Shown here one piece after another: positions 1 to 64,000 of a stretch of 64,000 nucleotides of DNA. Source of the stretch: Escherichia coli (GTDB taxonomy: Bacteria > Pseudomonadota > Gammaproteobacteria > Enterobacterales > Enterobacteriaceae). Positions within the stretch are counted from its first letter, which is position 1. Each line of letters starts with the position of its first letter. Where the stretch lies: assembly GCF_002854065.1 (NCBI RefSeq), contig NZ_CP024147.1; one strand, 5' to 3'. The notes under the pieces were generated by a model. The model did no database searches, had not been told where the DNA came from, and saw nothing but the letters and a program-made list of their open reading frames with translations. Both the position numbers and the translations under genes were made by a program.

Positions 1-594
1 ATTGATTCCAGCCGTTGCACCGGTTGCAAAACCTGCGAGCTGGCTTGTAAAGACTACAAAGATTTGACGCCAGAAGTCAGCTTCCGCCGCATTTATGAAT
101 ATGCTGGTGGCGACTGGCAGGAAGATAACGGTGTCTGGCACCAGAACGTGTTTGCCTACTATCTGTCGATTTCGTGCAACCACTGCGAAGATCCGGCTTG
201 TACTAAAGTCTGCCCGAGCGGTGCGATGCATAAACGTGAAGATGGTTTTGTTGTGGTCGATGAAGATGTGTGCATTGGCTGCCGCTACTGCCATATGGCT
301 TGCCCGTATGGCGCACCGCAATATAACGAAACGAAAAGCCATATGACCAAATGCGATGGTTGTTATGACCGTGTTGCGGAGGGTAAAAAGCCGATCTGTG
401 TTGAATCTTGTCCGCTGCGGGCGCTGGATTTCGGCCCTATCGACGAGCTGCGTAAAAAACATGGCGATCTGGCGGCCGTTGCGCCGTTGCCGCGAGCTCA
501 CTTTACCAAACCGAATATTGTGATCAAACCCAATGCCAATAGCCGCCCGACCGGGGATACCACTGGCTATCTGGCAAACCCGAAGGAGGTGTGA
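1..594 (+). CDS. dmsB: DMSO reductase iron-sulfur subunit, 5'-truncated at window edge
   Basis: Frame open from position 1 to TGA at 592-594; ferredoxin-type Cys clusters (e.g. CIGCRYCHMACP); immediately followed by dmsC. Confidence 0.9.
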   Translation: MDSSRCTGCKTCELACKDYKDLTPEVSFRRIYEYAGGDWQEDNGVWHQNVFAYYLSISCNHCEDPACTKVCPSGAMHKREDGFVVVDEDVCIGCRYCHMACPYGAPQYNETKSHMTKCDGCYDRVAEGKKPICVESCPLRALDFGPIDELRKKHGDLAAVAPLPRAHFTKPNIVIKPNANSRPTGDTTGYLANPKEV

Positions 595-595
595 G

Positions 596-1459
596 ATGGG
601 AAGTGGATGGCATGAATGGCCGCTGATGATCTTCACGGTCTTCGGGCAATGTGTGGCGGGTGGTTTTATCGTTCTGGCTTTGGCGCTGCTCAAAGGCGAC
701 CTGCGAGCAGAAACCCAGCAGCGTGTTATCGCCTGCATGTTTGGCTTATGGGTGCTGATGGGCATTGGCTTTATCGCCTCTATGCTCCATCTTGGTTCAC
801 CGATGCGCGCCTTTAACTCGCTCAACCGGGTAGGGGCTTCAGCACTCAGTAACGAAATCGCCAGCGGTTCGATCTTTTTTGCTGTAGGCGGCATCGGCTG
901 GTTGCTGGCAATGCTGAAAAAGCTGTCACCGGCATTGCGTACGCTGTGGCTGGTAGTGACGATGGTTCTTGGCGTAGTCTTTGTCTGGATGATGGTGCGT
1001 GTCTATAACAGCATTGATACCGTTCCGACCTGGTACAGCATCTGGACGCCGATGGGCTTCTTCCTGACAATGTTTATGGGCGGCCCGTTACTGGGTTACC
1101 TGTTGCTGAGTCTGGCTGGCGTCGATGGCTGGGCGATGCGTCTGCTGCCAGCCATTTCTGTACTTGCACTGGTAGTGAGTGGCGTGATGTCAGTGATGCA
1201 GGGCGCAGAGCTGGCGACTATTCATAGTTCTGTGCAGCAGGCTGCAGCGCTGGTGCCGGACTATGGTGCGCTGATGTCCTGGCGGATCGTGCTTTTGGCC
1301 GTTGCCCTGTGCTTGTGGATTGCACCACAGCTAAAAGGTTATCAGCCTGCGGTTCCGCTACTATCCGTCTCATTCATTCTGCTTCTGGCAGGGGAATTAA
1401 TCGGTCGCGGCGTATTCTATGGTTTGCATATGACCGTGGGGATGGCCGTCGCAAGCTAA
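596..1459 (+). CDS. dmsC: DMSO reductase membrane anchor subunit
   Basis: ATG at 596 one base after the dmsB stop; 287-aa hydrophobic protein MGSGWHEWPLMIF... Confidence 0.9.
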   Translation: MGSGWHEWPLMIFTVFGQCVAGGFIVLALALLKGDLRAETQQRVIACMFGLWVLMGIGFIASMLHLGSPMRAFNSLNRVGASALSNEIASGSIFFAVGGIGWLLAMLKKLSPALRTLWLVVTMVLGVVFVWMMVRVYNSIDTVPTWYSIWTPMGFFLTMFMGGPLLGYLLLSLAGVDGWAMRLLPAISVLALVVSGVMSVMQGAELATIHSSVQQAAALVPDYGALMSWRIVLLAVALCLWIAPQLKGYQPAVPLLSVSFILLLAGELIGRGVFYGLHMTVGMAVAS

Positions 1460-1467
1460 TCAGTAAC

Positions 1468-1500
1468 AACCGGGGTTTCGGCCCCGGTTCTCTTTTATTT
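1468..1500. terminator. intrinsic terminator hairpin between convergent dmsC and ycaC
   Basis: aaCCGGGGtttcggCCCCGGtt followed by a T-run. Confidence 0.6.
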
Positions 1501-2121
1501 CTGCTTCGTTAACGTGTCATAACTGGTCATCAAATTACGATAATCAGGAATGTGGTTAGAGAACAACGTCGCCAGTCCTTCAATATCATTACGCCAGTCA
1601 CGGTGCAGCTCGCAAGCCACGCCGAACCATGTCATCAATTGCGCACCTGCTTGCGACATGCGATCCCATGCCGAATGCCGGGTAATTTCATTAAAGGTCC
1701 CTGACGCGTCAGTCACAACAAAGACATCAAACCCTTCTTCAATGGCTGAAAGCGCCGGGAATGCCACGCAAACTTCGGTTACCACACCGGCAATAATTAA
1801 CTGTTTTTTACCTGTCGCTTTGACTGCTTTTACAAAATCTTCGTTATCCCAGGCGTTAATATTGCCCGGGCGAGCAATGTAAGGTGCATCGGGGAATTGT
1901 GCTTTCAGTTCTGGAACTAATGGGCCGTTAGGACCGGTTTCAAAACTGGTGGTAAGAATAGTTGGTAAGTTGAAATACTTAGCCAGGTCACCCAGCGCCA
2001 GCACGTTATTTTTAAACTTATCGGGTTCGATATCCCGTACAAGGGAAAGTAAACCAGCCTGGTGATCAACAAGCAAAACGGCAGCATCATTTTTATCAAG
2101 ACGAACATACGGTTTGGTCAT
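1495..2121 (-). CDS. ycaC: isochorismatase-family hydrolase
   Basis: 208-aa ORF MTKPYVRLDKNDAAVLLVDHQ..., recognised as YcaC. Confidence 0.85.
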   Translation of the reverse strand: MTKPYVRLDKNDAAVLLVDHQAGLLSLVRDIEPDKFKNNVLALGDLAKYFNLPTILTTSFETGPNGPLVPELKAQFPDAPYIARPGNINAWDNEDFVKAVKATGKKQLIIAGVVTEVCVAFPALSAIEEGFDVFVVTDASGTFNEITRHSAWDRMSQAGAQLMTWFGVACELHRDWRNDIEGLATLFSNHIPDYRNLMTSYDTLTKQK

Positions 2122-2435
2122 CCTCTTCTCCTTTCGAGAGTCAGTGGTACGTCTGAAATCGGTCAGACGCGATGCATTGCTCTGAAAGCTTAGACGGGAA
2201 ATATGAGTTTGCTGTGACCATGAAATTTTTCGACTGAACGAAGCGTATGAAATTTGTGTTAGATCAATAAAAACAATCAGATGAGATTAATCATCTCTTC
2301 AGTATTAGCGTTATGAATGAGTAATATAAATCGATAATACCGCCGTTGCGATATGCGCGTATTTTCACCCATTGACAATGTTTTTGGCGGTGGCATGATG
2401 CGCATGAAATTTGAACTTCCTCACGGTTTTAATTC

Positions 2436-3584
2436 ATGTCCACGTATACCCGGCCTGTCATGCTTTTGCTGTCTGGCCTGCTTTTGTTGACTCTGGCGAT
2501 CGCGGTGTTAAATACACTCGTGCCGCTTTGGCTCGCCCAGGAACACATGTCCACATGGCAGGTAGGCGTTGTCAGCTCATCCTATTTTACCGGCAACCTT
2601 GTCGGTACATTGCTGACAGGGTATGTCATTAAATGCATTGGCTTTAACCGCAGCTATTATCTGGCCTCCTTCATTTTTGCCGCTGGCTGTGCCGGCCTTG
2701 GCCTGATGATTGGTTTCTGGAGCTGGTTGGCGTGGCGTTTTGTCGCGGGCGTCGGCTGTGCCATGATTTGGGTAGTCGTTGAGAGCGCGCTGATGTGCAG
2801 TGGGACGTCACGTAACCGTGGGCGTTTGCTTGCTGCGTATATGATGGTTTATTACGTGGGAACGTTTTTAGGCCAGTTACTGGTCAGCAAAGTCTCAACC
2901 GAGCTGATGAGCGTATTGCCGTGGGTTACAGGTTTGACGTTGGCAGGGATCTTACCGCTGTTGTTTACGCGTGTCCTGAATCAGCAGGCTGAAAACCATG
3001 ATTCGACGTCAATTACGTCAATGCTAAAACTCCGTCAGGCGCGGCTTGGCGTGAATGGCTGCATTATCTCAGGAATCGTTCTGGGATCTCTATATGGCCT
3101 GATGCCGTTGTACCTCAATCACAAAGGGGTGAGCAATGCCAGCATTGGTTTCTGGATGGCGGTACTGGTCAGTGCGGGTATCCTCGGACAATGGCCGATT
3201 GGACGTCTGGCGGATAAGTTTGGTCGACTGCTGGTGTTGCGTGTTCAGGTCTTTGTCGTCATTCTCGGCAGTATCGCGATGCTTAGCCAGGCGGCGATGG
3301 CCCCAGCGTTATTCATCCTCGGTGCCGCTGGCTTTACGCTATATCCGGTGGCGATGGCCTGGGCTTGTGAGAAAGTTGAACATCATCAACTGGTGGCGAT
3401 GAACCAGGCCTTACTGTTGAGCTATACCGTGGGAAGTCTGCTTGGCCCGTCATTTACCGCTATGCTAATGCAGAATTTCTCCGATAATTTATTGTTTATC
3501 ATGATCGCCAGCGTATCGTTTATCTATTTGCTGATGCTGCTTCGCAACGCCGGTCATACGCCGAAACCCGTTGCTCACGTGTAA
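2436..3584 (+). CDS. ycaD: MFS transporter
   Basis: 382-aa multi-helix hydrophobic ORF, recognised as YcaD. Confidence 0.85.
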
Positions 3585-3594
3585 ATGAATTCAA

Positions 3595-3632
3595 GCAGAG
3601 TGTGAACTTACTGTTTCACACTCTGCTTTTTT
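3595..3632 (+). terminator. intrinsic terminator after ycaD
   Basis: GCAGAGTGTGAA-loop-TTCACACTCTGC followed by TTTTTT. Confidence 0.7.
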
Positions 3633-3793
3633 GTTTCTTCTATCTGACTTGCTTTTTTCCAAATTTTATTCGTTTAAAAATAAAATGTGCAGCAGGTTAT
3701 AATTTTGCATTTCGCTATTTCCGCACTTCTTATTTGCCGCGCATAATCCCTCGTTTTACAGATGCCCCTTTAATTTTGGCGAAGGATTTGTCT

Positions 3794-5224
3794 ATGGCTG
3801 GGAATGTTCAGGAAAAACAGCTGCGATGGTACAACATTGCGCTGATGTCTTTTATCACTGTCTGGGGTTTTGGCAACGTTGTTAATAACTATGCCAACCA
3901 GGGGCTGGTGGTTGTTTTTTCATGGGTGTTTATCTTTGCGCTCTATTTCACACCTTATGCGCTAATTGTTGGACAGTTAGGCTCGACCTTCAAAGATGGG
4001 AAGGGCGGGGTCAGTACCTGGATTAAACACACGATGGGACCCGGACTGGCTTACCTCGCCGCGTGGACCTACTGGGTGGTGCATATTCCCTATCTGGCAC
4101 AAAAACCCCAGGCAATACTGATTGCGCTCGGTTGGGCGATGAAAGGCGACGGTTCGCTAATCAAAGAATATTCAGTCGTAGCGTTACAGGGGTTAACGCT
4201 GGTGCTGTTTATCTTCTTTATGTGGGTTGCTTCACGCGGTATGAAATCGCTGAAAATCGTCGGTTCTGTGGCAGGGATTGCGATGTTTGTTATGTCGCTC
4301 CTGTATGTGGCGATGGCGGTAACCGCGCCTGCGATTACTGAAGTGCATATTGCGACCACAAACATTACCTGGGAAACGTTCATTCCTCATATCGACTTTA
4401 CCTACATTACCACTATTTCAATGCTGGTTTTCGCGGTTGGCGGAGCAGAGAAGATTTCTCCTTACGTTAATCAAACGCGCAACCCAGGAAAAGAATTTCC
4501 AAAAGGGATGCTATGCCTGGCGGTGATGGTTGCGGTTTGTGCCATTCTGGGCTCACTGGCGATGGGGATGATGTTTGACTCGCGTAATATCCCGGATGAC
4601 TTAATGACTAACGGTCAATATTACGCTTTTCAGAAGCTGGGCGAGTATTACAACATGGGTAATACTTTAATGGTGATTTACGCCATTGCGAATACCCTGG
4701 GACAAGTAGCTGCGCTGGTATTCTCGATTGATGCCCCGCTTAAAGTGCTATTAGGTGATGCTGACAGCAAATATATTCCAGCCAGTTTATGTCGTACCAA
4801 CGCTTCTGGTACGCCCGTTAATGGCTATTTTCTGACCCTGGTGCTGGTGGCAATTCTGATTATGCTGCCGACTCTCGGCATCGGTGATATGAACAATCTC
4901 TATAAATGGCTGTTGAATCTTAACTCGGTAGTGATGCCGCTGCGTTATTTATGGGTATTTGTTGCATTTATTGCAGTCGTTCGCCTGGCGCAGAAATATA
5001 AACCAGAATATGTCTTTATTCGTAATAAGCCTCTGGCAATGACCGTCGGGATTTGGTGTTTTGCCTTTACCGCCTTTGCCTGTTTGACGGGGATCTTCCC
5101 GAAAATGGAAGCCTTCACTGCAGAGTGGACCTTCCAGTTGGCGCTGAATGTTGCAACGCCGTTTGTGCTGGTAGGATTAGGACTGATATTCCCGCTGCTG
5201 GCGCGTAAAGCGAATAGTAAATAA
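3794..5224 (+). CDS. ycaM: APC-family amino acid transporter (putative)
   Basis: ORF track extends to 3602; internal ATG at 3794 (MAGNVQEKQLRWYNIALMSF) gives the 476-aa protein; multi-pass membrane protein. Confidence 0.8.
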   Translation: MAGNVQEKQLRWYNIALMSFITVWGFGNVVNNYANQGLVVVFSWVFIFALYFTPYALIVGQLGSTFKDGKGGVSTWIKHTMGPGLAYLAAWTYWVVHIPYLAQKPQAILIALGWAMKGDGSLIKEYSVVALQGLTLVLFIFFMWVASRGMKSLKIVGSVAGIAMFVMSLLYVAMAVTAPAITEVHIATTNITWETFIPHIDFTYITTISMLVFAVGGAEKISPYVNQTRNPGKEFPKGMLCLAVMVAVCAILGSLAMGMMFDSRNIPDDLMTNGQYYAFQKLGEYYNMGNTLMVIYAIANTLGQVAALVFSIDAPLKVLLGDADSKYIPASLCRTNASGTPVNGYFLTLVLVAILIMLPTLGIGDMNNLYKWLLNLNSVVMPLRYLWVFVAFIAVVRLAQKYKPEYVFIRNKPLAMTVGIWCFAFTAFACLTGIFPKMEAFTAEWTFQLALNVATPFVLVGLGLIFPLLARKANSK

Positions 5225-5391
5225 TTATTGTGGTCGGTGACGCTGACTCTGGCAGATCTGACCCGTTTTTACATAATCGAGAAATGCGCGCAAGCCGCAG
5301 GACATATACTGGCGGTTTGGGTAATACATTTGGAAGCTGTGCTGTAAGGGCGTTAGAAATAGAGCTCTGAATTATTTATGCAGCGCGGAAT

Positions 5392-5424
5392 AAAAAAGCG
5401 GCAACTCAATAAAGTTGCCGCTTT
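5392..5424 (-). terminator. intrinsic terminator after pflA (hairpin shared with convergent ycaM)
   Basis: GCGGCAACT-caataa-AGTTGCCGC flanked by an A6 run (T-run on minus strand). Confidence 0.7.
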
Positions 5425-5433
5425 ACGGGGAAA

Positions 5434-6174
5434 TTAGAACATTACCTTATGACCGTACTGCTCAAGAATGCCTTTCACGCGTTCCATGGTTTCTTTCTTC
5501 GGTGGTTTAACACCATCGAGTTTGTATTCTTCACCCATCGCCACCCATTTGTGTTTGCCCAGTTCGTGGTAGGGGAGAAGTTCGATTTTCTCAACGTTAC
5601 CCATATCACGGGTAAATTCACCGAGGCGATGCGCTGAATCGTCATCGTCAGACCAGCCTGGGACAACAACGTAGCGGATCCACACCTTCACATTTTTGTT
5701 CGCCAGATATTTAGCGAACTCCAGCGTGCGGTGGTTGGAAACTCCAACCAGATTTTGGTGGATCTCGTCGTTCATCTGTTTGAGATCGAGCATTACCAGG
5801 TCGGTTACTTCCAGCAGTTCATCAATCACCGGATCGTAACGACGAACAAAACCGTTGGTATCCAGACAGGTATGAATGCCTTCTTTTTTACAGGCGCGGA
5901 ACCAGTCACGAACAAACTCAGCTTGCAGGATTGCTTCACCGCCGGATGCGGTAACGCCGCCGCCGGAAGCGTTCATAAAGTGGCGATAGGTCACCACTTC
6001 CTTCATCAAATCTTCAACGGTAACTTCTTTACCGCCATGCGTGTCCCAGGTGTCGCGGTTATGACAATACAGGCAGCGCATCAGGCAGCCCTGGAAAAAG
6101 GTGATAAAGCGAATACCCGGGCCGTCTACGGTTCCACAGGATTCAAAGGAGTGAATGCGACCAATAACTGACAT
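5434..6174 (-). CDS. pflA: pyruvate formate-lyase activating enzyme (radical SAM)
   Basis: Start at [20 protein letters not shown]; CxxxCxxC radical-SAM motif ([10 protein letters not shown]); downstream of pflB on the same strand. Confidence 0.9.
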
Positions 6175-6295
6175 TGCGGTGTTTCTCCAGATGTGGCCCA
6201 TCTGAGGCCGTGTTGGTGCGCAGCTCGAAGGCTACGTCGAGTCTGTTTTGGCAGTCACCTTAAAGTATAGATAGCTGACAAAAAAGGCTCTCGTG

Positions 6296-6325
6296 CTAAA
6301 AAAGGCCCCACTTTCGTGGAGCCTT
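6296..6325 (-). terminator. putative terminator/attenuator between pflB and pflA
   Basis: Imperfect hairpin GGCCCCA...TGGAGCC flanked by A-runs. Confidence 0.45.
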
Positions 6326-6365
6326 TATTGTACGCTTTTTACTGTACGATTTCAGTCAAATCTAA

Positions 6366-8648
<2,283 letters not shown>

Positions 8649-8702
8649 GTAACACCTACCTTCTTAAGTGGATTTTTTATTTACTGCGTACTTCGACAAC
8701 CA

Positions 8703-9560
8703 TTAATGGTGATCGTTTTCACGCAGGTAAATGACCCAGTATGTCAACCCAACCAACAAACCACCGCCGATAATATTACCGATCGTAACCGGAATCAGGT
8801 TATCAGTGATGAAGTTCATCACGGTCAGGTGAGAAAAATTTTCCGGTGCAGAACCGACAGCGGTCCAGAATTCCGGAGATGCGAAGTCGCGGATTACAAT
8901 ACCCATCGGGATCATAAACATGTTTGCGATACTGTGCTCAAAACCGCTGGCAACAAACATCGCGACCGGCAGCACCATGATAAACGCTTTGTCCATCAGG
9001 CTGCGGCCAGAATAACTCATCCATACTGCCAGACATACCATCAGGTTTGCCAGGATACCAAGGCAGACGGCCTCAATAAAAGTATGGTGCACTTTGTGGT
9101 CGGCGGTTTGTAGGACGTTTAGTCCCCATTGACCATTTGCGGTCATATACTCGCCGGAAAGCCACATTAAAAGTACAAACAGCAGTGCGCCGACCAAGTT
9201 GCCAAAATAGACATTTAGCCAGTTTTTAGCCAACTGACCCCAGGTGATGCGCCCACTCGCCTTAGCAACAACAATCAACACTGTGGAAGTAAAGAGATCG
9301 GCTCCGCAGACAACACAAAGAATCAGCCCCAGAGAGAAGCAAATGCCGCCAACCAGTTTTGCCATGCCGAAGGGCATTGTGCCTGTGCCAGTAGTTGCTG
9401 TGATATAGAAGACGAATGCGATTGAGATGAAAACACCGGCGGTAATCGCCAGATAGAAAGTCTTAAGCGGATGTTTCGTTGCTTTATAGACACCCGCCTC
9501 TTCGGCCACTTTGGCCATTGCAGCAGGAAGTAAAAGATCAAAAGGGTTGTCAGCTTTCAC
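8703..9560 (-). CDS. focA: formate channel
   Basis: ORF track over-extends to 9899; GTG start at 9560 gives 285 aa (VKADNPFDLLLPAAMAKV...); membrane protein upstream of pflB. Confidence 0.85.
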   Translation of the reverse strand: MKADNPFDLLLPAAMAKVAEEAGVYKATKHPLKTFYLAITAGVFISIAFVFYITATTGTGTMPFGMAKLVGGICFSLGLILCVVCGADLFTSTVLIVVAKASGRITWGQLAKNWLNVYFGNLVGALLFVLLMWLSGEYMTANGQWGLNVLQTADHKVHHTFIEAVCLGILANLMVCLAVWMSYSGRSLMDKAFIMVLPVAMFVASGFEHSIANMFMIPMGIVIRDFASPEFWTAVGSAPENFSHLTVMNFITDNLIPVTIGNIIGGGLLVGLTYWVIYLRENDHH

Positions 9561-9620
9561 ACTAACTCTCTCTTTATTAAGTCGGCGACGAGATACTAAC
9601 AAAGCATTATAGATGAGAAA

Positions 9621-9634
9621 TTGATATAGATCAT
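9621..9634 (-). promoter_or_regulatory. FNR-like site (TTGAT-N4-ATCAT) upstream of focA
   Basis: TTGATATAGATCAT, 9/10 match to TTGAT-N4-ATCAA, about 65 bp upstream of the focA start in an AT-rich leader. Confidence 0.4.
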
Positions 9635-9965
9635 ATCTCGCCTGGCTTATAGGCCCGTAACTCGCATGGTTTTTATGCAAATACGGAGTAAATATTTGAT
9701 TATCCAAATAAAAATAAATTTTAAAAATTAACAAATGAGTTGAATTTTTTCCGCATCCTCCGCTAAAACAGTTAATTAAAAGGGAGCACCAGGCGAATAA
9801 AGTAACAATATCGATCGTATTTATTAAATACAAATTACCGATATTTAACCTTATAATTACAATTATTTTATTAATGCAAATATATGTAAAGCGGGGCATT
9901 AAAAAAACGCCCCGTAATATAACTCAGACGAATCATTAAGCCTACATTGCGTAGGCTATTTGATT

Positions 9966-11726
9966 TTATTTTGCCCAGAATGCTGCTTTGGCGCGCTGCA
10001 GCTTTTCGTAGGCCTTCAACAGCGACTGATGTGCAGCAAACGCGTGCAGATCGCTATCTACTGGTTGCAAGCCATAAAACGCCGCTTCGCCGCTCATTGC
10101 CGCACTGGCGGCTTCCACGGCATCTGCGCCGTACATGCGAACAAACGCATTCAGATATTGCAGCGGCTGGCGATCTTCTTCCTGTGCCAGTAATAACAAC
10201 GTTTGCAGGCAGCGATAATAGTTGGCGCGTTCCGGGCTGAATACCGATGAGTTAAACTCCATCGTCCATTCGGTCCAGACCAGAGCCTGTTCCAGATCGC
10301 CACCAGCCAGCGCCAGCATGGCTTTTAATTCACCGATACGCAGGGTGTACCAACCGTTATCCGACCCGGTCGCCAGACCCAACAGCTCACGCACGCGGGT
10401 AAAGTCATCAAAACCTTCTTCATCCAGTTGCTCGATGAGGTTCAGGTAATCTTCTTTTTCCCACTCGCTGCCTGGTAGCGAAAGAATCGTTTCACGTAAA
10501 TGGCTGCCCATACTGTTATTCGCGAGCCACAGATCTTCAGCCGGATAAATATCGGACATGCCAGGCACGATAATACGGCAAGCATAAACGCCCAGATGCT
10601 CGTAATCGGCAATATAAACTTCTTTATCTTCTTTGTTGAAGATAGCCATCAGCGTGGCAAACTCTTCTTCCGTGGTGCCGGAGAAATTCCAGTCCACAAA
10701 CGGATAATCGGCATCCTGCTTGAACAGGTCCCAGGAGATTAAACCGCTGGAATCGATAAAGTGCGTTTCGAGGTTGGTATGTTCAGCGACTTCTTCATCA
10801 TCGAAGGTTGGCGGAGTAAACACATCCAAATCTTTCAGGCCACGACCTTGCAGCAGCTCGGTCACGGTACGTTCCAGTGCTACGCCAAAATCAGGATGCG
10901 CACCGAAAGAGGCAAAGCAGGTGCCGTTAGCAGGATTAAACAGTACCACGCAAATCACCGGATACTGGCCGCCAAGCGAACCGTCATAAGCGAAGATCGG
11001 GAAACCTTCCGCTTCCAGTGTTTCGATCGCTTCAACCACCGCTGGGTAACGCGCCAGCACGTCTGCCGGGATTTCCGGCAAGCTGATGCTTTCAGCAATA
11101 ATGCGGTTTTTCACGTAGCGTTCGAAAACTTCGGACAACCCCTGAACGCGTGCTTCGTTGCGGGTATTGCCAGCGGACATACCGTTAGAAACGTACAGGT
11201 TACCAATGATATTCATCGGAATATAAACGGTCTGATTGTCGGACTGGCGCGTAAACGGCAGACCGCAAATACCACGATCTTCGTTACCGGATTGTAGGTC
11301 AATCAGCATACTGCCGGTCAATTCATTCTCCGGATCGTAAAATGCGCGCAGACGGTCATCGAGCAGCCCTTCTGGCACATCGTCATTTTCGGTCAGTGGG
11401 AACCATTTTTCGTTGGGATAATGCACAAATGGACCGTTGGCGATGGTTTCGCCCAGCCAGAAATCAGCAAAAAAGTAGTTGGTTGAGAGACGCTCGAAAT
11501 ATTCACCGAGTGCAGAAGCCTGCGCCGCTTTCTTGGTTGCGCCTTTACCGTTGGTAAAACACAGTGCGCACTCTTTGTCGCGAATATGTACAGACCAGAC
11601 GTTAGGCACGGGATTCAGCCAGGAGGCCTCTTCAATCTGAAAGCCGAGGTCTGAAAGTTTTTGCTGGAAGCGAGCGATGGAATCTTCCAGAGCGGCATCT
11701 TTGCCGGGGATAAATGTTTGCGTCAT
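9966..11726 (-). CDS. ycaO: YcaO-domain protein (ribosomal protein S12 methylthiolation accessory factor)
   Basis: 586-aa ORF from ATG at 11726 (MTQTFIPGKDAALEDSIARFQ...), recognised as YcaO. Confidence 0.85.
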   Translation of the reverse strand: MTQTFIPGKDAALEDSIARFQQKLSDLGFQIEEASWLNPVPNVWSVHIRDKECALCFTNGKGATKKAAQASALGEYFERLSTNYFFADFWLGETIANGPFVHYPNEKWFPLTENDDVPEGLLDDRLRAFYDPENELTGSMLIDLQSGNEDRGICGLPFTRQSDNQTVYIPMNIIGNLYVSNGMSAGNTRNEARVQGLSEVFERYVKNRIIAESISLPEIPADVLARYPAVVEAIETLEAEGFPIFAYDGSLGGQYPVICVVLFNPANGTCFASFGAHPDFGVALERTVTELLQGRGLKDLDVFTPPTFDDEEVAEHTNLETHFIDSSGLISWDLFKQDADYPFVDWNFSGTTEEEFATLMAIFNKEDKEVYIADYEHLGVYACRIIVPGMSDIYPAEDLWLANNSMGSHLRETILSLPGSEWEKEDYLNLIEQLDEEGFDDFTRVRELLGLATGSDNGWYTLRIGELKAMLALAGGDLEQALVWTEWTMEFNSSVFSPERANYYRCLQTLLLLAQEEDRQPLQYLNAFVRMYGADAVEAASAAMSGEAAFYGLQPVDSDLHAFAAHQSLLKAYEKLQRAKAAFWAK

Positions 11727-11855
11727 GAAAATCACTTTAGTCGTACGGAAAGCGCGCAATAATACGGGTTTTATCTCAAAGGCGCTATCACCGCCGCCAT
11801 GCCGATGAACTGTTGACTATGCTTTTAGCGGATAAACCACGTTAAGAGCATAAAA

Positions 11856-12548
11856 ATGAAGGCGTTCGATCTCCACCGTATGGCATTTGATAAAGTGCCT
11901 TTTGATTTCCTTGGCGAAGTTGCACTACGTAGTCTGTATACCTTTGTACTGGTTTTTTTGTTCCTCAAAATGACCGGAAGACGCGGAGTGCGGCAGATGT
12001 CGCTGTTTGAAGTGTTAATCATTCTGACGCTGGGGTCAGCGGCGGGAGATGTGGCGTTTTATGATGATGTGCCGATGGTCCCGGTACTTATCGTCTTTAT
12101 CACTCTGGCGTTGTTATACCGCCTGGTAATGTGGTTGATGGCACACAGTGAAAAACTGGAAGATCTTCTGGAAGGTAAGCCGGTTGTCATTATTGAAGAT
12201 GGCGAGCTGGCCTGGTCGAAACTCAATAACTCCAACATGACGGAATTTGAGTTCTTTATGGAGCTACGATTGCGCGGTGTAGAGCAGCTGGGGCAAGTAC
12301 GTCTGGCGATTCTCGAAACCAACGGGCAAATCAGTGTCTATTTCTTTGAAGATGACAAGGTGAAACCGGGTTTACTTATTTTACCCAGTGATTGTACTCA
12401 GCGTTACAAAGTGGTGCCGGAGTCGGCGGACTATGCCTGCATCCGTTGTAGTGAAATCATTCATATGAACGCGGGGGAAAAACAATTATGTCCGCGCTGT
12501 GCAAATCCAGAATGGACGAAGGCAAGTCGGGCTAAACGGGTGACCTGA
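11856..12548 (+). CDS. ycaP: DUF421-family inner membrane protein
   Basis: 230-aa ORF, recognised as YcaP. Confidence 0.8.
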   Translation: MKAFDLHRMAFDKVPFDFLGEVALRSLYTFVLVFLFLKMTGRRGVRQMSLFEVLIILTLGSAAGDVAFYDDVPMVPVLIVFITLALLYRLVMWLMAHSEKLEDLLEGKPVVIIEDGELAWSKLNNSNMTEFEFFMELRLRGVEQLGQVRLAILETNGQISVYFFEDDKVKPGLLILPSDCTQRYKVVPESADYACIRCSEIIHMNAGEKQLCPRCANPEWTKASRAKRVT

Positions 12549-12746
12549 CAGCAAAAATATCGGTTTTTTGGTAATAATCCGAGAGATTCTGTTGTGTGAC
12601 GCGTGCCGCATTTTTGCCCTCAACGGTTTTACCCATTGCGATGCGTGTCACTGAATGATAAAACCGATAGCCACAGGAATAACATATTACCCGCGGTCGC
12701 AATCGATTGACTGGGGGTTAATGGCAACGCAACGTGGTGAGGGGAA

Positions 12747-13835
12747 ATGGCTCAAATCTTCAATTTTAGTTCTGGTCCGGCAATGCTACCGGCAGAGGTG
12801 CTTAAACAGGCTCAACAGGAACTGCGTGACTGGAACGGTCTTGGTACGTCGGTGATGGAAGTGAGTCACCGTGGCAAAGAGTTCATTCAGGTTGCAGAGG
12901 AAGCCGAGAAGGATTTTCGCGATCTTCTTAATGTCCCCTCCAACTACAAGGTATTGTTCTGCCATGGCGGCGGTCGCGGTCAGTTTGCTGCTGTTCCGCT
13001 GAATATTCTCGGTGATAAAACCACCGCAGATTATGTTGATGCCGGTTACTGGGCGGCAAGTGCCATCAAAGAAGCGAAAAAATACTGCACGCCTAATGTC
13101 TTTGACGCCAAAGTGACTGTTGATGGTCTGCGCGCGGTTAAGCCAATGCGAGAATGGCAACTCTCTGATAATGCTGCTTATATGCATTACTGCCCGAATG
13201 AAACCATCGACGGTATCGCCATCGACGAAACGCCAGACTTCGGCAAAGATGTGGTGGTCGCCGCCGACTTCTCTTCAACCATTCTTTCCCGTCCGATTGA
13301 CGTTAGCCGTTATGGCGTGATTTACGCTGGCGCGCAGAAAAATATCGGCCCGGCAGGCCTGACAATCGTCATCGTTCGTGAAGATTTGCTGGGCAAAGCG
13401 AATATCGCGTGTCCGTCGATTCTGGATTATTCCATCCTCAACGATAACGGCTCCATGTTTAACACGCCGCCGACATTTGCCTGGTATCTGTCTGGTCTGG
13501 TCTTTAAATGGCTGAAAGCGAACGGCGGTGTAGCTGAAATGGATAAAATCAATCAGCAAAAAGCAGAACTGCTGTATGGGGTAATTGATAACAGCGATTT
13601 CTACCGCAATGACGTGGCGAAAGCTAACCGTTCGCGGATGAACGTACCATTCCAGTTGGCAGACAGTGCGCTTGACAAATTGTTCCTTGAAGAGTCTTTT
13701 GCTGCAGGCCTTCATGCACTGAAAGGTCACCGTGTGGTCGGCGGAATGCGCGCGTCCATTTATAACGCCATGCCGCTGGAAGGCGTTAAAGCGCTGACAG
13801 ACTTCATGGTTGAGTTCGAACGCCGTCACGGCTAA
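12747..13835 (+). CDS. serC: phosphoserine aminotransferase
   Basis: 362-aa [24 protein letters not shown]... Confidence 0.95.
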
Positions 13836-13854
13836 TGCCGAAATTTTGCTTAAT

Positions 13855-13882
13855 CCCCACAGCCAGCCTGTGGGGTTTTTAT
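13855..13882 (+). terminator. hairpin with T-run between serC and aroA (partial terminator/attenuator)
   Basis: CCCCACAG-ccagc-CTGTGGGG followed by TTTTTATTTCT. Confidence 0.65.
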
Positions 13883-13905
13883 TTCTGTTGTAGAGAGTTG
13901 AGTTC

Positions 13906-15189
13906 ATGGAATCCCTGACGTTACAACCCATCGCTCGTGTCGATGGCACTATTAATCTGCCCGGTTCCAAGAGCGTTTCTAACCGCGCTTTATTGCTGGC
14001 GGCATTAGCACACGGCAAAACAGTATTAACCAATCTGCTGGATAGCGATGACGTGCGCCATATGCTGAATGCATTAGCAGCGTTAGGGGTAAGCTATACG
14101 CTTTCAGCCGATCGTACGCGTTGCGAAATTATCGGTAACGGCGGTCCATTACACGCAGAAGGTGCCCTGGAGTTGTTCCTCGGAAACGCCGGAACGGCAA
14201 TGCGCCCGCTGGCGGCAGCTCTTTGTCTGGGTAGCAATGATATTGTGCTGACCGGTGAGCCGCGTATGAAAGAGCGCCCGATTGGTCATCTGGTGGATGC
14301 GCTGCGCCTGGGCGGGGCGAAGATCATTTACCTGGAACAAGAAAATTATCCGCCGTTGCGTTTACAGGGCGGCTTTACTGGCGGCAACGTTGACGTTGAT
14401 GGCTCCGTTTCCAGCCAATTCCTCACCGCACTGTTAATGACTGCGCCTCTTGCGCCGGAAGATACGGTGATTCGTATTAAAGGCGATCTGGTTTCTAAAC
14501 CTTATATCGACATCACACTCAATCTGATGAAGACGTTTGGTGTTGAAATTGAAAATCAGCACTATCAACAATTTGTCGTAAAAGGCGGGCAGTCTTATCA
14601 GTCTCCGGGTACTTATTTGGTCGAAGGCGATGCATCTTCGGCTTCTTACTTTCTGGCAGCAGCAGCAATCAAAGGCGGCACTGTAAAAGTGACCGGTATT
14701 GGACGTAACAGTATGCAGGGTGATATTCGCTTTGCTGATGTGCTGGAAAAAATGGGCGCGACCATTTGCTGGGGCGATGATTATATTTCCTGCACGCGTG
14801 GTGAACTGAACGCTATTGATATGGATATGAACCATATTCCTGATGCGGCGATGACCATTGCCACGGCGGCGTTATTTGCAAAAGGCACCACCACGCTGCG
14901 CAATATCTATAACTGGCGTGTTAAAGAAACCGATCGCCTGTTTGCGATGGCAACAGAACTGCGTAAAGTCGGTGCGGAAGTAGAAGAGGGGCACGATTAC
15001 ATTCGTATCACTCCACCGGAAAAACTGAACTTTGCCGAGATCGCGACATACAATGATCACCGGATGGCGATGTGTTTCTCGCTGGTGGCGTTGTCAGATA
15101 CACCAGTGACGATTCTTGATCCCAAATGTACGGCCAAAACATTTCCGGATTATTTCGAGCAGCTGGCGCGGATTAGCCAGGCAGCCTGA
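13906..15189 (+). CDS. aroA: EPSP synthase (3-phosphoshikimate 1-carboxyvinyltransferase)
   Basis: 427-aa [38 protein letters not shown]... Confidence 0.95.
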
Positions 15190-15228
15190 ATGAATAACGT
15201 CCAATAAATAGCCAAATCTTTCTTTATC

Positions 15229-15260
15229 AAAACGCCGGCACATTGCCGGCGTTTTTTTTC
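15229..15260 (+). terminator. intrinsic terminator after aroA
   Basis: AACGCCGGCA-cat-TGCCGGCGTT followed by TTTTTTT. Confidence 0.7.
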
Positions 15261-15357
15261 GGACCTTGTGAGTCATTTTGATTAATAGTAGCGTCGCTTG
15301 TCAATGTAAGTTGTTGATACATAATATTTATATATGATTAATCAACGGATGATTCAC

Positions 15358-16122
15358 ATGAAGAATACTAAATTACTGCTGGCGATTGCGACCTCTGCAG
15401 CATTACTGACAGGGTGTCAAAATACCCACGGTATTGATACCAATATGGCTATCAGCTCCGGTTTAAATGCCTATAAAGCAGCAACGTTAAGCGATGCCGA
15501 TGCAAAAGCGATTGCCAATCAGGGCTGTGCCGAAATGGACAGTGGCAATCAAGTCGCAAGTAAATCCAGCAAGTACGGTAAACGTCTGGCAAAAATCGCC
15601 AAAGCATTGGGTAACAATATTAATGGCACGCCGGTCAACTATAAGGTTTATATAACCAGCGACGTCAACGCATGGGCGATGGCGAACGGCTGTGTTCGTG
15701 TCTACAGTGGCCTGATGGACATGATGAATGACAACGAAATTGAAGGTGTTCTGGGCCATGAACTGGGCCACGTCGCGTTGGGTCACTCGCTGGCTGAAAT
15801 GAAAGCTTCTTATGCGATCGTTGCCGCACGCGATGCCATTTCAGCTACCAGCGGTGTGGCTTCCCAGCTTTCCCGCTCACAATTAGGTGATATCGCAGAA
15901 GGCGCTATCAATGCGAAATACTCCCGTGATAAAGAGTCCGAAGCAGATGATTTCTCCTTTGATCTGTTGAAGAAACGTGGCATCAGCACCCAGGGGCTGG
16001 TTGGCAGCTTTGAAAAACTGGCTAGCCTGGATGGCGGTCGCACCCAGTCCATGTTTGACTCTCACCCACCATCAACAGAGCGTGCGCAACACATCCGTGA
16101 TCGTATCGCCTCTGGTAAGTAA
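15358..16122 (+). CDS. ycaL: M48-family metalloprotease lipoprotein
   Basis: Start at MKNTKLLLAIATSAALLTGC (lipobox LTGC); HELGHVALGH zinc-binding motif. Confidence 0.8.
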   Translation: MKNTKLLLAIATSAALLTGCQNTHGIDTNMAISSGLNAYKAATLSDADAKAIANQGCAEMDSGNQVASKSSKYGKRLAKIAKALGNNINGTPVNYKVYITSDVNAWAMANGCVRVYSGLMDMMNDNEIEGVLGHELGHVALGHSLAEMKASYAIVAARDAISATSGVASQLSRSQLGDIAEGAINAKYSRDKESEADDFSFDLLKKRGISTQGLVGSFEKLASLDGGRTQSMFDSHPPSTERAQHIRDRIASGK

Positions 16123-16294
16123 ATCATTGTCATCTTTCGGGCTGGTCTTCTGCCAGCCCGCTATAATTGCGCAATAAATCCCCATCTGAATACAGACAAA
16201 ACTGGTTTTTGCACACAACGTTAACGATTTGTGGCGTCGGCGCGTATAATGCGCGCGGTTATGTTAACGGTACGCCTGTTTTAAGGAGATAAAG

Positions 16295-16978
16295 ATGACG
16301 GCAATTGCCCCGGTTATTACCATTGATGGCCCAAGCGGTGCAGGGAAAGGCACCTTGTGTAAGGCTATGGCGGAAGCGTTGCAATGGCATCTGCTGGACT
16401 CGGGTGCAATTTATCGCGTACTGGCACTAGCGGCATTACATCACCATGTTGATGTTGCTTCGGAAGATGCGCTGGTGCCGCTGGCATCCCATCTGGATGT
16501 ACGTTTTGTGTCGACCAATGGCAATCTGGAAGTGATCCTCGAAGGGGAAGATGTCAGCGGCGAAATTCGTACTCAGGAAGTGGCGAATGCTGCTTCACAA
16601 GTCGCGGCATTCCCACGCGTTCGTGAAGCATTATTGCGTCGCCAACGCGCGTTTCGCGAATTACCAGGCCTGATTGCCGATGGCCGCGACATGGGAACGG
16701 TGGTATTCCCTGATGCGCCAGTGAAAATTTTCCTTGACGCCTCCTCGGAAGAACGTGCGCATCGCCGCATGCTACAGTTGCAGGAGAAGGGCTTTAGTGT
16801 TAACTTTGAGCGCCTTTTGGCCGAGATCAAAGAACGCGACGACCGCGATCGTAACCGAGCGGTAGCGCCACTGGTTCCGGCAGCCGATGCTTTAGTGTTG
16901 GATTCCACCACCTTAAGCATTGAGCAAGTGATTGAAAAAGCGCTACAATACGCGCGCCAGAAATTGGCTCTCGCATAA
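16295..16978 (+). CDS. cmk: cytidylate kinase
   Basis: 227-aa ORF with P-loop GPSGAGKGT. Confidence 0.95.
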
Positions 16979-17088
16979 GCGACCGAATTTGCAGTACCCC
17001 CGTTGCAATGGAATGACAGCGGGTATGTTAAACAACCCCATCCGGCATGGAGCCAGGTGGACGTTAAATATAAACCTGAAGATTAAAC

Positions 17089-18762
17089 ATGACTGAATCT
17101 TTTGCTCAACTCTTTGAAGAGTCCTTAAAAGAAATCGAAACCCGCCCGGGTTCTATCGTTCGTGGCGTTGTTGTTGCTATCGACAAAGATGTAGTACTGG
17201 TTGACGCTGGTCTGAAATCTGAGTCCGCCATCCCGGCTGAGCAGTTCAAAAACGCCCAGGGCGAGCTGGAAATCCAGGTAGGTGACGAAGTTGACGTTGC
17301 TCTGGACGCAGTAGAAGACGGCTTCGGTGAAACTCTGCTGTCCCGTGAGAAAGCTAAACGTCACGAAGCCTGGATCACGCTGGAAAAAGCTTACGAAGAT
17401 GCTGAAACTGTTACCGGTGTTATCAACGGCAAAGTTAAGGGCGGCTTCACTGTTGAGCTGAACGGTATTCGTGCGTTCCTGCCAGGTTCTCTGGTAGACG
17501 TTCGTCCGGTGCGTGACACTCTGCACCTGGAAGGCAAAGAGCTTGAATTTAAAGTAATCAAGCTGGATCAGAAGCGCAACAACGTTGTTGTTTCTCGTCG
17601 TGCCGTTATCGAATCCGAAAACAGCGCAGAGCGCGATCAGCTGCTGGAAAACCTGCAGGAAGGCATGGAAGTTAAAGGTATCGTTAAGAACCTCACTGAC
17701 TACGGTGCATTCGTTGATCTGGGCGGCGTTGACGGCCTGCTGCACATCACTGACATGGCCTGGAAACGCGTTAAGCATCCGAGCGAAATCGTCAACGTGG
17801 GCGACGAAATCACTGTTAAAGTGCTGAAGTTCGACCGCGAACGTACCCGTGTATCCCTGGGCCTGAAACAGCTGGGCGAAGATCCGTGGGTAGCTATCGC
17901 TAAACGTTATCCGGAAGGTACCAAACTGACTGGTCGCGTGACCAACCTGACCGACTACGGCTGCTTCGTTGAAATCGAAGAAGGCGTTGAAGGCCTGGTA
18001 CACGTTTCCGAAATGGATTGGACCAACAAAAACATCCACCCGTCCAAAGTTGTTAACGTTGGCGATGTAGTGGAAGTTATGGTTCTGGATATCGACGAAG
18101 AACGTCGTCGTATCTCCCTGGGTCTGAAACAGTGCAAAGCTAACCCGTGGCAGCAGTTCGCGGAAACCCACAACAAGGGCGACCGTGTTGAAGGTAAAAT
18201 CAAGTCTATCACTGACTTCGGTATCTTCATCGGCCTGGACGGTGGCATCGACGGCCTGGTTCACCTGTCTGACATCTCCTGGAACGTTGCAGGCGAAGAA
18301 GCAGTTCGTGAATACAAAAAAGGTGACGAAATCGCTGCAGTTGTTCTGCAGGTTGACGCAGAACGTGAACGTATCTCCCTGGGCGTTAAACAGCTCGCAG
18401 AAGATCCGTTCAACAACTGGGTTGCTCTGAACAAGAAAGGCGCTATCGTAACCGGTAAAGTAACTGCAGTTGACGCTAAAGGCGCAACCGTAGAACTGGC
18501 TGACGGCGTTGAAGGTTACCTGCGTGCTTCTGAAGCATCCCGTGACCGCGTTGAAGACGCTACCCTGGTTCTGAGCGTTGGCGACGAAGTTGAAGCTAAA
18601 TTCACCGGCGTTGATCGTAAAAATCGCGCAATCAGCCTGTCTGTTCGTGCGAAAGACGAAGCTGACGAGAAAGATGCAATCGCAACTGTTAACAAACAGG
18701 AAGATGCAAACTTCTCCAACAACGCAATGGCTGAAGCTTTCAAAGCAGCTAAAGGCGAGTAA
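17089..18762 (+). CDS. rpsA: 30S ribosomal protein S1
   Basis: 557-aa ORF with repeated S1 domains; [26 protein letters not shown]... Confidence 0.95.
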
Positions 18763-18921
18763 TTCTCTGACTCTTCGGGATTTTTATTCCGAAGTTTGTT
18801 GAGTTTACTTGACAGATTGCAGGTTTCGTCCTGTAATCAAGCACTAAGGGCGGCTACGGCCGCCCTTAATCAATGCAGCAACAGCAGCCGCTTAATTTGC
18901 CCTTAAGGAACCGGAGGAATC

Positions 18922-19206
18922 ATGACCAAGTCAGAATTGATAGAAAGACTTGCCACCCAGCAATCGCACATTCCCGCCAAGACGGTTGAAGATGCAGTAA
19001 AAGAGATGCTGGAGCATATGGCCTCGACTCTTGCGCAGGGCGAGCGTATTGAAATCCGCGGTTTCGGCAGTTTCTCTTTGCACTACCGCGCACCACGTAC
19101 CGGACGTAATCCGAAGACTGGCGATAAAGTAGAACTGGAAGGAAAATACGTTCCTCACTTTAAACCTGGTAAAGAACTGCGCGATCGCGCCAATATTTAC
19201 GGTTAA
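18922..19206 (+). CDS. ihfB: integration host factor beta subunit
   Basis: 94-aa [32 protein letters not shown]... Confidence 0.95.
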
Positions 19207-19231
19207 GTTTTTACTCAAACTTGAACGCGAG

Positions 19232-19257
19232 AAAAGCACCTGTCGGGTGCTTTTTTC
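19232..19257 (+). terminator. intrinsic terminator after ihfB
   Basis: AAAAGCACC-tgtcg-GGTGCTTTTTT. Confidence 0.7.
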
Positions 19258-19412
19258 ATTTCTCTAATCTGGAACTGGAAGCTGCCTCGCAGAGTTTTGA
19301 GCAGTTTTCACCCTCTCGTTAAATTCTTCTGAATGTGCCTCGGGGAACGCAAAATTCCCACCAGACAACCGCTCAACAAAGTTGCACACTTTCCATAAAC
19401 AGGGAGGGGTGC

Positions 19413-21663
19413 ATGAAAATAACGACAGTCGGCGTATGCATAATTTGCGGAATTTTTCCGTTGCTGATTTTGCCCCAATTGCCTGGGACATTAACCCTTG
19501 CGTCTCTGACCGTCTTCGCCTGCGTACTGGTATTTATCCCTTTTAAAACCGTCCGTTATATCGCGCTGACGTTGCTGTTTTTCGTTTGGGGCATATTAGC
19601 AGCAAAGCAAATTTTGTGGGCAGGAGAAACCTTAACTGGCGCGACGCAGGATGCAATTGTTGAGATCACTGCTACTGACGGTATGACCACTCATTACGGT
19701 CAAATTACTCATCTACAAGGTCGACGTATATTCCCTGCGCCAGGCCTCGTGCTGTATGGCGAATATCTTCCGCAAGCGGTTTGTGCTGGACAACAATGGT
19801 CAATGAAACTCAAAGTTCGTGCCGTTCATGGTCAACTTAATGATGGCGGCTTTGATAGCCAGCGTTATGCCATTGCCCAGCATCAGCCGCTCACCGGCCG
19901 TTTTCTGCGGGCAAGTGTCATTGAACCGAATTGTAGCCTGCGTGCACAGTATCTGGCGTCACTACAAACAACGCTGCAACCCTATATGTCTTGGTTTAGG
20001 TATGGGGGAACGGTTATCCGTCCCTAAAGAAATCAAAAATATCATGCGTGATACTGGAACGGCGCATTTAATGGCGATATCGGGATTGCACATCGCTTTT
20101 GCGGCGTTGCTGGCTGCCGGACTCATTCGCAGTGGACAAATTTTTCTGCCTGGGCGCTGGATCCACTGGCAAATGCCATTAATTGGCGGAATCTGCTGTG
20201 CTGCTTTTTATGCCTGGCTGACGGGAATGCAACCTCCTGCATTGCGTACCGTTGTGGCGCTTGCTACGTGGGGAATGCTTAAGTTAAGTGGGCGACAGTG
20301 GAGTGGCTGGGATGTATGGATATGTTGTCTGGCGGCAATTTTGCTGATGGATCCTGTTGCCATTCTCTCGCAAAGTTTATGGCTCTCTGCCGCTGCGGTC
20401 GCGGCATTGATATTTTGGTATCAGTGGTTTCCCTGTCCTGAGTGGCAACTGCCGCCGGTATTGCGTGCAGTTGTTTCCCTCATTCATTTGCAACTGGGAA
20501 TCACACTTCTGCTTATGCCCGTGCAAATCGTCATATTTCATGGCATTAGTCTGACCTCGTTTATTGCAAATCTATTAGCAATTCCCTTGGTGACATTTAT
20601 CACGGTTCCGTTGATCCTCGCCGCGATGGTTGTGCATTTAAGCGGGCCGTTAATCCTGGAGCAAGGGTTATGGTTTCTTGCCGACCGGTCTTTGGCTTTA
20701 CTTTTCTGGGGGTTAAAGAGTTTGCCAGAAGGGTGGATCAACATTGCTGAACGTTGGCAATGGCTATTATTTTCCCCATGGTTCTTACTGGTGGTATGGC
20801 GATTAAACGCCTGGCGAACGTTGCCAGCAATGTGTGTGGCTGTAGGCTTGCTGATGTGCTGGCCGCTGTGGCAAAAACCTCGACCTGACGAGTGGCAAGT
20901 GTACATGCTTGATGTCGGGCAAGGGCTGGCAATGGTGATAGCCAGAAACGGCAAAGCGATTCTCTATGACACGGGACTGGCCTGGCCCGAAGGGGATAGT
21001 GGGCAACAACTGATTATCCCCTGGCTCCACTGGCATAATCTTGAACCGGAAGGCGTTATTCTGAGCCATGAACATCTGGATCACCGGGGAGGGCTGGATT
21101 CAATATTGCACACATGGCCGATGTTATGGATCAGAAGTCCGTTAAACTGGGAACATCATCAGCCCTGTGTGCGTGGCGAAGCGTGGCAATGGCAAGGATT
21201 GCGTTTCAGTGCGCACTGGCCTTTACAAGGTAGCAACGATAAAGGAAATAACCATTCCTGTGTGGTTAAGGTTGATGACGGGACGAATAGCATTCTTCTA
21301 ACCGGTGATATTGAAGCCCCAGCTGAACAAAAGATGCTAAGCCGTTACTGGCAGCAAGTGCAGGCAACATTGCTTCAGGTACCTCACCATGGCAGTAATA
21401 CCTCATCATCGTTGCCATTAATTCAGCGAGTGAATGGAAAAGTGGCATTCGCATCGGCATCGCGCTATAACGCATGGCGACTGCCCTCTAACAAAGTTAA
21501 GCATCGCTATCAACAGCAAGGTTATACGTGGCTTGATACTCCTCATCAGGGGCAAGTAACGGTCGATTTTTCAGCGCAAGGCTGGCGGATTAGCAGCCTC
21601 AGGGAGCAAATTTTACCTCGTTGGTATCATCAGTGGTTTGGCGTGCCAGTGGATAACAGGTAG
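19413..21663 (+). pseudogene. ycaI: ComEC/Rec2-family inner membrane protein, apparently frameshifted
   Basis: N-terminal part in one frame (ATG 19413 to TAA 20025-20027), remainder in the +1 frame (open to 21663) carrying ...LGLGMGERLSVPKE...TGTAHLMAISGLH and the metallo-beta-lactamase motif HEHLDHRGG; the two frames overlap around 19990-20027. Confidence 0.6.
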
Positions 21664-21699
21664 AATATGCGGCTATTTCAACAAATGCTGGTTTTTTGA

Positions 21700-23448
21700 A
21701 TGCATAACGACAAAGATCTCTCTACGTGGCAGACATTCCGCCGACTGTGGCCAACCATTGCGCCTTTTAAAGCGGGTCTGATCGTGGCGGGCGTAGCGTT
21801 AATCCTCAACGCAGCCAGCGATACCTTCATGTTATCGCTCCTTAAGCCACTTCTTGATGATGGCTTTGGTAAAACAGATCGCTCCGTGCTGGTGTGGATG
21901 CCGCTGGTGGTGATCGGGCTGATGATTTTGCGTGGTATCACCAGCTATGTCTCCAGCTACTGTATCTCCTGGGTATCAGGAAAGGTGGTAATGACCATGC
22001 GTCGCCGCCTGTTTGGTCACATGATGGGAATGCCGGTTTCATTCTTTGACAAACAGTCAACGGGTACGCTGTTGTCACGTATCACCTACGATTCCGAACA
22101 GGTTGCTTCTTCCTCTTCTGGCGCACTGATTACTGTTGTGCGTGAAGGTGCGTCGATCATCGGCCTGTTCATCATGATGTTCTATTACAGTTGGCAATTG
22201 TCGATCATTTTGATTGTGCTGGCACCGATTGTTTCGATTGCGATTCGCGTAGTATCGAAGCGTTTTCGCAACATCAGTAAAAACATGCAGAACACCATGG
22301 GGCAGGTGACCACCAGCGCTGAACAAATGCTGAAAGGCCATAAAGAAGTATTGATTTTCGGTGGTCAGGAAGTGGAAACGAAACGCTTCGATAAAGTCAG
22401 CAACCGAATGCGTCTTCAGGGGATGAAAATGGTTTCAGCCTCTTCCATCTCTGATCCGATCATTCAGCTGATCGCCTCTTTGGCGCTGGCGTTTGTTCTG
22501 TATGCGGCGAGCTTCCCAAGTGTCATGGATAGCCTGACTGCCGGTACGATTACCGTTGTTTTCTCTTCAATGATTGCACTGATGCGTCCGCTGAAATCGC
22601 TGACTAACGTTAACGCCCAGTTCCAGCGCGGTATGGCGGCTTGTCAGACGCTGTTTACCATTCTGGACAGTGAGCAGGAGAAAGACGAAGGTAAGCGCGT
22701 GATCGAGCGTGCGACTGGCGACGTGGAATTCCGCAATGTCACCTTTACTTATCCGGGACGTGACGTACCCGCCTTGCGTAACATCAACCTGAAAATTCCG
22801 GCAGGGAAGACGGTTGCTCTGGTTGGACGCTCTGGTTCAGGTAAATCAACCATCGCCAGCCTGATCACGCGTTTTTACGATATTGATGAAGGCGAAATCC
22901 TGATGGATGGTCACGATCTGCGCGAGTATACCTTGGCGTCGTTACGTAACCAGGTTGCTCTGGTGTCGCAGAATGTCCATCTGTTTAACGATACGGTTGC
23001 TAACAACATTGCTTACGCACGGACTGAACAGTACAGCCGTGAGCAAATTGAAGAAGCGGCGCGTATGGCCTACGCCATGGACTTCATCAATAAGATGGAT
23101 AACGGTCTCGATACAGTGATTGGTGAAAACGGCGTGCTGCTCTCTGGCGGTCAGCGTCAGCGTATTGCTATCGCTCGAGCCTTGCTGCGTGATAGCCCGA
23201 TTCTGATTCTGGATGAAGCTACCTCGGCTCTGGATACCGAATCCGAACGTGCGATTCAGGCGGCACTGGATGAGTTGCAGAAAAACCGTACCTCTCTGGT
23301 GATTGCCCACCGCTTGTCTACCATTGAAAAGGCAGACGAAATCGTGGTCGTCGAGGATGGTGTCATTGTGGAACGCGGTACGCATAACGATTTGCTTGAG
23401 CACCGCGGCGTTTACGCGCAACTTCACAAAATGCAGTTTGGCCAATGA
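21700..23448 (+). CDS. msbA: lipid A ABC exporter (flippase)
   Basis: 582-aa [27 protein letters not shown]...; Walker [13 protein letters not shown] signature LSGGQRQR. Confidence 0.95.
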
Positions 23449-24431
23449 TCGAAAAAATCTGGTCTGGTGAATCCCCTTTGTGGCGGCTATTGCTGCCACT
23501 CTCCTGGTTGTATGGCCTGGTGAGTGGCGCGATCCGTCTTTGCTATAAACTAAAACTGAAGCGCGCCTGGCGTGCCCCCGTACCGGTTGTCGTGGTTGGT
23601 AATCTCACCGCAGGCGGCAACGGAAAAACCCCGGTCGTTGTCTGGCTGGTGGAACAGTTGCAACAGCGCGGTATTCGCGTGGGGGTCGTATCGCGGGGAT
23701 ATGGTGGTAAGGCTGAATCTTATCCGCTGTTATTGTCGGCAGATACCACCACAGCACAGGCGGGTGATGAACCTGTGTTGATTTATCAACGCACTGATGC
23801 GCCTGTTGCGGTTTCTCCCGTTCGTTCTGATGCGGTAAAAGCCATTCTGGCGCAACACCCTGATGTGCAGATCATCGTAACCGACGACGGTTTACAGCAT
23901 TACCGTCTGGCGCGTGATGTGGAAATTGTCGTTATTGATGGTGTGCGTCGCTTTGGCAATGGCTGGTGGTTGCCGGCGGGGCCAATGCGTGAGCGAGCGG
24001 GGCGCTTAAAGTCAGTTGATGCGGTAATCGTCAACGGCGGTGTCCCCCGCAGCGGTGAAATCCCCATGCATCTGCTGCCGGGTCAGGCGGTGAATTTACG
24101 TACCGGTACGCGTTGTGACGTTGCTCAGCTTGAACATGTGGTGGCGATGGCAGGGATTGGGCATCCGCCGCGCTTTTTTGCCACGCTGAAGATGTGCGGC
24201 GTACAACCGGAAAAATGTGTACCGCTGGCCGATCATCAGTCTTTGAACCATGCGGATGTCAGCGCGTTGGTAAGCACCGGGCAAACGCTGGTAATGACTG
24301 AAAAAGATGCGGTGAAATGCCGGGCCTTTGCAGAAGAAAATTGGTGGTATTTGCCCGTTGACGCACAGCTTTCAGGTGATGAACCAGCGAAACTGCTTGC
24401 GCAACTAACCTCGCTGGCTTCTGGCAACTAG
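23445..24431 (+). CDS. lpxK: tetraacyldisaccharide 4'-kinase
   Basis: 328-aa ORF overlapping the msbA stop by 4 nt; P-loop [12 protein letters not shown]. Confidence 0.9.
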
Positions 24432-24467
24432 TTACGCCGCGGCAGCGTTCGATTGATGGAGTCATGA

Positions 24468-25700
24468 ATGTCGCTGCCGCACCTCTCCCTTGCTGATGCG
24501 CGTAATCTTCACCTTGCCGCACAAGGCCTGTTAAACAAACCCCGCCGTCGAGCGTCGTTGGAGGATATTCCGGCAACGATCTCCCGCATGTCCTTGCTGC
24601 AAATCGATACCATCAATATTGTTGCCCGTAGCCCATATCTGGTGCTTTTCAGTCGTCTGGGAAATTATCCTGCCCAGTGGCTGGATGAGTCTCTGGCGCG
24701 TGGCGAATTAATGGAATACTGGGCGCATGAAGCCTGCTTTATGCCACGCAGCGACTTTCGTCTTATTCGCCACCGCATGCTGGCACCTGAAAAAATGGGC
24801 TGGAAATACAAAGACGCCTGGATGCAGGAACATGAGGCGGAAATTGCACAGTTAATTCAGCATATTCATGATAAGGGGCCGGTACGTTCAGCCGATTTTG
24901 AGCATCCTCGTAAAGGTGCAAGCGGCTGGTGGGAATGGAAGCCGCATAAACGGCATCTGGAAGGTTTATTTACTGCCGGAAAGGTGATGGTGATTGAACG
25001 GCGCAACTTCCAGCGCGTTTATGATTTAACCCACCGTGTCATGCCTGACTGGGATGATGAGCGCGATCTCGTTTCGCAAACAGAAGCAGAAATCATCATG
25101 CTGGATAACAGTGCGCGTAGCCTGGGAATATTCCGCGAACAGTGGCTGGCAGATTACTATCGGCTGAAACGTCCGGCACTGGCGGCGTGGCGTGAAGCGA
25201 GGGCTGAACAGCAGCAAATCATTGCTGTGCATGTTGAAAAATTGGGCAATCTTTGGCTGCATGCTGATTTGCTGCCGCTACTCGAGCGAGCGCTGGCCGG
25301 AAAGCTCACTGCAACGCACAGCGCGGTACTTTCGCCTTTTGATCCTGTTGTCTGGGATCGCAAACGCGCAGAGCAGCTTTTTGATTTTAGCTACCGGCTG
25401 GAGTGCTATACCCCAGCGCCGAAACGCCAGTATGGCTATTTTGTTCTGCCGTTATTACATCGTGGGCAATTAGTTGGGCGAATGGATGCCAAAATGCATC
25501 GCCAGACAGGCATCCTTGAAGTTATCTCTCTGTGGTTACAGGAAGGTATTAAACCAACGACAACGCTGCAAAAAGGGTTACGTCAGGCGATTACTGATTT
25601 CGCTAACTGGCAGCAGGCAACGCGGGTGACATTAGGACACTGCCCGCAAGGTCTCTTTACGGATTGCCGCACCGGCTGGGAAATAGACCCCGTCGCATAA
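24468..25700 (+). CDS. ycaQ: winged-helix DNA glycosylase (interstrand crosslink repair)
   Basis: 410-aa ORF MSLPHLSLADARNLHLAAQGLLNKP..., recognised as YcaQ. Confidence 0.8.
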   Translation: MSLPHLSLADARNLHLAAQGLLNKPRRRASLEDIPATISRMSLLQIDTINIVARSPYLVLFSRLGNYPAQWLDESLARGELMEYWAHEACFMPRSDFRLIRHRMLAPEKMGWKYKDAWMQEHEAEIAQLIQHIHDKGPVRSADFEHPRKGASGWWEWKPHKRHLEGLFTAGKVMVIERRNFQRVYDLTHRVMPDWDDERDLVSQTEAEIIMLDNSARSLGIFREQWLADYYRLKRPALAAWREARAEQQQIIAVHVEKLGNLWLHADLLPLLERALAGKLTATHSAVLSPFDPVVWDRKRAEQLFDFSYRLECYTPAPKRQYGYFVLPLLHRGQLVGRMDAKMHRQTGILEVISLWLQEGIKPTTTLQKGLRQAITDFANWQQATRVTLGHCPQGLFTDCRTGWEIDPVA

Positions 25701-25751
25701 ATGATTATGATAAGATTTATGCATTCATAACCCGATCCATCTGGAGGAACT

Positions 25752-26677
<926 letters not shown>

Positions 26678-26830
26678 TTTCACTTCACGACACTCCAGCC
26701 AATTTTGGGAGGAGTGTCGTACCGTTACGATTTTCCTCAATTTTTCTTTTCAACAATTGATCTCATTCAGGTGACATCTTTTATATTGGCGCTCATTATG
26801 AAAGCAGTAGCTTTTATGAGGGTAATCTGA

Positions 26831-27724
26831 ATGGAACAGCTGCGTGCCGAATTAAGCCATTTACTGGGCGAAAAACTCAGTCGTATTGAGTGCGTCAATG
26901 AAAAAGCGGATACGGCGTTGTGGGCTTTGTATGACAGCCAGGGAAACCCAATGCCGTTAATGGCAAGAAGCTTTAGTACGCCCGGAAAAGCCCGACAACT
27001 GGCATGGAAAACCACCATGCTGGCAAGAAGTGGGACTGTCCGTATGCCGACTATTTATGGTGTGATGACGTATGAAGAACACCCCGGCCCTGATGTCCTG
27101 CTACTGGAGCGGATGCGTGGTGTTTCGGTGGAGGCACCAGCCCGAACACCAGAACGCTGGGAACAGCTCAAAGACCAAATCGTTGAAGCCTTACTGGCCT
27201 GGCACCGTCAGGACAGTCGCGGTTGCGTCGGCGCGGTCGACAATACTCAGGAAAATTTCTGGCCCTCATGGTACCGGCAACATGTTGAAGTGCTATGGAC
27301 CACGCTCAATCAGTTCAATAACACCGGTCTGACGATGCAGGATAAGCGGATCCTGTTTCGCACTCGCGAATGTCTCCCGGCATTATTTGAAGGTTTTAAC
27401 GACAATTGTGTGCTGATTCACGGTAACTTCTGTTTACGCAGCATGCTGAAAGATTCGCGCAGCGATCAGTTACTGGCGATGGTCGGGCCGGGACTAATGC
27501 TTTGGGCACCGCGAGAATACGAACTGTTCCGACTAATGGATAATTCTCTGGCGGAAGATTTGCTCTGGAGTTACCTGCAACGCGCGCCAGTGGCGGAGTC
27601 GTTCATCTGGCGGCGTTGGTTGTATGTGTTATGGGATGAAGTCGCGCAACTGGTTAATACCGGACGATTTAGTCGGCGCAACTTCGATCTGGCATCAAAA
27701 TCACTCTTGCCGTGGCTCGCCTGA
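26831..27724 (+). CDS. ycbJ: putative phosphotransferase/kinase-like protein
   Basis: 297-aa ORF, recognised as YcbJ. Confidence 0.8.
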   Translation: MEQLRAELSHLLGEKLSRIECVNEKADTALWALYDSQGNPMPLMARSFSTPGKARQLAWKTTMLARSGTVRMPTIYGVMTYEEHPGPDVLLLERMRGVSVEAPARTPERWEQLKDQIVEALLAWHRQDSRGCVGAVDNTQENFWPSWYRQHVEVLWTTLNQFNNTGLTMQDKRILFRTRECLPALFEGFNDNCVLIHGNFCLRSMLKDSRSDQLLAMVGPGLMLWAPREYELFRLMDNSLAEDLLWSYLQRAPVAESFIWRRWLYVLWDEVAQLVNTGRFSRRNFDLASKSLLPWLA

Positions 27725-28480
27725 CGGACCTTTCAGCCACTGCCAGATGCGGCCAAGCGTTTCATAGCCAACACGATCGCTATGCATCAGCCAGACCGGA
27801 GAAGGGATTGCCCGTTCCCACGGATTAAGCGGCGAGTCGATGGCCAACTGATTCGCCGGGGCTGGTAGCGGATTTAACCCTTCCTGCTGAAAAAAGATCA
27901 TCGCCCGCGGCAGATGTGATGCGGAGGTCACCAGCAGGAAAGGGGCGTCACCAATCGCCTGTTTCACTGCCGCAGCTTCTTCTTCGGTATCTTTTGGCAA
28001 ATCCAGGGTGATAATTTGCTCGCGCGGTACGCCCAGCGATTGCGCAACTCTGGCACCTACTTCCGCTGTACTCACCGTATTGGTTTTTGCTACGCCTCCC
28101 GTGAAGATCAGTTTTGAACCCGGATTTTCGCGCCATAAACGGATACCCTCATTCAGGCGTGGCAGACTGTTATTGATTAAATTAGAGCTCGGTGCCCACT
28201 GCGGGTTCCAGGTATAACCACCTCCGAGCACCACGATATAGTCCACTTTTTGCGAATTATTCCATGTCGGATAGGTGCTTTCGATGGGACGCAGCAGGCG
28301 GTCGGCTACCGGTTGCAAACTCAATAACAAGAGTGCCAGCCACCCAATGCTAATAAAAATCTTCCCGGTTTTTTGAAAACGGCTAAACCACAGCAGCGCC
28401 AGGCCAGCGCCAATAATTAACAACATCAGCGGAAGTGGCAGCAACATATTGCCAATCACTTTTTTCAGTGTAAAAAGCAT
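27701..28480 (-). CDS. elyC: DUF218 envelope biogenesis factor
   Basis: 259-aa ORF with N-terminal transmembrane segment; convergent with ycbJ, 3' ends overlap by 24 nt. Confidence 0.8.
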   Translation of the reverse strand: MLFTLKKVIGNMLLPLPLMLLIIGAGLALLWFSRFQKTGKIFISIGWLALLLLSLQPVADRLLRPIESTYPTWNNSQKVDYIVVLGGGYTWNPQWAPSSNLINNSLPRLNEGIRLWRENPGSKLIFTGGVAKTNTVSTAEVGARVAQSLGVPREQIITLDLPKDTEEEAAAVKQAIGDAPFLLVTSASHLPRAMIFFQQEGLNPLPAPANQLAIDSPLNPWERAIPSPVWLMHSDRVGYETLGRIWQWLKGPSGEPRQE

Positions 28481-28615
28481 CCTTTCTGGTTCCTTTTTTA
28501 ACCATATAGCAAGGGATCGCCAGCGATATTACACCAGACGGGTTCATTCTCGCCGTGGCTGTGACAAAATAGCGTCTTTATCAGAAAACGTCTTAGCCAA
28601 CCGGTGGAGAAAGCA

Positions 28616-29401
28616 ATGCAGGATCGCAATTTTGATGATATTGCGGAAAAGTTTTCCCGTAACATTTACGGCACCACCAAAGGGCAGCTTCGACAGGCTA
28701 TTCTGTGGCAGGATCTCGATCGCGTGCTGGCGGAAATGGGTCCGCAAAAACTGCGTGTGCTGGATGCGGGCGGTGGAGAAGGGCAGACCGCAATCAAAAT
28801 GGCCGAGCGCGGGCATCAGGTCATTTTATGCGATCTTTCTGCGCAGATGATCGACCGCGCAAAACAGGCGGCAGAAGCAAAAGGTGTGAGCGACAACATG
28901 CAATTTATACATTGCGCCGCTCAGGATGTTGCTTCGCATTTGGAAACGCCCGTTGATCTGATATTGTTCCATGCGGTGCTCGAGTGGGTGGCTGATCCCC
29001 GCAGCGTATTGCAGACCCTGTGGTCAGTGTTGCGTCCAGGCGGCGTGTTGTCGTTAATGTTCTACAATGCGCATGGTTTGTTGATGCATAACATGGTCGC
29101 CGGGAATTTTGATTACGTGCAGGCGGGAATGCCGAAAAAGAAAAAACGGACGCTTTCGCCAGATTATCCACGCGACCCGGCGCAGGTTTATCTGTGGCTG
29201 GAAGAAGCTGGTTGGCAAATTATGGGTAAGACAGGCGTTCGCGTGTTTCATGATTATCTGCGCGAGAAGCACCAGCAGCGCGACTGCTATGAAGCATTAC
29301 TTGAATTAGAAACGCGTTATTGCCGTCAGGAACCGTATATTACCCTGGGGCGTTATATTCATGTCACCGCGCGCAAACGGCAGAGCAAGGATAAAGTATG
29401 A
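28616..29401 (+). CDS. cmoM: SAM-dependent tRNA methyltransferase
   Basis: Start at [17 protein letters not shown]-binding motif VLDAGGGEG; stop overlaps the mukF start. Confidence 0.8.
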
Positions 29402-30720
29402 GTGAATTTTCCCAGACAGTCCCCGAACTGGTTGCCTGGGCCAGAAAAAATGACTTCTCCATCTCGCTGCCGGTAGACCGACTCTCTTTTCTGCTGGCGG
29501 TTGCCACGCTGAACGGCGAGCGTCTGGATGGTGAGATGAGTGAAGGCGAGCTGGTGGATGCATTCCGCCATGTGAGTGATGCGTTTGAGCAAACCAGCGA
29601 AACCATCGGCGTGCGCGCCAATAACGCGATCAACGACATGGTGCGTCAACGTCTGCTGAACCGCTTTACCAGCGAGCAGGCAGAAGGGAACGCAATTTAC
29701 CGTCTGACGCCGCTCGGCATCGGCATTACTGACTATTACATCCGTCAGCGCGAGTTTTCTACGCTGCGCCTTTCTATGCAGTTGTCGATTGTGGCGGGTG
29801 AGCTCAAACGCGCAGCAGATGCCGCCGAAGAGGGCGGTGATGAATTTCACTGGCACCGTAATGTCTATGCGCCACTGAAATATTCGGTAGCAGAAATTTT
29901 CGACAGTATCGACCTGACGCAACGTCTGATGGACGAACAGCAGCAGCAGGTGAAGGACGATATCGCCCAGTTGCTGAACAAAGACTGGCGGGCGGCGATT
30001 TCCAGCTGTGAATTGTTGCTTTCGGAAACTTCCGGAACGCTGCGTGAATTGCAGGATACACTGGAAGCGGCAGGCGACAAATTGCAGGCTAATCTGTTGC
30101 GCATTCAGGATGCGACGATGACTCATGACGATCTGCATTTTGTCGATCGTCTGGTGTTCGATCTGCAGAGCAAACTCGACCGTATTATCAGTTGGGGCCA
30201 GCAATCCATCGACTTGTGGATTGGCTACGACCGCCACGTACACAAATTTATTCGTACCGCGATCGATATGGATAAAAACCGCGTCTTTGCTCAGCGGTTA
30301 CGTCAGTCGGTACAAACCTATTTTGATGAGCCGTGGGCGCTAACTTATGCCAATGCCGATCGTCTGCTGGATATGCGTGACGAAGAGATGGCACTGCGCG
30401 ATGAAGAAGTGACTGGGGAACTTCCGCCAGATTTGGAATACGAAGAGTTTAACGAGATCCGCGAACAGCTGGCGGCGATCATCGAAGAACAACTTGCTGT
30501 GTACAAAACCAGACAAGTGCCGCTGGATCTTGGTCTGGTGGTACGCGAATATCTGTCACAGTATCCGCGTGCACGTCACTTTGACGTTGCGCGCATTGTT
30601 ATTGATCAGGCGGTACGTCTTGGCGTAGCGCAAGCAGATTTCACCGGACTGCCAGCGAAATGGCAGCCGATTAATGATTACGGAGCCAAGGTACAGGCGC
30701 ATGTCATCGACAAATATTGA
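29398..30720 (+). CDS. mukF: condensin kleisin subunit MukF
   Basis: 440-aa [28 protein letters not shown]... Confidence 0.9.
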
Positions 30721-31405
30721 ACAAGTGATGCCGGTTAAGCTGGCGCAGGCGCTGGCGAATCCGTTATTTCCGGCGCTGGACAGCGCCTTACGTTCAGGCC
30801 GCCATATTGGCCTCGACGAACTGGATAATCATGCATTCCTGATGGATTTTCAGGAATATCTGGAAGAGTTTTACGCGCGTTATAACGTTGAGCTTATTCG
30901 TGCACCGGAAGGGTTCTTCTATTTACGTCCACGTTCCACCACGCTGATCCCTCGTTCCGTCTTGTCGGAACTGGATATGATGGTCGGGAAAATCCTCTGT
31001 TATCTCTATCTCAGCCCGGAACGGCTGGCGAATGAGGGGATTTTTACTCAACAGGAACTGTACGACGAACTGCTCACCCTGGCCGATGAAGCGAAACTGC
31101 TGAAACTGGTGAACAACCGTTCAACCGGTTCAGACGTTGACCGTCAGAAGTTGCAGGAAAAAGTACGTTCTTCGCTCAACCGTCTGCGTCGTTTAGGCAT
31201 GGTGTGGTTTATGGGCCACGACAGCAGCAAGTTTCGCATTACCGAATCGGTGTTCCGCTTCGGAGCCGATGTGCGTGCTGGCGACGATCCCCGTGAAGCA
31301 CAGCGTCGCCTGATTCGTGATGGCGAAGCAATGCCGATTGAAAATCATCTGCAACTCAACGATGAAACCGAAGAGAATCAGCCAGATAGCGGAGAGGAAG
31401 AATAA
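30701..31405 (+). CDS. mukE: condensin subunit MukE
   Basis: ATG at 30701 ([21 protein letters not shown]) gives 234 aa; overlaps the mukF 3' end; acidic C-terminus. Confidence 0.85.
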
Positions 31406-34400
31406 TGATTGAACGCGGTAAATTTCGCTCACTGACGCTGATTAACTGGAACGGCTTTTTTGCCCGAACTTTTGACCTTGACGAGCTGGTCACGACGCTT
31501 TCTGGCGGTAACGGGGCGGGTAAATCCACCACCATGGCGGCGTTCGTTACGGCGCTGATCCCCGACCTGACCCTGCTGCATTTCCGTAACACTACGGAAG
31601 CCGGGGCCACCAGCGGTTCGCGCGATAAAGGTCTGCACGGTAAGCTGAAAGCGGGTGTCTGTTATTCGATGCTCGACACCATTAACTCGCGCCACCAGCG
31701 CGTGGTGGTCGGTGTGCGTCTGCAACAGGTTGCCGGACGCGATCGTAAAGTGGATATCAAACCATTTGCCATTCAGGGACTGCCGATGTCGGTGCAGCCG
31801 ACACAGCTGGTGACCGAAACTCTGAACGAACGCCAGGCGCGCGTGCTGCCGCTTAACGAGCTGAAAGACAAGCTCGAGGCAATGGAAGGCGTGCAGTTTA
31901 AACAGTTCAACTCCATTACCGATTACCACTCGCTGATGTTCGATCTGGGCATCATCGCGCGTCGTCTGCGCTCCGCATCTGACCGTAGCAAATTCTATCG
32001 TCTGATCGAAGCTTCGCTGTATGGCGGGATCTCCAGTGCCATTACCCGTTCTCTGCGCGACTACCTGTTGCCGGAAAACAGCGGCGTGCGTAAAGCGTTC
32101 CAGGACATGGAAGCGGCGCTGCGTGAAAACCGCATGACGCTGGAAGCGATTCGTGTCACCCAGTCGGACCGCGACCTGTTTAAGCATCTGATTAGCGAAG
32201 CCACCAACTACGTGGCGGCGGACTACATGCGTCACGCCAACGAGCGCCGTGTCCATCTCGACAAAGCCCTGGAGTTTCGTCGCGAGCTACACACTTCGCG
32301 TCAGCAACTGGCGGCTGAGCAGTACAAACACGTCGATATGGCGCGTGAGCTGGCAGAGCACAACGGTGCCGAAGGCGATCTGGAAGCGGATTATCAGGCG
32401 GCCAGCGATCACCTGAACCTGGTGCAAACCGCACTGCGTCAGCAGGAGAAGATCGAACGTTACGAAGCGGATCTCGATGAGCTGCAGATCCGTCTGGAAG
32501 AGCAAAACGAAGTGGTGGCAGAAGCCATCGAACGCCAGGAAGAGAACGAGGTTCGTGCGGAAGCTGCCGAACTGGAAGTGGACGAGCTGAAAAGCCAGCT
32601 TGCTGACTACCAGCAGGCGCTGGACGTCCAGCAAACGCGCGCGATCCAGTATAACCAGGCGATTGCTGCGCTTAATCGCGCCAAAGAATTGTGTCATCTG
32701 CCGGACTTAACCGCCGACAGCGCCGCCGAATGGCTGGAAACCTTCCAGGCGAAAGAGCTGGAAGCGACTGAAAAAATGCTCACTCTTGAGCAGAAAATGA
32801 GCATGGCGCAAACCGCGCACAGCCAGTTTGAGCAGGCTTATCAGCTGGTGGTGGCAATCAACGGCCCGCTGGCGCGTAACGAGGCGTGGGATGTCGCTCG
32901 CGAACTATTGCGCGAAGGGGTCGATCAGCGTCACCTGGCAGAGCAGGTTCAGCCGTTGCGGATGCGCTTAAGTGAACTGGAACAGCGTCTGCGCGAGCAG
33001 CAAGAAGCTGAGCGTCTGCTGGCAGATTTCTGCAAACGTCAGGGCAAGAATTTTGATATTGATGAACTGGAAGCTCTGCATCAGGAGCTGGAAGCACGCA
33101 TTGCCTCTCTTTCCGATAGCGTATCTAACGCCCGTGAAGAGCGGATGGCACTGCGGCAGGAACAGGAACAGCTGCAGTCTCGCATTCAGAGTTTGATGCA
33201 GCGTGCGCCGGTTTGGCTGGCAGCGCAAAACAGTCTCAACCAGTTGAGCGAACAGTGCGGCGAAGAGTTCACCTCCAGCCAGGACGTCACCGAATTCCTG
33301 CAACAGCTGCTGGAGCGTGAGCGCGAAGCCATTGTTGAACGCGATGAAGTGGGCGCGCGCAAAAACGCTGTCGATGAAGAGATCGAACGTTTAAGCCAGC
33401 CTGGCGGCTCTGAAGACCAGCGTCTGAATGCGCTGGCGGAGCGTTTTGGCGGCGTGCTGCTGTCAGAAATTTATGATGACGTTAGCCTGGAAGATGCGCC
33501 GTACTTCTCAGCGCTGTATGGCCCGTCACGCCACGCCATCGTGGTGCCAGATCTGTCACAGGTAACTGAACACCTGGAGGGCTTGACCGATTGCCCGGAA
33601 GATCTCTATTTGATCGAAGGGGATCCGCAGTCATTCGATGACAGCGTGTTCAGCGTTGATGAGCTGGAAAAAGCGGTAGTGGTGAAAATCGCCGATCGTC
33701 AGTGGCGTTATTCACGTTTCCCGGAAGTGCCGCTGTTTGGTCGTGCTGCGCGTGAAAGCCGTATTGAAAGCCTCCATGCCGAGCGTGAAGTGCTTTCCGA
33801 ACGCTTCGCCACGCTCTCCTTTGATGTACAGAAAACCCAGCGTCTGCATCAGGCGTTCAGCCGCTTTATCGGCAGTCATCTGGCGGTGGCGTTTGAGTCT
33901 GACCCGGAAGCAGAAATCCGTCAACTGAACAGCCGTCGCGTCGAACTGGAGCGGGCGTTGAGTAATCATGAAAATGATAACCAGCAGCAGCGTATTCAGT
34001 TTGAGCAGGCGAAAGAAGGCGTTACGGCGCTGAACCGCATTCTGCCGCGTCTCAACCTGTTGGCTGATGACAGCCTGGCGGATCGCGTCGATGAAATCCG
34101 CGAACGTCTGGATGAAGCCCAGGAAGCCGCGCGTTTTGTTCAGCAGTTTGGCAATCAACTGGCGAAACTGGAACCGATCGTTTCGGTATTGCAGAGCGAC
34201 CCGGAACAGTTCGAACAGTTAAAAGAAGATTACGCGTACTCTCAGCAGATGCAGCGCGATGGCCGTCAGCAGGCGTTTGCCCTGACGGAAGTGGTGCAGC
34301 GTCGTGCGCACTTTAGCTATTCTGACTCGACAGAAATGCTTAGCGGTAACAACGATCTCAACGAAAAACTGCGTGAACGTCTGGAACAGGCGGAAGCGGA

Positions 34401-35865
34401 GCGTACCCGCGCTCGCGAAGCGTTGCGCGGTCACGCAGCGCAGTTGAGTCAGTACAACCAGGTGCTGGCTTCGCTGAAAAGTTCTTACGACACCAAAAAA
34501 GAGCTACTCAACGATCTGCAACGTGAATTGCAGGATATCGGCGTGCGTGCTGATAGCGGGGCAGAAGAGCGGGCACGTATTCGCCGTGACGAGCTGCATG
34601 CACAACTGAGCAATAACCGTTCGCGCCGCAATCAACTGGAAAAAGCGCTCACCTTCTGCGAAGCGGAGATGGACAACCTGACCCGCAAACTGCGCAAGCT
34701 GGAGCGTGATTACTTTGAGATGCGCGAGCAGGTAGTGACCGCGAAAGCGGGCTGGTGTGCAGTCATGCGCATGGTGAAAGATAACGGCGTTGAACGCCGC
34801 TTACACCGTCGTGAGCTGGCTTATCTCTCCGCTGATGATTTGCGTTCCATGTCGGATAAGGCGTTAGGTGCGCTGCGTCTGGCGGTGGCGGATAACGAAC
34901 ATCTGCGCGACGTGCTGCGCATGTCGGAAGATCCGAAACGTCCGGAGCGTAAAATTCAGTTCTTCGTGGCGGTTTATCAGCATCTGCGTGAACGTATTCG
35001 TCAGGATATTATTCGTACCGATGATCCGGTGGAAGCTATCGAACAGATGGAGATCGAACTTAGCCGTCTGACCGAAGAATTAACCTCCCGTGAACAGAAA
35101 CTGGCGATCAGTTCCCGCAGCGTGGCGAACATCATTCGTAAAACCATTCAGCGCGAGCAGAACCGTATCCGTATGCTCAACCAGGGGTTGCAGAACGTAT
35201 CGTTTGGTCAGGTGAACAGCGTGCGTCTCAACGTGAACGTGCGTGAAACGCACGCCATGCTGCTGGATGTGCTCTCTGAACAGCACGAGCAGCATCAGGA
35301 TCTGTTTAACAGCAACCGTCTGACCTTCTCGGAAGCGCTGGCGAAATTGTATCAGCGTCTTAATCCGCAGATTGATATGGGGCAGCGCACGCCGCAGACC
35401 ATTGGCGAAGAACTGCTGGATTACCGCAACTATCTGGAAATGGAAGTTGAGGTTAACCGTGGTTCCGATGGCTGGTTGCGCGCAGAGTCTGGTGCATTGT
35501 CGACCGGTGAGGCGATTGGTACCGGTATGTCGATTCTGGTGATGGTGGTACAAAGCTGGGAAGATGAATCTCGCCGCCTGCGCGGTAAAGATCTCTCTCC
35601 TTGCCGCCTGCTGTTCCTCGATGAAGCAGCGCGACTGGATGCTCGTTCTATTGCCACGCTGTTTGAATTGTGTGAACGTTTGCAAATGCAGCTCATCATC
35701 GCAGCGCCGGAAAATATCAGCCCGGAGAAAGGCACCACCTATAAACTGGTGCGTAAAGTCTTCCAGAATACCGAACACGTTCACGTCGTCGGCCTGCGAG
35801 GATTTGCGCCGCAACTCCCTGAAACGCTTCCAGGAAGTGACGAAGCGCCTTCTCAGGCGAGTTAA
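31405..35865 (+). CDS. mukB: SMC-like condensin MukB
   Basis: 1486-aa ORF; N-terminal Walker [10 protein letters not shown]; long coiled-coil; start overlaps the mukE stop (TAATG). Confidence 0.95.
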
Positions 35866-35870
35866 AATTA

Positions 35871-35899
35871 AGGCGGCAGCAATGCCGCCTTTTCTTTTT
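35871..35899 (+). terminator. intrinsic terminator after mukB
   Basis: AGGCGGCA-gcaa-TGCCGCCT followed by TTTCTTTTT. Confidence 0.7.
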
Positions 35900-36125
35900 C
35901 CGAAAACTCCGTTTCTGCACTAAAAAAGTGGCACATTACGGCGCGCTTTTCTTTAAACTTCTTTACATTAGGTTATGTAAAAACGTATCGGCGTTTATAT
36001 ACTGAAGATAAGCCTGATGAGTAACAGGCTTGCTCGTCATACTTTCGTGAGTATTGGCGTTGTACAGGCAAGTCGTAAAATAACAGCCTGGCTATTCAGA
36101 GTATGATAAAAACAGGGGGCAAGGG

Positions 36126-37973
36126 ATGTTGCTTAATATGATGTGTGGTCGTCGGCTGTCGGCAATCAGTTTGTGCCTGGCCGTAACATTCGCTCCACTG
36201 TTCAATGCGCAGGCCGATGAGCCTGAAGTAATCCCTGGCGACAGCCCGGTGGCTGTCAGTGAACAGGGCGAGGCACTGCCGCAGGCGCAAGCCACGGCAA
36301 TAATGGCGGGGATCCAGCCATTGCCTGAAGGTGCGGCAGAAAAAGCCCGCACGCAAATCGAATCTCAATTACCCGCAGGTTACAAGCCGGTTTATCTTAA
36401 CCAGCTTCAACTGTTGTATGCCGCACGCGATATGCAACCCATGTGGGAAAACCGTGATGCTGTTAAAGCCTTCCAGCAACAGCTGGCAGAGGTGGCGATT
36501 GCTGGTTTCCAGCCGCAGTTTAATAAATGGGTAGAGTTACTGACCGATCCTGGTGTTAACGGGATGGCACGTGACGTGGTGCTCTCTGATGCGATGATGG
36601 GCTATCTCCATTTCATTGCAAATATTCCGGTCAAAGGCACTCGCTGGCTATATAGCAGTAAACCTTATGCGCTTGCAACGCCGCCGCTTTCGGTGATTAA
36701 CCAATGGCAGCTAGCGCTGGATAAAGGTCAATTGCCTACGTTTGTTGCAGGACTGGCACCGCAGCATCCGCAATATGCGGCGATGCATGAATCGTTACTA
36801 GCCTTACTCAGTGACACCAAACCGTGGCCCCAACTGACCGGCAAAGCAACGTTGCGCCCAGGGCAGTGGAGTAACGACGTACCGGCGTTGCGTGAAATAT
36901 TGCAACGCACAGGCATGTTGGACGGGGGGCCGAAAATTACTCTACCTGGCGATGACACGCCAACTGACGCGGTAGTCAGCCCATCCGCTGTTACTGTTGA
37001 AACAGCAGAAACTAAGCCGATGGACAAGCAAACGACGTCTCGTAGTAAACCTGCGCCTGCCGTTCGTGCCGCCTACGATAATGAACTGGTGGAAGCCGTT
37101 AAACGTTTTCAGGCATGGCAAGGATTGGGGGCAGATGGTGCTATTGGCCCGGCAACGCGGGACTGGTTAAACGTAACGCCCGCCCAGCGTGCTGGCGTGT
37201 TGGCACTCAACATCCAGCGATTGCGCTTGCTGCCAACAGAGCTTTCTACCGGGATCATGGTTAACATTCCGGCCTATTCGCTGGTCTACTATCAGAACGG
37301 CAATCAGGTGCTGGATTCGCGAGTCATTGTCGGTCGCCCCGATCGCAAAACGCCGATGATGAGCAGTGCCCTTAACAACGTAGTGGTAAACCCGCCGTGG
37401 AACGTACCATCAACTCTGGCACGCAAAGATATTCTGCCGAAAGTGCGCAACGATCCGGGATATCTCGAAAGCCATGGCTATACGGTGATGCGCGGCTGGA
37501 ACAGCAGAGAAGCGATTGACCCATGGCAGGTTGACTGGTCTACAATCACGGCCTCGAATTTACCGTTTCGCTTCCAGCAGGCTCCAGGCCCACGGAACTC
37601 GCTGGGGCGCTATAAATTCAATATGCCGAGTTCAGAGGCCATTTATTTGCATGACACGCCGAACCACAATCTGTTCAAGCGTGATACACGCGCATTGAGC
37701 TCAGGCTGTGTACGAGTGAATAAAGCTTCCGATCTGGCGAATATGCTGTTGCAGGATGCAGGCTGGAATGACAAACGTATTTCTGATGCGCTGAAGCAGG
37801 GTGATACACGTTACGTCAATATTCGGCAGTCGATTCCGGTGAATCTCTACTACCTGACGGCCTTTGTTGGTGCAGATGGTCGTACCCAGTATCGTACAGA
37901 TATTTACAATTATGATCTGCCTGCGCGATCCAGCTCGCAAATCGTATCGAAAGCGGAACAATTAATCAGGTAA
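36126..37973 (+). CDS. ldtD: L,D-transpeptidase
   Basis: 615-aa ORF with signal peptide and YkuD-type catalytic region (HDTPNHNLF...LSSGCVRV). Confidence 0.85.
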
Positions 37974-38153
37974 ATGAAGTAGTTCGGGGAAATCAGTTGT
38001 CGTAATAATTAGCATGATTGGGGGCAATTCTCTGCAGCCCCCGTCACTGCTGGGGTTGAGTCATCTTGACGTCTGCTTTACGGGCGGTTAAGGTGCCTCT
38101 TGTGCGCCAGAAGTGCATATAAACGATAACATTGACCTGTAGACTTGATTATC

Positions 38154-38705
38154 ATGGACAAATTCGACGCTAATCGCCGCAAATTGCTGGCGCTTGGTGG
38201 CGTTGCACTCGGTGCCGCCATCCTGCCGACCCCTGCGTTTGCAACACTCTCTACCCCACGCCCGCGCATTTTGACACTCAATAATCTTCATACCGGAGAG
38301 TCAATCAAAGCGGAGTTTTTCGATGGCAGAGGCTATATTCAGGAAGAATTGGCAAAACTTAACCATTTTTTCCGCGATTACCGCGCGAACAAAATAAAGT
38401 CCATCGACCCAGGATTATTCGACCAGTTGTATCGCCTGCAAGGGTTGTTAGGCACGCGCAAACCGGTGCAACTCATTTCCGGTTATCGTTCCATTGATAC
38501 CAACAATGAACTACGCGCCCGCAGCCGTGGAGTAGCGAAGAAAAGCTATCACACTAAAGGCCAGGCGATGGATTTCCATATTGAAGGTATCGCGTTAAGC
38601 AATATTCGCAAAGCCGCGTTATCTATGCGCGCAGGTGGTGTAGGATATTACCCACGTAGTAACTTTGTGCATATTGATACCGGGCCAGCACGGCACTGGT
38701 GGTAA
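38154..38705 (+). CDS. ycbK: Tat-exported M15-family peptidoglycan endopeptidase
   Basis: Start MDKFDANRRKLLALGGVALGAAILPTPAFA (twin-arginine signal); 182 aa. Confidence 0.8.
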   Translation: MDKFDANRRKLLALGGVALGAAILPTPAFATLSTPRPRILTLNNLHTGESIKAEFFDGRGYIQEELAKLNHFFRDYRANKIKSIDPGLFDQLYRLQGLLGTRKPVQLISGYRSIDTNNELRARSRGVAKKSYHTKGQAMDFHIEGIALSNIRKAALSMRAGGVGYYPRSNFVHIDTGPARHWW

Positions 38706-38728
38706 TTGCTTAACGAAACAGGGGCAGT

Positions 38729-39376
38729 ATGAACTATCGTATTATTCCGGTCACCGCATTCTCCCAGAACTGTTCATTGATCTGGTGTGAACAAACCCGC
38801 CTGGCCGCACTGGTCGATCCTGGCGGCGATGCGGAAAAAATCAAACAGGAAGTTGATGACAGCGGCCTGACACTGATGCAGATCCTGCTGACGCATGGTC
38901 ATCTGGACCACGTTGGCGCAGCGGCGGAACTGGCGCAACATTACGGCGTGCCGGTTTTTGGTCCGGAAAAAGAAGATGAGTTCTGGCTGCAAGGCTTGCC
39001 TGCGCAAAGTCGTATGTTTGGTCTGGAAGAGTGCCAGCCGCTGACGCCAGATCGTTGGCTGAACGAAGGCGATACCATCAGCATAGGGAATGTGACTTTA
39101 CAGGTGTTACATTGCCCTGGGCATACGCCGGGTCATGTCGTGTTTTTTGATGATCGGGCAAAGCTGCTGATTTCTGGCGATGTTATTTTCAAAGGCGGAG
39201 TAGGGCGCAGTGACTTCCCGCGTGGCGATCATAATCAACTGATTTCTTCAATCAAAGATAAGTTGCTGCCACTGGGGGATGACGTGACATTTATTCCGGG
39301 TCACGGACCATTATCCACACTTGGTTATGAGCGCCTGCATAATCCCTTCCTGCAAGACGAAATGCCCGTCTGGTAA
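38729..39376 (+). CDS. gloC: metallo-beta-lactamase-fold hydroxyacylglutathione hydrolase
   Basis: 215-aa ORF with HxHxDH motif ([11 protein letters not shown]). Confidence 0.85.
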
Positions 39377-39384
39377 AGGCGCAT

Positions 39385-39420
39385 AAAAAAGCCCGCTTTT
39401 CAGCGGGCTTCATTGTTTTT
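39385..39420. terminator. bidirectional terminator between gloC and aspC
   Basis: AAAAAAGCCCGC-ttttca-GCGGGCTT flanked by A-run and T-run. Confidence 0.65.
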
Positions 39421-39425
39421 AACGC

Positions 39426-40616
39426 TTACAGCACTGCCACAATCGCTTCGCACAGCGGAGCCATATTATCTGGTGTCATCCCGGCCACGTTTACGCGACC
39501 AGAAGCAACAGCATACACGCCAAACTCTCCGCGCAGACGCAGCACTTGTTCTTTTGTCAGGCCACTGAAGGAGAACATGCCGTTCTGTTTGATGATAAAG
39601 CTGAAGTCGCGGTTTGCGCCTTTTTCCTGCAGCGTATTGACGAACAACTGACGCATACGCTGAATACGCTGGCGCATATCAGTCAGCTCTTGTTCCCAAA
39701 TCGCACGTAACGCATCGTTGCTCAGGATGGTGGCAACAACAGAAGCGCCGTGTGCTGGTGGGTTAGAGTAGTTAGCGCGAATCGCCGCTTTCATTTGGCT
39801 GAATGCGCGATCAACGGTTTCACTGTCGGCAGCAACCAGAGTACAAGCGCCAACACGCTCGTTGTACAGGCCAAAGTTTTTAGAGTAGGAACTGGCAACA
39901 ATCAGCTCTTTATGCATAGCCGCGAAAGCGCGCAGTCCTTCAGCATCTTCTTCCAGACCACGGGCAAACCCTTGGTAAGCGAAGTCAAACAGCGGTAACC
40001 AGCCTTTCTCAACGGAGAGTTGTGCCAGTGTCTGCCATTGTTCCAGCGTAGGGTCGATACCGGTTGGGTTATGGCAGCAGCCATGGAACAGCACTACATC
40101 GCCAGCCTGAGCTTCGTTCAGACTGTTAATCAGTGCATCGAAGTCAAGGGTGTGATTTTCCGCGTCATAATAAGCGTATTCACGAACTTCCAGACCTGCA
40201 GAGTTAAAGACGCTCTTATGGTTCGGCCAGCTTGGGTTGCTCACCCACACACGCTTAACGCTGGTATTTTTTGCCAGGAAATCGGCAGCTACGCGTAGTG
40301 CGCCAGTGCCCCCCGGAGTCTGTGCCGTGCGAGCACGTTTGTCATTGATCAGGGCGCTACCTTTACCAAATAGCAGTTCCTGAGTGCAGCGACCAAATTC
40401 AGGGATGCCGTCAATGCCGAGGTAATTTTTGGTGGTTTCATTTTCGAGCAGATACTGTTCAGCCTTTTTCACGCTGGTCAGTACCGGGGTTTTGCCCGTC
40501 TCATCTTTATAGACACCAATCCCGAGGTTAATTTTGCCGGGACGTTCATCGGCACGAAACAGATCGGCCAGGCCCAGAATCGGGTCGGCAGGAGCGGCGG
40601 TAATGTTCTCAAACAT
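39426..40616 (-). CDS. aspC: aspartate aminotransferase
   Basis: 396-aa [39 protein letters not shown]... Confidence 0.95.
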
Positions 40617-40744
40617 GACGAGGTTCCATTATGGTTACAGAAGGGAAGTCCGCTATCAGGGTAACGGGAGATTTACAAAATTCCAACTATTACTGATGAA
40701 AACGCAGGCTGTTTTTGCAAGACGTGAGATTGCTCTGGAAGGCA

Positions 40745-40776
40745 TAAAAAAAACAGGACCAACGTCCTGTTTTTTC
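40745..40776 (-). terminator. intrinsic terminator after ompF
   Basis: A-run, CAGGAC-caac-GTCCTG, TTTTTT. Confidence 0.7.
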
Positions 40777-40800
40777 GGCATTTAACAAAGAGGTGTGCTA

Positions 40801-41889
40801 TTAGAACTGGTAAACGATACCCACAGCAACGGTGTCGTCAGAACCTACGCCCAGTTTGTTGTCAGAATCGATCTGGTTGATGATGTAGTCAACATAGGTG
40901 GACATGTTTTTGTTGAAGTAGTAGGTTGCGCCCACTTCAAAGTAGTTCACCAGATCAACATCACCGATACCTTCTACGTCTTTCGCTTTAGATTTGGTGT
41001 AAGCGATGGACGGACGCAGACCGAAATCGAACTGGTATTGCGCAACTAACAGAACGTCTTGCGTTTTGTTGGCGAAGCCGCTGATGTTTGTAAATTTATT
41101 AGTGATCGGCGTAGCGTTACGGGTTTCACCGTAGTTCGCTGCCAGGTAGATGTTGTTCGCGTCATACTTCAGACCAGTAGCCCACTGTTCAGCTTTTTTA
41201 CCGTTGCCAAGAAGTTGAGCTTCTTGCAGGTTGGTACGGTCAGCTGCACCATAAGCACCAACGATACCAAAGCCTTCGTATTCGTAGCTGATAGAACCGC
41301 CAACACCGTCGCCGTTAGAGCGGCGTGCAGTGTCACGCTCGTTTTTACCCAGGTACTGAACAGCGAAGTTCAGGCCATCAACCAGACCAAAGAAGTTGGA
41401 GTTACGATAGGTAGCAACGCCGCCAACACGACCAACGAAGAAGTCATCGCTGTATGCAGTATCACCACCAAATTCTGGCAGCATATCGGTGTAACCCAGT
41501 GCATCATAAACCACACCGTAGTTACGGCCGTAATCGAAAGAACCAACGTCAGCGTATTTAAGACCCGCGAATGCCAGACGCGTTTTGTTACCAGTTTGAG
41601 CGTCAGCGCCTTCAGAGTTGTTACCCTGGAAGTTATATTCCCACTGACCATAACCGGTCAGATCGGAATTGATTTGAGTTTCCCCTTTAAAACCAAGACG
41701 GGCATAGGTCATGTCGCCATTGCCACCGTAACTGTTTTCACCGTTACCCTTGGAGAAATAATGCAGACCGACAGCTTTACCGTACAGATCTACTTTGTTG
41801 CCATCTTTGTTATAGATTTCTGCAGCGTTTGCAGTACCTGCTACTAACAGAGCAGGGACGATCACTGCCAGAATATTGCGCTTCATCAT
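40801..41889 (-). CDS. ompF: outer membrane porin F
   Basis: 362-aa [41 protein letters not shown]..., ending ...GIVYQF. Confidence 0.95.
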
Positions 41890-42016
41890 TATTTATTACC
41901 CTCATGGTTTTTTTTATGACACCTGCCACTGCCGTCAATAATTTCTGTCAATAAAAATTTACGGAACTATTGATGAGAGTTTGGTGTCTTTATGTGTCTG
42001 CAGGCATCTTTCCATT

Positions 42017-42100
42017 CAAACTAACGTTTCGCTACCGTGAAAGTGATACAAAGATAAAGATTTAGTTTCAAAAAGAAAAAATATGTAACTAAAAGTAAAA
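42017..42100 (-). promoter_or_regulatory. OmpR-binding site cluster (F1-F3 region) of the ompF promoter
   Basis: Reverse complement reads TTTACTTTTAGTTACATATTTTTTCTTTTTGAAACTAAATCTTTATCTTTGTATCACTTTCACGGTAGCGAAACGTTAGTTTG with tandem GTTACA/GAAAC-type motifs, upstream of ompF. Confidence 0.6.
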
Positions 42101-42449
42101 ATTAAGGAACTTTGTGAACACCGTCATATTTCCATAGAGGCGTGATGATATTTACAGCAATTTTTATCTATTTATATGATTTCCTTATATTTAAATTAAC
42201 TAAACGGAAATTTTGTTTCTGATGGAAACTTTATCGACCTGGCACAAAATCCTCTTTCAGACATCCAGAATGCCAAAAAATAGTATGAAAATTGTGCTAT
42301 CAGCTAAGAAAAAACTAATCCGCAATAAGAATGCGGGTTATTTTTTGTGCGTAAATGTTGCAATGTAATATTCCGTAACAGGATGATCGTTATGGCGGGG
42401 TTGCAAATAGATTGATTGACTTAACAAACAGATAACTTGACAGAAAGGA

Positions 42450-42478
42450 TAAAAAAGAGCCAGCGGGTGCTGGCTCTT
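42450..42478 (-). terminator. intrinsic terminator after asnS
   Basis: AAAAAAGAGCCAGC-gggt-GCTGGCTCTT. Confidence 0.65.
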
Positions 42479-42490
42479 ATAGACGCTAAA

Positions 42491-43891
42491 TTAGAAGCTG
42501 GCGTTACGCGGAGTACGTGGGAACGGAATCACATCACGCACGTTTTGCACACCAGTTACGTAAGCAATCAGGCGTTCAAAACCAAGACCGAAACCTGAAT
42601 GCGGAACAGTACCGTAGCGACGCAGATCGCGATACCACCAGTAATCTTCTTTATTCAGGCCCATTTCCAGCATACGCTCGTCCAGCACGTCCAGACGTTC
42701 TTCACGCTGGGAGCCACCAATGATCTCACCGATGCCCGGAGCCAGAACGTCCATAGCCGCAACGGTTTTACCGTCTTCGTTGAGGCGCATATAGAACGCT
42801 TTAATATCTTTCGGATAGTTTTTAACCACTACCGGTGCTTTAAAGTGTTCTTCCGCCAGATAACGCTCATGCTCAGAAGAGAGATCGACGCCCCAGTAAA
42901 CCGGGTTTTCAAACTTCCTGCCGCAGTTTTCGAGAATGGTCACTGCGTCGGTGTAATCCACCTGCGCGAAATCGGCCTCAATGAAGCGTTCCAGACGTGA
43001 AACGGCATCTTTATCTACGCGTTCAGCGAAGAATTTCATGTCGTCAGCGCGTTCTTCGAGAACCGCTTTGAAGACATATTTCAGCATGGCTTCAGCCAGA
43101 CCCGCGATATCGTTCAGGTTAGCAAACGCCACTTCCGGCTCCAGCATCCAGAACTCCGCCAGGTGACGGCTGGTGTTGGAGTTTTCTGCACGGAAAGTCG
43201 GGCCGAAGGTATAAATTTTGGACAATGCGCAAGCGTAGGTTTCACCGTTCAACTGACCAGATACGGTCAGGAAAGACTCTTTACCAAAGAAGTCTTTGTC
43301 GAAATCCACTTTACCCTGATCGTTACGCGGCAGGTTTTCCAGATCCAGCGTAGAAACGCGGAACATTTCGCCAGCACCTTCGGTATCAGACGCAGTAATC
43401 AGTGGCGTTGAAACCCAGAAGAATCCCTGCTCGTTAAAGAAGCGATGCAGCGCCTGCGCCAGCGTATGGCGAACGCGCGCGACGGCACCAATCAGGTTTG
43501 TGCGCGGACGCAGGTGAGCGACTTCACGCAGATACTCAATGCTGTGGCGTTTTGCCGCCATCGGGTAAGTGTCTGGATCTTCAACCCAACCAGCAACTTC
43601 AACCTTGCTGGCCTGAATTTCAAATTGTTGCCCCTGGCCCGGCGACGCCACGACTTTACCCGTCACAATGACCGAGCAACCGGTGGTCAGACGCAGGACG
43701 TCTTCATTGTAATTGGGCAGAGAATTATTGATGACAGCCTGTACAGGATCAAAGCAGGAACCGTCATAAACGGCGAGGAAGGAGATGCCAGCTTTTGAAT
43801 CTCGGCGGGTACGTACCCATCCGCGTACGGTGACTTCGCTGTCAACGGCTACGCGGCCCTGGAGTACGTCGGCTACAGGCACAACGCTCAT
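42491..43891 (-). CDS. asnS: asparaginyl-tRNA synthetase
   Basis: Start at [20 protein letters not shown] (466 aa); class II aaRS. Confidence 0.95.
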
Positions 43892-44013
43892 AATATTCTC
43901 TCTGTTAATAGTCGGAAAAAATAAACACTTGTCCACCCGTAAATGGGGGGGATACCTATGTTACCTGGCATCTGCAATCAGACAAGCAGAATTCGCAAAT
44001 GCAGCGAAAGATT

Positions 44014-44040
44014 TCGGAATTAAAGGTAAAAAAAGGAGCC
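44014..44040 (-). terminator. putative intrinsic terminator after pncB
   Basis: A-run followed by GGAGC-cgatta-GCTCC. Confidence 0.5.
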
Positions 44041-44059
44041 GATTAGCTCCCTGATGATA

Positions 44060-45262
44060 TTAACTGGCTTTTTTAATATGCGGAAGGTCGAACGCTTTGC
44101 GCAGCGCCCGAACAAACGCTTTATCGTGGCAGATAGTTTTGCCAGGGCTGTCAGAAAGTTTCGCCACCGGTTTACCGTTACACTCTACCAACTTAATCAC
44201 AATATTCAGGGGTTTTACCTGGGGGATATCGCAGGTCAGGCGAGTCCCAATACCAAAACTTAATTGCACGCGGGAAGAGAAGTGGCGGTATAGCTCAACC
44301 GCTTTGCGTAAATCCAGATTGTCAGAGAAAACCAGCGTTTTACTCTGTGGATCAATTCCCAGCTTTTCATAATGTGCAATGGCTTTTTCACCCCATTCAA
44401 CCGGGTCGCCAGAGTCATGACGCAGGCCCTGATACCGACTTGCGAACTCGACACCGAAATCACGCAGGAAAGCATCCATAGTGATGCAGTCGGTTAATGC
44501 AATGCCAAGTTGGTCGGGATACTCTTCCAGCCAAGCAGCAAGTGCAGCTCGCTGGCTGTTGGCTAGATCCGGGCTGATTTGCTGATGTGCCTGGAACCAT
44601 TCGTGTGCCTGTGTTCCCATCGGCGTGAGGGAAAGCCGACGCGCCAGATCGTAGTTGCTGGTGCCCACGAACCAGGATTCCTGTTGCAGACGCTTAACGA
44701 TGGCTTCTTGTACTTCGCGAGAAAAACGGCGACGGGTGCCAAAATCCATCAGATGGAAGCGCGACATATCAAGACCGGCGGTTAACGCCGAGAAGTCGAC
44801 TAATTTGCTTTCCAGCGTGTCGAGGGCTTGCGCAACGTCGGCCTGCGGTGAGCGATAGCGATGTACCATTTCACTGATAACCGCCAGCAAAGGAACTTCC
44901 CAGAGGATGACTTCACGCCACGGGCCGCTTAAACGAATATCCAGCTTGCCATTATCGTTGGACACGGTGACTTGTTCCGGGTTAAAGCGGAACTCGCGTA
45001 GCCAGTTAAGATAGTCGGCCTTAAAGAAAGGCAGGGCAGAAAGCCACTGATATTCATCATCCTGCAGGCGCAGGTGCTGCATCGCCTGAACCTGTTCACG
45101 AATAGCATCGGCATAAATACCCAGCAGATCGTCACCTCGGCAACGAAACTCCGCCGCGACATGCACATCGTAATAGTGATGAAACACGGCTTGCTGCATA
45201 TGCAACTTATAAGCATCTGTATCCAGCAACGAGTGCAGAACAGGAGAAGCGAATTGTGTCAT
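44060..45262 (-). CDS. pncB: nicotinate phosphoribosyltransferase
   Basis: Start at [24 protein letters not shown] (400 aa). Confidence 0.9.
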
Positions 45263-45291
45263 AGGTGCGCAGTAGCGTCCTCGTACAGGAG

Positions 45292-45309
45292 CGTTTAGTA
45301 CAATAAACA
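45292..45309 (-). promoter_or_regulatory. NadR-like palindromic operator upstream of pncB
   Basis: cGTTTAgtacaaTAAACA palindrome about 30 bp upstream of the pncB start codon. Confidence 0.4.
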
Positions 45310-45527
45310 TCTTCAGGAACTGCTGGAGTATACCTTGTTTCGCAATTTATTGAACCCCGATCACACCATATGCCACCTTTCTGGTCGATGGCATTACGCG
45401 GTGTATGTTATAAAAATGTAGCAATAAAGGCGTTTGTACCTGAAAAGATGAAGATTCTGCATAGCGCGATTTACGCAACAGGAATAGACTGAACACCAGA
45501 CTCTATAAAAGATGCTAAAGGTTATTT

Positions 45528-48140
45528 ATGACTCAACAGCCACAAGCCAAATACCGTCACGATTATCGTGCGCCGGATTACCAGATTACTGATATTGACT
45601 TGACCTTTGACCTCGACGCGCAAAAGACGGTCGTTACCGCGGTCAGCCAGGCTGTCCGTCATGGTGCATCAGATGCTCCGCTTCGTCTCAACGGCGAAGA
45701 CCTCAAACTGGTTTCTGTTCATATTAATGATGAGCCGTGGACCGCCTGGAAAGAAGAAGAGGGCGCACTGGTCATCAGTAATTTGCCGGAGCGTTTTACG
45801 CTTAAGATCATTAATGAAATAAGCCCGGCGGCGAATACGGCGCTGGAAGGGCTTTATCAGTCAGGCGATGCGCTTTGCACCCAGTGTGAAGCCGAAGGTT
45901 TCCGCCATATTACGTATTATCTCGACCGCCCGGACGTGCTGGCGCGTTTTACCACCAAAATTATTGCCGATAAAACCAAATATCCTTTCCTGCTTTCCAA
46001 CGGTAACCGCGTTGCGCAAGGCGAACTGGAAAACGGACGTCATTGGGTACAGTGGCAGGACCCGTTCCCGAAACCGTGCTACCTGTTTGCGCTGGTGGCA
46101 GGCGACTTTGATGTACTGCGCGACACCTTTACCACGCGTTCTGGTCGCGAAGTAGCACTGGAGCTGTACGTCGATCGCGGCAACCTTGATCGCGCGCCGT
46201 GGGCGATGACCTCGCTGAAAAACTCAATGAAATGGGATGAAGAACGCTTCGGCCTGGAGTATGACCTCGACATCTATATGATCGTCGCGGTGGATTTCTT
46301 CAATATGGGCGCAATGGAGAATAAGGGGCTGAATATCTTTAACTCCAAATATGTGCTGGCCCGCACCGATACCGCCACCGACAAAGATTACCTCGATATT
46401 GAACGCGTTATCGGCCATGAATATTTCCATAACTGGACCGGTAACCGAGTGACCTGCCGCGACTGGTTCCAGCTCAGCCTGAAAGAAGGTTTAACCGTCT
46501 TCCGCGATCAGGAATTCAGCTCTGACCTCGGTTCCCGCGCGGTAAACCGTATCAATAATGTGCGCACCATGCGCGGATTGCAGTTTGCGGAAGACGCCAG
46601 CCCGATGGCGCACCCAATCCGCCCGGACATGGTCATTGAGATGAACAACTTCTACACCCTGACTGTTTACGAGAAGGGCGCGGAGGTGATTCGCATGATC
46701 CACACCCTGCTTGGCGAAGAAAATTTCCAGAAAGGGATGCAGCTCTATTTCGAGCGTCATGATGGTAGCGCAGCGACCTGTGACGATTTTGTGCAGGCGA
46801 TGGAAGATGCGTCGAATGTCGATCTCTCCCATTTCCGCCGTTGGTACAGCCAGTCCGGTACGCCGGTTGTGACCGTCAAAGACGACTACAATCCGGAAAC
46901 CGAGCAGTACACCCTGACCATCAGCCAGCGCACGCCAGCCACGCCGGATCAGGCAGAAAAACAGCCGCTGCATATTCCTTTTGCCATCGAATTGTATGAC
47001 AACGAAGGCAAAGTGATCCCGTTGCAGAAAGGCGGTCATCCGGTGAATTCCGTGCTGAACGTCACCCAGGCGGAACAGACCTTTGTTTTTGATAATGTCT
47101 ACTTCCAGCCGGTGCCTGCGCTGCTGTGCGAATTCTCTGCGCCAGTGAAACTGGAATATAAGTGGAGCGATCAGCAACTGACCTTCCTGATGCGTCATGC
47201 GCGTAATGATTTCTCCCGTTGGGATGCGGCGCAAAGTTTGCTGGCAACCTACATCAAGCTGAACGTCGCCCGTCATCAGCAAGGGCAGCCGCTGTCTCTG
47301 CCGGTACATGTGGCTGACGCTTTCCGCGCGGTGCTGCTCGATGAGAAGATTGATCCGGCGCTGGCGGCAGAAATCCTGACGCTGCCTTCTGTCAATGAAA
47401 TGGCTGAACTGTTCGATATCATCGACCCGATTGCTATTGCCGAAGTACGCGAAGCACTCACTCGTACTCTGGCGACTGAACTGGCGGATGAGCTGCTGGC
47501 TATTTACAACGCGAATTACCAGAGCGAGTACCGTGTTGAGCATGAAGATATTGCAAAACGCACTCTGCGTAATGCCTGCCTGCGCTTCCTTGCTTTTGGT
47601 GAAACGCATCTGGCTGACGTGCTGGTGAGCAAGCAATACCATGAAGCAAACAATATGACCGATGCGCTGGCAGCGCTTTCTGCGGCGGTTGCCGCACAGC
47701 TGCCATGCCGTGACGCGCTGATGCAGGAGTACGACGACAAGTGGCATCAGGATGGTCTGGTCATGGATAAATGGTTTATCCTGCAAGCCACCAGCCCGGC
47801 GGCGAATGTGCTGGAGACGGTGCGCGGCCTGTTGCAGCATCGCTCATTTACCATGAGCAACCCGAACCGTATTCGTTCGTTGATTGGTGCGTTTGCGGGC
47901 AGCAACCCGGCAGCGTTCCATGCCGAAGATGGGAGCGGTTACCAGTTCCTGGTGGAAATGCTTACCGACCTGAACAGCCGTAACCCGCAGGTAGCTTCGC
48001 GCCTGATTGAGCCGCTGATTCGCCTGAAACGTTATGATGCCAAACGTCAGGAGAAAATGCGCGCGGCGCTGGAACAGTTGAAAGGGCTGGAAAATCTCTC
48101 TGGCGATCTGTACGAGAAGATCACCAAAGCACTGGCTTAA
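45528..48140 (+). CDS. pepN: aminopeptidase N (M1 family)
   Basis: 870-aa ORF with GAMEN and HEYFHNWTGN (HExxH) zinc motifs. Confidence 0.95.
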   Translation: MTQQPQAKYRHDYRAPDYQITDIDLTFDLDAQKTVVTAVSQAVRHGASDAPLRLNGEDLKLVSVHINDEPWTAWKEEEGALVISNLPERFTLKIINEISPAANTALEGLYQSGDALCTQCEAEGFRHITYYLDRPDVLARFTTKIIADKTKYPFLLSNGNRVAQGELENGRHWVQWQDPFPKPCYLFALVAGDFDVLRDTFTTRSGREVALELYVDRGNLDRAPWAMTSLKNSMKWDEERFGLEYDLDIYMIVAVDFFNMGAMENKGLNIFNSKYVLARTDTATDKDYLDIERVIGHEYFHNWTGNRVTCRDWFQLSLKEGLTVFRDQEFSSDLGSRAVNRINNVRTMRGLQFAEDASPMAHPIRPDMVIEMNNFYTLTVYEKGAEVIRMIHTLLGEENFQKGMQLYFERHDGSAATCDDFVQAMEDASNVDLSHFRRWYSQSGTPVVTVKDDYNPETEQYTLTISQRTPATPDQAEKQPLHIPFAIELYDNEGKVIPLQKGGHPVNSVLNVTQAEQTFVFDNVYFQPVPALLCEFSAPVKLEYKWSDQQLTFLMRHARNDFSRWDAAQSLLATYIKLNVARHQQGQPLSLPVHVADAFRAVLLDEKIDPALAAEILTLPSVNEMAELFDIIDPIAIAEVREALTRTLATELADELLAIYNANYQSEYRVEHEDIAKRTLRNACLRFLAFGETHLADVLVSKQYHEANNMTDALAALSAAVAAQLPCRDALMQEYDDKWHQDGLVMDKWFILQATSPAANVLETVRGLLQHRSFTMSNPNRIRSLIGAFAGSNPAAFHAEDGSGYQFLVEMLTDLNSRNPQVASRLIEPLIRLKRYDAKRQEKMRAALEQLKGLENLSGDLYEKITKALA

Positions 48141-48147
48141 TAAATAA

Positions 48148-48186
48148 CCGAATGGCGGCAATAGCGCCGCCATTCGGGGATTTTAC
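48148..48186. terminator. bidirectional terminator between pepN and ssuB
   Basis: CCGAATGGCGGC-aatagc-GCCGCCATTCGG. Confidence 0.6.
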
Positions 48187-48950
48187 CCCTGTTTTCTCAG
48201 GCGAGTTTCAGACTCACCACGCTGCATTACCCGTTGCAACACTTCCGCTTCCAGCTCCGCTAATCGCACCGACCCTAATCGACGCGGACGAGGGATATCC
48301 ACTGTCAAATCCAGACCAATTTTTCCCTCTTCAATTAATAACACCCGGTCAGCCATTGCTACCGCTTCGCTCACATCATGCGTCACCAACAGTACGGTAA
48401 AGCCGTGCTCCTGCCAAAGTGACACAATCAAATCCTGCATCTCGAGTCGCGTTAAGGCATCCAGCGCCCCGAGCGGTTCATCAAGCAACAATAAACCCGG
48501 TCGATGAATCAACGCTCTTGCCAGCGCCACTCGCTGTTTCTGCCCGCCTGAAAGTGCGGCAGGCCATTCCCCGGCGCGATTCTCCAGTCCTACCGCAGCC
48601 AACGCCCGACGCGCGGCATCGCGCCACTGGCCTTTAAGGCCTAACCCAACGTTATCAATCACCGATTTCCACGGTAGCAGACGCGCATCCTGAAACATCA
48701 TTCGCGTGTCTTCCTGAATTTCAGCCAGCGGTGTGGTGCCCGCTAACACATCGCCAGCGGTTGGCGTTTCCAGACCTGCCAGCAGGCGCAGCAGGGTACT
48801 TTTGCCACCACCGCTGCGGCCCACCACCGCCACAAACTGACCTGCCGGAATATGTAAATCCAGTTGGTTCAGGACGATATTTTCCGCGTAATGTTTGCTT
48901 ACTGCATTGAGCAACAATGGCGTGCCCTGGTTCAGACGAGCAGTATTCAT
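48183..48950 (-). CDS. ssuB: aliphatic sulfonate ABC transporter ATPase
   Basis: 255-aa ORF; Walker [10 protein letters not shown]; signature LSGGQKQR. Confidence 0.9.
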
Positions 48951-49738
48951 ACCGTGGCCTCCTTCAAATGATAAGCCGGGTTCCAGCGCAACCAGAGGCG
49001 CTCTAACAGCTGCGCGCTGACGTCAGCCAGTTTGCCGAGCAGGGCGTAAAGAATAATGGCGACCACCACCACGTCCGTTTGCAAAAACTCCCGCGCATTC
49101 ATCGCCAGATAACCAATGCCTGAATTGGCAGAAATGGTTTCGGCAACAATCAGCGTCAGCCACATCAGGCCCAACGCAAAACGCACGCCGACCATAATTG
49201 AGGGCAGGGCACCAGGCAGGATCACATGGATAAACAGCGGTATGCCGGATAATCCATAGCTACGCGCCATCTCCACCAACCCGCGATCGATATTACGGAT
49301 GCCATGCCAGGTGTTGATATAAATGGGGAATAGCGTACCGAGCGCCACCAGAAAGATTTTTGCGGATTCATCAATGCCAAACCACAAAATCACCAGCGGG
49401 ATCAGCGCCAGATGCGGCACGTTGCGCAACATCTGAATTGAGGTATCCAGCAGTCGCTCACCCCAGCGTGACAGCCCGCTAATCAGTCCCAAAATCAACC
49501 CCAGCGATCCGCCAATTGAAAAGCCAATCAGCGCCCGCCAGGAGCTGATCGCCAGATGCTGCCACAATTCGCCGCTGGCTGAGAGCGTCCAGAACGCCAT
49601 CACCACCCCTTCCGGTGAGGGCAAAATACGCGTCGACAACCAGCCAACCGAGGAGGCCAGTTGCCACACCGCCACGATGCCCACCGGTAAAAACCAGGGG
49701 GCAACGCGCAATAACCACTTCTTCACTGGCGTTGCCAT
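48947..49738 (-). CDS. ssuC: aliphatic sulfonate ABC transporter permease
   Basis: 263-aa membrane ORF; overlaps ssuB by 4 nt. Confidence 0.9.
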
Positions 49739-49749
49739 TATCTTCTTCC

Positions 49750-50895
49750 TTAGCTTTGCGCGACTCTGCGAGGGATAAAATCATTCGCCACCGCTTCGCC
49801 TTGCGGATTCAGCGGCTGCGGCTGGGGAATTTCCGGAATGGCGACATCCAGATGTGGGAACAGCAACTCGCCGACCCGATACGCTTCTTCCAGATGCGGA
49901 TAGCCCGAAAGCATAAAGCTGTCGATGCCAAGCGCGGCATATTCGTTGATTCGCGCAGCGACCGTAGGACCATCGCCCACCAGCGCCGTCCCGGCACCGC
50001 CGCGCACTAAGCCAACGCCCGCCCATAAATTGGGGCTGATCTCCAGATTGTCGCGCTTGCCGTTATGTAGCGCTGCCATTCGCTGTTGCCCCACGGAATC
50101 CGTGCGGGCGAATGCGGCTTGTGCTTTGGCGATAGTCTCATCATCAAGATGCGAGATTAACCGCTCGGCGGCCTGCCACGCTTCGTCGTTAGTTTCACGA
50201 ACAATCACATGCAGACGAATGCCGAAACGAATTTTGCGTCCATGCGCGGCAGCTTTCGCCCGCACTTGTTCGATTTTCTCTTTAACCAGTTCTGGCGGTT
50301 CGCCCCAGGTGAGGTAGAGATCAACTTGTTCTGCCGCCAGCTCCTGGGCGACGTCTGACGATCCGCCAAAGTAAAGCGGAGGATACGGCTGTTGAATCGG
50401 CGGGAAGAGCAGTTTGGCTCCCCGCACATGAATATGTTTACCGTTGAAATCGACGGTTTCCCCCAGCAATAAGCGCCGCCAGACCTGGGTAAATTCCGCC
50501 GAGGCTTCGTAGCGCTCACTATGATCAAGGAACACGCCGTCGCCTGCCAGTTCTTGTGGATCGCTGCCTGTGACCAGGTTAAACAACGCACGTCCATTTG
50601 AGAGACGGTCAAGCGTGGCGGCCTGGCGGGCGGCAACGGTAGGTGAGGTTACGCTGGGACGCAGGGCGACAAGAAACTTCAGCCTCTGCGTCACCGGGAT
50701 CATCGATGCGGCAACCAGCCACGCATCTTCGCAGGAGCGCCCCGTTGGGATCAGCACACCGGTATAGCCAAGACGATCCGCCGCTTGCGCAATTTGTTGC
50801 AGATAACCGTGATCAACCGGGCGTGAACCTTCTTCCGTTCCCAGATAATGCCCGTCACCATGGGTCGGTAAAAACCAGAACATATTCAGACTCAT
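49750..50895 (-). CDS. ssuD: FMNH2-dependent alkanesulfonate monooxygenase
   Basis: 381-aa [23 protein letters not shown]... (luciferase-like). Confidence 0.9.
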
Positions 50896-51851
50896 AATTG
50901 TTTTCCTTCCAGTTGAGTGGGCTGCCAGATGCGTTGGCGAATATCGACTTTTTTCGGCACCAGACGGTTTTCATAAAACAGATCTGCCGTTTGCTGCTGT
51001 AAGGCGGCAACCTCGGCGTTAACCGGTTTGATGGTGGTAGGTGGGCGATGATCTAAGTAAGAGGCAATCACCGGTGCCGGTAAGCCCATCGTTTTTGCCA
51101 GTAAAGCGATGCTTTGCTCGCGCTGGCTGCGGGTTAACGCATCGGCCTCACTAAAGGTTGCCAGTACACCCTGAATAAAAGCGCCGTTTTTTTCTGCATA
51201 GGGGCGAGCTGCCAGATAAAACGCTCCGGTTTGATTGAGATCGGTGCCGTCTTTCAACACCCGCACGCCGCCCTGTAATAATGCAGCGGAGTAGTAGGGA
51301 TCCCAGATAGCCCAGGCGTCAACGTTACCTTGCTGGAACGCGGCGCGGGCATCAGCTGGCGTCAGATAAGTAGGCTGGATGTCAGTAAACTTAAGTCCGG
51401 CCTGGCGTAGTGCGCGCAGTAAAAGATTGTGTGAACTGGAACCTTTCTGGAACGCAACTTTGTGGCCTTTAAGATCGGCTACGGTTTTGATCGGGCTGTT
51501 TTCTGCCACCAGAATCACCTCGGCTTTTGGCTTTGGCGGCTCGACGCCCACATATACCAAATCAGCCCCGGCAGCCTGGGCAAAGATTGGCGGAATATCC
51601 CCGGTACTGCCGAGATCAATACTGCCAACGTTTAACGCCTCAAGCATTTGCGGGCCAGCGGGGAACTCCACCCACGAGATTTTTGTTTGCGGATAGCGTT
51701 TTTCCAGCATTTGGTAATTTTTCGCCAGCACCGAACTGATGTTGCTTTTCTGATAGCCAATCCTTAACGCCTCTGGCGAAGACTCTGCGGCAACCGCGAG
51801 TGTAGAGACGCTAAGTAAACCCGCTAGCGCCAGTTTAATGATCTTACGCAT
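50892..51851 (-). CDS. ssuA: aliphatic sulfonate periplasmic binding protein
   Basis: Start at [21 protein letters not shown] (signal peptide), 319 aa; overlaps the ssuE stop. Confidence 0.85.
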
Positions 51852-52419
51852 GGGCATTACCTCGCAGAGAATGAAGATCAGGAACCTGAACATCGCGGCG
51901 GTGCAATGCCTGCCAGAAAGTTTCTAGCGCGGTATCAAGACGGGTTTGTAAATTCGGCGTGAACTGGGGTTTGTGATGGTAATCAATTACTTGTGAGTCA
52001 TCGGCAAACACGCCGTGCAGGATCTCCTGGGCTTTCAGCGCACTTAAAACTGGCTTAAGGGCATAATCGACCGCCAGCAGATGGGCCACCGTACCGCCCG
52101 TCGCCAGCGGTAGCACCACTTTGCCTTGCAACGCACGTTCTGGCAGCAGGTCGAGCAGGGTTTTCAGCGCACCGGAATAGGCGGCTTTATACACAGGCGT
52201 GGCGACAATCAGCCCGTCAGCCTGTTGCAACTGTTCGGTGAAGGTATTGAGTGCCGGACTATCGAAACGAGCATAAAGCAGATCTTCCGCGGCGAAGTTT
52301 TGCAGATTCCAGTGATAAACCTCTACATCCAGGCCATTTAGTTTTTCCCGCGCATATTCCAGCAAGGAGCTGGAGCGAGAAGGAAAGCGAGGACTACCCG
52401 CCAGGGTGATGACACGCAT
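51844..52419 (-). CDS. ssuE: NAD(P)H-dependent FMN reductase
   Basis: 191-aa [30 protein letters not shown]...; first gene of the ssu operon. Confidence 0.85.
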
Positions 52420-52774
52420 ACTCTCTCCTTATAACCAATTGTTCTTGTTTTGTTAACATTGATAACAATTCGCTCAGTCTGTCGGAGAGACAAGAAAATG
52501 CCAAATATAAATTTTGTGTATCTTTTTCTGAAAATAAACTAAAGAAAGGGCTTTATATATCACGCATATTTATTTATTGGATAGTCATTAGATGTTGAAT
52601 CAATGAATTACTCGTTCAGGTAATATTTAAATATTCATGAAATCTATAAATTAAAGATTTGTCACTTATTGGATTTAGTATGCTTGATTTAAATGGCGGA
52701 CAATTATTGTTATTATTAAGTCTAATGTCATTTAAAGGCATTATCATATTTACGAAGAGATCAGGATGATAACG

Positions 52775-53314
52775 ATGAAAAAAAGTGTATTGACGGCGTT
52801 TATAACTGTGGTATGTGCAACGTCCAGTGTTATGGCAGCTGATGATAATGCTATCACGGATGGTTCAGTAACATTTAATGGTAAAGTTATTGCTCCAGCT
52901 TGTACCCTGGTCGCTGCGACGAAAGATTCCGTGGTGACTTTGCCAGATGTTAGTGCCACGAAGTTGCAAACCAATGGTCAGGTTTCTGGCGTGCAAACTG
53001 ATGTGCCAATTGAATTAAAAGATTGTGATACTACCGTAACAAAAAATGCAACGTTCACCTTTAATGGCACTGCGGATACTACTCAGATTACAGCGTTTGC
53101 TAACCAGGCCTCATCTGATGCTGCTACAAACGTGGCCCTGCAAATGTATATGAATGATGGTACAACGGCCATCACGCCAGACACAGAAACCGGGAACATT
53201 TTGTTGCAGGATGGAGATCAGACGTTGACTTTTAAAGTTGATTATATCGCTACGGGGAAAGCGACTTCAGGTAATGTGAATGCGGTAACAAATTTCCATA
53301 TTAACTATTATTAA
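52775..53314 (+). CDS. elfA: fimbrial major subunit
   Basis: Start at MKKSVLTAFITVVCATSSVMA (signal peptide); fimbrillin-like, Cys pair near N-terminus. Confidence 0.8.
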   Translation: MKKSVLTAFITVVCATSSVMAADDNAITDGSVTFNGKVIAPACTLVAATKDSVVTLPDVSATKLQTNGQVSGVQTDVPIELKDCDTTVTKNATFTFNGTADTTQITAFANQASSDAATNVALQMYMNDGTTAITPDTETGNILLQDGDQTLTFKVDYIATGKATSGNVNAVTNFHINYY

Positions 53315-53346
53315 TAGAACTCATTAATTGTTTTGTTAATTAGTAC

Positions 53347-53382
53347 CCCTCCAGTGTTCTGGAGGGGATATTCATATTTTTT
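53347..53382 (+). terminator. hairpin after elfA major subunit gene (likely partial terminator)
   Basis: CCCCTCCAG-tgtt-CTGGAGGGG, then a T-run 8 nt downstream. Confidence 0.5.
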
Positions 53383-53396
53383 AAGAGTGACTATTT

Positions 53397-54098
53397 ATGA
53401 AAACTTGCATAACAAAGGGAATTGTGACCGTAAGTTTAACGGCAATATTACTCAGCTGCTCATCCGCATGGGCGGCAGGTAAAGGCGGGATTGGACTTGC
53501 AGCAACACGTCTTGTTTATTCAGAAGGTGAAGAGCAAATTTCACTGGGTGTACGTAACACCAGTCCGGATGTTCCTTATCTGATTCAGTCATGGGTGATG
53601 ACCCCAGATAATAAAAAATCAGCAGACTTTATTATTACACCACCGCTATTTGTGCTGAATCCGGCTAATGAGAATCTGTTACGCATTATGTACATTGGTG
53701 CGCCGTTGGCGAAAGACAGAGAAACTCTTTTCTTCACTAGCGTACGGGCAGTCCCTTCAACAACGAAGCGGGAAGAAGGCAATACCCTGAAGATTGCCAC
53801 ACAAAGCGTCATCAAACTTTTCTGGCGACCAAAAGGTTTAGCGTATCCCTTAGGCGAGGCTCCGGCGAAACTGCGTTGCACTTCGTCAGCTGACATGGTT
53901 ACGGTCAGTAACCCAACACCTTATTTCATTACCCTGACAGACCTGAAAATAGGTGGAAAGGTAGTTAAAAATCAAATGATTTCCCCCTTTGATAAATACC
54001 AATTCTCTCTGCCAAAGGGTGCCAAAAATAGCAGCGTAACGTATCGAACCATCAATGACTACGGGGCGGAAACGCCGCAACTCAACTGTAAATCGTAA
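53397..54098 (+). CDS. elfD: periplasmic pilus chaperone
   Basis: 233-aa ORF with signal peptide, recognised as a PapD-like chaperone. Confidence 0.85.
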   Translation: MKTCITKGIVTVSLTAILLSCSSAWAAGKGGIGLAATRLVYSEGEEQISLGVRNTSPDVPYLIQSWVMTPDNKKSADFIITPPLFVLNPANENLLRIMYIGAPLAKDRETLFFTSVRAVPSTTKREEGNTLKIATQSVIKLFWRPKGLAYPLGEAPAKLRCTSSADMVTVSNPTPYFITLTDLKIGGKVVKNQMISPFDKYQFSLPKGAKNSSVTYRTINDYGAETPQLNCKS

Positions 54099-54122
54099 TT
54101 CGTCTTCAGTTAAGAGAGCGAG

Positions 54123-54587
54123 ATGTATAGAACTCACCGACAACACAGCCTGTTAAGCTCTGGTGGCGTGCCATCGTTTATTGGTGGGCTGGTGGTGTTT
54201 GTGTCGGCAGCGTTCAATGCACAAGCTGAAACCTGGTTCGATCCAGCCTTTTTCAAAGATGATCCCTCAATGGTGGCCGATTTGTCTCGTTTCGAAAAAG
54301 GACAAAAAATAACGCCAGGGGTTTATCGTGTCGATATTGTTCTGAATCAGACAATTGTAGATACGCGCAACGTCAATTTTGTTGAGATAACGCCAGAGAA
54401 GGGGATTGCCGCCTGTTTGACGACTGAAAGCCTGGATGCAATGGGCGTGAATACTGATGCATTTCCGGCTTTTAAACAACTGGACAAACAAGCGTGTGCG
54501 CTATTGGCGGAGATTATTCCGGATGCCAGCGTAACTTTTAATGTGAATAAACTCCGTCTGGAAATTTCAGTACCGCAAATTGCCATC
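54123..54587 (+). pseudogene. elfC: fimbrial usher, N-terminal fragment interrupted by IS2
   Basis: ORF starts MYRTHRQHSLLSSGG... and is stopped by TAG 54588-54590, the first three bases of the inserted IS2. Confidence 0.8.
54583..54587. repeat. IS2 target-site duplication (CCATC), left copy
   Basis: CCATC immediately precedes the IS2 end and recurs at 55919-55923. Confidence 0.8.
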
Positions 54588-54629
54588 TAGACTGGCCCCC
54601 TGAATCTCCAGACAACCAATATCACTTAA
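54588..54629. repeat. IS2 terminal inverted repeat (transposase-proximal end)
   Basis: Imperfect match to the reverse complement of 55877-55918, sharing TCCAGACA and ATCACTTAA blocks. Confidence 0.6.
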
Positions 54630-54678
54630 ATAAGTGATAGTCTTAATACTAGTTTTTAGACTAGTCATTGGAGAACAG

Positions 54679-55044
54679 ATGATTGATGTCTTAGGGCCGG
54701 AGAAACGCAGACGGCGTACCACACAGGAAAAGATCGCAATTGTTCAGCAGAGCTTTGAACCGGGGATGACGGTCTCCCTCGTTGCCCGGCAACATGGTGT
54801 AGCAGCCAGCCAGTTATTTCTCTGGCGTAAGCAATACCAGGAAGGAAGTCTTACTGCTGTCGCCGCCGGAGAACAGGTTGTTCCTGCCTCTGAACTTGCT
54901 GCCGCCATGAAGCAGATTAAAGAACTCCAGCGCCTGCTCGGCAAGAAAACGATGGAAAATGAACTCCTCAAAGAAGCCGTTGAATATGGACGGGCAAAAA
55001 AGTGGATAGCGCACGCGCCCTTATTGCCCGGGGATGGGGAGTAA
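54679..55044 (+). CDS. insC: IS2 OrfA / InsC (HTH DNA-binding)
   Basis: 121 aa [56 protein letters not shown]... Confidence 0.9.
54996..55002 (+). promoter_or_regulatory. A6G slippery heptamer (programmed -1 frameshift site of IS3-family transposase)
   Basis: AAAAAAG at the insC/insD overlap, where the insD frame opens. Confidence 0.6.
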
Positions 55045-55907
55045 GCTTAGTCAGCCGTTGTCTCCGGGTGTCGCGTGCGCAGTTGCACGTCATTCTCAGA
55101 CGAACCGATGACTGGATGGATGGCCGCCGCAGTCGTCACACTGATGATACGGATGTGCTTCTCCGTATACACCATGTTATCGGAGAGCTGCCCACGTATG
55201 GTTATCGTCGGGTATGGGCGCTGCTTCGCAGACAGGCAGAACTTGATGGTATGCCTGCGATCAATGCCAAACGTGTTTACCGGATCATGCGCCAGAATGC
55301 GCTGTTGCTTGAGCGAAAACCTGCTGTACCGCCATCGAAACGGGCACATACAGGCAGAGTGGCCGTGAAAGAAAGCAATCAGCGATGGTGCTCTGACGGG
55401 TTCGAGTTCTGCTGTGATAACGGAGAGAGACTGCGTGTCACGTTCGCGCTGGACTGCTGTGATCGTGAGGCACTGCACTGGGCGGTCACTACCGGCGGCT
55501 TCAACAGTGAAACAGTACAGGACGTCATGCTGGGAGCGGTGGAACGCCGCTTCGGCAACGATCTTCCGTCGTCTCCAGTGGAGTGGCTGACGGATAATGG
55601 TTCATGCTACCGGGCTAATGAAACACGCCAGTTCGCCCGGATGTTGGGACTTGAACCGAAGAACACGGCGGTGCGGAGTCCGGAGAGTAACGGAATAGCA
55701 GAGAGCTTCGTGAAAACGATAAAGCGTGACTACATCAGTATCATGCCCAAACCAGACGGGTTAACGGCAGCAAAGAACCTTGCAGAGGCGTTCGAGCATT
55801 ATAACGAATGGCATCCGCATAGTGCGCTGGGTTATCGCTCGCCACGGGAATATCTGCGGCAGCGGGCTTGTAATGGGTTAAGTGATAACAGATGTCTGGA
55901 AATATAG
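55002..55907 (+). CDS. insD: IS2 OrfB / InsD (DDE transposase catalytic domain)
   Basis: 301-aa ORF in the -1 frame relative to insC ([34 protein letters not shown]...). Confidence 0.9.
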
Positions 55908-55918
55908 GGGCAAATCCA
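55877..55918. repeat. IS2 terminal inverted repeat (distal end)
   Basis: Reverse complement matches 54588-54629 imperfectly. Confidence 0.6.
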
Positions 55919-59120
<3,202 letters not shown>

Positions 59121-59131
59121 CGCGTGAACGT

Positions 59132-59674
59132 ATGAAGAAAAAAACGATATTTCAGTGCGTTATCTTGTTCTTTAGCATTCTTAACATCCATGTCGGGATG
59201 GCTGGGCCTGAACAAGTTAGTATGCATATTTATGAGAATGTGGTCGATCAGGGCTGTGATGTCGCCACCAAAAGTGCATTACAAAATATTCATATTGGCG
59301 ATTTTAATATCAGTGATTTTCAGGCCGCGAATACCGTAAGCACTGCTGCTGATTTGAATATCGATATCACCGGTTGTGCCGCTAGTATTACTGGCGCGGA
59401 CGTCCTTTTTAGCGGCGAGGCTGACACCCTTGCACCGACACTGCTCAAACTAACTGACACAGGCGGAAGCGGTGGTATGGCAACAGGGATTGCCGTGCAA
59501 ATTCTTGATGCGCAAAGTCAGCAAGAAATCCCGCTCAATCAGGTCCAGCCTCTTACGCCCTTAAAAGCCGGGGATAACACACTCAAATATCAACTTCGTT
59601 ATAAGTCCACAAAGGCGGGAGCAACGGGCGGTAATGCGACGGCGGTTCTCTATTTTGATCTGGTTTACCAGTGA
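59132..59674 (+). CDS. ycbU: fimbrial-like subunit
   Basis: 180-aa ORF with signal peptide; fimbrillin-like. Confidence 0.75.
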   Translation: MKKKTIFQCVILFFSILNIHVGMAGPEQVSMHIYENVVDQGCDVATKSALQNIHIGDFNISDFQAANTVSTAADLNIDITGCAASITGADVLFSGEADTLAPTLLKLTDTGGSGGMATGIAVQILDAQSQQEIPLNQVQPLTPLKAGDNTLKYQLRYKSTKAGATGGNATAVLYFDLVYQ

Positions 59675-59681
59675 AGGAGTG

Positions 59682-60149
59682 ATGTTGAAACGGATAATCT
59701 GGATTCTGTTCTTACTGGGATTAACGGGGGGCTGTGAGCTATTTGCCCATGATGGCACGGTCAACATTAGCGGATCGTTTCGCCATAATACATGCGTGCT
59801 GGCACAGGATAGCAAGCAAATCAATGTGCAGTTAGGCGATGTCTCGCTGACACGTTTTTCTCATGGGAATTATGGCCCGGAGAAATCTTTCATCATTAAT
59901 TTGCAGGATTGCGGAACAGATGTCAGCACGGTTGACGTCACCTTTTCAGGAACCCCCGACGGAGTGCAGAGCGAAATGTTGTCCATTGAAAGTGGTACGG
60001 ATGCAGCCAGCGGGCTGGCAATTGCGATTCTGGATGATGCGAAGATATTGATTCCGCTTAACCAGGCGAGTAAAGACTACAGCCTACATAGCGGTAAGGT
60101 GCCATTAACTTTTTATGCGCAATTGCGACCTGTCAATAGCGATGTGTAG
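59682..60149 (+). CDS. ycbV: fimbrial-like subunit
   Basis: Start MLKRIIWILFLLGLTGGCELFA; fimbrillin-like. Confidence 0.7.
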   Translation: MLKRIIWILFLLGLTGGCELFAHDGTVNISGSFRHNTCVLAQDSKQINVQLGDVSLTRFSHGNYGPEKSFIINLQDCGTDVSTVDVTFSGTPDGVQSEMLSIESGTDAASGLAIAILDDAKILIPLNQASKDYSLHSGKVPLTFYAQLRPVNSDV

Positions 60150-60189
60150 TCTGGTAAAGTGAATGCCAGCGCGACATTTGTACTTCATT

Positions 60190-60900
60190 ATGACTAATAC
60201 GTGGAACAGATTGTCGCTCTTGATTTTCGCCGTTTTATCGCTGCTGGTGGCGGGTGAATTGCAGGCAGGAGTGGTGGTCGGCGGAACGCGATTTATCTTT
60301 CCGGCAGACAGAGAATCGATATCTATTTTACTGACTAATACCAGTCAGGAATCCTGGCTTATTAACAGTAAAATCAACCGCCCAACGCGTTGGGCCGGAG
60401 GTGAAGCGTCGACAGTGCCAGCACCATTACTGGCCGCTCCGCCACTTATTCTCCTGAAGCCCGGTACGACAGGCACGTTGCGCTTGCTGAGAACGGAAAG
60501 CGACATCTTGCCTGTGGATCGCGAAACGCTCTTTGAGTTAAGCATTGCCAGCGTGCCATCCGGCAAAGTTGAAAATCAGAGCGTAAAAGTGGCGATGCGC
60601 TCGGTATTTAAACTGTTCTGGCGACCCGAAGGTTTGCCGGGCGACCCGCTGGAAGCTTATCAACAATTACGCTGGACACGGAAGTCGCAGGGTGTACAAC
60701 TCACTAACCCAACGCCTTATTACATTAACCTGATTCAGGTGAGCGTAAATGGTAAAGCGTTAAGTAATGTGGGAGTTGTGCCGCCTAAAAGCCAGCGTCA
60801 GACAAGCTGGTGTCAGGCAATAGCACCGTGTCATGTTGCCTGGCGGGCGATAAATGATTACGGCGGGTTGAGTGCAAAGAAGGAGCAAAATCTGCCCTGA
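60190..60900 (+). CDS. ycbF: periplasmic pilus chaperone (second chaperone of the cluster)
   Basis: Start MTNTWNRLSLLIFAVLSLLVA (236 aa); PapD-like; paralogous in layout to elfD. Confidence 0.75.
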   Translation: MTNTWNRLSLLIFAVLSLLVAGELQAGVVVGGTRFIFPADRESISILLTNTSQESWLINSKINRPTRWAGGEASTVPAPLLAAPPLILLKPGTTGTLRLLRTESDILPVDRETLFELSIASVPSGKVENQSVKVAMRSVFKLFWRPEGLPGDPLEAYQQLRWTRKSQGVQLTNPTPYYINLIQVSVNGKALSNVGVVPPKSQRQTSWCQAIAPCHVAWRAINDYGGLSAKKEQNLP

Positions 60901-60908
60901 AACAGGTT

Positions 60909-60924
60909 CGGAAAACGTTTGCGT
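60909..60924 (+). promoter_or_regulatory. PurR box upstream of pyrD
   Basis: cGGAAAACGTTTGCGt with the palindromic AAACGTTT core, about 90 bp upstream of the pyrD ATG. Confidence 0.5.
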
Positions 60925-61010
60925 TTTTTTTGCCGCAGGTCAATTCCCTTTTGGTCCGAACTCGCACATAATACGCCCCCGGTTTGCACACCGGGAATCC
61001 AGGAGAGTTC

Positions 61011-62021
61011 ATGTACTACCCCTTCGTTCGTAAAGCCCTTTTCCAGCTCGATCCAGAGCGCGCTCATGAGTTTACTTTTCAGCAATTACGCCGCATTACC
61101 GGAACACCGTTTGAAGCACTGGTGCGGCAGAAAGTGCCTGCAAAACCTGTTAACTGCATGGGCCTGACGTTTAAAAATCCGCTTGGTCTGGCAGCCGGTC
61201 TTGACAAAGACGGGGAGTGCATTGATGCGTTAGGCGCGATGGGATTTGGATCGATCGAGATCGGTACCGTCACGCCACGTCCACAGCCAGGTAATGACAA
61301 GCCGCGTCTCTTTCGTCTGGTAGATGCCGAAGGTTTGATCAACCGTATGGGCTTTAATAATCTTGGCGTTGATAATCTCGTAGAGAACGTAAAAAAGGCC
61401 CATTATGACGGCGTCCTGGGTATTAACATCGGCAAAAATAAAGATACGCCAGTGGAGCATGGCAAAGATGACTATCTGATTTGTATGGAAAAAATCTATG
61501 CCTATGCGGGATATATCGCCATCAATATTTCATCGCCGAATACCCCAGGATTACGCACACTGCAATATGGTGAAGCGCTGGATGATCTCTTAACTGCGAT
61601 TAAAAATAAGCAAAATGATTTGCAAGCGATGCACCATAAATATGTGCCGATCGCAGTGAAGATCGCGCCGGATCTTTCTGAAGAAGAATTGATCCAGGTT
61701 GCCGATAGTTTAGTTCGCCATAATATTGATGGCGTTATTGCAACCAATACCACACTCGATCGTTCTCTGGTTCAGGGAATGAAAAATTGCGATCAAACCG
61801 GTGGCTTAAGTGGTCGTCCGCTTCAGTTAAAAAGCACCGAAATTATTCGCCGCTTGTCACTGGAATTAAACGGTCGCTTACCGATCATCGGTGTTGGCGG
61901 CATCGACTCGGTTATCGCTGCGCGTGAAAAGATTGCTGCGGGTGCCTCACTGGTGCAAATTTATTCTGGTTTTATTTTTAAAGGTCCGCCGCTGATTAAA
62001 GAAATCGTTACCCATATCTAA
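61011..62021 (+). CDS. pyrD: dihydroorotate dehydrogenase (quinone)
   Basis: Start [21 protein letters not shown] (336 aa). Confidence 0.9.
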
Positions 62022-62053
62022 TTATTTCTTCGAATTCCTCTTTATAAGATAAT

Positions 62054-62085
62054 CAGGGCTTTATTTTCAGCCCTGGTTGTTTTAT
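62054..62085 (+). terminator. intrinsic terminator after pyrD
   Basis: CAGGGCT-ttattttc-AGCCCTG followed by a T-rich tract. Confidence 0.55.
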
Positions 62086-62194
62086 ATTCATCGCTGTTGC
62101 TTATTTAGACATTTTGTACTTTTATTGTTGAGGTTATTAAGCGAAGCGACAATGGATTGTGTTGCTGCGGTTTTATAGGGTAGGGGAGAGGCAG

Positions 62195-62737
62195 ATGCGA
62201 ATTAAACCAGACGATAACTGGCGTTGGTATTACGATGAAGAGCACGATCGTATGATGCTCGATTTAGCCAATGGTATGCTATTTCGCTCACGTTTTGCGC
62301 GCAAGATGTTGACTCCAGATGCCTTTTCTCCCGCAGGCTTTTGCGTTGACGACGCCGCGCTCTATTTCTCTTTTGAAGAAAAGTGCCGCGATTTTAATTT
62401 ATCTAAAGAACAAAAAGCCGAACTGGTGCTGAATGCACTGGTAGCAATTCGCTATCTCAAACCGCAAATGCCGAAAAGCTGGCATTTTGTTTCCCATGGT
62501 GAAATGTGGGTGCCCATGCCGGGGGATGCGGCCTGCGTTTGGTTGAGCGACACTCACGAGCAAGTCAATTTGCTGGTCGTTGAATCTGGCGAGAATGCCG
62601 CGCTATGTCTGCTAGCCCAACCCTGCGTTGTTATTGCGGGTCGCGCGATGCAGTTGGGCGACGCCATTAAAATCATGAACGACAGGCTGAAACCGCAGGT
62701 TAATGTTGACAGCTTCAGCCTCGAACAGGCAGTCTAA
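62195..62737 (+). CDS. zapC: cell division protein ZapC
   Basis: Start [34 protein letters not shown] (180 aa). Confidence 0.8.
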
Positions 62738-63843
62738 CGCGCCAACTTAAGTGCAGTCTTCGGTACACAGCTACAGCAAAGAATGGTGCCATCATCGCCC
62801 ATTGCTGATTTTTTCAGCGGCGTGACTTCGCCTTCTAAAAGCTGAACACGGCAACTTCCACAAATGCCCGCGCGGCAAGAATAAGGGATACGAATTCCCT
62901 GATTTTCTAATTGCTCCAGCAACACTTGTTGGTTATTTCCACGAAATGCCTGTCCCTGCCAGTCAATATCTACATTTGCGTCCGGTTGTTGCGTGATGTT
63001 GGCGGTATCATCAGCGGCAGCTGCGCCGTAAATTTTTGCCGGAGCCGTTGCCAGAATTTCCACCTCATCGCCAACGCGAATCACGCCGCTATTACGGGCA
63101 ATTAAATTCTGACCAAAATCGACATCGCCGTTATCCTGGGCAGTGCGGAAAGATTGCAATGTTTTTAATGGTTCGCCTGCCGGATGTTTTTGCCCTTTTT
63201 CTGGGCTGACGGTGGTGAAAATACAGCGGCTACAAGGTTTAACCACATCAAACACCACATCACCAATGCGAATCACTTTCCAGCGATCTTCTTCCCAGGC
63301 TGACGCGCCGGAAACCACCAGATTGGGGCGGAATTGCTCCATTTTTACACTGGCCGGACAACGTTGTTGGAGATCACGTAACGAGGCTTCGTTAGCAAGA
63401 AGGTAAGGATAGCCATCAGCAAATGACAGAGGTACAGTGTTGTGGCGTTTCACGCGCCGGGTCATTTGTGGCCCCACCCAGCGTAATTGCACTTCGCGGG
63501 AGAAAAATCCACTTAGCCATTTGTTGATCGCGTCTGGCGCAATTCGCGCGGTAAAATGTGTGCCCCAAACTTCGGTTGGTGCGTCTTGTGTGGCGAAATC
63601 AGCAAAACGAACATATGCGCTACTGCCATCTGGTGCGGTGAGATGCAAGCCATCATGCACAGGTGAAGGAGTAAACCGTACCATCTGGGGAAACTGGCGA
63701 GCGGTAATAAACGTACCATCAGGTTCCGTGATCATAAAGATGCGATCGAAGGCCAGACCACTGACATCTGCCAGGGTATGTGTAAGACCAATGCCGCGCA
63801 TCGATTTAACAGGATGAATAAAAAGCCGGGTTAATGTCGCCAC
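62734..63843 (-). CDS. ycbX: MOSC-domain 2Fe-2S protein
   Basis: 369-aa ORF with C-terminal ferredoxin-type Cys motif ([11 protein letters not shown]); 3' end overlaps the zapC stop. Confidence 0.85.
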
Positions 63844-64000
63844 GGTGTGGTCCTCAAATGAAAATAAGCCCTCAACTTTATGACATGACGCGCTTATTAG
63901 CTATAATGCGCAACAATTTTCTTAGCGCCTGTCCCATTAGGCTATTTTATTTGTCAGTTTGGCCCTGGGTTGTGCTCGAAATCCTCACGTACTTGTGTAC

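Follow-up and report, generated by a model that had tools for sequence, protein, structure and literature searches.

The translation initiation region of Escherichia coli rpsA: a leader without a Shine-Dalgarno element and its conservation among gammaproteobacterial species

Introduction

How is the mRNA of ribosomal protein S1 brought to the ribosome if the nucleotides preceding its start codon hold no Shine-Dalgarno (SD) sequence? This question is raised by the rpsA locus of a 64-kb stretch of Escherichia coli DNA (64,000 nucleotides, analyzed as a whole and referred to here as the window), in which a first-pass annotation had noticed the missing SD and had attributed it to the known autoregulated initiation region of S1. 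According to the cited passages of four papers (PMC10931766, PMC4408793, PMC3616713, PMC3121790), the E. coli rpsA translation initiation region is without a canonical SD, adopts a specific fold and is autogenously repressed by free S1. The primary studies of the leader, as they are referenced, are Boni 2001 (EMBO J), Tchufistova 2003 (NAR) and Skorski 2006 (J Bacteriol). In the portions cited from PMC10931766, PMC3121790 and PMC4408793, efficient rpsA translation is reported to need ~90 nt of leader and to be specifically repressed by free S1 in trans. Scharff et al. (PMC3121790) used the -91..+21 segment of rpsA as a model of SD-independent initiation and introduced an SD into it by changing A to G at -10, while Fu et al. 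(NAR 2013, PMC3616713) described three hairpins, H1, H2 and H3, with GG residues in the loops L1 and L2 that are important for regulation and with a variable A/U-rich single strand, ss2. We analyzed the leader of the window, its start codon and its first codons by comparison with rpsA loci of other species, and weighed the explanations that might account for the missing SD.

Results

The start codon and the weak SD

The letters of positions 17060-17091, GACGTTAAATATAAACCTGAAGATTAAACATG, with ATG at 17089, match exactly those quoted in the first-pass annotation. This ATG is the true rpsA start, as evidenced by: 1) the S1 product, which matches the E. coli S1 chain of a solved ribosome structure (PDB 6h4n_y) with full identity over residues 1-557 and scores 1186.8 bits with NCBIfam NF004951, the S1 equivalog model, against a cutoff of 918; 2) the RefSeq start of rpsA, which falls on the same base; 3) the in-frame TGA upstream (Table 1), because of which an N-terminal extension of S1 is excluded; 4) an in-frame scan that found no ATG, GTG or TTG in the next 120 codons; and 5) the alignment of the start codon, as part of ATGACTGAATCT and of the N-terminus MTESFA, in 80/80 species, where the frame upstream of it is open for a median of 8 codons. 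An alternative in-frame start behind a good SD, the observation that could have overturned the first-pass annotation, was looked for within these limits and none was found.

The 20 nt preceding the ATG, TATAAACCTGAAGATTAAAC, contain GAAG as the sole SD-like element, which bears out the earlier statement that nothing resembling GGAGG lies there. With SD strength scored as the best duplex that positions -20..-4 form with the 3' end of 16S rRNA (CACCUCCUUA), rpsA reaches -1.0 kcal/mol, comprising 3 bp on GAAG; the preceding gene cmk (AAGGAG) and the following gene ihfB score -9.2 and -9.5 kcal/mol, respectively. As a baseline we took RefSeq-annotated starts in place of raw ORFs, since ORFs opened at their first start mis-call many starts and make a raw-ORF baseline unreliable. 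Among 28 such neighbouring starts (median -5.85 kcal/mol), rpsA is the second weakest, the weakest being lpxK, a coupled gene that overlaps msbA. A weak SD at a single gene is not rare, as 6 of these 28 starts are weaker than -3 kcal/mol, and the rpsA duplex is not stronger than those of 17-mers drawn at random from the window (median -2.5 kcal/mol). What exceeds chance is the conservation of this weakness across species, rather than the weak SD of one gene.

Table 1. Features of the rpsA locus in the window (positions counted from the first nucleotide of the window)
Feature	Position	Strand	Remarks
cmk	16295..16978	+	NCBIfam TIGR00017, E 5.7e-97; RefSeq; internal control for SD strength
Putative sigma-70 promoter-like match, TTGAGC-18-TACAAT	16920..16949	+	inside cmk 3' end; 9/12 consensus matches
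cmk-rpsA intergenic region, rpsA 5' leader / translation initiation region	16979..17088	+	110 nt
Hairpin I (H1)	16999..17023	+	7 bp, CCCGUUG/CAGCGGG; loop 17006-17016, GGA 17010-17012
Linker ss1, UAUGUUAAACAACC	17024..17037	+	single-stranded, ~67% A/U; nearly invariant AAACAAC
Hairpin II (H2)	17038..17060	+	5+3 bp, C.A mismatch; loop AUGGA 17047-17051, GGA 17049-17051
A/U-rich, weakly structured tract from H2 to AUG	17061..17088	+	includes region of published irregular hairpin III
In-frame TGA stop	17077..17079	+	four codons 5' of rpsA ATG
Vestigial SD-like GAAG	17078..17081	+	-11..-8 from AUG; A17079 = -10
rpsA initiation codon ATG	17089..17091	+	ORF, PDB identity, RefSeq
rpsA CDS	17089..18762	+	557-aa ribosomal protein S1 (bS1)
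rpsA codons 2-10 (TESFAQLFE)	17092..17118	+	synonymous sites nearly frozen

Absence of the SD in 80 species

To place the E. coli value among its relatives, 80 rpsA loci were drawn from one-genome-per-species collections, covering many families of Enterobacterales together with Vibrionaceae, Shewanellaceae, Alteromonadaceae, Ferrimonas, Oceanisphaera, Idiomarinaceae, Orbaceae and Aeromonadales-like taxa. In none of these 80 gammaproteobacterial species does the SD of rpsA attain -4 kcal/mol (the strongest is -2.7 and the median -1.0), as compared with 78/80 for the adjacent cmk in the same loci, where 72/80 reach -6 or stronger and the median is -8.7 kcal/mol. The GAAG element itself is kept in 55/81 leaders and its AAG in 78/81. 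A single A-to-G change at -10 (position 17079) would turn GAAG into GGAG and improve the computed duplex from -1.0 to -6.4 kcal/mol; this change was seen in no lineage among the 80 species. Because the count is 0/80 for rpsA vs. 78/80 for cmk, and because GGAG is only one change away, the comparison shows an absence of SD that is maintained by selection.

Two covarying hairpins with GGA loops

Among the matches listed, the leader is 100% identical to those of E. coli genomes, in which the flanking genes are annotated as cmk and rpsA, and positions 16900-17300 have at least 99% identity in 5425/5426 complete E. coli genomes. We aligned 78 distinct leaders (-110 to +15) with MAFFT and applied RNAalifold to this alignment, which recovered H2 and missed H1, because indels in the H1 loop misalign the inner pairs. 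H1 and H2 were then defined on the E. coli row and built into a covariance model, R1, with which 81 sequences were realigned and H1 was recovered. In this model-fitted alignment, which leans toward its own model (H2 being already clear on the unfitted one), 87.3% of H1 and H2 cells are paired vs. 31-43% in controls with the 3' partner slid, with 231 vs. 25-61 double-change (compensatory) cells and a covariation score of 0.548 vs. at most 0.136; none of 500 shuffles attained the observed value in any of these three measures. At the leader, model R1 reaches 114.5 bits, and it finds no second match in the window.

H1, which is also present in the minimum free energy (MFE) fold of the E. coli leader, shows changes on both sides at 7/7 pairs (79 distinct sequences), and GGA lies within its loop in 81/81 sequences. 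In H2, pairing holds in 97.5% and 91.2% of cells, and compensatory changes occur at 6/8 pairs, the basal three pairs being nearly invariant and the upper pairs covarying; its loop carries GGA in 67/81 sequences and UGA instead in the other 14/81. An anti-SD scan placed the strongest match of the whole leader, -7.0 kcal/mol, on AGGUGG at 17055-17060. This hexamer forms the 3' arm of H2, where it is paired, and at 29-34 nt from the AUG it lies too far away to act as a normal SD. The comparison recovered the published anatomy, namely H1 and H2 with their GGA loops, the A/U-rich linkers and the vestigial GAAG, and with a leader identical to that of E. coli, the earlier attribution of the missing SD to the autoregulated S1 initiation region is supported.

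To define the phyletic range, eight outgroup rpsA loci, a small set, were scored with R1: one from Pseudomonas, metagenome-assembled genomes of Xanthomonadaceae, Oceanospirillaceae, Sedimenticola and Marinagarivorans, and three further contigs, with the rpsA start of one locus (L082) set at MSDSFA and the upstream ATG of its gene call rejected. These loci reach at most 8.5 bits vs. 52-116 bits inside the clade. Their rpsA starts have short AGG, GGA or GGGG elements at SD distance that are moderately stronger (-2.7 to -6.2 kcal/mol), and cmk-rpsA synteny is kept in most of the eight. The leader is restricted to the E. coli-like clade; it occurs in Enterobacterales, Vibrionaceae and Shewanellaceae but not in Pseudomonas, in agreement with the published range, in which the E. 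coli-type rpsA leader is confined to several gammaproteobacterial families and missing from Pseudomonadaceae (PMC4408793; PMC3616713).

The tract before the AUG and the first codons

Between H2 and the AUG, the tract is 19-34 nt long and on average 77% A/U in the 81 sequences, as compared with an average of ~52% A+T for the loci, and its local folds range from 0 to -4.7 kcal/mol. The AUG of rpsA has a predicted probability of 0.90 of being unpaired. A candidate hairpin III at 17063-17088 is 74.8% paired, a value matched by 128/500 shuffles, with sequences too conserved to covary, so that covariation speaks neither for nor against this hairpin. The MFE fold also predicts a helix across the start codon, between GAAGAUU (17078-17084) and AAUCUUU (17096-17102), which is paired in 86.9% of cells with only 5 double-change cells, reflecting mostly conserved sequence; with almost no covariation, it was not adopted as part of the leader model. 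One could speculate that this helix holds the AUG in a loop of 11 nt, as part of a non-contiguous entry site for the ribosome and S1, such that GAAG would owe its conservation to pairing within the mRNA rather than to contact with rRNA, but we consider this unlikely.

Within the coding sequence, codons 2-10 have a normalised codon entropy of 0.20, which is lower than that of any other among 192 nine-codon blocks (median 0.57). Among the 80 species, TCT is used in 72/72 and GAA in 80/80 cases, with TTT, GCT and CAA at 92-99%; of these, TTT and CAA are non-preferred codons. Third positions in this block are 90% A/T vs. 58% further on, and the synonymous freeze spans at least five gammaproteobacterial orders. 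With so little synonymous variation left in codons 2-10, the translation initiation region is probably extended to ~+30 by a constraint at the RNA level.

Genomic surroundings

The genes aroA, ycaL and cmk lie upstream of rpsA, and ihfB, ycaI and msbA downstream. A scan for promoters found no more sites than in shuffles, so that the sigma-70-like match in the 3' end of cmk (Table 1) stands at chance level; it is a possible candidate for an internal rpsA promoter, as judged from its letters, and no convincing promoter was found upstream of 16998. We rejected -91 as a transcription start, as this position only marks how far upstream the 5' UTR of a reporter construct extends (PMC3121790). Further downstream, ycaI has lost 14 bp between 19988 and 19989, a rare frameshift that splits the gene into two ORFs and is common to only 2/5419 E. 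coli genomes.

A search of Rfam 15 returned no family matching 16979-17088 at E<=10, and over 16200-19400 at the same threshold only terminator-like chance matches after rpsA and ihfB. Elsewhere in the window, the PyrD leader at 60943-61016 is the only Rfam family above its gathering score.

Discussion

We conclude, with a probability of about 0.9, that the element ahead of rpsA in this window is the E. coli rpsA translation initiation region, an SD-less leader of ~90-110 nt. Compared with the published E. coli leader (Boni 2001; Tchufistova 2003; Skorski 2006; Fu 2013, PMC3616713), it has the same sequence and phyletic range, lies at the same place 5' of rpsA, and shares GAAG at -11..-8 with A-10, the A/U-rich linkers, and H1 and H2 with their GG(A) loops; no difference was found, hairpin III being the one published feature that the comparison neither confirmed nor contradicted.

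How such a leader works can be surmised by setting these features beside the published experiments. Rather than being docked by pairing between SD and anti-SD, rpsA mRNA would be recruited through its own fold, with hairpins I and II and their GGA loops, the A/U-rich single strands and the unpaired AUG as the likely entry features. S1 contacts have been reported on A/U-rich single strands of the rpsA leader (PMC3616713), and experiments published for the same sequence have established that S1 bound to the 30S subunit makes such contact with the leader. Once S1 is made above the demand of the ribosomes, free S1 would bind the same A/U-rich leader, compete with the 30S subunit and repress translation; it could win over the 30S subunit because no SD helix anchors the latter. 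According to the passages cited from PMC10931766, PMC4408793 and PMC3177188, several S1 molecules probably bind A/U-rich single strands cooperatively. With a real SD, as after the change of GAAG to GGAG, the ribosome would be expected to win and control to be abolished, which is in line with the loss of autogenous control of rpsA described for this change in the cited part of PMC4408793. S1 binding, competition and repression are thus taken from the literature.

Among the other explanations that we considered, the simplest is that an unstructured, A/U-rich start region alone gives SD-independent initiation, with no special leader mechanism. The predicted accessibility of the AUG (0.90), the 77% A/U content and weak folds (0 to -4.7 kcal/mol) of the tract before it and the 90% A/T at third positions of codons 2-10 all agree with such a proposal, as does the report by Scharff et al. 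that expression falls to 11.9% when structure is added at the rpsA start (PMC3121790). However, this explanation leaves unaccounted for the H1 and H2 hairpins that are maintained by covariation, together with their GGA loops 40-80 nt upstream, as well as the S1-specific autorepression and its loss with GGAG, and the published need for ~90 nt of leader also argues against it. As a full account we regard it as quite unlikely; the unstructured start region fits better as part of the accepted model than as an alternative to it.

A second proposal holds that the GGA triplets of loops I and II act as a discontinuous SD, pairing together with the anti-SD of 16S rRNA. It draws on the conservation of GGA in both loops (81/81 and 67/81), on the importance of GG in L1 and L2 for regulation (Fu et al., PMC3616713) and on a computed duplex of -5.6 kcal/mol between AUGGAG of loop II and the anti-SD. 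Against this stand the distance of the loops from the AUG, 37-79 nt, and the 14/81 leaders in which loop II has UGA and not GGA. Work with specialised ribosomes by Skorski et al. in 2006 is also said to have shown that the GGA loops are not a split SD, as compensatory anti-SD changes in these ribosomes reportedly failed to rescue mutants in which GGA had been changed to CCU. The title of that paper, as it appears in the reference lists of PMC3121790 and PMC3177188, likewise speaks of an rpsA translation initiation region without an SD element. Taken together, we find a split SD improbable.

Translational coupling, whereby ribosomes ending cmk would re-initiate at rpsA, might be entertained on account of the adjacency of the two genes on the same strand, syntenic in 80/80 loci, and of lpxK, the only start nearby with a weaker SD, being a coupled gene that overlaps msbA. 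Nevertheless, the cmk stop lies 110 nt from the rpsA ATG here and 43-224 nt elsewhere, far above normal coupling distances, the gap is filled by a conserved structured leader, and rpsA fusions with only -91..+21 are translated efficiently without cmk (PMC3121790). Coupling is therefore highly improbable.

Equally little can be said for a mis-assigned rpsA start, with the real one at another in-frame codon after a normal SD. Nothing supports it in E. coli, and the one observation in its favour comes from the Erwinia/Pantoea group, where the SD-like GGUGGA of H2 is followed, after 7-9 nt, by an in-frame TTG located 8 codons ahead of the start. The TGA at 17077, the lack of ATG, GTG or TTG in the next 120 codons, the identity of S1 to solved chains from residue 1 onward, the concordant RefSeq start and the start aligned with MTESFA in all 80 species behind an upstream frame that soon closes leave this reading with virtually no probability. 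That the SD of this one gene is weak by chance and without functional significance, an idea suggested by the ~20-30% of E. coli starts or random 17-mers at -1 kcal/mol or weaker, is excluded by the contrast of 0/80 rpsA with 78/80 cmk starts in the same genomes, and the retention of GAAG one mutation from GGAG and the published mutagenesis also speak against it.

The rpsA leader can be compared with other mRNAs that are translated with a weak SD or none. The leader of rplY (L25) resembles it in several respects: the mRNA is a highly expressed one for a ribosomal protein, it has a weak SD-like GAGA and a conserved 5' structure, its autogenous repression is lost on a change to GGAGG, and its phyletic range is similar (PMC4408793). 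The rplY leader differs in its repressor L25, a specific binder of 5S rRNA, in its fold and gene, and in keeping a 3-bp SD-like pairing. The fis mRNA and other E. coli mRNAs with A/U-rich enhancers and no true SD are likewise translated efficiently, via A/U-rich S1 targets (PMC4408793), but their product is not an autogenous repressor and they are without the GGA-loop hairpins I and II. A cyanobacterial motif upstream of rpsA is also presumed to be S1-related (Fu et al. 2013, PMC3616713); according to these authors it has no resemblance to the E. coli RNA, and the two cannot be compared in either sequence or fold.

That E. coli rpsA has an SD-less leader autoregulated by S1 is already known and has been experimentally explained since 2001. 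Although published, the leader appears to be uncurated in Rfam 15, and genome annotation pipelines will therefore not label it. As the exact sequence has been published and dissected, the present analysis carries little weight as a discovery and its value is confirmatory: the comparison of 80 genomes restates, independently and in quantitative terms, the phylogenetic argument already in the literature.

Anti-SD complementarity and predicted pairing at the rpsA start

In the rpsA leader, the strongest complementarity to the anti-SD (the 3' end of 16S rRNA), with a predicted duplex energy of -7.0 kcal/mol, resides in AGGUGG, which forms the 3' arm of hairpin II and lies 29-34 nt upstream of the rpsA AUG. 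We noticed that leaders of the Erwinia/Pantoea type (e.g. L007, L011, L017, L024 and L033 among the related rpsA loci) harbor an in-frame TTG 8 codons 5' of the ATG, positioned directly 3' of the counterpart to this element. Closer to the start codon, two segments are complementary, GAAGAUU on the 5' side of the AUG and AAUCUUU in rpsA codons 3-5; they pair in the minimum free energy fold, placing the AUG in an 11-nt loop. Across species, 86.9% of the cells of this helix are paired but covariation is almost nil, so the comparison argues neither for the helix nor against it.

Features in and around rpsA (window coordinates)
Feature	Position	Strand	Remark
Promoter-like match, TTGAGC-18-TACAAT (sigma-70)	16920-16949	+	within cmk 3' end
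AGGUGG	17055-17060
GAAGAUU	17078-17084
rpsA codons 2-10	17092-17118
AAUCUUU	17096-17102
Terminator-like hairpin and T-run	18773-18794	+	directly past rpsA stop
Terminator-like hairpin and T-run	19229-19257	+	directly past ihfB
ycaI ORFs	19335-20027; 19819-21663
ycaI 14-bp deletion	19988/19989
lpxK start	~23445		23560 in locus L089
PyrD leader (Rfam RF02373)	60943-61016	+	97.9 bits; gathering score 47

Neighboring features

The promoter-like match, about 140 nt 5' of the rpsA ATG, is a candidate internal rpsA promoter and is taken as a lead only, because the number of sigma-70-like sites in the promoter scan was not above that in shuffles. Weak, sub-threshold Rfam matches to ctRNA, RNAI, InvR and PhrS coincided with the two terminator-like hairpins; they reflect the terminator shapes and are not true family members. 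Across the 64-kb window, the PyrD leader was the sole Rfam family to score above the gathering cutoff.

Among the annotated neighbors, lpxK alone has a weaker SD (-0.9 kcal/mol) than rpsA (-1.0 kcal/mol). The lpxK ATG shares 4 nt with the 3' end of msbA, and such an overlap of a start codon with the preceding gene usually marks translational coupling. Compared with E. coli EC974, the ComEC-family gene ycaI lacks TGGAATGCGGTTAT, a deletion that shifts the frame and splits the gene into two ORFs. Of 5419 complete E. coli genomes, just 2 carry this form, including strain 100416.

Gene calls and locus retrieval

For the outgroup rpsA loci, most of the S1 proteins on the homology-search list were "partial" products of 330-470 aa. 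In four long contigs (L081-L084), rpsA was broken into two or three calls, probably owing to frameshift errors from long-read assemblies. The call in L082 additionally begins at a wrong ATG upstream of the true start. Within L001-L080, a second block of low synonymous entropy (0.24-0.34) falls at rpsA codons ~190-199. Since it overlaps in part with ENLQEGME, the peptide pattern used for locus retrieval, this block may stem from how the loci were selected and have no biological basis.

Synonymous constraint in the first rpsA codons

Across the 80 species, which span several orders, synonymous sites in rpsA codons 2-10 are near-invariant, with TCT used in 72 of 72 cases, GAA in 80 of 80, and TTT, GCT and CAA in 92-99%. 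The normalised codon entropy of this stretch (0.20; median 0.57) is the minimum among 192 nine-codon blocks, and 90% of its third positions are A or T vs. 58% further into the gene. Collectively, the near-frozen synonymous sites, low entropy and A/T-rich third positions suggest that the RNA constraint of the rpsA initiation region extends to about +30.

Follow-up and report, generated by a model that had tools for sequence, protein, structure and literature searches.

A 14-bp deletion splits the ComEC/Rec2 homologue ycaI across two reading frames in one clonal lineage of Escherichia coli

In the Escherichia coli genome analysed here, ycaI has lost 14 bp within its coding region, and it is highly probable that this single event has inactivated the gene in the strain's clonal lineage, leaving an ordinary strain-specific pseudogene. 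The deletion is a genuine allele that is shared by descent within one clonal lineage. It is already present in public genomes, where it is annotated as two coding sequences. Judging from the sequence, loss of function of a non-essential gene is the most likely outcome, and the allele appears to be nearly neutral. Throughout the text, the window denotes the whole stretch of 64,000 nucleotides that was analysed, and all coordinates are positions within it.

Results

Organization of the ycaI locus

In the window, ycaI is flanked by rpsA and ihfB on the upstream side and by msbA and lpxK on the downstream side. This order, rpsA-ihfB-ycaI-msbA-lpxK, is the expected one, as the annotated neighbours in four reference genomes are collinear with the window. 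A preliminary description of this DNA had stated that the frame opened by ATG 19413 is closed by TAA 20025-20027 and that the rest of the protein lies in the +1 frame up to 21663. The list of open reading frames and the raw sequence both agree with this. The ends of the first frame were given correctly, but its length of 205 codons had the stop counted in, and the number of sense codons is 204. The parts of the locus are as follows.

19413..20027, + strand: 5' fragment of ycaI, native up to codon 192 (ATG 19986-19988) and followed by 12 codons out of frame (SWFRYGGTVIRP) and the TAA stop
19491..19883, + strand: DUF4131/OB-fold region (aa 27-157) of the 5' fragment, which also carries the N-terminal TM helices
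19988..19990, + strand: deletion junction, at which TGGAATGCGGTTAT is missing at 19988|19989 or, equivalently, GGAATGCGGTTATT at 19989|19990
19990..21663, + strand: 3' fragment of ycaI, 557 codons in the +1 frame without an internal stop
about 19999-20802, + strand: Competence domain (Pfam) in the 3' fragment
about 20911-21450, + strand: metallo-beta-lactamase domain with HEHLDH at 21067-21084

The +1 frame contains no stop from 19819 until the one ending at 21663, and it encodes LGLGMGER (19990-20013), TGTAHLMAISGLH (20053-20091) and the HEHLDH motif. Past codon 204, frame 1 is interrupted by 30 stops over the gene, and frame 2 carries 11 stops 5' of the deletion junction. Hence, neither frame alone can encode YcaI. 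Native homology in frame 1 ends with ...LQPYM (19988) and is picked up in frame 2 at LGLGMGER (19990), within two codons of the place where the frame switch had been located before.

The 14-bp deletion

For a detailed view of the lesion, the window was aligned with the two genomes that match its junction, CUWW06 and 100416, and with two intact alleles, those of O157:H7 TR01 and of a K-12-like strain. Relative to both intact alleles the window has a gap of 14 bp: the intact sequence reads ...CCCTATATG TGGAATGCGGTTAT TCTTGGTTTAGG..., that of the window ...CCCTATATG TCTTGGTTTAGG.... The placement of the gap is ambiguous by 1 bp owing to one shared T (1 bp of microhomology), and the junction 30-mer of the deletion allele is AACCCTATATGTCTTGGTTTAGGTATGGGG. 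Codons 193-197 (WNAVI) are removed. Losing 14 bases puts the downstream part into the +1 frame, which accounts for the two-frame arrangement of ycaI. When the 14 bp are put back in silico, an ORF of 754 aa without a stop is obtained, whose product differs at 5 residues from the O157:H7 TR01 protein, encoded by the closest intact allele, and at 24 from that of the K-12-like strain.

In the preliminary description, the TTT run at 19995-19997 was given as the approximate site of the shift, which implied a single-base event of the homopolymer type. Such a slip is ruled out, as the run is the same in every aligned allele and the real difference is the 14-bp gap, located 6-8 nt upstream of it. It had also been considered that the reference might have the same nucleotide sequence here; the reference is not identical and carries 14 extra bases. 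As to the origin of the gap, a deletion between direct repeats was rejected: the sole nearby repeat, CGGTTAT, occurs twice in the intact allele at a spacing of 29 nt, and recombination between the copies would drop 29 bp.

Domain content of the two fragments

The E. coli orthologue of rec2/comEC is ycaI, according to PMC1635313 and PMC7494812. Intact YcaI has the Pfam layout DUF4131 (OB-fold region) at 27-157, Competence at 201-467 and Lactamase_B at 505-686. In the 3' fragment the Competence domain (PF03772) scores 183 bits over profile positions 2-266 of 270, and Lactamase_B scores 84.6 bits with the HxHxDH motif present as HEHLDH. DUF4131 reaches 26.6 bits in the 5' fragment, which is under the gathering score of 31.6, and intact K-12 YcaI is likewise under it with 23.3 bits; the N-terminal DUF4131/OB-fold region is, however, covered by the family models NF008580 and TIGR00361.

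The repaired protein scores 1310.8 bits on NF008580 (cutoff 969; positions 3-757) and matches TIGR00361 end to end with 1107.7 bits. As encoded, the 5' fragment scores 267.6 bits on NF008580 (positions 3-198), and the 3' fragment scores 1013.9 bits (positions 204-757), above the cutoff, and covers positions 134-663 of TIGR00361. The deletion thus removes NF008580 positions 199-203, and the break falls between the OB-fold module and the channel domain. A full-length match of a single polypeptide to the ComEC/Rec2 equivalogs TIGR00361 and NF008580 is not given by any ORF as encoded. Since no single ORF covers the ComEC/Rec2 model, the locus is a disrupted member of this family, i.e. a pseudogene. 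The earlier assignment to the ComEC family and to ycaI is borne out by the profile matches and by the neighbours ihfB and msbA, and its statement that K-12 has a single ORF of about 750 aa was accurate, the actual length being 754 aa.

Translation signals and expected products

Three further elements are relevant for expression.

19229..19257, + strand: terminator-like hairpin with T-run after ihfB and upstream of ycaI, marking the start of the ycaI upstream region
19402..19409, + strand: native Shine-Dalgarno (SD) sequence of ycaI (GGGAGGGG), intact, with an anti-SD duplex of -11.6 kcal/mol
19995..20000, + strand: codon pair UUU-AGG in frame 1, a product of the deletion; speculative leak site read from the sequence

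No sigma-70 consensus promoter was found between the hairpin and the ATG of ycaI. A CRP-S (Sxy-dependent) site was considered for the same region and rejected. The best CRP-S-like match upstream of ycaI, TGGAAGCTGCCTCGCA at 19276-19291, has 2 mismatches and is a half-match; matches of this kind are at chance level, with 49 in the window versus 43 expected. Cameron and Redfield 2006 list rec2 orthologues and, in the accessible part of the article, give no site for E. coli ycaI (PMC1635313).

Translation from the intact native start would yield a stub of 204 aa, comprising three N-terminal TM helices, the OB-fold region and a nonsense tail of 12 residues. The Competence channel and the metallo-beta-lactamase nuclease domains have neither a start codon nor a ribosome-binding site of their own. 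Presumably little or no channel/nuclease protein is made, and the lineage is most likely devoid of a functional ComEC, the inner-membrane DNA-import channel. A nonsense mutant of ycaI shows normal log-phase growth (PMC12844161), and the laboratory phenotype of intact E. coli YcaI is weak or debated (PMC6135910, PMC3330819). We propose that the allele persists and has begun drifting because ycaI is non-essential.

Possible residual function

An alternative is that ycaI is split but still working, with the 3' fragment produced by reinitiation or translational coupling and the Competence and metallo-beta-lactamase protein acting alone or together with the N-terminal OB-fold fragment. The 3' ORF is indeed fully open with the catalytic HEHLDH kept, and with 1013.9 bits the C-terminal fragment alone exceeds the NF008580 cutoff. 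Two in-frame ATGs are located close to the upstream stop, ATG 20002 lying 23 nt before the TAA and ATG 20044 lying 17 nt after it. Moreover, ComEC architectures without DUF4131 occur in competent bacteria: 7 of 51 ComEC proteins from naturally competent species have Competence and Lactamase_B but no Pfam-detectable DUF4131 (PMC6299819). Consequently, the C-terminal fragment, if made, is not necessarily inert. No carrier examined has an added stop or indel in the downstream 557 codons; continued use of the fragment would predict the same, and so would a recent event.

The signals for translation argue against this reading. All 15 in-frame ATG, GTG and TTG codons between 19819 and 20110 were scored as possible separate starts of the 3' ORF. 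A credible SD sequence precedes none of them, the best duplex being -3.9 kcal/mol. The annotation as two coding sequences might point to a split but working gene. For CUWW06 and 100416, PGAP calls the 5' part "hypothetical protein" (WP_375156536.1) and the 3' part "ComEC family protein" (WP_375156537.1 / WP_446850557.1). However, the start of the 3' coding sequence is GTG 19942 or GTG 19915, differing between the sister genomes, and these starts are therefore guesses of the gene caller. An OB fold on the same polypeptide boosts the nuclease activity of ComEC about 7-fold, i.e. it acts in cis (PMC12455585). In addition, the private substitutions within the 3' fragment are all nonsynonymous, and the split is limited to one shallow clone instead of being a conserved arrangement. 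Taken together, a split but working YcaI is very unlikely.

A leaky recoding event was also taken into account. Rare AGG codons promote +1 frameshifting in E. coli, and at the junction a slippery Phe codon UUU is followed by the rare Arg codon AGG, so that ribosomes slipping by +1 would be back in the ComEC frame of the downstream part and would complete an almost full-length protein. The product would have SWF in place of WNAVILGL, with a net loss of 5 residues, and would lack five positions of the conserved profile (NF008580 199-203) at the start of the channel domain. In the intact alleles the UUU-AGG motif is out of frame, and it is thus an accidental by-product of the deletion. A stimulatory SD-like element upstream of UUU-AGG is absent, tRNA-Phe would have to re-pair on UUA with a wobble mismatch, and there is no evidence that recoding at this site has been selected. 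We regard leakage of this kind as highly improbable. A programmed frameshift as a conserved feature is excluded altogether: the combination of conserved site, slippery motif and stimulator is not present here, the two aligned intact homologues are single-frame, and the shift results from a clone-specific deletion whose 14 bp are present, by length, in most genomes.

Across both routes, there is a faint chance that the break is incompletely inactivating, with low amounts of near-full-length ComEC arising via the UUU-AGG slip, or a Competence and nuclease fragment via the ATGs within about 25 nt of the stop. Should this be the case, the allele would offer a natural test of whether the OB-fold module needs covalent attachment to the ComEC channel. 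The preferred explanation is that of a pseudogene.

Distribution and single origin of the allele

The region 19300-21750 was compared by megablast with 5,426 complete E. coli genomes, and the ycaI locus was found in 5,425 of them. With a junction query of 201 bases, an identity of at least 99% was obtained in only 2 of the 5,426, CUWW06 (Thailand, wastewater) and 100416 (the Gambia, stool). In about 5,420 of the 5,426, 215 subject bases correspond to the 201 query bases, a length that fits the presence of the 14 bp. The window itself is neither of the two carriers; its ycaI differs at 2 positions from that of CUWW06 and at 3 from that of 100416. Two further assemblies contain the same junction: GCA_027695005.1, with a ycaI identical to that of CUWW06 across the gene, and GCA_900449015.1, with a private P43S exchange. 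A collection of 15 billion proteins contains the exact 204-aa product with its tail SWFRYGGTVIRP, under the name "MULTISPECIES: hypothetical protein [Escherichia]". The contigs that carry it number 162 and come from NCBI, JGI/IMG, ENA and Logan, and the product is indexed in 258 blocks.

The preliminary description had left undecided whether the shift was a genuine indel or a sequencing error. Its first option holds, and the second is ruled out by the occurrence of one junction in five independent assemblies. That the ycaI of this strain is intact and the 14 bp were dropped during assembly is next to impossible. The junction recurs in four further assemblies, which were produced independently and stem from different countries, and the frameshifted product is known from 162 contigs of several sources. 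Moreover, the TTT homopolymer shows no change, and sequencing platforms do not typically lose 14 bp from non-repetitive sequence.

Over a flank of 24 kb, the identity of the window is 100.0% with either carrier genome and 99.5% with the next best genome. Between the window and CUWW06 there are 8 SNPs in 61.9 kb; between the window and 100416 there are 16 mismatches in the 54.6-kb block upstream of an IS2 element and 3 in the 8.1 kb downstream of it. Differences in insertion sequences add to these SNPs. The near-identity of the carriers over the flanks indicates a shallow clone in which the deletion was inherited and did not recur.

Substitutions in ycaI

The five carriers have four private substitutions in ycaI: 19539 (P to S), 20768 (S to L), 20807 (N to S) and 21658 (G to R). 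All four are nonsynonymous, which is not distinctive since most recent SNPs in the neighbouring genes are nonsynonymous too. In a comparison of three genomes over 54.6 kb, ycaI holds 3 of the 19 variable sites but only 4% of the sequence (binomial P about 0.04). Its SNP density is modestly raised, with P values of 0.03-0.04 that stem from tiny counts. This pattern is consistent with relaxed constraint or drift and does not prove it. The absence of further stops or indels in the carriers fits a recent event.

Intact ycaI alleles also differ from each other by about as many nonsynonymous as synonymous changes, for example 21 versus 17 codons between O157 and the K-12-like strain. This suggests that ycaI is under rather weak purifying selection throughout E. 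coli, intact alleles included.

Other observations in the window and the sister genomes

An IS2 element of 1,331 bp at 54588-55918 interrupts elfC, a fimbrial usher gene starting at 54123. It contains an InsC-like ORF (54634-55044) and an InsD-like ORF (55002-55907), and a 5-bp target duplication is inferred from the BLAST overlap. The insertion is absent from both sister genomes, in which elfC is annotated as "frameshifted". Hence, the elf usher was a pseudogene in this lineage before IS2 was inserted.

CUWW06 has an IS1 inside ycaM, which codes for an amino-acid permease (window about 3776-5224); neither the window nor 100416 has an IS1 there. Movement of insertion sequences therefore distinguishes these near-identical genomes. 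Between ycaM and pflA, at about 5225-5335 of the window, the sister genomes have an annotated 111-bp remnant of a LysR-family regulator. K-12 presumably has ycaN and ycaK at this place, and the lineage may have undergone a deletion between ycaM and pflA.

An internal stop is annotated in zapC of 100416; the gene is intact in CUWW06, to which the window is identical there. Of the Rfam families, the PyrD leader alone (RF02373; 60943-61016, + strand; 97.9 bits) attains its gathering score in the window.

Significance

For the annotation of these genomes we propose a frameshifted ycaI pseudogene instead of a "hypothetical protein" followed by a "ComEC family protein". The 14-bp junction is a handy marker of the lineage, and the carriers are natural ycaI mutants in which Sxy-induced DNA uptake or the use of DNA as a nutrient could be tested in wild E. 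coli. One shallow clone, with members from Thailand, the Gambia and other places, is thus without an intact ComEC homologue, which matters little beyond annotation. The loss fits the view that the E. coli homologues of competence genes are dispensable in at least some niches.

Comparison with other ycaI alleles

The alleles of CUWW06 and 100416 share with the window the junction and an identical N-terminal product of 204 aa. What sets the window apart are two nonsynonymous exchanges of its own within the 3' fragment, S to L at 20768 and G to R at 21658; its 573-aa version of the 3' product is recorded once (WP_434057604.1).

Other lesions of ycaI are found in E. coli. In strain ST12468 the 5' part of the gene is lost and an IS1 is inserted. 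The members P0003, P0009 and P0011 of the N-fragment cluster have other frameshift tails after ...QPLTG and ...LSVP. These lesions are independent events that differ from the 14-bp allele in position and mechanism, and each is rarer (2-5 contigs versus 162). A further variant, in strain Z1322HEC0005, is an in-frame insertion of about 66 bp that results in a protein of 776 aa, to which PGAP gives the full ComEC/Rec2 equivalog name. Among the ycaI variants seen, the 14-bp allele is the most frequently recorded. All these variants are rare beside the 14,878 distinct sequences of the YcaI protein cluster, most of which have 754 aa. Thus, ycaI is generally kept in E. coli, with sporadic lineage-specific losses.

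With K-12 YcaI (b0913), the ComEC/Rec2 orthologue, the window allele shares the locus between ihfB and msbA, about 98% nucleotide identity and the same order of domains. In contrast to K-12, it is without the 14 bp at codons 193-197, and its reading frame is broken.

Follow-up and report, generated by a model that had tools for sequence, protein, structure and literature searches.

Convergent gene pairs ycbJ/elyC and zapC/ycbX of Escherichia coli overlap at their 3' ends and have antisense transcription into the partner gene

When two genes face each other tail to tail and leave no space between their stop codons, it must be asked where transcription of each of them ends, how such an arrangement is kept in evolution and whether it serves any regulatory purpose. 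Two junctions of this kind are present in a 64-kb stretch of the E. coli chromosome (hereafter the window, which refers to the whole stretch of 64,000 nucleotides). Here, we have combined open reading frame (ORF) analysis, comparison of related genomes, RNA structure prediction and published transcript data to examine both of them.

The first pair consists of ycbJ (26831..27724, plus strand), which encodes a YcbJ family phosphotransferase of 297 aa, and elyC (27701..28480, minus strand), which encodes the envelope biogenesis factor ElyC of 259 aa; the ORF list and the RefSeq annotation agree on both genes. According to both the ORF list and direct reading of the sequence, ycbJ ends with TGA at 27722-27724, and elyC ends with TGA on the complement of 27701-27703. 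The tail-to-tail overlap of the coding sequences thus covers 24 nt on both strands (27701-27724), exactly as the initial annotation had described it. Within this segment, the plus strand encodes the YcbJ end ...SLLPWLA and the minus strand the ElyC end ...SGEPRQE, each followed by the stop; codon boundaries coincide on the two strands. Both products were covered over their full length by NCBIfam equivalog models (NF007890, YcbJ residues 1-297 of 297, E = 4e-171; NF007794, ElyC residues 1-259 of 259, E = 3e-154). The same overlap is found in the RefSeq annotation of K-12 MG1655 (ycbJ 971752..972645, elyC 972622..973401; overlap 972622-972645). In addition, the region 26700-28700 was 100% identical to the chromosome of E. 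coli strain CUWW06 and was matched in 5,425 of 5,426 complete E. coli genomes.

The second pair consists of zapC (62195..62737, plus strand; 180 aa from the RefSeq ATG start, with the mechanical ORF beginning further upstream at a GTG at 62159) and ycbX (62734..63843, minus strand; 369 aa), which encodes a MOSC and 2Fe-2S protein. The stop codons are TAA at 62735-62737 for zapC and TAG for ycbX, the latter read from the complement of cta at 62734-62736. The coding sequences share the tetranucleotide CTAA (62734-62737, both strands), which contains both stop codons, 2 nt of which (62735-62736) are common to the two. An overlap lying within the stops had been reported before, and the ORF list and direct reading gave the same positions. 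ZapC homologs carry the Pfam domains PF21083 and PF07126, and YcbX orthologs carry MOSC_N, MOSC and Fer2. The K-12 MG1655 RefSeq coordinates are 1005952..1006494 for zapC and 1006491..1007600 for ycbX, with the overlap at 1006491-1006494. All four gene names, which had been assigned from the sequence, were supported by the E. coli identity of the window and by the K-12 annotation.

Six convergent junctions were identified in the window, with gaps of 35, 209, -24, 49, 42 and -4 nt. On the basis of the 58 convergent overlaps counted in E. coli (Lillo and Krakauer, 2007; PMC2174442), we calculated that approximately 0.8 would be expected per 64 kb and that the probability of finding two or more is approximately 0.19. 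Since nearly one such overlap is expected by this arithmetic, two in one window are unremarkable. Both pairs belong to the class of convergent overlapping genes, as they lie on opposite strands and have 3' nucleotides in common (24 and 4 nt), and both members of each pair are real, conserved genes whose ends are kept in 77 of 80 genomes (ycbJ/elyC) or in 11 of 12 genera (zapC/ycbX). The tetramers that can hold two opposed stops are CTAA, TTAA, CTAG and TTAG (PMC2174442), and zapC/ycbX, with CTAA at 62734-62737, is a member of this 4-nt stop-stop class, which has also been described among the convergent overlaps of prokaryotes by Pallejà et al. (2009; PMC2716372). In comparison with the overlaps in these two studies, the likeness extends to the opposite strands and overlapping 3' ends of both pairs, the CTAA of zapC/ycbX, and the short overlap and codon-aligned phase of ycbJ/elyC. 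No material difference could be observed; the 24 nt of ycbJ/elyC exceed the 4-nt class, yet are well inside the usual range. Thus, both overlaps are real and ordinary, and they are already known: they have been annotated and published, their class has been described since the 2000s and a publication of 2025 covers the overlapping transcripts of both pairs.

To characterize the conservation of the ycbJ/elyC overlap, ElyC was searched in species-representative genomes, which yielded 80 Enterobacteriaceae loci (73-97% identity), and ycbJ and elyC were extended to their stops at each of them. The overlap was 24 nt long in 70 of the 80 loci and 21 nt long in 7 more (77 in total). The remaining three loci, all from Citrobacter (Citrobacter youngae ATCC 29220, C. 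werkmanii and Citrobacter sp. wls619), had a gap of 58-117 nt, and in each of these species a REP-like palindromic element (GCCTGATGGCGAC...GTCTTATCAGGCCTAC) was located exactly at the ycbJ stop (positions 3266-3358, 3266-3323 and 3266-3382 of loci L013, L019 and L029, respectively). At these loci the YcbJ tail KSLLPWLA with its stop was retained, and ElyC ended early with a new tail, KG-x-EH, directly before the stop. The existence of these split loci indicates that the overlap can be lost. We also measured per-site entropy in 78 sequences (the 77 overlapping loci plus the window, leaving out the three split Citrobacter loci), which was 0.38 in the overlap versus 0.70 and 0.69 in the flanks. 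In the same 78 sequences the YcbJ tail KSLLPWLA and its stop were almost invariant, and the ElyC tail (SGEPGQE) was variable. From these sequence comparisons we infer that the overlap is frozen, chiefly through constraint on the C-terminus of YcbJ, and that ElyC can probably do without its final residues. As for zapC/ycbX, the 4-nt overlap was found in the contexts of ZapC orthologs in 11 of 12 other genera, Siccibacter having a 4-nt gap between the two genes. The stop tetramer in other genera was mostly TTAA, with TTAG in Enterobacter and Atlantibacter. Judging from this distribution, both overlaps are old. It should be noted that such strong conservation could equally reflect selection on the arrangement itself, which is inseparable here from coding constraint.

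The initial annotation had further held that transcription of each gene must run into its partner. Where coding sequences overlap, nothing separates the two genes, and any mRNA that contains one of them in full is necessarily antisense to the end of the other; the published data agree with this expectation. Both ycbJ-elyC and zapC-ycbX are among the 165 convergent transcript overlaps that were identified in MG1655 by ExcludonFinder (Sanmartin et al., NAR 2025, PMC12288877, Table 1), where a pair had to overlap in half or more of 58 RNA-seq samples from this strain. For zapC, Term-seq (Adams, 2021; PMC7815308, supplementary file 1) revealed a plus-strand 3' end at K-12 position 1006586. By matching the published 61-nt flanking sequence to window positions 62779-62839, this end could be placed at 62829, which is inside ycbX in antisense orientation and 92 nt beyond the stop of zapC; on the zapC strand, the end of a predicted helix (z = -2.0) precedes it by 5 nt. 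Bicyclomycin-sensitive, that is, Rho-dependent, termination regions were reported on both strands of this junction (PMC7815308, supplementary file 2). The plus-strand region (centred at K-12 1006647, window 62890; Rho score 7.24, p = 1e-24) is antisense to ycbX, and the minus-strand region (centred at K-12 1006040, window 62283; Rho score 4.34, p = 7e-8) is antisense to zapC, approximately 450 nt past the ycbX stop and across most of zapC. Near ycbJ/elyC, the same file contains one plus-strand region (K-12 972120, window 27199; score 5.47, p = 5e-12), whose centre lies inside ycbJ, 525 nt upstream of the ycbJ stop, and whose downstream 800-nt window spans the overlap. These positions are coarse, since the scores use 800-nt windows. 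That region, upstream of the overlap, was the sole one near this pair, and the tables of PMC7815308 contained none on the elyC strand. They also contained no 3' end at the ycbJ/elyC junction (K-12 9725xx-9728xx) and no minus-strand 3' end just past the ycbX stop (K-12 10064xx). Overall, read-in at zapC/ycbX is shown by published data, and the support for read-in at ycbJ/elyC consists of RNA-seq coverage.

It had also been stated that neither pair has an intergenic terminator. This is right insofar as there is no intergenic space and no canonical site: a consensus scan of both junctions detected no canonical hairpin followed by a T-run in the approximately 100 nt that follow each of the four stops, and a bidirectional intrinsic terminator, with a GC-rich hairpin between an A-tract and a U-tract, finds no room between the stops at either junction. 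As a general statement it was too strong, because termination signals sit within the coding sequence of the partner, namely the Rho-dependent regions and a partly conserved stem-loop at 62685-62720. A composition scan revealed C-rich, G-poor windows (C/G 1.4-2.9) after all four stops, which are weak evidence for Rho loading as antisense coding sequence is often C-rich. Past the elyC stop, an elyC-sense stretch of this type (27583..27687, minus strand; C/G 1.65-1.92 in 78-nt windows) might by its composition be a candidate Rho loading region. In E. coli, the elyC-sense RNA past the stop (27560-27703, minus strand) was predicted to fold with -44.6 kcal/mol (z = -3.72) into two hairpins inside ycbJ. 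RNAalifold found no consensus structure downstream of elyC in 81 Enterobacteriaceae sequences, and a conserved terminator of elyC embedded in ycbJ was dropped as a candidate. In the region 61900-64000, 12 terminator-like motifs of the weak hairpin-plus-T type were identified versus 2.8 +/- 1.6 in shuffled sequences, for example, at 62884-62900 (palindromic, both strands), 62916-62932 and 63324-63341; the majority fell within ycbX, in the zapC-sense direction. The published Rho region has its centre (62890) at the palindromic site, 62884-62900. A further terminator-like hairpin on the plus strand was observed at 26652-26675, shortly before ycbJ, where it falls within the final codons of kdsB. 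Its 8-bp stem precedes AATTTCACTT, and it could account for the decrease of plus-strand reads across ycbJ in the published bicyclomycin data.

The stem-loop at 62685-62720 belongs to the ycbX-sense RNA (minus strand), where it begins 14 nt beyond the stop of ycbX; on the opposite strand, the same segment falls within the final 17 or so codons of zapC. In E. coli, this RNA was predicted to form a 13-bp stem without a U-tract. Across 13 genera, pairing was retained in 80% of cells versus 73% in shuffles (1/500), and the covariation score was 0.242 versus 0.144 in shuffles (1/500), both statistics being subject to the caveats of the tool on related sequences. In 12 of the 13 sequences the minus strand folded more stably than the plus strand, because of G-U pairs, and the z values of its fold were -2 to -5.6 in 12 of the 13. 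Some of the paired changes leave the ZapC protein unaltered, such as AGG/AGC in E. coli versus AGA/AGT in Klebsiella. Addition of three genera weakened the RNAalifold consensus from -6.5 to -1.4 kcal/mol, and for this reason we regard the structure as suggestive only. It is a candidate 3' protective structure or weak terminator of the ycbX mRNA. That the last approximately 17 zapC codons double as a structured RNA element with such a function, protective hairpin or weak terminator, is a tentative idea that we consider rather doubtful. If it were true, selection on the zapC coding sequence would favor an RNA structure that serves ycbX, the gene on the other strand. The overlaps themselves hold no new biology, and this strand-biased stem-loop inside zapC is possibly the sole new item.

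Several features of the two junctions resemble known systems. Dar and Sorek (2018; PMC6061677) reported that Rho-terminated RNAs are trimmed back to stem-loops without U-tracts. The bicyclomycin-sensitive read-through on both zapC/ycbX strands is similar to this. The zapC-strand 3' end just beyond a predicted structure without a U-tract and the stable ycbX-strand stem-loop past the stop, also without a U-tract, may be comparable, the latter being a predicted fold with no mapped 3' end. Here, however, the stem-loops are not part of a free 3' UTR but fall within the coding sequence of the partner. The bidirectional intrinsic terminators of Wang et al. (2022; bioRxiv 10.1101/2022.10.23.513370), who proposed that head-on polymerase collision aids termination at convergent pairs, share with our pairs the convergence, and a stem-loop at the boundary could position colliding polymerases; both pairs, however, lack an intergenic hairpin flanked by A- and U-tracts. 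Unlike either of them, pepN/ssuB in the same window has a classical bidirectional terminator with a Term-seq 3' end at K-12 993275. Convergent excludons (PMC12288877) are similar in that both pairs are named there as convergent transcript overlaps. They are defined by mutually exclusive expression via RNase III or interference, whereas these two pairs are known by transcript overlap, and here not just UTRs but also the coding sequences overlap.

Taken together, we consider it very probable that these are ordinary, old overlaps of unrelated housekeeping genes, constrained by coding, whose antisense read-in is ended mainly by Rho inside the partner. Each overlap would have arisen because the stop of each gene lies within the last codons of its partner, and double coding constraint, rather than selection for regulation, would then keep it in place. 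With no spacer, RNA polymerase leaving either gene would enter the partner in antisense. Rho would be the main factor that terminates this untranslated antisense RNA, at a distance of tens to hundreds of nucleotides into the partner gene, and this would presumably apply to the read-in from ycbJ and elyC too. Exonucleases would probably trim the RNA back to stem-loops in the partner coding sequence and so set the steady-state 3' ends. As a consequence, both mRNAs of a pair carry complementary 3' tails, which is the 'convergent excludon' of the literature.

Other explanations have to be weighed against this one. If the overlaps were functional excludons, the arrangement itself would be selected, and pairing of the 3' tails (with RNase III) or collision of polymerases would make the expression of the partners mutually exclusive. 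The presence of both pairs in at least half of the RNA-seq samples (PMC12288877), the conservation of the overlaps across the family and the proposed help of polymerase collision in termination at convergent pairs are in favor of such a role. However, the published listing reflects coverage overlap, not reciprocal expression of these pairs, and the need to encode the YcbJ tail, together with the stop tetramer, accounts for the conservation. Moreover, the 58-117-nt REP split is tolerated in three Citrobacter species and a 4-nt gap at zapC/ycbX in Siccibacter, and no functional link between the partners is known. We therefore regard selection for mutually exclusive expression, and with it a regulatory excludon role for these pairs, as improbable, and the data do not require it.

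Another way in which transcription could end is that hairpins embedded in the partner coding sequence stop the polymerase without Rho, in which case read-in would be short and precise. The partly conserved stem-loop 14 nt past the ycbX stop, which is followed by a U-containing run (UGUCGUUCAUGAUUUUA), and the motif enrichment in 61900-64000, including the palindromic 62884-62900, are consistent with this, and intrinsic terminators have been predicted for approximately 20% of the genes in E. coli convergent overlaps (PMC2174442). Against it, no hairpin near the junctions is followed by a proper U-tract, Term-seq detected neither a minus-strand end at K-12 10064xx nor any end at 9725xx-9728xx, bicyclomycin raised read-through on both zapC/ycbX strands and the 81 sequences downstream of elyC yielded no RNAalifold consensus. 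Embedded intrinsic terminators acting without Rho thus appear quite unlikely. The chance that each pair contains one gene with a misplaced end, or one that is no true gene, is negligible. Long overlaps are described in general terms as often being mispredictions (PMC2478687), but a 3' end is set by the stop codon and not by the gene caller, and across genera the four ORFs all keep their full length and their ends. An annotation artefact was rejected, given that the equivalog matches of YcbJ and ElyC extend to the final residue and that the ends are kept in relatives. Termination mainly by Rho inside the partner of an ordinary, coding-constrained overlap is thus the reading that we retain.

With regard to experimental work, any deletion or tag placed at the 3' end of ycbJ or zapC changes elyC or ycbX, respectively, as well. 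According to a 2025 preprint, deletion of ycbJ inactivates elyC, and phenotypes assigned to one gene may therefore belong to its partner. Both loci are also usable examples of termination without intergenic space, by Rho inside the partner and possibly with the help of embedded stem-loops.

Some other features of the window were observed. The gene for the fimbrial usher, elfC, is disrupted by a copy of IS2 (54590-55920) with inverted repeats at 54597-54629 and 55878-55910, and the ORF 55002..55907 (plus strand, 301 aa) matched the IS2 transposase TnpB (NF006918, E = 1e-219). The interval from elfD to elfG is 1336 bp longer in the window than in K-12, which we take to be IS2 (1331 bp) plus a 5-bp target duplication. 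The convergent spacer between gloC and aspC (39377-39425) has 49 nt versus 221 nt in K-12, being 172 nt shorter; the K-12 spacer presumably carries a REP/BIME element. Two K-12 genes located between ycaM and pflA, ycaN and ycaK, are absent here (site 5225-5433), and ycaM (plus strand, ending at 5224) converges directly on pflA (5434..6201, minus strand) with a 209-nt gap. In K-12, ycaM and ycaN abut with a 0-nt gap and are also in the excludon list (PMC12288877); as ycaN and ycaK are missing, the ycaM/ycaN pair does not exist in this strain. Finally, ycaI, a single gene of 754 aa in K-12, appeared here as two separate ORFs, 19335..20027 and 19819..21663, which overlap and are read in different frames, and the region 19335-21663 possibly represents a frameshift or a pseudogene in this strain.

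Follow-up and report, generated by a model that had tools for sequence, protein, structure and literature searches.

The ompF promoter of Escherichia coli is a textbook example of a gene both activated and repressed by a single response regulator, and the model of its control by OmpR comes from the K-12 literature (PMC3050692, PMC543474). At low osmolarity a small amount of phosphorylated OmpR binds the sites F1 and F2, or F1, F2 and F3, cooperatively and activates a weak promoter, and at high osmolarity a larger amount fills the weak distal site F4 as well. The model then has the occupied F4, at a distance of 260 bp from F1 (PMC3050692), loop back to F1-F3 to switch transcription off. The small RNA MicF additionally blocks translation of ompF. 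Within the boxes, the C of F3 is described as critical, as are the AC doublets in F1 and F2, the start of F3 differing by 2 bp among sources (PMC1489923), and a 17-mer OmpR consensus, GTTACATTTTGTTACAT, has been derived from ChIP-exo data (PMC5438342). OmpR-box mutations of ompF are recurrent and enriched in carbapenemase-carrying E. coli lineages; "-46 C>T (OmpR F3)" and "-91 G>A (OmpR F1)" are both listed among the promoter mutations, and in the ST410 OXA-181 subclade the former is reported to lower the ompF mRNA level 15-30 fold (PMC6970295). The practical angle of such changes is antibiotic permeability. Two further reports bear on the region upstream of the promoter: a transcript termed C0240, detected on tiling arrays opposite ompF and between ompF and asnS (PMC3082872), and a CRP site in the ompF promoter of Yersinia pestis, DNase-footprinted at -131 to -109 (PMC3050693).

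The locus considered here lies in a 64-kb stretch of E. coli DNA, analysed as a whole and called the window below. The genes aspC, ompF, asnS and pncB follow one another in that order, all on the minus strand, and near-identical E. coli genomes show the same arrangement in their RefSeq annotation (the genomes that supply the gene names are 99.8-100% identical across the region). The ompF DNA does not differ from the ompF annotated in strain 100416, and the flanking genes named in the first-pass annotation, ompF and asnS, are supported by translation as well as by RefSeq. Between the asnS stop (42491) and the ompF ATG (41889) lies a spacer of 601 bp (41890-42490) with a G+C content of 33%, as against 0.50 for the window, and its open reading frames are short ones only, in keeping with the earlier description of some 600 bp of AT-rich non-coding sequence preceding ompF. 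This spacer is matched in 5,424 of 5,426 complete E. coli genomes, is 99.8% identical to its best match, strain 100416, and is 97% identical to that of a K-12 strain, in which it measures 602 bp and with which it aligns unambiguously, base for base. Judged by its sequence, the window is an ordinary segment of a non-K-12 E. coli chromosome, and the intact ompF region confirms this.

Comparison with the two nearest complete genomes reveals 7-14 substitutions over about 45 kb, together with a single-base indel relative to one of them. Elsewhere in the window, the same comparison brings out an insertion of 1,331 bp at 54588-55918, inside the fimbrial usher gene elfC; the inserted DNA matches sequence that many E. 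coli genomes annotate as an IS2 (IS3 family) transposase, and a 5-bp overlap of the alignments suggests a target-site duplication. A ComEC-family gene carries two non-synonymous substitutions, S285L and G582R (20768 and 21658), that are private to the window with respect to both nearest genomes, and a private substitution in pepN, at 46979, is synonymous. A permissive Rfam scan of 40500-44200 found no family; over the whole window, the only family at the gathering threshold is the PyrD leader (RF02373, 97.9 bits) at 60943-61016 on the plus strand, upstream of pyrD.

The region upstream of ompF is almost certainly, as its sequence indicates, the canonical E. coli ompF regulatory region, with the OmpR sites F1, F2 and F3 in tandem and F4 at a distance (Table 1). 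The first-pass annotation had already called this known biology, and so it is. The identification rests on gene identity and synteny, the alignment to K-12, the published numbering of the mutations at -46 and -91, motifs that are unique in the window, and a footprint of conservation over 84 species.

Table 1. Features of the asnS-ompF region in the window. Positions are those of the window; features on the minus strand that are given from high to low read in the ompF sense.
Feature	Position	Strand	Basis
aspC	39426-40616	-	ORF list
ompF CDS	40801-41889	-	362-aa porin OmpF; ORF and translation
MicF pairing region, over ribosome-binding site and start codon	41878-41905	-	predicted from duplex energy
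ompF 5' UTR, 110 nt	41890-41999	-	start placed as in the K-12 promoter; Shine-Dalgarno GAGGG 41903-41899
Core promoter	42006-42034	-	-10 AAAGAT 42011-42006; 17-nt spacer; weak -35 TAGCGA 42034-42029
OmpR site F3 (-60 to -41)	42059-42040	-	CTTTATCTTT GTATCACTTT; 19/20 bases as in K-12
OmpR site F2 (-80 to -61)	42079-42060	-	TTTTCTTTTT GAAACTAAAT; 19/20 bases as in K-12
OmpR site F1 (-100 to -81)	42099-42080	-	TTTACTTTTA GTTACATATT; 19/20 bases as in K-12
CRP-like site TATGA-N6-TCACA	42110-42131 (core 42128-42113)	-	centred near -121.5; conservation
Promoter-like site TTTACA-18-TATGAT	42151-42180	+	10/12 consensus positions
Conserved AT-rich block (ATAAGnAAtTCATATAnATAG)	42165-42200 (-201 to -166)		16/36 columns at least 95% conserved
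Terminator-like hairpin, both strands	42316-42347	+	stem 42316-42340; plus-strand T-run to 42347; terminator scan
OmpR site F4 (-380 to -361)	42379-42360	-	GTTACGGAAT ATTACATTGC; 20/20 bases as in K-12
asnS intrinsic terminator	42447-42478	-	10-bp stem, then T-run; terminator scan; 11/32 columns at least 95% conserved
asnS CDS (asparagine--tRNA ligase)	42491-43891	-	ORF and RefSeq annotation of near-identical genomes

For the numbering, we take the start of ompF transcription to lie 110 nt 5' of the ATG, at position 41999 of the window, as in the K-12 promoter, and the boundaries of the four boxes to be the K-12 footprint limits, cross-checked through secondary sources. A start at 41999 places F1-F3 at -100 to -41 and F4 at -380 to -361. 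With this start, the conserved C of the F3 word GTAGC falls at -46 and K-12 has a G at -91, as the two published mutations demand; a start placed one base to either side would lose one of the two matches, which supports the numbering. The critical positions of PMC1489923 coincide with the same bases in this mapping. A full-text literature search for the OmpR box sequences themselves found no paper, and the comparison with the published footprints is an indirect one, by way of K-12 sequence identity and the -46/-91 numbering; carried out in that manner, the alignment to published sites that had been proposed as a check gives coordinates that agree.

In this mapping F1, F2 and F3 are contiguous 20-bp sites in tandem, each composed of two 10-bp half-sites, with (T/G)xxAC-type cores in phase; most of the half-sites carry an AC doublet (F1a, F1b and F2b) or a variant that keeps the 10-bp phase. 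The interval 42017-42100, originally put forward as the F1-F3 region, does contain the whole block (42040-42099), but its stretch from 42017 to 42039 is the -35 region and spacer. The half-sites by which that interval had been recognized, GTTACA and GAAAC, are both present: on the reverse complement, GTTACA at 42089-42084 and GAAAC at 42069-42065 fall within the boxes, and a second GAAAC, at 42030-42026, belongs to no F box.

Short AT-rich words are common in a spacer of this composition, and it could be argued that GTTACA and GAAAC occur here by chance and mark no real OmpR sites, all the more as the GAAAC outside the boxes lies within the interval first proposed. The statistics of longer patterns speak against such coincidence. 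Allowing at most three mismatches, the 17-mer consensus has one match on both strands of the 64 kb, at 42099-42083 in F1, where 0.18 are expected; the phased three-site pattern GWWAC-N15-GWWAC-N15-GWWNC likewise occurs once in the window (0.02 expected), at 42089-42045, which is exactly F1b-F2b-F3b; and GTTAC-N5-DTTAC is found once (0.21 expected), at 42379-42365 in F4. The OmpR words exceed the level expected by chance in AT-rich DNA, and the sequence is that of the K-12 regulatory region.

Conservation among species points the same way. Scanning for a pattern that represents the conserved beginning of ompF identified 120 species, and in 100 of these the end of asnS was found upstream on the same strand. 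A long spacer (518-786 bp, mostly 590-610 bp) is present in 84 of them, which by record title are Enterobacteriaceae, bar a few unclassified or probably mislabelled records, and which were aligned with L-INS-i; in the other 16, Erwiniaceae of the genera Pantoea, Erwinia, Mixta and Tatumella, the asnS-ompF spacer measures about 300 bp. Across the 84 long spacers the conserved columns of F1 are the A at -97 and TTACA at -89 to -85, the latter (in F1b) invariant bar one base in one species. Those of F2 are TTTC at -79 to -76 and G..AC at -70, -67 and -66; all but one base of TTTC, together with the G and A of G..AC, are invariant, and the two remaining bases are retained in 83 and 78 of the 84. 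In F3b the word GTAGCA (-50 to -45) is invariant except at -47, which is G in 83 species. The columns between these positions vary freely, and the flanking spacer lacks the invariance, or near invariance, of the core bases. Taken together, the alignment to K-12, the phased pattern and the conservation across 84 species refute the reading of the words as chance matches, which retains a practically negligible probability, and leave the canonical sites F1-F3 as the identification of this block. How OmpR binds this copy, and how the copy responds to osmolarity, we infer from the K-12 literature; the genes ompR and envZ lie outside the window.

The stretch at 42350-42385 with a GTTAC word, offered in the first-pass annotation as a possible distal site, is indeed where F4 lies. 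The sequence GTTACGGAATATTACATTGC at 42379-42360 is identical to K-12 and occurs once in the window, its GTTAC word falls at 42379-42375 on the reverse complement, and the gap between F4 and F1 is 260 bp here as in the published account. Among the 84 long-spacer species, each base of the GTTAC at -380 to -376 is retained in 60-81, and the bases of the TTTC/TTAC core that follows 10 bp downstream are retained in 55-78. The short-spacer Erwiniaceae retain F1-F3 and a CRP-like site and have no room for F4, in agreement with the published account of Yersinia, where F4 is missing.

A different account can be given of the DNA between about 42150 and 42350, according to which it is mainly a divergent unit on the plus strand, C0240, that would start at the promoter-like site (42151-42180) and end at the terminator-like hairpin (42316-42347), with the GTTAC of F4 incidental to it. 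The promoter-like site agrees with the consensus at 10 of 12 positions, and the hairpin, which adjoins F4, folds on the plus strand at -15.7 kcal/mol; together they would yield a plus-strand transcript of approximately 160 nt, and the tiling arrays did register an opposite-strand transcript between ompF and asnS (PMC3082872). The hairpin is also partly conserved: in the Salmonella representative its stem is preserved through changes on both arms, and the flanking A-run (in the ompF sense; the T-tail of the plus strand) is conserved, and better so than the other flanking run. Set against this account are the absence of an Rfam match here, the first hexamer, which is unconserved, and the second, which lacks the final T in most species. 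More directly, F4 lies outside the putative unit, beyond its terminator, at exactly -380 to -361, and is conserved independently. An antisense open reading frame at 42213-42368 (48-51 aa) was considered as a gene and rejected, being truncated in K-12, running through the hairpin and being absent from the Salmonella and Citrobacter representatives; its lack of conservation counts against the unit as well, and makes a short non-coding divergent transcript the likelier reading of whatever is transcribed there. On balance it seems improbable that the region is chiefly such a unit with an incidental F4. The two readings, of a C0240 unit and of F4, are not mutually exclusive, and the assignment of 42379-42360 to F4 is retained in what follows.

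The conserved AT-rich block between F4 and F1 overlaps the TATGAT hexamer of the plus-strand promoter-like site, and it too was weighed as the -10 element of a conserved plus-strand promoter. The reading was discarded on the two hexamer observations just given, and any plus-strand promoter here would not extend beyond the close relatives of E. coli. IHF footprints have been reported in the ompF upstream region in the older literature. With at most one mismatch allowed, the IHF consensus WATCAANNNNTTR has no match between F4 and F1, none at the AT-rich block and no enrichment over shuffled sequences; its sole match, at 42417-42405, is upstream of F4.

Immediately upstream of F1, the sequence TATGA-CGGTGT-TCACA at 42128-42113 (-129 to -114) carries nine of the ten core bases of TGTGA-N6-TCACA and is followed directly by AAGTTCC. 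All 100 species, the 16 Erwiniaceae included, conserve the block that it forms (TATGA-CGGTGT-TCACAAAGTTCC, about -132 to -108), which is the most conserved block of the upstream region (14 of 23 columns at or above 95% in the 84-species alignment). It occupies the same position as the CRP footprint of Y. pestis (PMC3050693), which suggests a putative CRP site and for which we use the term CRP-like.

Downstream of the OmpR sites, the -35 element, the 17-nt spacer and the -10 element are identical to those of K-12, and 20 of the 29 core promoter columns are at least 95% conserved across the 84 species. Conservation within the spacer is highest in the 5' UTR, where 63 of 110 columns reach the same threshold and one base differs from the K-12 leader. 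A MicF sequence that Rfam identified at an E. coli ompC locus was folded against this leader. The full-length RNA gave an over-extended and uninformative duplex and was set aside in favour of its first 33 nt, which pair with the ompF leader at -27.1 kcal/mol, against -11.8 +/- 2.7 for shuffled leaders; on this predicted energy the MicF target in the leader is intact.

There are three single-base differences from K-12 within F1-F3, at -91 (G>A), -65 (C>T) and -47 (G>T). Two fall at variable positions: the A at -91, in F1, is shared with the nearest relative of the window and is found in 33 of the 84 species (T in 43, G in 8), and the T at -65, in F2, is found in 52, with the C of K-12 in 27. 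The third is of another kind. At position 42046 the plus strand of the window has an A, that is, a T at -47 in the ompF sense, and F3b reads GTATCA in place of the GTAGCA of K-12. A 61-nt query centred on this base has no exact match in the 5,339 matching complete E. coli genomes, all of which carry at least the mismatch at -47; the position is G in both nearest genomes, and over 100 species it is G in 98, T in one and A in one. A metagenome scan returned no match for -47T, but the wild-type control returned only 16, so that the scan has little power. This private base change in F3, which the first-pass annotation did not mention, is the only item of any novelty in the region.

What the change does, if anything, can be considered along two lines. 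The sites may be canonical and this copy nonetheless functionally altered, the -47 G>T shifting the occupancy of F3 by OmpR and most likely lowering ompF transcription. A G kept in 5,339 E. coli genomes, in both nearest genomes and in nearly every species examined argues for such an effect, as does the neighbouring change: -47 adjoins the C at -46, in a site that abuts the -35 element, and -46 C>T cuts ompF mRNA 15-30 fold, in a box of a kind whose mutations recur in resistant lineages (PMC6970295). On the opposing side, the GNNNC frame of F3b is intact, and the window has four private substitutions over about 45 kb with respect to its two nearest genomes, of which one in the spacer may be drift or sequencing error. 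In addition, GTATC is found, sequence confirmed, at the equivalent position of an OmpR site upstream of ompC, which we take to be C3; that functional site indicates that a T at this position is compatible with binding. An altered copy of this kind is possible but, in our estimation, doubtful, and we would regard a measurable effect of -47 G>T on ompF expression as rather unlikely. Were -47 to act like -46, the strain would make less OmpF, and the change might then, tentatively, be a case of cis-regulatory re-tuning, a second single-base down-regulation of the porin through F3 beside -46 C>T. Reduced OmpF, if true, would have modest value for resistance surveillance and for working out which bases of F3 are important. 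The canonical F1-F3 and F4 sites remain the reading of the region in either event, with an F3 change that could make this copy behave unlike that of K-12.

Comparison with the known systems places the locus as follows. The ompF region of K-12 is the same locus with the same architecture, identical in F4, -35 and -10; the differences at -91 and -65 are at positions that vary between species, and the one at -47 is private to the window and affects a nearly invariant base. The ompC promoter is similar in having three tandem 20-bp OmpR sites, C1-C3, 5' of a weak promoter, the promoter-proximal of which carries GTATC, the same pentamer as F3b of the window, but it serves another gene, is without a distal repressing site and is activated at high osmolarity (PMC3050692, PMC543474). 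The ompF promoter of Y. pestis shares the tandem F1-F3 and a CRP site just upstream of F1, but it is without F4 and shows no repression of ompF at high osmolarity (PMC3050692), whereas the window has F4. The ompF promoter of the ST410 OXA-181 subclade likewise has a single-base change in F3b, at the base adjacent to -47, within an otherwise intact region (PMC6970295). That subclade has lost the conserved C of GNNNC, and its ompF mRNA falls 15-30 fold, whereas in the window the C is kept and the base preceding it is changed.

Follow-up and report, generated by a model that had tools for sequence, protein, structure and literature searches.

The window, i.e., the whole 64-kb stretch of Escherichia coli DNA analyzed here, carries pncB on the minus strand, where the ATG is located at 45262, and the divergently oriented neighbor pepN on the plus strand, starting at 45528. 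The pncB product begins with MTQFASPV and was recognized by TIGR01514, the NCBIfam equivalog for nicotinate phosphoribosyltransferase, with 620 bits (E = 1e-186). An 18-bp palindrome, hereafter the box, lies between both genes, and the surrounding 1.6 kb match, with 100% identity, complete E. coli chromosomes in which pncB and pepN are annotated. The transcription start site (TSS) of pncB was taken from the TSS table of Kim et al. (2012; PMC3415461), the accessible entries of which place it at 989637 of NC_000913 on the minus strand (180 reads, 58-nt 5'UTR) and give its upstream sequence as ...TTCAATAAATTGCGAAACAAGGTATACTCCAGCAG. Window positions were obtained by subtracting 944317 from the NC_000913 coordinates, which was checked with the pepN ATG (989845, corresponding to 45528). 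With the TSS at 45320, the box corresponds to positions +12 to +29 of the pncB transcript. The features of the locus are as follows:

44060 to 45262, minus strand: pncB coding sequence, nicotinate phosphoribosyltransferase, 400 aa (translation, TIGR01514, RefSeq annotation)
45263 to 45320, minus strand: pncB 5'UTR of 58 nt, containing the box (mapped TSS, conservation)
45292 to 45309, no strand assigned: putative NadR operator, 18-bp palindrome (match, matrix, conservation, published consensus)
45320, minus strand: pncB TSS, a G (accessible entries of the TSS table of Kim et al., 2012, PMC3415461)
45327 to 45332, minus strand: -10 hexamer TATACT at -12 to -7 (conserved, correct distance to the mapped TSS)
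45336 to 45341, minus strand: tentative auxiliary NadR half-site GAAACA at -21 to -16, in the promoter spacer (co-occurrence with the box)
45349 to 45354, minus strand: weak -35-like TTCAAT, three of six matches, 16-nt spacer (conserved block)

For comparison, species-representative genomes were scanned with PncB, which yielded 80 Enterobacteriaceae loci and, together with the window, a set of 81. Every position of the -10 hexamer is identical to the window in at least 90% of these loci, and we infer that TTCAAT serves as the -35 of pncB. A consensus scan of 45200 to 45560 for promoters and terminators returned nothing; the pncB -10 is good and the -35 weak. Just upstream of the latter (about 45359 to 45366, minus strand), an invariant GTGTGATC block with a GATC Dam site is present in nearly all 81 loci. 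Interpretation of this block as a CRP site was rejected upon inspection by eye, as its right half disagrees and its spacing is wrong.

On the pncB strand the box reads TGTTTATTGTACTAAACG, i.e., TGTTTA-TTGTAC-TAAACG, and on the plus strand CGTTTAGTACAATAAACA. Its arms GTTTA and TAAAC form a perfect 5-bp inverted pair with one asymmetric outer position, and it spans -47 to -30 relative to the pncB ATG. The preliminary description had noted a near-perfect inverted repeat about 30 bp upstream of the pncB start, and the letters are indeed as described, with the proximal edge at 29 nt from the ATG. According to published work, NadR operators follow the 18-bp palindromic consensus TGTTTA-N6-TAAACA (PMC2330245, PMC2330246), with which the box agrees at 11 of the 12 specified positions, the single arm mismatch being the terminal G of TAAACG. 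With at most one mismatch to this consensus, the box is the only match in the 64 kb, 0.17 matches being expected from dinucleotide-preserving shuffles of the window (17 of 100 shuffles contained at least one). Allowing two mismatches, six matches were found as compared to 2.3 expected, and the box alone has fewer than two. When scaled from the shuffles to the 265-bp pncB-pepN intergenic region, the chance of a match with at most one mismatch is about 7e-4. Genome-wide, matches of this kind are not rare; the improbable part is the location of this one in the pncB-pepN spacer. A full-text literature search with the exact 18-mer TGTTTATTGTACTAAACG and its 17-mers on both strands returned no occurrence among the papers searched, and no RefSeq feature is annotated in the 83-bp box region of E. 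coli genomes.

Known NadR sites were used as a reference. In E. coli K-12, the box TGTTTAGCATATAAAACA lies upstream of nadA, and the perfect box TGTTTAGTAAATTAAACA is found at -24 to -7 from the nadB ATG, with a second, weaker box TGTTTAGCAACTGTAACA 74 bp upstream of the latter; the NadR site of Proteus niaP is TGTTTAGTATACTAAACA (PMC2330245, PMC2330246). From four distinct non-pncB sites of nadA, nadB and Proteus niaP a weight matrix was built, which is home-made and not curated. Orthologous nadA loci were rejected as independent training sites: the nadA box is nearly invariant across Salmonella, Citrobacter, Enterobacter, Cronobacter, Raoultella and Buttiauxella, and only one new variant was gained from seven genera. 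With the pncB-free matrix the pncB box scored 17.75 bits, which is the best score in the window (next-best position 14.9 bits) and is reached by 4.3% of first-order Markov null windows of equal size. Leave-one-out matrices gave 17.0-18.5 bits and returned the box as the single best window position every time, whereas the held-out known sites of nadA, nadB and niaP scored 19.7-26.9 bits, i.e., 1-9 bits above the pncB box. Hence, the score that might have spoken against the NadR assignment is not poor, albeit derived from a small home-made four-site matrix, and the suggested comparison with the nadA and nadB operators revealed a resemblance of the pncB box to both TGTTTAGCATATAAAACA and TGTTTAGTAAATTAAACA.

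In E. coli and Salmonella, the nadB and nadA-pnuC operators share the 18-bp palindromic architecture and the arms with the pncB box and are likewise located beside a gene of NAD metabolism. On one side, the pncB box displays the extended half-site flavor TGTTTAGTA, which is shared with nadB and Proteus niaP, and the nadB box, too, is situated near the start codon and follows a likely -10. The sites differ in their arm deviations: one pncB arm ends with G (TAAACG), nadB is perfect, and nadA deviates elsewhere (AAAACA). They also differ in promoter placement, as the pncB box covers +12 to +29, whereas the nadA box is located at about -54 to -37 relative to the only nadA TSS found among the accessible table entries (5 reads); no TSS of nadB or of K. 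pneumoniae pncB was found among these entries. In seven genera, the nadA start codon is immediately preceded by a GTTAAG-N4-5-AAAACGAGA element that is conserved within variable surroundings; it bears a loose resemblance to a degenerate NadR box (four mismatches) but may simply belong to the ribosome-binding region.

The box was found at 46-47 nt from the pncB ATG in 55 of the 81 Enterobacteriaceae loci (the window and 80 fetched loci), the carriers including Escherichia, Salmonella, Citrobacter, Enterobacter, Lelliottia, Leclercia, Kluyvera, Kosakonia, Phytobacter, Pluralibacter and Pseudocitrobacter. None of the 55 deviates in either arm, the terminal G included, while the spacer occurs as TTGTAC, ATGTAC, TTTTAC, ATCTAC or CTGTAC, varying at three positions, and the 10-12 nt from the TSS to the box are poorly conserved. 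Conserved arms, a looser spacer and a variable flank are the pattern that would be expected of a protein-binding palindrome. Among 5425 E. coli genomes, 5391 have the 83-bp box region with at least 99% identity. In the remaining 26 of the 81 loci the box is absent or relocated; the genera that have lost it include Klebsiella, Raoultella, Trabulsiella, Atlantibacter, Franconibacter, Siccibacter, Mangrovibacter and Superficieibacter. This agrees with the report that pncB belongs to the NadR regulon only 'in several enterobacterial genomes', not in all (PMC5343134). The box is thus confined to about two thirds of the sampled genera of Enterobacteriaceae.

Part of the conservation has a different origin. 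The final 30 nt of the pncB leader (AAACGCTCCTGTACGAGGACGCTACTGCGCACCT; 45263 to 45292, minus strand) are near-invariant in all 81 loci, with or without the box. Even genera lacking the box have conserved the right arm and the whole sequence that follows it; part of the conservation is therefore due to another leader element, and the right arm probably ends with G rather than A because the box overlaps this conserved element. GAGGA is the only Shine-Dalgarno-like sequence of the leader, at an unusually large distance of 15-16 nt from the ATG. The conserved leader block matched no Rfam family, and its folding did not exceed background.

Several other explanations of the box have to be weighed against a NadR operator. 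It might mainly be a promoter element or the site of another protein, for example the -10 of a pepN-directed promoter, which would be compatible with NadR binding. In the accessible part of the TSS table (Kim et al., 2012; PMC3415461), a minor TSS assigned to pepN is located at 45312 on the plus strand (5 reads, 216-nt leader), besides further pepN TSSs at 45421 (12 reads), 45497 and 45528, and the -10 position belonging to 45312 is occupied by TACAAT at 45299 to 45304, inside the box. However, five reads are very weak as compared to the 180 listed for pncB, no -35 was evident in the consensus scan, and the spacer base completing TACAAT varies among genera whereas the NadR arms are constant. 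We consider it very unlikely that the box serves mainly as a promoter element or for another protein; bound NadR may occlude this weak divergent promoter as well, by which the assignment of the box to NadR would not be replaced. Further downstream, the pepN leader (45430 to 45557, plus strand) showed a sub-threshold match over the full model length to the Rfam family PepN_thermometer (RF02779), with 21.3 bits as compared to a gathering score of 83 (E = 0.14).

An even less likely reading takes the box as an AT-rich inverted repeat that arose by chance and has no part in regulation. Extrapolation of the 0.17 matches per 64 kb gives about 10-12 matches with at most one mismatch per E. coli genome, 17 of 100 shuffled windows contain a match, and 4.3% of the null windows reach the matrix score. 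On the other hand, a chance match would have had to fall, at about 7e-4, within 265 bp beside one of the few genes known to be repressed by NadR, and it would have had to keep its arms invariant over many genera while the upstream flank and the spacer vary. It is extremely unlikely that the inverted repeat acts as an RNA hairpin for stability or translation of the pncB mRNA instead of as a DNA operator. The repeat is transcribed (+12 to +29) and the downstream UTR is strongly conserved, but the 78-nt leader folds no better than its shuffles (z = 0.00), the arms are unpaired in the minimum-energy fold and offer merely a 5-bp A/U-rich stem, the pncB leader has no match in Rfam, and no compensatory changes were seen, the arms being invariant. 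Finally, that the box is coding, with pncB starting at the upstream ATG at 45310, is the least likely of these readings: although this extension (ATG TTT ATT ...) is in frame with E. coli pncB and free of stops, the mapped TSS would leave a leader of only 10 nt, a 1-nt indel (CACC-ATG as compared to CACCTATG) breaks the frame in many genera, most genera have TTG in place of the upstream ATG, the alignment with the family profile begins at residue 8 of the 400-aa form, and the RefSeq start is that of the 400-aa form. The mechanical open reading frame at 44060 to 45310 (minus strand, 416 aa) comprises pncB plus 16 codons up to the ATG overlapping the box, and automatic gene callers could set the start incorrectly here.

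With respect to the NadR reading, pncB is named, in reviews and introductions, among the NadR-repressed genes in E. coli and Salmonella (PMC12421817, PMC5343134); in recent work, EMSA and ChIP with NadR are shown only for nadB and nadA-pnuC (PMC12421817). The regulator gene nadR lies outside the window; of 5426 complete E. coli genomes, all but two (5424) have it. NadR of K-12 has an HTH_3 domain at its N-terminus (residues 7-59), followed by adenylyltransferase and kinase (AAA_28) domains. Primary footprinting was reportedly described by Penfound and Foster in 1999, and the older literature on Salmonella and E. coli, like regulatory databases, presumably lists this site as the NadR box of pncB. 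The pattern that the preliminary description associated with NadR operators was borne out by the 11 of 12 consensus positions, the best matrix score in the window, the position beside a mapped TSS and the conservation across genera. Consensus, matrix score, promoter location, footprint and regulator gene are thus all as would be expected if the box were a NadR operator. We consider it very probable that NadR represses pncB, and hence nicotinate salvage, with this palindrome as its operator. A NadR operator at pncB is a kind of feature already known; what the analysis demonstrates is that a textbook-type operator can be recovered from raw sequence and that its place in the promoter can be fixed at +12 to +29 of the 58-nt leader. 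The picture of the box as a switch that would tie nicotinate salvage to the NAD level of the cell in E. coli and its close relatives is left unchanged.

A plausible mechanism can be proposed for this repression. In Enterobacterales, NadR is a trifunctional protein, both NAD repressor and enzyme, with an HTH domain at its N-terminus. As described in the literature, a dimer of NAD-bound NadR would occupy both the TGTTTA and the TAAACA arm when NAD is plentiful, and ATP would release NadR from the operator when NAD is low. Due to the position of the box at +12 to +29, bound NadR would overlap the footprint of the open complex, i.e., downstream DNA that RNA polymerase needs at this stage, which suggests steric occlusion of initiation or of promoter clearance; alternatively, NadR could act as an early roadblock to transcription. 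The lac operator O1 with LacI is a case of a downstream operator blocking initiation or clearance. Both systems would combine a dimeric HTH repressor with a palindrome in the early transcribed region that overlaps the downstream edge of the RNA polymerase footprint. However, lac O1 is centered at about +11 and the pncB box further downstream, at +20.5; LacI belongs to another protein family and follows another effector logic, NadR having NAD as corepressor and ATP as antagonist; and the steric mechanism at pncB is deduced from the position of the box. In other lineages, genes of NAD synthesis and salvage, in some of them including pncB, are repressed by NiaR, NrtR or NadQ (PMC2330245, PMC2330246). 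These operators involve other proteins, motifs and taxa and are not applicable to E. coli.

Besides the main box, a tentative NadR half-site was detected in the promoter spacer. All 55 loci carrying the box have a motif [T/G]AAAC[A/G] located 3 nt upstream of the -10, which is missing from each of the 26 box-less loci; 17 of the latter show TAATCA at this position. In E. coli the half-site is GAAACA, and in most other box-carrying genera TAAACA; its distance to the main box is 44 bp from center to center. When evaluated over 18 bp as a complete NadR box, the auxiliary site scored only 4-6 bits; this reading was rejected, and the idea of a half-site alone was kept. Its co-occurrence with the box may be due to shared ancestry (phylogenetic inertia). 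In four Enterobacter loci, a deletion of exactly 10 bp, about 50-70 nt upstream of the pncB ATG, shortens the gap from the -10 to the box to 7 nt as compared to 17 nt and leaves the distance from the box to the ATG unchanged, by which the box is brought one helical turn nearer to the promoter with its phase kept. The half-site and the phase-keeping deletion hint at a cooperative or looped NadR oligomer that might clamp the core promoter as well.

Relocation of the operator was indicated in the Klebsiella group. The nine loci of Klebsiella, Raoultella and Trabulsiella carry an insertion of about 62 nt between the TTCAAT block and the -10 and have GGTTTTGATGGAAACG at the usual position of the box. 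At the edge of the insertion, about -156 from the ATG, lies the palindrome TGTTCAATATATTAAACT with two mismatches, which scored 18.5-19.6 bits and thus as high as the E. coli pncB box. It appears that the box at +12 was swapped for TGTTCAATATATTAAACT as a relocated putative NadR operator. A joint reading, in which NadR forms an oligomer on the box and the half-site, occludes the pepN promoter and had its operator swapped in the Klebsiella group, seems unlikely to us when taken as a whole. On the comparative side, the loss of the box by lineage, its relocation in the Klebsiella group and the perfect co-occurrence of the half-site with the box are mildly new. In Enterobacter sp. Ag1, where the usual box is absent, a perfect NadR box TGTTTAGTACTCTAAACA was found 197 nt upstream of pncB (positions 1804 to 1821 of that locus), and a co-directional open reading frame of 414 aa with no assigned function takes the place of pepN upstream of pncB.

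Follow-up and report, generated by a model that had tools for sequence, protein, structure and literature searches.

The spacer between ssuE and elfA in Escherichia coli carries, on its plus strand, a 14-codon mini-ORF preceded by a Shine-Dalgarno-like (SD-like) motif, and we conclude, with a probability of about 0.9, that this is a non-functional chance frame lying antisense to the core promoter and activator region of ssuE. We infer that it is not translated; the DNA beneath it would work as promoter DNA for the leftward-transcribed ssuE. A first-pass annotation of the window (the whole 64-kb stretch of DNA analysed here) had called the mini-ORF most likely coincidental, and this judgement is borne out by its position within the promoter, by the variability of its start codon and by the location of the elfA start sites.

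Sequence and setting of the mini-ORF

Read directly from the sequence, the start codon ATG occupies 52498-52500 and is followed by 13 sense codons and the stop codon TAA at 52540-52542, so that every coordinate given in the first-pass annotation, including the GGAGAG motif and its 8-nt gap to the ATG, matches the sequence. The divergent flanking genes are likewise as described there, with ssuE on the minus strand and elfA on the plus strand (Table 1). The gap between GGAGAG and the ATG (52490-52497) becomes 10 nt when counted from the GGAG core, a spacing that is usable, if slightly long, and that counts against a chance origin. The spacer (52420-52774, 355 bp) has a GC content of 27.9%, falling to 20% in the mini-ORF, and is 100% identical to that of E. 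coli O145 strain RM9872. Among the 5,437 places that match the spacer, four are on records labelled as plasmid rather than chromosome.

Table 1. Features of the ssuE-elfA spacer and its surroundings, in window coordinates, with allele frequencies among complete E. coli genomes.
Feature	Position	Strand	Details
ssuE CDS (NADPH-dependent FMN reductase)	51844..52419	-	Flanks the spacer
ssuE transcription start site	52470 (+/-1 nt)	-	Transferred from K-12 by the RegulonDB distance of 51 nt
ssuE -10 hexamer CAGACT (putative)	52476..52481	-	-11..-6
SD-like motif GGAGAG	52484..52489	+	Reads CTCTCC on the minus strand, in the spacer of the putative ssuE promoter, -14..-19
elf segment, 8,423 bp (mini-ORF, elf promoter, elfADCG-ycbUVF)	52488..60910		Replaces 69 nt of the ssuE-pyrD spacer; junction mapping
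IS1 target site	52493..52500		AGAAAATG, or AGAAAATT on the K-12-type allele; hit twice independently in natural isolates
14-codon mini-ORF (MPNINFVYLFLKIN + TAA)	52498..52542	+	Judged a chance ORF
ATG at the start codon	52498-52500	+	2,588/5,426 complete E. coli genomes
ATT at the start codon	52498-52500	+	1,369/5,426 complete E. coli genomes, including K-12 (MG1655, DH1)
Spacer missing	beyond ~52487		~1,400/5,426 genomes; match limited to the first ~60-68 nt
ssuE -35 hexamer TTGGCA (putative)	52499..52504	-	-34..-29; 17-nt spacer
Region upstream of the ssuE -35 (mini-ORF body)	52505..52542	-	-35..-72; predicted LysR-type activator (Cbl/CysB) region
elfA promoter TTTAAA-17-TATTAT with extended TG, and EDL933 start site 52723	52688..52723	+	Promoter prediction; Cappable-seq
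elfA CDS (fimbrial major subunit)	52775..53314	+	Flanks the spacer

Overlap with the ssuE promoter

RegulonDB v10.5 places the K-12 start site of ssuE 51 nt from the start codon, and Cappable-seq in EDL933 gives a distance of 2 nt (Zehentner et al. 2023, PMC10469882 Table S5). Window positions equal EDL933 positions minus 1,161,897, and the absolute coordinates of the EDL933 rows confirm the convention by which these distances are counted. The K-12 start site, transferred to the window, is accompanied by a -10/-35 pair with a 17-nt spacer. The hexamers are putative assignments made from the start-site distance: the -10 hexamer, 6-11 nt upstream of the start site, is in register with a conserved CA(G/C)ACT block of other genera, and the -35 hexamer, which reads TTGGAA in the K-12 allele, matches the consensus at five of six positions. 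A second pair returned by a consensus scan, TTCAGA-17-TATATT (52532..52504), was rejected as the ssuE promoter, as it predicts a start at ~52497 and not at the RegulonDB position of ~52470.

Measured on this promoter, the mini-ORF with its stop codon spans -28 to -72, and its ATG runs into the -35 hexamer; this upholds the earlier placement of the feature inside the ssuE promoter region of the opposite strand. The 13 codons cover -31 to -69 and the stop codon reaches -72. Position 52500 is the G of the ATG on the plus strand and, on the minus strand, the C that stands fifth in the -35 hexamer; it is this C that creates the ATG. The complement of the ATG would thus supply the last two bases of TTGGCA and the first base of the promoter spacer, while the complement of GGAGAG would form a pyrimidine-rich part of that spacer just upstream of the -10 hexamer.

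In K-12 the ssuEADCB promoter is of the sigma-70 type; the LysR-type regulator Cbl activates it and CysB modulates it. In work from 1999 by van der Ploeg and colleagues, Cbl is said to bind just upstream of the -35 element of the ssu promoter in K-12. Cbl would be expected to bind in the same place in the window, over the body of the mini-ORF, and the interval that the activator should occupy at a Cbl-dependent promoter (-31 to -72) is that of the 13 codons and stop codon. Footprint coordinates for the ssuE promoter were not found in the literature searched.

Thirteen genomes with an ancestral-type spacer, drawn from 10 genera and two divergent E. coli lineages, were aligned across this region. 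They share a conserved ssuE-promoter architecture, TTAT.C..TTT...GC..T.......C..ATAAATCATTT.G, lying over the mini-ORF interval, and to judge from the sequence the conserved interval would comprise the -35 element and a LysR-type activator region. The E. coli promoter segment is not alignable to the ancestral spacers by BLAST; of the 24 positions conserved across genera, the mini-ORF interval agrees in register with 14, compared with a mean of 7.9 in shuffled sequences (P ~0.007).

The IS1 target in Table 1 carries insertions of IS1B and IS1A at one 8-bp site, in opposite orientations and on different alleles, in the unrelated isolates CNR85I8 (L090) and PRO_A-1462-6M-A_ESBL (L091). Both insertions split the ssuE -35 from the -10, and across the 55-nt stretch that holds the target the match is partial in about six genomes altogether.

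Variation within E. coli

Alleles of the start codon were counted with 55-nt megablast queries carrying the variable base at position 28, each 28-mer seed spanning that base. The ATG and ATT counts together come to 3,957, compared with 3,962 genomes that have the whole spacer. ATG is the majority allele among elf-bearing strains, which counts against the chance interpretation. The two elf-bearing alleles that diverge most (strains 98218 and 103) have G at the third base of the start codon, and G at 52500 is probably ancestral, with the T of the K-12 clade probably derived.

Eight alleles of the mini-ORF were found, with five variable sites: the start codon (G/T), synonymous sites at I4 and L11, I13M and N14S. 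Two of these changes are therefore synonymous and three are not (start loss, I13M and N14S). Four of the five sites fall at third codon positions, another point against a chance origin. Coding constraint had been considered when the pattern stood at four third-position sites out of four; the case was weakened by further alleles, by the second-position change N14S and by three of the five changes being non-synonymous. Across the eight alleles there is no sign of purifying selection on the peptide.

Conservation of the reading frame, which the first-pass annotation had proposed as a check, was not found: 1,369 genomes have ATT, and the DNA itself is missing from ~1,400 more and from other genera. 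Conservation of the stretch within E. coli would reflect promoter function rather than coding. Nothing is annotated at the mini-ORF in MG1655, DH1, Sakai or the other RefSeq records examined, and this includes the curated MG1655 record, where validated small proteins are annotated. In-frame extensions to 30 aa, in three variants, are absent from a collection of 15 billion proteins.

The elf insertion and the ancestral spacer

The junctions of the elf segment lie at 52487/52488 and 60910/60911, the right one adjoining a PurR-box-like sequence, GAAAACGTTTGCG, upstream of pyrD. In elf-less E. coli (for example SF-166 and HS13-1) ssuE stands directly beside pyrD and the entire elf operon is missing. 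In a scan of one genome per species, ssuE and pyrD stood as a divergent pair, usually separated by ~240 bp, at about 55 loci of other genera, including Citrobacter, Enterobacter, Klebsiella, Kosakonia, Erwinia and Serratia, as well as in two divergent 'E. coli' lineages. This adjacency across genera indicates that the elf-less state is ancestral and that the mini-ORF lies within an insertion that only some E. coli carry. In the other genera examined, nothing upstream of ssuE corresponds to the island-specific spacer DNA or to the peptide.

Homology with the ancestral spacer, as kept in elf-less E. coli, runs out at about -14 to -18 of the ssuE promoter, inside a CT.TG motif that lies next to the -10 hexamer on its upstream side and is at least 80% conserved across genera. 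Upstream of about -14, the remaining, distal half of the promoter in E. coli is elf-island DNA and not ancestral spacer; strains that carry elf have their -35 hexamer and presumed Cbl site in island-derived DNA of 26% GC (52484-52556, minus strand). This half may have arrived with the island as a diverged homologous promoter, or it may be the product of convergence.

A fimbrial subunit gene resembling elfA (54% identity) also lies immediately upstream of ssuE in Pseudocitrobacter (loci L020 and L024, ~1981-2529), and the 471-bp spacer there does not significantly resemble the window's island-specific DNA. Chaperone-usher operons may integrate repeatedly at the ssuE-pyrD spacer. In O157:H7 Sakai the elf operon downstream of the spacer is partly decayed, the usher gene (elfC homologue, ECs_1023; 28690-31289 of locus L005) and ycbF (33442-34130 of that locus) both being annotated as pseudogenes. 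SlyA binds the 355-bp spacer in vitro, and the H-NS regulon includes both operons that flank it (PMC5797941).

Chance expectation

We defined an equivalent feature as an ATG-initiated ORF of 14-50 codons, on either strand, with an AGGA, GGAG or GAGG core 4-11 nt upstream. When the 355-bp spacer was shuffled 5,000 times with its dinucleotides preserved, at least one such ORF occurred in 11.4% of the shuffles, and in 16% with the lower length limit set at 10 codons. The 64-kb window itself contains 27 ORFs of this type with 10-50 codons, or ~0.21 per kb per strand. A mini-ORF with an SD-like motif and an ATG is no more than chance gives. At 20% GC the codons of a frame would specify N, I, F, K, Y and L, and brief stretches free of stop codons would arise readily.

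Transcription and translation across the locus

The start-site distances recorded for elfA are 103, 60 and 54 nt in K-12 (RegulonDB) and 52 nt in EDL933 (Cappable-seq; both in PMC10469882 Table S5), corresponding to window positions 52672, 52715 and 52721 for K-12 and 52723 for EDL933. All four lie 130-181 nt downstream of the mini-ORF stop codon, and the EDL933 site (1214620) coincides with the predicted elfA promoter.

Among the EDL933 start sites listed, for eight conditions, none falls at 52422-52722 (EDL933 1214319-1214619) on either strand, an absence that is suggestive only, and no plus-strand promoter-like site is predicted upstream of the mini-ORF. The only plus-strand source among those listed is an antisense start site at the 5' end of ssuA (window 51766, EDL933 1213663), active in all eight conditions, which lies 732 nt upstream of the mini-ORF and points through ssuE. 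No intrinsic terminator is predicted between this site and the mini-ORF, so plus-strand RNA could reach the frame, and this too counts against the chance interpretation.

The mini-ORF of O157:H7 Sakai lies at 1127064-1127108 on the plus strand (EDL933 1214395-1214439) and is identical to that of the window. RIBOseq of Sakai in rich media reported 465 ORFs, all of at least 30 aa (Hücker et al. 2017, PMC5597208), with no reported gene between 1,093,345 and 1,149,544; a frame of 14 codons falls under the 30-aa cutoff, and for that reason its absence is only weak evidence. An in-frame extension to 30 aa from a TTG codon (52450-52542) was within the scope of that survey and is not among the ORFs reported. 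A preprint on initiation profiling in K-12, which has the ATT allele, does not mention the locus. The mini-ORF shows neither conservation beyond close strains nor, among the start sites listed and the promoters predicted, a dedicated promoter on its own strand.

Alternative explanations

The first-pass annotation had flagged the feature because short leader peptides often lack annotation, and the mini-ORF does lie upstream of elfA on the same strand. On these grounds it might govern the elf fimbrial operon as a leader peptide or upstream ORF, through attenuation or translational coupling, which we consider extremely improbable. All mapped elfA start sites are downstream of its stop codon, so the mini-ORF is outside the elfA mRNA leader and a role as the elfA leader peptide is excluded. 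The stop codon is also 232 nt from the elfA start, the frame has no runs of regulatory codons, no terminator-like site occurs on the plus strand in 52300-52900 and no antiterminator structure follows the mini-ORF. RNA structure at 52455-52560 is no more stable than in shuffled sequences (z = -0.36), and an Rfam scan of 51800-53400 gave no match at E values up to 1. Nor is the start codon kept wherever elf is present: ATT occurs in 1,369 elf-bearing genomes, and in K-12, where it is lost, H-NS and SlyA still regulate elf (PMC5797941).

Slightly less remote, and still improbable, is a lineage-restricted micropeptide or 'proto-gene' translated in strains with the ATG allele (O157:H7, O145), either by read-through from the antisense start site at 51766 or from an unmapped promoter. 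The SD-like motif and the ATG found in 2,588 genomes would permit it, as would a plus-strand start site 732 nt upstream that was active in all eight EDL933 conditions with no predicted terminator before the ORF, and 14 codons would have passed under the Sakai RIBOseq cutoff. These points are set against a start codon that has gone from 1,369 genomes with no other change, the lack of visible purifying selection, the absence of start sites between ssuE and 52723 among those listed, an in-frame 30-aa extension that received no RIBOseq call in Sakai, and the high rate at which such ORFs arise by chance. An untranslated antisense RNA of 700 nt is moreover expected to be terminated by Rho before the mini-ORF. 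Translation by the 51766 read-through route in ATG-allele strains, which make up about half of E. coli (O157 and O145 among them), is for its part highly unlikely; were it to occur, the product would be a young, lineage-specific hydrophobic micropeptide, or else ribosome loading over the ssuE -35/Cbl region would couple antisense transcription to occlusion of the ssuE promoter. A different proposal, compatible with a chance ORF and not in competition with it, is that the G/T difference at 52500 matters through the strength of the ssuE promoter (TTGGCA versus TTGGAA), the ATG being a by-product of the allele closer to consensus. We hold this only tentatively, as something that may be so but more probably is not. 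Position 52500 is hexamer position 5, which is C in the consensus TTGACA, and the alleles divide the elf-bearing population 2,588 to 1,369; against this, an activator-dependent promoter may tolerate a change at one -35 position, and the hexamers themselves were placed by start-site distance.

Significance and comparison with known systems

As a candidate gene the mini-ORF is unimportant, being one of many chance frames with an SD-like motif and an ATG in AT-rich, H-NS-bound intergenic DNA, and the ssuE promoter beneath it is already characterised. It is useful as a negative example, in that promoter elements, when read on the other strand, can mimic a start codon and its ribosome-binding site: a promoter spacer rich in pyrimidines reads as an SD motif and the end of a -35 hexamer as ATG. 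The island-derived distal half of the ssuE promoter and the recurrent IS1 target are of modest interest in their own right.

Three known systems bear comparison with the locus. The trpL, pheL and hisL leaders resemble the mini-ORF in its 14-codon length, its SD motif and its position upstream of an operon on the same strand; the mini-ORF differs in lying outside the operon transcript, in its unconserved start codon and in having no regulatory codon run, terminator or antiterminator. With the 'proto-gene' ORFs detected by RIBOseq in EHEC (Hücker et al. 2017) it shares a short, AT-rich and lineage-restricted frame, a weak SD motif and an O157-like genome, but it is below the 30-aa cutoff of that study and is not one of the 465. 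The ssuEADCB promoter of K-12 is the same locus and, apart from a few SNPs, the same DNA; at the fifth base of the -35 hexamer, the window has C where K-12 has A.

Follow-up and report, generated by a model that had tools for sequence, protein, structure and literature searches.

The 64,000-nucleotide stretch of Escherichia coli DNA analysed here (hereafter, the window) contains elfC, the usher gene of the fimbrial operon elfADCG, which is split after its nucleotide 465 by an insertion sequence of 1331 bp at positions 54588-55918 (+ strand). The 5' fragment of the interrupted gene, comprising its first 465 nt, lies at 54123-54587 (+) and the 3' fragment at 55919-58059 (+). The element is bounded by a 5-bp direct repeat, CCATC, with its left copy at 54583-54587 and its right copy at 55919-55923, and a single CCATC is found at the corresponding empty site of strain 100416.

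Two overlapping genes fill most of the element. The first, insC (orfA; 54679-55044, +), encodes a 121-aa protein that serves as the helix-turn-helix (HTH) repressor and as the N-terminal part of the transposase, while the second, insD (orfB; 55002-55907, +), lies in the -1 frame relative to insC and encodes the 301-aa catalytic part. At their junction stands the slippery heptamer A_AAA_AAG (54996-55002, +), a -1 ribosomal frameshift site, followed by a short spacer and a long hairpin. Further downstream of the operon, a PyrD leader (Rfam RF02373, 97.9 bits) is found at 60943-61016 (+), and its position fits the core-genome order mukB ... pepN, ssu, elf, pyrD.

Structure and completeness of the IS2 element

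The reference set for alignment comprised the IS2 copies of E. coli K-12 MG1655, six in all and identical to one another. Over the full length, 1330/1331 bases of the window element are identical to each of them, and the sole difference is at 55193 (element position 606, +), where C stands here and A in K-12; this base is the last of insD codon 64, which encodes proline in either case (CCC vs CCA). The copy shares with K-12 IS2 (IS2A/D/F/H/I/K) its length, the InsC, InsD and OrfAB proteins, both terminal repeats, the A6G frameshift window and the length of the target duplication, and differs from it in one synonymous base and in its insertion site in elfC.

The left inverted repeat (IRL, 42 bp; 54588-54629, +) has the same sequence as the IRL that PMC3299598 and PMC3219604 mark by brackets in their oligonucleotides, and the right inverted repeat (IRR, 41 bp; 55878-55918, +) the same as the bracketed IRR of PMC3299598. 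More broadly, the footprinting oligonucleotides of PMC3299598 agree at every base with the first 58 nt of the element (IRL plus 16 nt) and with its last 41 nt (IRR). The outer end of IRL is 5'-TA and the terminus of IRR is CA-3'. The two ends of IS2 are known to be functionally asymmetric, with IRR acting as the donor end and IRL as the recipient (PMC3219604, PMC3299598). IRR carries the outward-facing -35 hexamer TGGAAA of the junction promoter and IRL supplies the -10 hexamer TAGACT; when IRR, a 1-bp spacer and IRL were joined in silico, the product read TGGAAA, 17 nt, TAGACT. This reconstruction agrees with the minicircle junction promoter as published, for which a 17-nt spacer is mandatory (PMC3299598).

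Just inside IRL lies the weak extended -10 promoter PIRL, TGATAGTCT, at 54635-54643 (+; element bp 48-56, positions from PMC3299598), within a sequence identical to the published IRL+16 oligonucleotide; its initial TGAT falls at element bp 48-51 (54635-54638), matching PMC3299598. The OrfA operator, placed from the same source, is directly 5' of PIRL at 54626-54635 (element bp 39-48). A generic promoter and terminator scan reported neither PIRL nor any terminator within the element; for PIRL this result is uninformative, because an extended -10 promoter that has no -35 element escapes such a scan.

The encoded proteins match IS2 throughout. InsC contains Pfam HTH_Tnp_1 (1.8e-19) and InsD contains HTH_21, rve and rve_3, and the IS2-specific and family-level models of NCBIfam score above their cut-offs: 723.9 bits for NF006918, IS2 transposase TnpB (cut-off 597), 238.8 bits for NF006928, IS2 repressor TnpA (cut-off 229), and 279.5 bits for NF033516, IS3 family transposase (cut-off 160). 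InsC and InsD are exact matches to 'Transposase InsC/InsD for insertion element IS2A/D/F/H/I/K', and the sequences of OrfAB, InsC and InsD all have exact matches in public collections under IS2 names, including the RefSeq 'IS3-like element IS2 family transposase'. Within the fused OrfAB of 409 aa, an HTH and a leucine-zipper-like region accompany a DDE core. The catalytic residues of the fusion, D240, D306 and E342 (numbered as in PMC3219604), are encoded by GAC (55395-55397, +), GAT (55593-55595, +) and GAG (55701-55703, +), respectively, and the wild-type residue is present at all 23 of the 23 sites mutated in that study.

An earlier, sequence-only reading of this DNA had taken the element to be complete, with its terminal repeats present, and had proposed a full-length alignment to reference IS2 that might reveal point differences in the catalytic residues or in the repeats. 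That alignment bears the reading out: neither repeat departs from its published sequence, D240, D306 and E342 are in place, and the one differing base is synonymous. The boundaries, the ends, the reading frames and the CCATC duplication likewise agree with a complete element. All the sequence features by which IS2 (IS3 family, IS2 group) is recognised are found together here, namely a size of about 1.3 kb, the specific IRL and IRR, overlapping reading frames with orfB in the -1 frame, an A6G window in phase, the DDE triad, protein scores above the model cut-offs, a 5-bp duplication and asymmetric ends.

Duplications of 5 bp also flank five of the six K-12 IS2 copies and all seven of the other insertions that we found in the elf operon. 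The single K-12 copy that has no matching 5-bp duplication is IS2H (2996361-2997691), whose flanks read GTTTAT and AACTTG, which suggests that one of its ends was rearranged or deleted after insertion.

Frameshift site and downstream hairpin

Around the heptamer the codons of insC read GCA (54994), AAA (54997), AAG (55000) and TGG (55003), so that the zero frame divides the motif as A_AAA_AAG, the phasing that tandem -1 slippage needs. The heptamer has the X_XXZ_ZZN zero-frame form of bacterial -1 frameshift sites (as defined in PMC4066793) and corresponds to the A6G window described for IS2 (PMC3219604). The open stretch of the insD frame begins at 54984, and the GTG annotated as its start (55002) coincides with the last base of the heptamer, giving an overlap with insC of 54984-55044 between the open frames and of 55002-55044 between the annotated genes. 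The earlier claim that the heptamer lies at the insC/insD overlap is accordingly confirmed, with the refinement that the motif is inside the open-frame overlap and at the 5' edge, not in the middle, of the annotated one; that both genes are full length with no internal stops also holds, at 121 and 301 aa with exact matches to InsC and InsD. A -1 slip after AAG joins insC to insD to give the 409-aa OrfAB. The IS2 frameshift product goes back to a primary paper by Hu et al. 1996. For the present analysis, the experimental basis of IS2 frameshifting was drawn from two secondary sources, PMC3219604 and PMC4066793.

Bare heptamers abound in the window, so the motif alone means little: AAAAAAG occurs 26 times compared with 15.7 expected from shuffles, a count reached by one shuffle in 100. 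It is the abundance of such heptamers, along with the presence of a GTG start at 55002 in the open reading frame listing, that would favour an incidental motif, with insD translated alone from this GTG to yield the active enzyme. We consider this extremely unlikely. A frameshift-type context, under the thresholds used, surrounds only the copy at 54996-55002, where a zero-frame open reading frame of 121 codons lies upstream, a -1 open reading frame of 301 codons lies downstream and the zero-frame stop follows 15 codons on. Furthermore, OrfB alone would be devoid of the end-binding N-terminal HTH (Pfam; domain map in PMC3219604), and an A-run is kept at the same position in IS2-group relatives down to about 69% identity (A_AAA_AAA in L008 and L009).

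The heptamer is separated by the 6-nt spacer UGGAUA (55003-55008, +) from a hairpin of 72 nt (55009-55080, +), a probable frameshift stimulator on the grounds of its folding, its conservation in relatives and the rules known for the IS3 family. Across 11 aligned elements, five of the six spacer positions do not vary, and the remaining one holds A or T. The basal stem consists of 9 bp, GCGCACGCG / CGCGTGCGC, in which 55009-55017 are paired with 55072-55080. The 84-nt stretch 3' of the heptamer folds into the hairpin with a minimum free energy of -38.3 kcal/mol (z = -2.1 relative to shuffles); for wider stretches of 80 and 171 nt the fold is indistinguishable from that of shuffles (z = -0.1 and -0.3), and only the stretch delimited by the hairpin stands out. 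[quoted passage not shown]

Conservation was assessed by aligning this region with plasmid-borne relatives in the IS2 group whose nucleotide identity was 95, 81 or 66-69%. The basal stem is paired in 100% of alignment cells, with nine distinct sequences among the 11 aligned and identity down to 66%. Its changes amount to one compensatory replacement of C:G by U:A, seen in an ISEc36-like pair and in L011, and one G:U wobble, a small covariation sample of one compensatory pair in 11 sequences (nine distinct) within a doubly coding, protein-conserved sequence. The apical helix is lineage-specific, with 64.8% of cells paired in relatives; it was dropped as a candidate conserved structure, and conservation is claimed for the basal stem only. 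Rfam offered no counterpart: the scan of the whole window at gathering thresholds returned only the PyrD leader, and a permissive scan of the insertion sequence returned only chance snoRNA and lncRNA matches, with no curated family covering the IS2 frameshift hairpin. From its spacing, stability and conservation, the hairpin most likely pauses the ribosome and raises the frequency of slippage.

No upstream Shine-Dalgarno-like (SD) stimulator is conserved in the alignment of IS2-group relatives, a feature that is optional for membership among frameshift sites. This agrees with Table S4 of PMC4066793, where the entry 'SD/Structure N/Y' for IS2 insC denotes an SD that is not conserved and a downstream structure that is. 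The same table lists two IS2 insC clusters as proven cases of -1 frameshifting with reduced synonymous variability.

In principle, OrfAB could be made mainly through slippage of RNA polymerase on the A run, with an A added to the mRNA, instead of through ribosomal frameshifting. Some IS3-family elements do use transcriptional realignment (PMC3711429), one added A (A7G) gives the fused frame experimentally (PMC3219604), and A7 runs are present in relatives L006-L009. The run in the window, however, has six A's, whereas slippage is reported for runs >7 (PMC3711429); the heptamer stands in the exact phase for tandem slippage, the conserved hairpin follows at a spacing typical of ribosomal stimulators, and IS2 is listed as a true case of -1 ribosomal frameshifting (PMC4066793). 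We regard a mainly transcriptional origin of OrfAB as very improbable and favour the ribosomal -1 frameshift.

The motif itself varies among the more distant relatives. ISEc36-like elements read CAA AAA AAG, L008 and L009 carry A_AAA_AAA at the position of the heptamer, and L010-L013 (66-69% identity) have no A6G heptamer, their TCG CGA AAA TGG offering an A_AAA tetramer only, while the basal stem and the spacer are kept. Tetramer motifs are known from IS3-family elements (PMC4066793). ISEc36 and the more distant IS2-group elements, which are found on enterobacterial plasmids, thus share with the window copy the gene layout and the basal stem past the shift site, and differ in nucleotide sequence (66-81% identity) and in the motif (A7G, A_AAA_AAA or the A_AAA tetramer only).

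Comparison with better-known frameshift systems places IS2 among its relatives in the same manner. IS911 and IS3 have the same A_AAA_AAG motif, the same logic of OrfA, OrfB and OrfAB, and copy-out-paste-in transposition through a circle with a junction promoter (PMC3219604, PMC4066793). They differ in the stimulators, IS911 having both an upstream and a downstream one and IS3 a pseudoknot (PMC4066793), whereas IS2 has a long hairpin and no conserved upstream SD; IS2 also stands apart in its IRL, which has a TA terminus and serves solely as recipient in step I (PMC3219604, PMC3299598). The dnaX gene of E. coli likewise combines A_AAA_AAG with a downstream hairpin (PMC3711429). There, in contrast to IS2, an upstream SD-like stimulator is present, the shift reaches about 50% and the product is shorter, whereas the IS2 shift is of low frequency and gives a longer product (PMC3219604, PMC3711429, PMC4066793).

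Insertion into elfC and the elf operon

A direct check of strain 100416 (NZ_CM128593.1) showed the exact site unoccupied, with CCATC present once, and this strain and CUWW06 match the flanks of the insertion site only, not the insertion sequence. The 24,588 bases directly upstream of the element are 100% identical to both strains. Because an empty site is present in genomes that are 100% identical over this 24.6-kb flank, the elfC insertion is, judged from the sequence, recent.

In strain 100416, elfC (2324-4923) is annotated as a frameshifted pseudogene even though it carries no insertion sequence. On the basis of this annotation, the elfC allele of the lineage may already have been inactive before IS2 inserted. 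A separate observation concerns the right-hand junction, where a mechanically called open reading frame of 725 aa (55882-58059, +) takes a GTG within the right end of IS2 as its start codon and runs on, with no change of frame, into the 3' fragment of elfC. Its product, were it translated, would be an usher with neither signal peptide nor N-terminal domain, and the reading frame is probably meaningless.

An independent IS2 insertion in elfC is present in strain TW14425 (NZ_CP127265.1, 1788-3118), 1 bp from the site in the window, in the opposite orientation and with the duplication GCCAT. Two insertions 1 bp apart (post hoc p about 0.01) suggest a local IS2 target preference at GCCATC. Six more independent insertions of IS2 or IS2-like elements were found in the elf operon, each with a 5-bp duplication: one upstream of elfA, one at the 5' end of elfD (about 40 nt in, by the annotation of strain 100416), two in elfC and two in elfG. 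Two of these six are 100% identical to the window element.

The operon as a whole was considered as a hotspot and rejected as such, since eight insertions in about 6 kb are not above a rough random expectation (about 19,700 chromosomal places, 5,426 genomes); only the 1-bp coincidence of the two elfC sites is unusual. In K-12 MG1655, copy IS2I (3186096-3187426) interrupts yqiG, which is also a usher gene of the chaperone-usher class. It is conceivable, if rather doubtful, that the paired elfC sites represent a true IS2 micro-hotspot, or that they reflect, together with the six other elf insertions and IS2I in yqiG, recurrent selection against chaperone-usher fimbriae.

Predicted transposition and its implications

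The element matches 24,934 places in 5,426 complete E. coli genomes, about 19,700 of the IS2 places being chromosomal. The top matches are 100% identical, adjoin unrelated genes and lie on chromosomes as well as plasmids; exact full-length copies occur in roughly 260-390 replicons, as estimated by sampling the ranking at even steps. Movement of IS2 is well documented for K-12, whose six copies gave rise to 71 new insertions in mutation-accumulation lines, or about 0.4e-4 per genome per generation (PMC5009759), and an independent mutation-accumulation study put the estimated rate of IS2 transposition at 7.7e-6 (PMC3871371).

Taken together, with a probability of roughly 0.92, positions 54588-55918 hold an IS2 (IS3 family, IS2 group) that is complete and canonical, was recently inserted into elfC with duplication of CCATC and is predicted to produce OrfAB by -1 frameshifting. 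The phase of the heptamer, the 0/-1 layout of the reading frames, the OrfAB fusion, the undamaged ends and the duplicated target can be read directly from the sequence. In the proposed sequence of events, a ribosome translating insC would slip back by one base at A_AAA_AAG, with both lysine tRNAs re-pairing on AAA AAA, and reading would resume from 55002 in the insD frame to complete OrfAB; the hairpin, 6 nt downstream, would slow the ribosome and favour the slip. IS2 frameshifting is of low frequency, which leaves OrfA as the main product and OrfAB as a rare one, and OrfA represses the weak PIRL just inside IRL (PMC3219604, PMC3299598). OrfAB acts by a copy-out-paste-in pathway, in which it cleaves at the CA-3' end of IRR and joins this end beside IRL, so that a figure-of-eight arises first and a minicircle after it; in the minicircle the abutted ends constitute the strong junction promoter, which drives production of transposase for integration with a 5-bp duplication (PMC3219604, PMC3299598).

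The window copy is very probably competent for transposition, because all cis and trans parts are present and match functional references. In this respect, too, the sequence-only reading is supported as far as sequence can reach, with the ends, the catalytic triad, the reading frames and the heptamer all intact. A copy of intact appearance might nevertheless be inert in this setting, owing to its base difference, to read-through from the elf operon into IRL, or to host factors. Competence is, after all, deduced here from its parts; the element and the elfADC operon point the same way, which could let transcription from outside run into IRL, and base 55193 differs from the K-12 copies. That difference, however, is synonymous, and the exact variant recurs at numerous independent sites, two of them elsewhere in the elf operon, which indicates that it has been moving; the insertion into elfC is itself recent. 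We therefore think it unlikely that the copy is inert, and retain the prediction of an active element.

The element, its A6G window, its asymmetric ends, its transposition pathway and its hairpin are already known and belong to textbook IS2. The frameshift window, the ends and the pathway have been studied for decades, and their presence here matters mainly for annotation. For records of this strain, the analysis implies an IS2 copy that is predicted to be live, and an Elf (YcbQ) fimbrial usher that has been knocked out by a very recent insertion. An intact IS2 can be the source of further insertional mutations, deletions and promoter effects in the genome that carries it.

Follow-up and report, generated by a model that had tools for sequence, protein, structure and literature searches.

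The PurR box upstream of pyrD in an Escherichia coli chromosome corresponds to the known K-12 operator

The 16-bp sequence CGGAAAACGTTTGCGT, which precedes pyrD in a 64,000-nucleotide stretch of an Escherichia coli chromosome (NCBI RefSeq assembly GCF_002854065.1, contig NZ_CP024147.1; the whole stretch is referred to here as the window), is with a probability of about 95% the known PurR operator of this gene, a conserved and ordinary site that has already been documented. In all 16 letters it is identical to the motif that was reported for pyrD of strain K-12 (positions 1,003,889 to 1,003,904), within a PurR ChIP-chip region assigned to the same gene (1,003,618 to 1,004,017; Cho et al. 2011, PMC3159470, Table 1). 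The K-12 peak appeared only with adenine and, at a log2 enrichment of 1.01, was among the weaker signals of that study. Direct repression of pyrD by PurR is stated both there and in a 2018 review, citing Wilson & Turnbough 1990, and the literature describes it as roughly twofold and far weaker than the repression of pur genes. A PurR site has also been predicted before pyrD in Yersinia pestis.

The window extends from dmsA to rlmKL. Around the box, a 701-bp stretch occurs with 100% identity in several complete genomes, and 5,425 of 5,426 E. coli genomes have a match to it. In a strain whose sequence shows 100% identity to window positions 60600 to 61300, RefSeq places the start of pyrD at 61011, and the annotated gene order there is elfC-elfG-ycbU-ycbV-ycbF, pyrD, zapC, ycbX (on the opposite strand) and rlmKL. 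The K-12 operator is the same 16-mer between the same neighbors, ycbF upstream and pyrD downstream. Its end at 1,003,904 appears to lie 87 bp before the K-12 pyrD start (1,003,991 in the same genome version), in agreement with the spacing between 60924 and 61011 in the window. The features of the pyrD control region are collected in Table 1.

Table 1. Coordinates of the operator, promoter and leader features of pyrD in the window
Feature	Position	Strand	Basis
PurR operator (pur box) CGGAAAACGTTTGCGT	60909-60924	+	Matrix score; identity with the K-12 pyrD motif; conservation in 81 loci
Conserved block, T-tract followed by TTGCCGCAGGTCAATTCCCTTT	60925-60953	+	Mean column conservation 0.90; 15 of 29 columns invariant in 81 loci
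Putative pyrD -10 hexamer, CATAAT	60967-60972	+	Sequence; ATAAT invariant in 81 loci
Putative cluster of alternative transcription starts, CCCG, with CTP/GTP-sensitive switching	60978-60981	+	Position relative to the putative -10 hexamer; review
Predicted leader hairpin CCCGGU/ACCGGG, 5' end of the longer pyrD transcripts	60978-60995	+	Folding; leader 98% conserved
Shine-Dalgarno sequence AGGAG, 5 nt before the ATG	61001-61005	+	Sequence; invariant in the alignment
Regulated gene pyrD, coding for quinone-dependent dihydroorotate dehydrogenase	61011-62021	+	Annotation of the identical strain

The site itself shows no difference from the K-12 operator; compared with K-12-like genomes, the strain has differences in other parts of the window, among them an IS2 element in elfC. 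This element, 1,331 bp long and delimited by terminal inverted repeats, interrupts the fimbrial usher gene at 54588 to 55918. It encodes TnpA (54634 to 55044) and TnpB (55002 to 55907) and is flanked by a 5-bp target duplication, CCATC (54583 to 54587 and 55919 to 55923). Strain PapM-32-1, which is otherwise 99% identical, does not have the IS2 in elfC.

Sequence of the box and its alternatives

On the + strand, the 16 positions from 60909 to 60924 read cGGAAAACGTTTGCGt, and 60913 to 60920 constitute the self-complementary core AAACGTTT; the box and its palindromic core are thus found exactly where an earlier note, made from the sequence, had located them. The box is intergenic and starts 9 bp past the ycbF stop codon, which ends at 60900. 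The gap between box and pyrD ATG is 86 nt and the box center is 94.5 nt upstream of the ATG, in line with the distance of about 90 bp given in that note; from the center to the putative -10 hexamer the distance is about 50 bp. As a 16-bp imperfect palindrome, the box fits the pur-box descriptions ACGNAAACGTTTGCNT and ACGCAAACGTTTTCNT, and it occupies the usual place of a pur box, the control region of a gene of nucleotide metabolism. Its reverse complement, ACGCAAACGTTTTCCG, has a single mismatch to the classical consensus ACGCAAACGTTTTCNT. The dyad falls on a central CpG (C60916 and G60917), both bases of which are invariant in the 81 pyrD loci described below. A central CpG step between A/T-rich arms is the site of the hinge-helix kink in the crystal structures of PurR with the purF operator.

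Short A/T-rich palindromes are common, and a palindrome that arose by chance between two genes, with no regulatory role, would have been hard to distinguish from an operator in loose scans: with up to 3 mismatches about three matches are expected in the window by chance. Such scans (at most 3 mismatches on the 16-mer or at most 2 on a 12-mer), in which chance accounts for as many matches or more, were uninformative and were replaced by a scan with at most 1 mismatch and by a position weight matrix (PWM). The former returned the box as the single match to ACGCAAACGTTTTCNT within the window, whereas dinucleotide-preserving shuffles gave an expectation of 0.03. For the PWM, the pyrD entry was left out of Table 1 of PMC3159470 and the remaining 27 PurR motifs were used. 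The earlier note had named a poor score against a curated PurR matrix as the result that would refute its reading, and this outcome was not obtained: with these ChIP-supported sites, the box scored 20.66 bits, the highest value among the 128,000 positions of the two window strands and a mid-range one, 13th, among the 28 published sites. A first-order Markov null of 200 simulated sequences gave widely spread maximum scores (mean of 15.65, one at 24.6) and was replaced by the exact score distribution, according to which a score like that of the box has a probability of 5e-8 per position and 0.0065 matches are expected per window on both strands. The invariant columns of the core in 81 genomes, next to flanks that drift, and the occupancy of the identical sequence by PurR in K-12 in vivo (PMC3159470) also speak against a chance palindrome, the probability of which we regard as negligible. 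The second-best PWM match in the window, ACGACCACGATTTCGT on the - strand (23336 to 23351), reached 14.05 bits, no more than chance would give, with 0.77 such matches expected in a window.

The AAACGTTT core is generic among LacI-family operators, which share a central AAnCGnTT, and by this feature the box could serve another LacI/GalR-family regulator, for example Cra, GalR/GalS or CytR. The outer bases, however, are the ones that discriminate, and here they make up a perfect PurR half-site, GTTTGCGT. The purF operator (cvpA-purF-ubiX), AAGAAAACGTTTGCGT, and the pyrD box have 14 of 16 bases in common and differ only in the first two; the central CpG and the perfect half-site are present in both. 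If TGAAACGTTTCA is taken as the Cra core, the box has 4 mismatches to it, all of them at outer positions. Moreover, the protein used for ChIP in K-12 was tagged PurR (PMC3159470), and an operator of a different family member is very improbable. To much the same degree we doubt that the palindrome and the following run of eight T residues act as an intrinsic terminator of the upstream elf/ycb fimbrial operon, as the close proximity of the ycbF stop codon could suggest. A hairpin, GGAAAACG/CGUUUUUU, can indeed be drawn directly after that stop, but its folding energy of -4.7 kcal/mol is no better than that of shuffled sequences (z = -0.19), its stem takes up most of the U-run, and a scan for terminators returned none on the + strand at this place. 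Furthermore, the box and a T-rich tract are kept in E. coli strains and in genera where the upstream gene, ssuE, is divergent and not co-oriented. A terminator of ycbF was rejected, as the G+C-rich stem-loop with a free U-run that defines this class is not found here.

Conservation in Enterobacteriaceae and the elf island boundary

Genomes were scanned with PyrD as the query protein and the 80 closest loci were kept, all with at least 91% protein identity, from Escherichia, Citrobacter, Salmonella, Klebsiella, Enterobacter, Kosakonia, Kluyvera and other Enterobacteriaceae; with one E. coli locus added, 81 loci were compared. Within 400 bp upstream of pyrD, the best PWM match was on the + strand and 84 to 97 nt before the ATG in every one of them (81/81), with scores ranging from 12.8 to 24.5 bits. 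When the 135 nt preceding pyrD were aligned, the box stood out as a phylogenetic footprint. The flank 5' of the box is 55% conserved and has zero invariant columns, compared with 92% conservation in the 12-bp core, where 7 of the 12 columns (G3, A6, C8, G9, T11, T12 and G13 of the box) are invariant. Variation within the core is mostly confined to positions 4 and 10, which are degenerate in the PurR motif itself, and the outer positions 1, 2, 15 and 16 vary too. Such a pattern would be expected for a site under selection for PurR binding. Together with the identical K-12 ChIP-chip motif and the repression known from the literature, the conservation in 81 loci upholds the assignment made in the earlier note, a PurR box of the PurR-regulated gene pyrD.

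The distance between the box and the ATG falls into two classes, 84 to 86 nt (31 loci) and 94 to 97 nt (50 loci), and the distance from the box center to the putative -10 hexamer likewise forms two classes across genera, 48.5 to 50.5 and 58.5 to 61.5. The two spacing classes are about 10 bp, or about one helical turn, apart, and the box would therefore keep to the same face of the helix.

The fimbrial island elfADCG-ycbUVF (window positions 52488 to 60910) is missing in 1,353 of the 5,426 complete E. coli genomes. Strains without the island align to the window up to 52487 and then again from 60911, which places the right-hand boundary of the island 2 bp inside the PurR box. In these strains ssuE is directly divergent from pyrD. 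Their allele of the operator, AAGAAAACGTTTGCTA followed by TTTATT (as in NZ_CP027440), scores 14.5 bits, compared with 20.66 bits for the window allele, CGGAAAACGTTTGCGT followed by T8.

The pyrD promoter and the mode of repression

A scan of positions 60700 to 61200 for the sigma-70 consensus found zero promoters, which indicates a poor -35 element; the -10 and -35 elements and the start site were therefore placed by means of CATAAT, conservation and the statements of a review. The conserved block directly downstream of the box probably holds a weak -35 element (TTCCCT, 60944 to 60949, with a 17-bp spacer) and an UP-like T-run. The conservation of this block exceeds what a weak -35 element would appear to need. 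The CCCG cluster lies 6 to 9 nt downstream of CATAAT. According to the review, pyrD transcripts start with CTP 6 to 7 nt past the Pribnow box or, with GTP, slightly further downstream, and translation is blocked by a 5' hairpin with which the longer transcript begins. Predicted folding energies of the leader depend on the start in a way that agrees with this description (-14.3 kcal/mol from 60977, -10.8 from 60979 and -6.7 from 60981). The predicted stem ends 5 nt before AGGAG, so any block of the ribosome would be steric and would not involve pairing with the Shine-Dalgarno sequence.

If position 60979 is taken as +1, the box would extend from about -70 to -55, upstream of the poor -35 element and abutting the T-run. 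PurR operators of pur genes generally lie between -35 and -10 and confer strong repression; the pyrD box, unlike these, would be upstream of -35, and the repression reported for it is weak. The upstream position fits the roughly twofold effect. Since the box would not overlie the promoter, repression is not accounted for by mere occlusion of the core promoter. The PUR box of carAB P1 is similar to that of pyrD in being an upstream PurR site at a promoter of the pyrimidine pathway with weak repression by purines, of the roughly twofold class. The carAB box, in contrast to that of pyrD, is centered at -128.5 and requires PepA-induced remodeling, as PurR by itself is not sufficient for repression at carAB. 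We know of no PepA-like cofactor for pyrD.

Taken at its known function, the operator would be bound just upstream of the pyrD core promoter by a dimer of PurR, a LacI-family protein, together with hypoxanthine or guanine. Bound PurR would modestly lower pyrD transcription when purines are plentiful, and pyrimidine synthesis would in this way be coupled to the supply of purines. The place of the box relative to the putative start site is inferred, as is the mode of repression from there; it is plausible that PurR interferes with upstream contacts of RNA polymerase at the adjacent T-tract. The known CTP/GTP-dependent switching of start sites, with its leader hairpin, is a separate control that acts downstream of the box. 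It is tempting to join these observations into one reading, in which PurR would repress pyrD from about -62 in a manner dependent on the face of the helix, either by blocking alpha-CTD/UP contacts or by cooperating with another factor on the conserved block, and in which purines would control pyrimidine synthesis more strongly in some E. coli lineages than in others; we consider this joint reading unlikely.

The pyrD box can serve as a positive control when raw sequence is read for motifs. At the junction of the elf island a lineage-specific operator allele has arisen, a small, testable point on how nucleotide regulation varies among strains. As a site the box adds nothing new, and it confirms the textbook cross-pathway control by which enough purine dampens pyrimidine synthesis.
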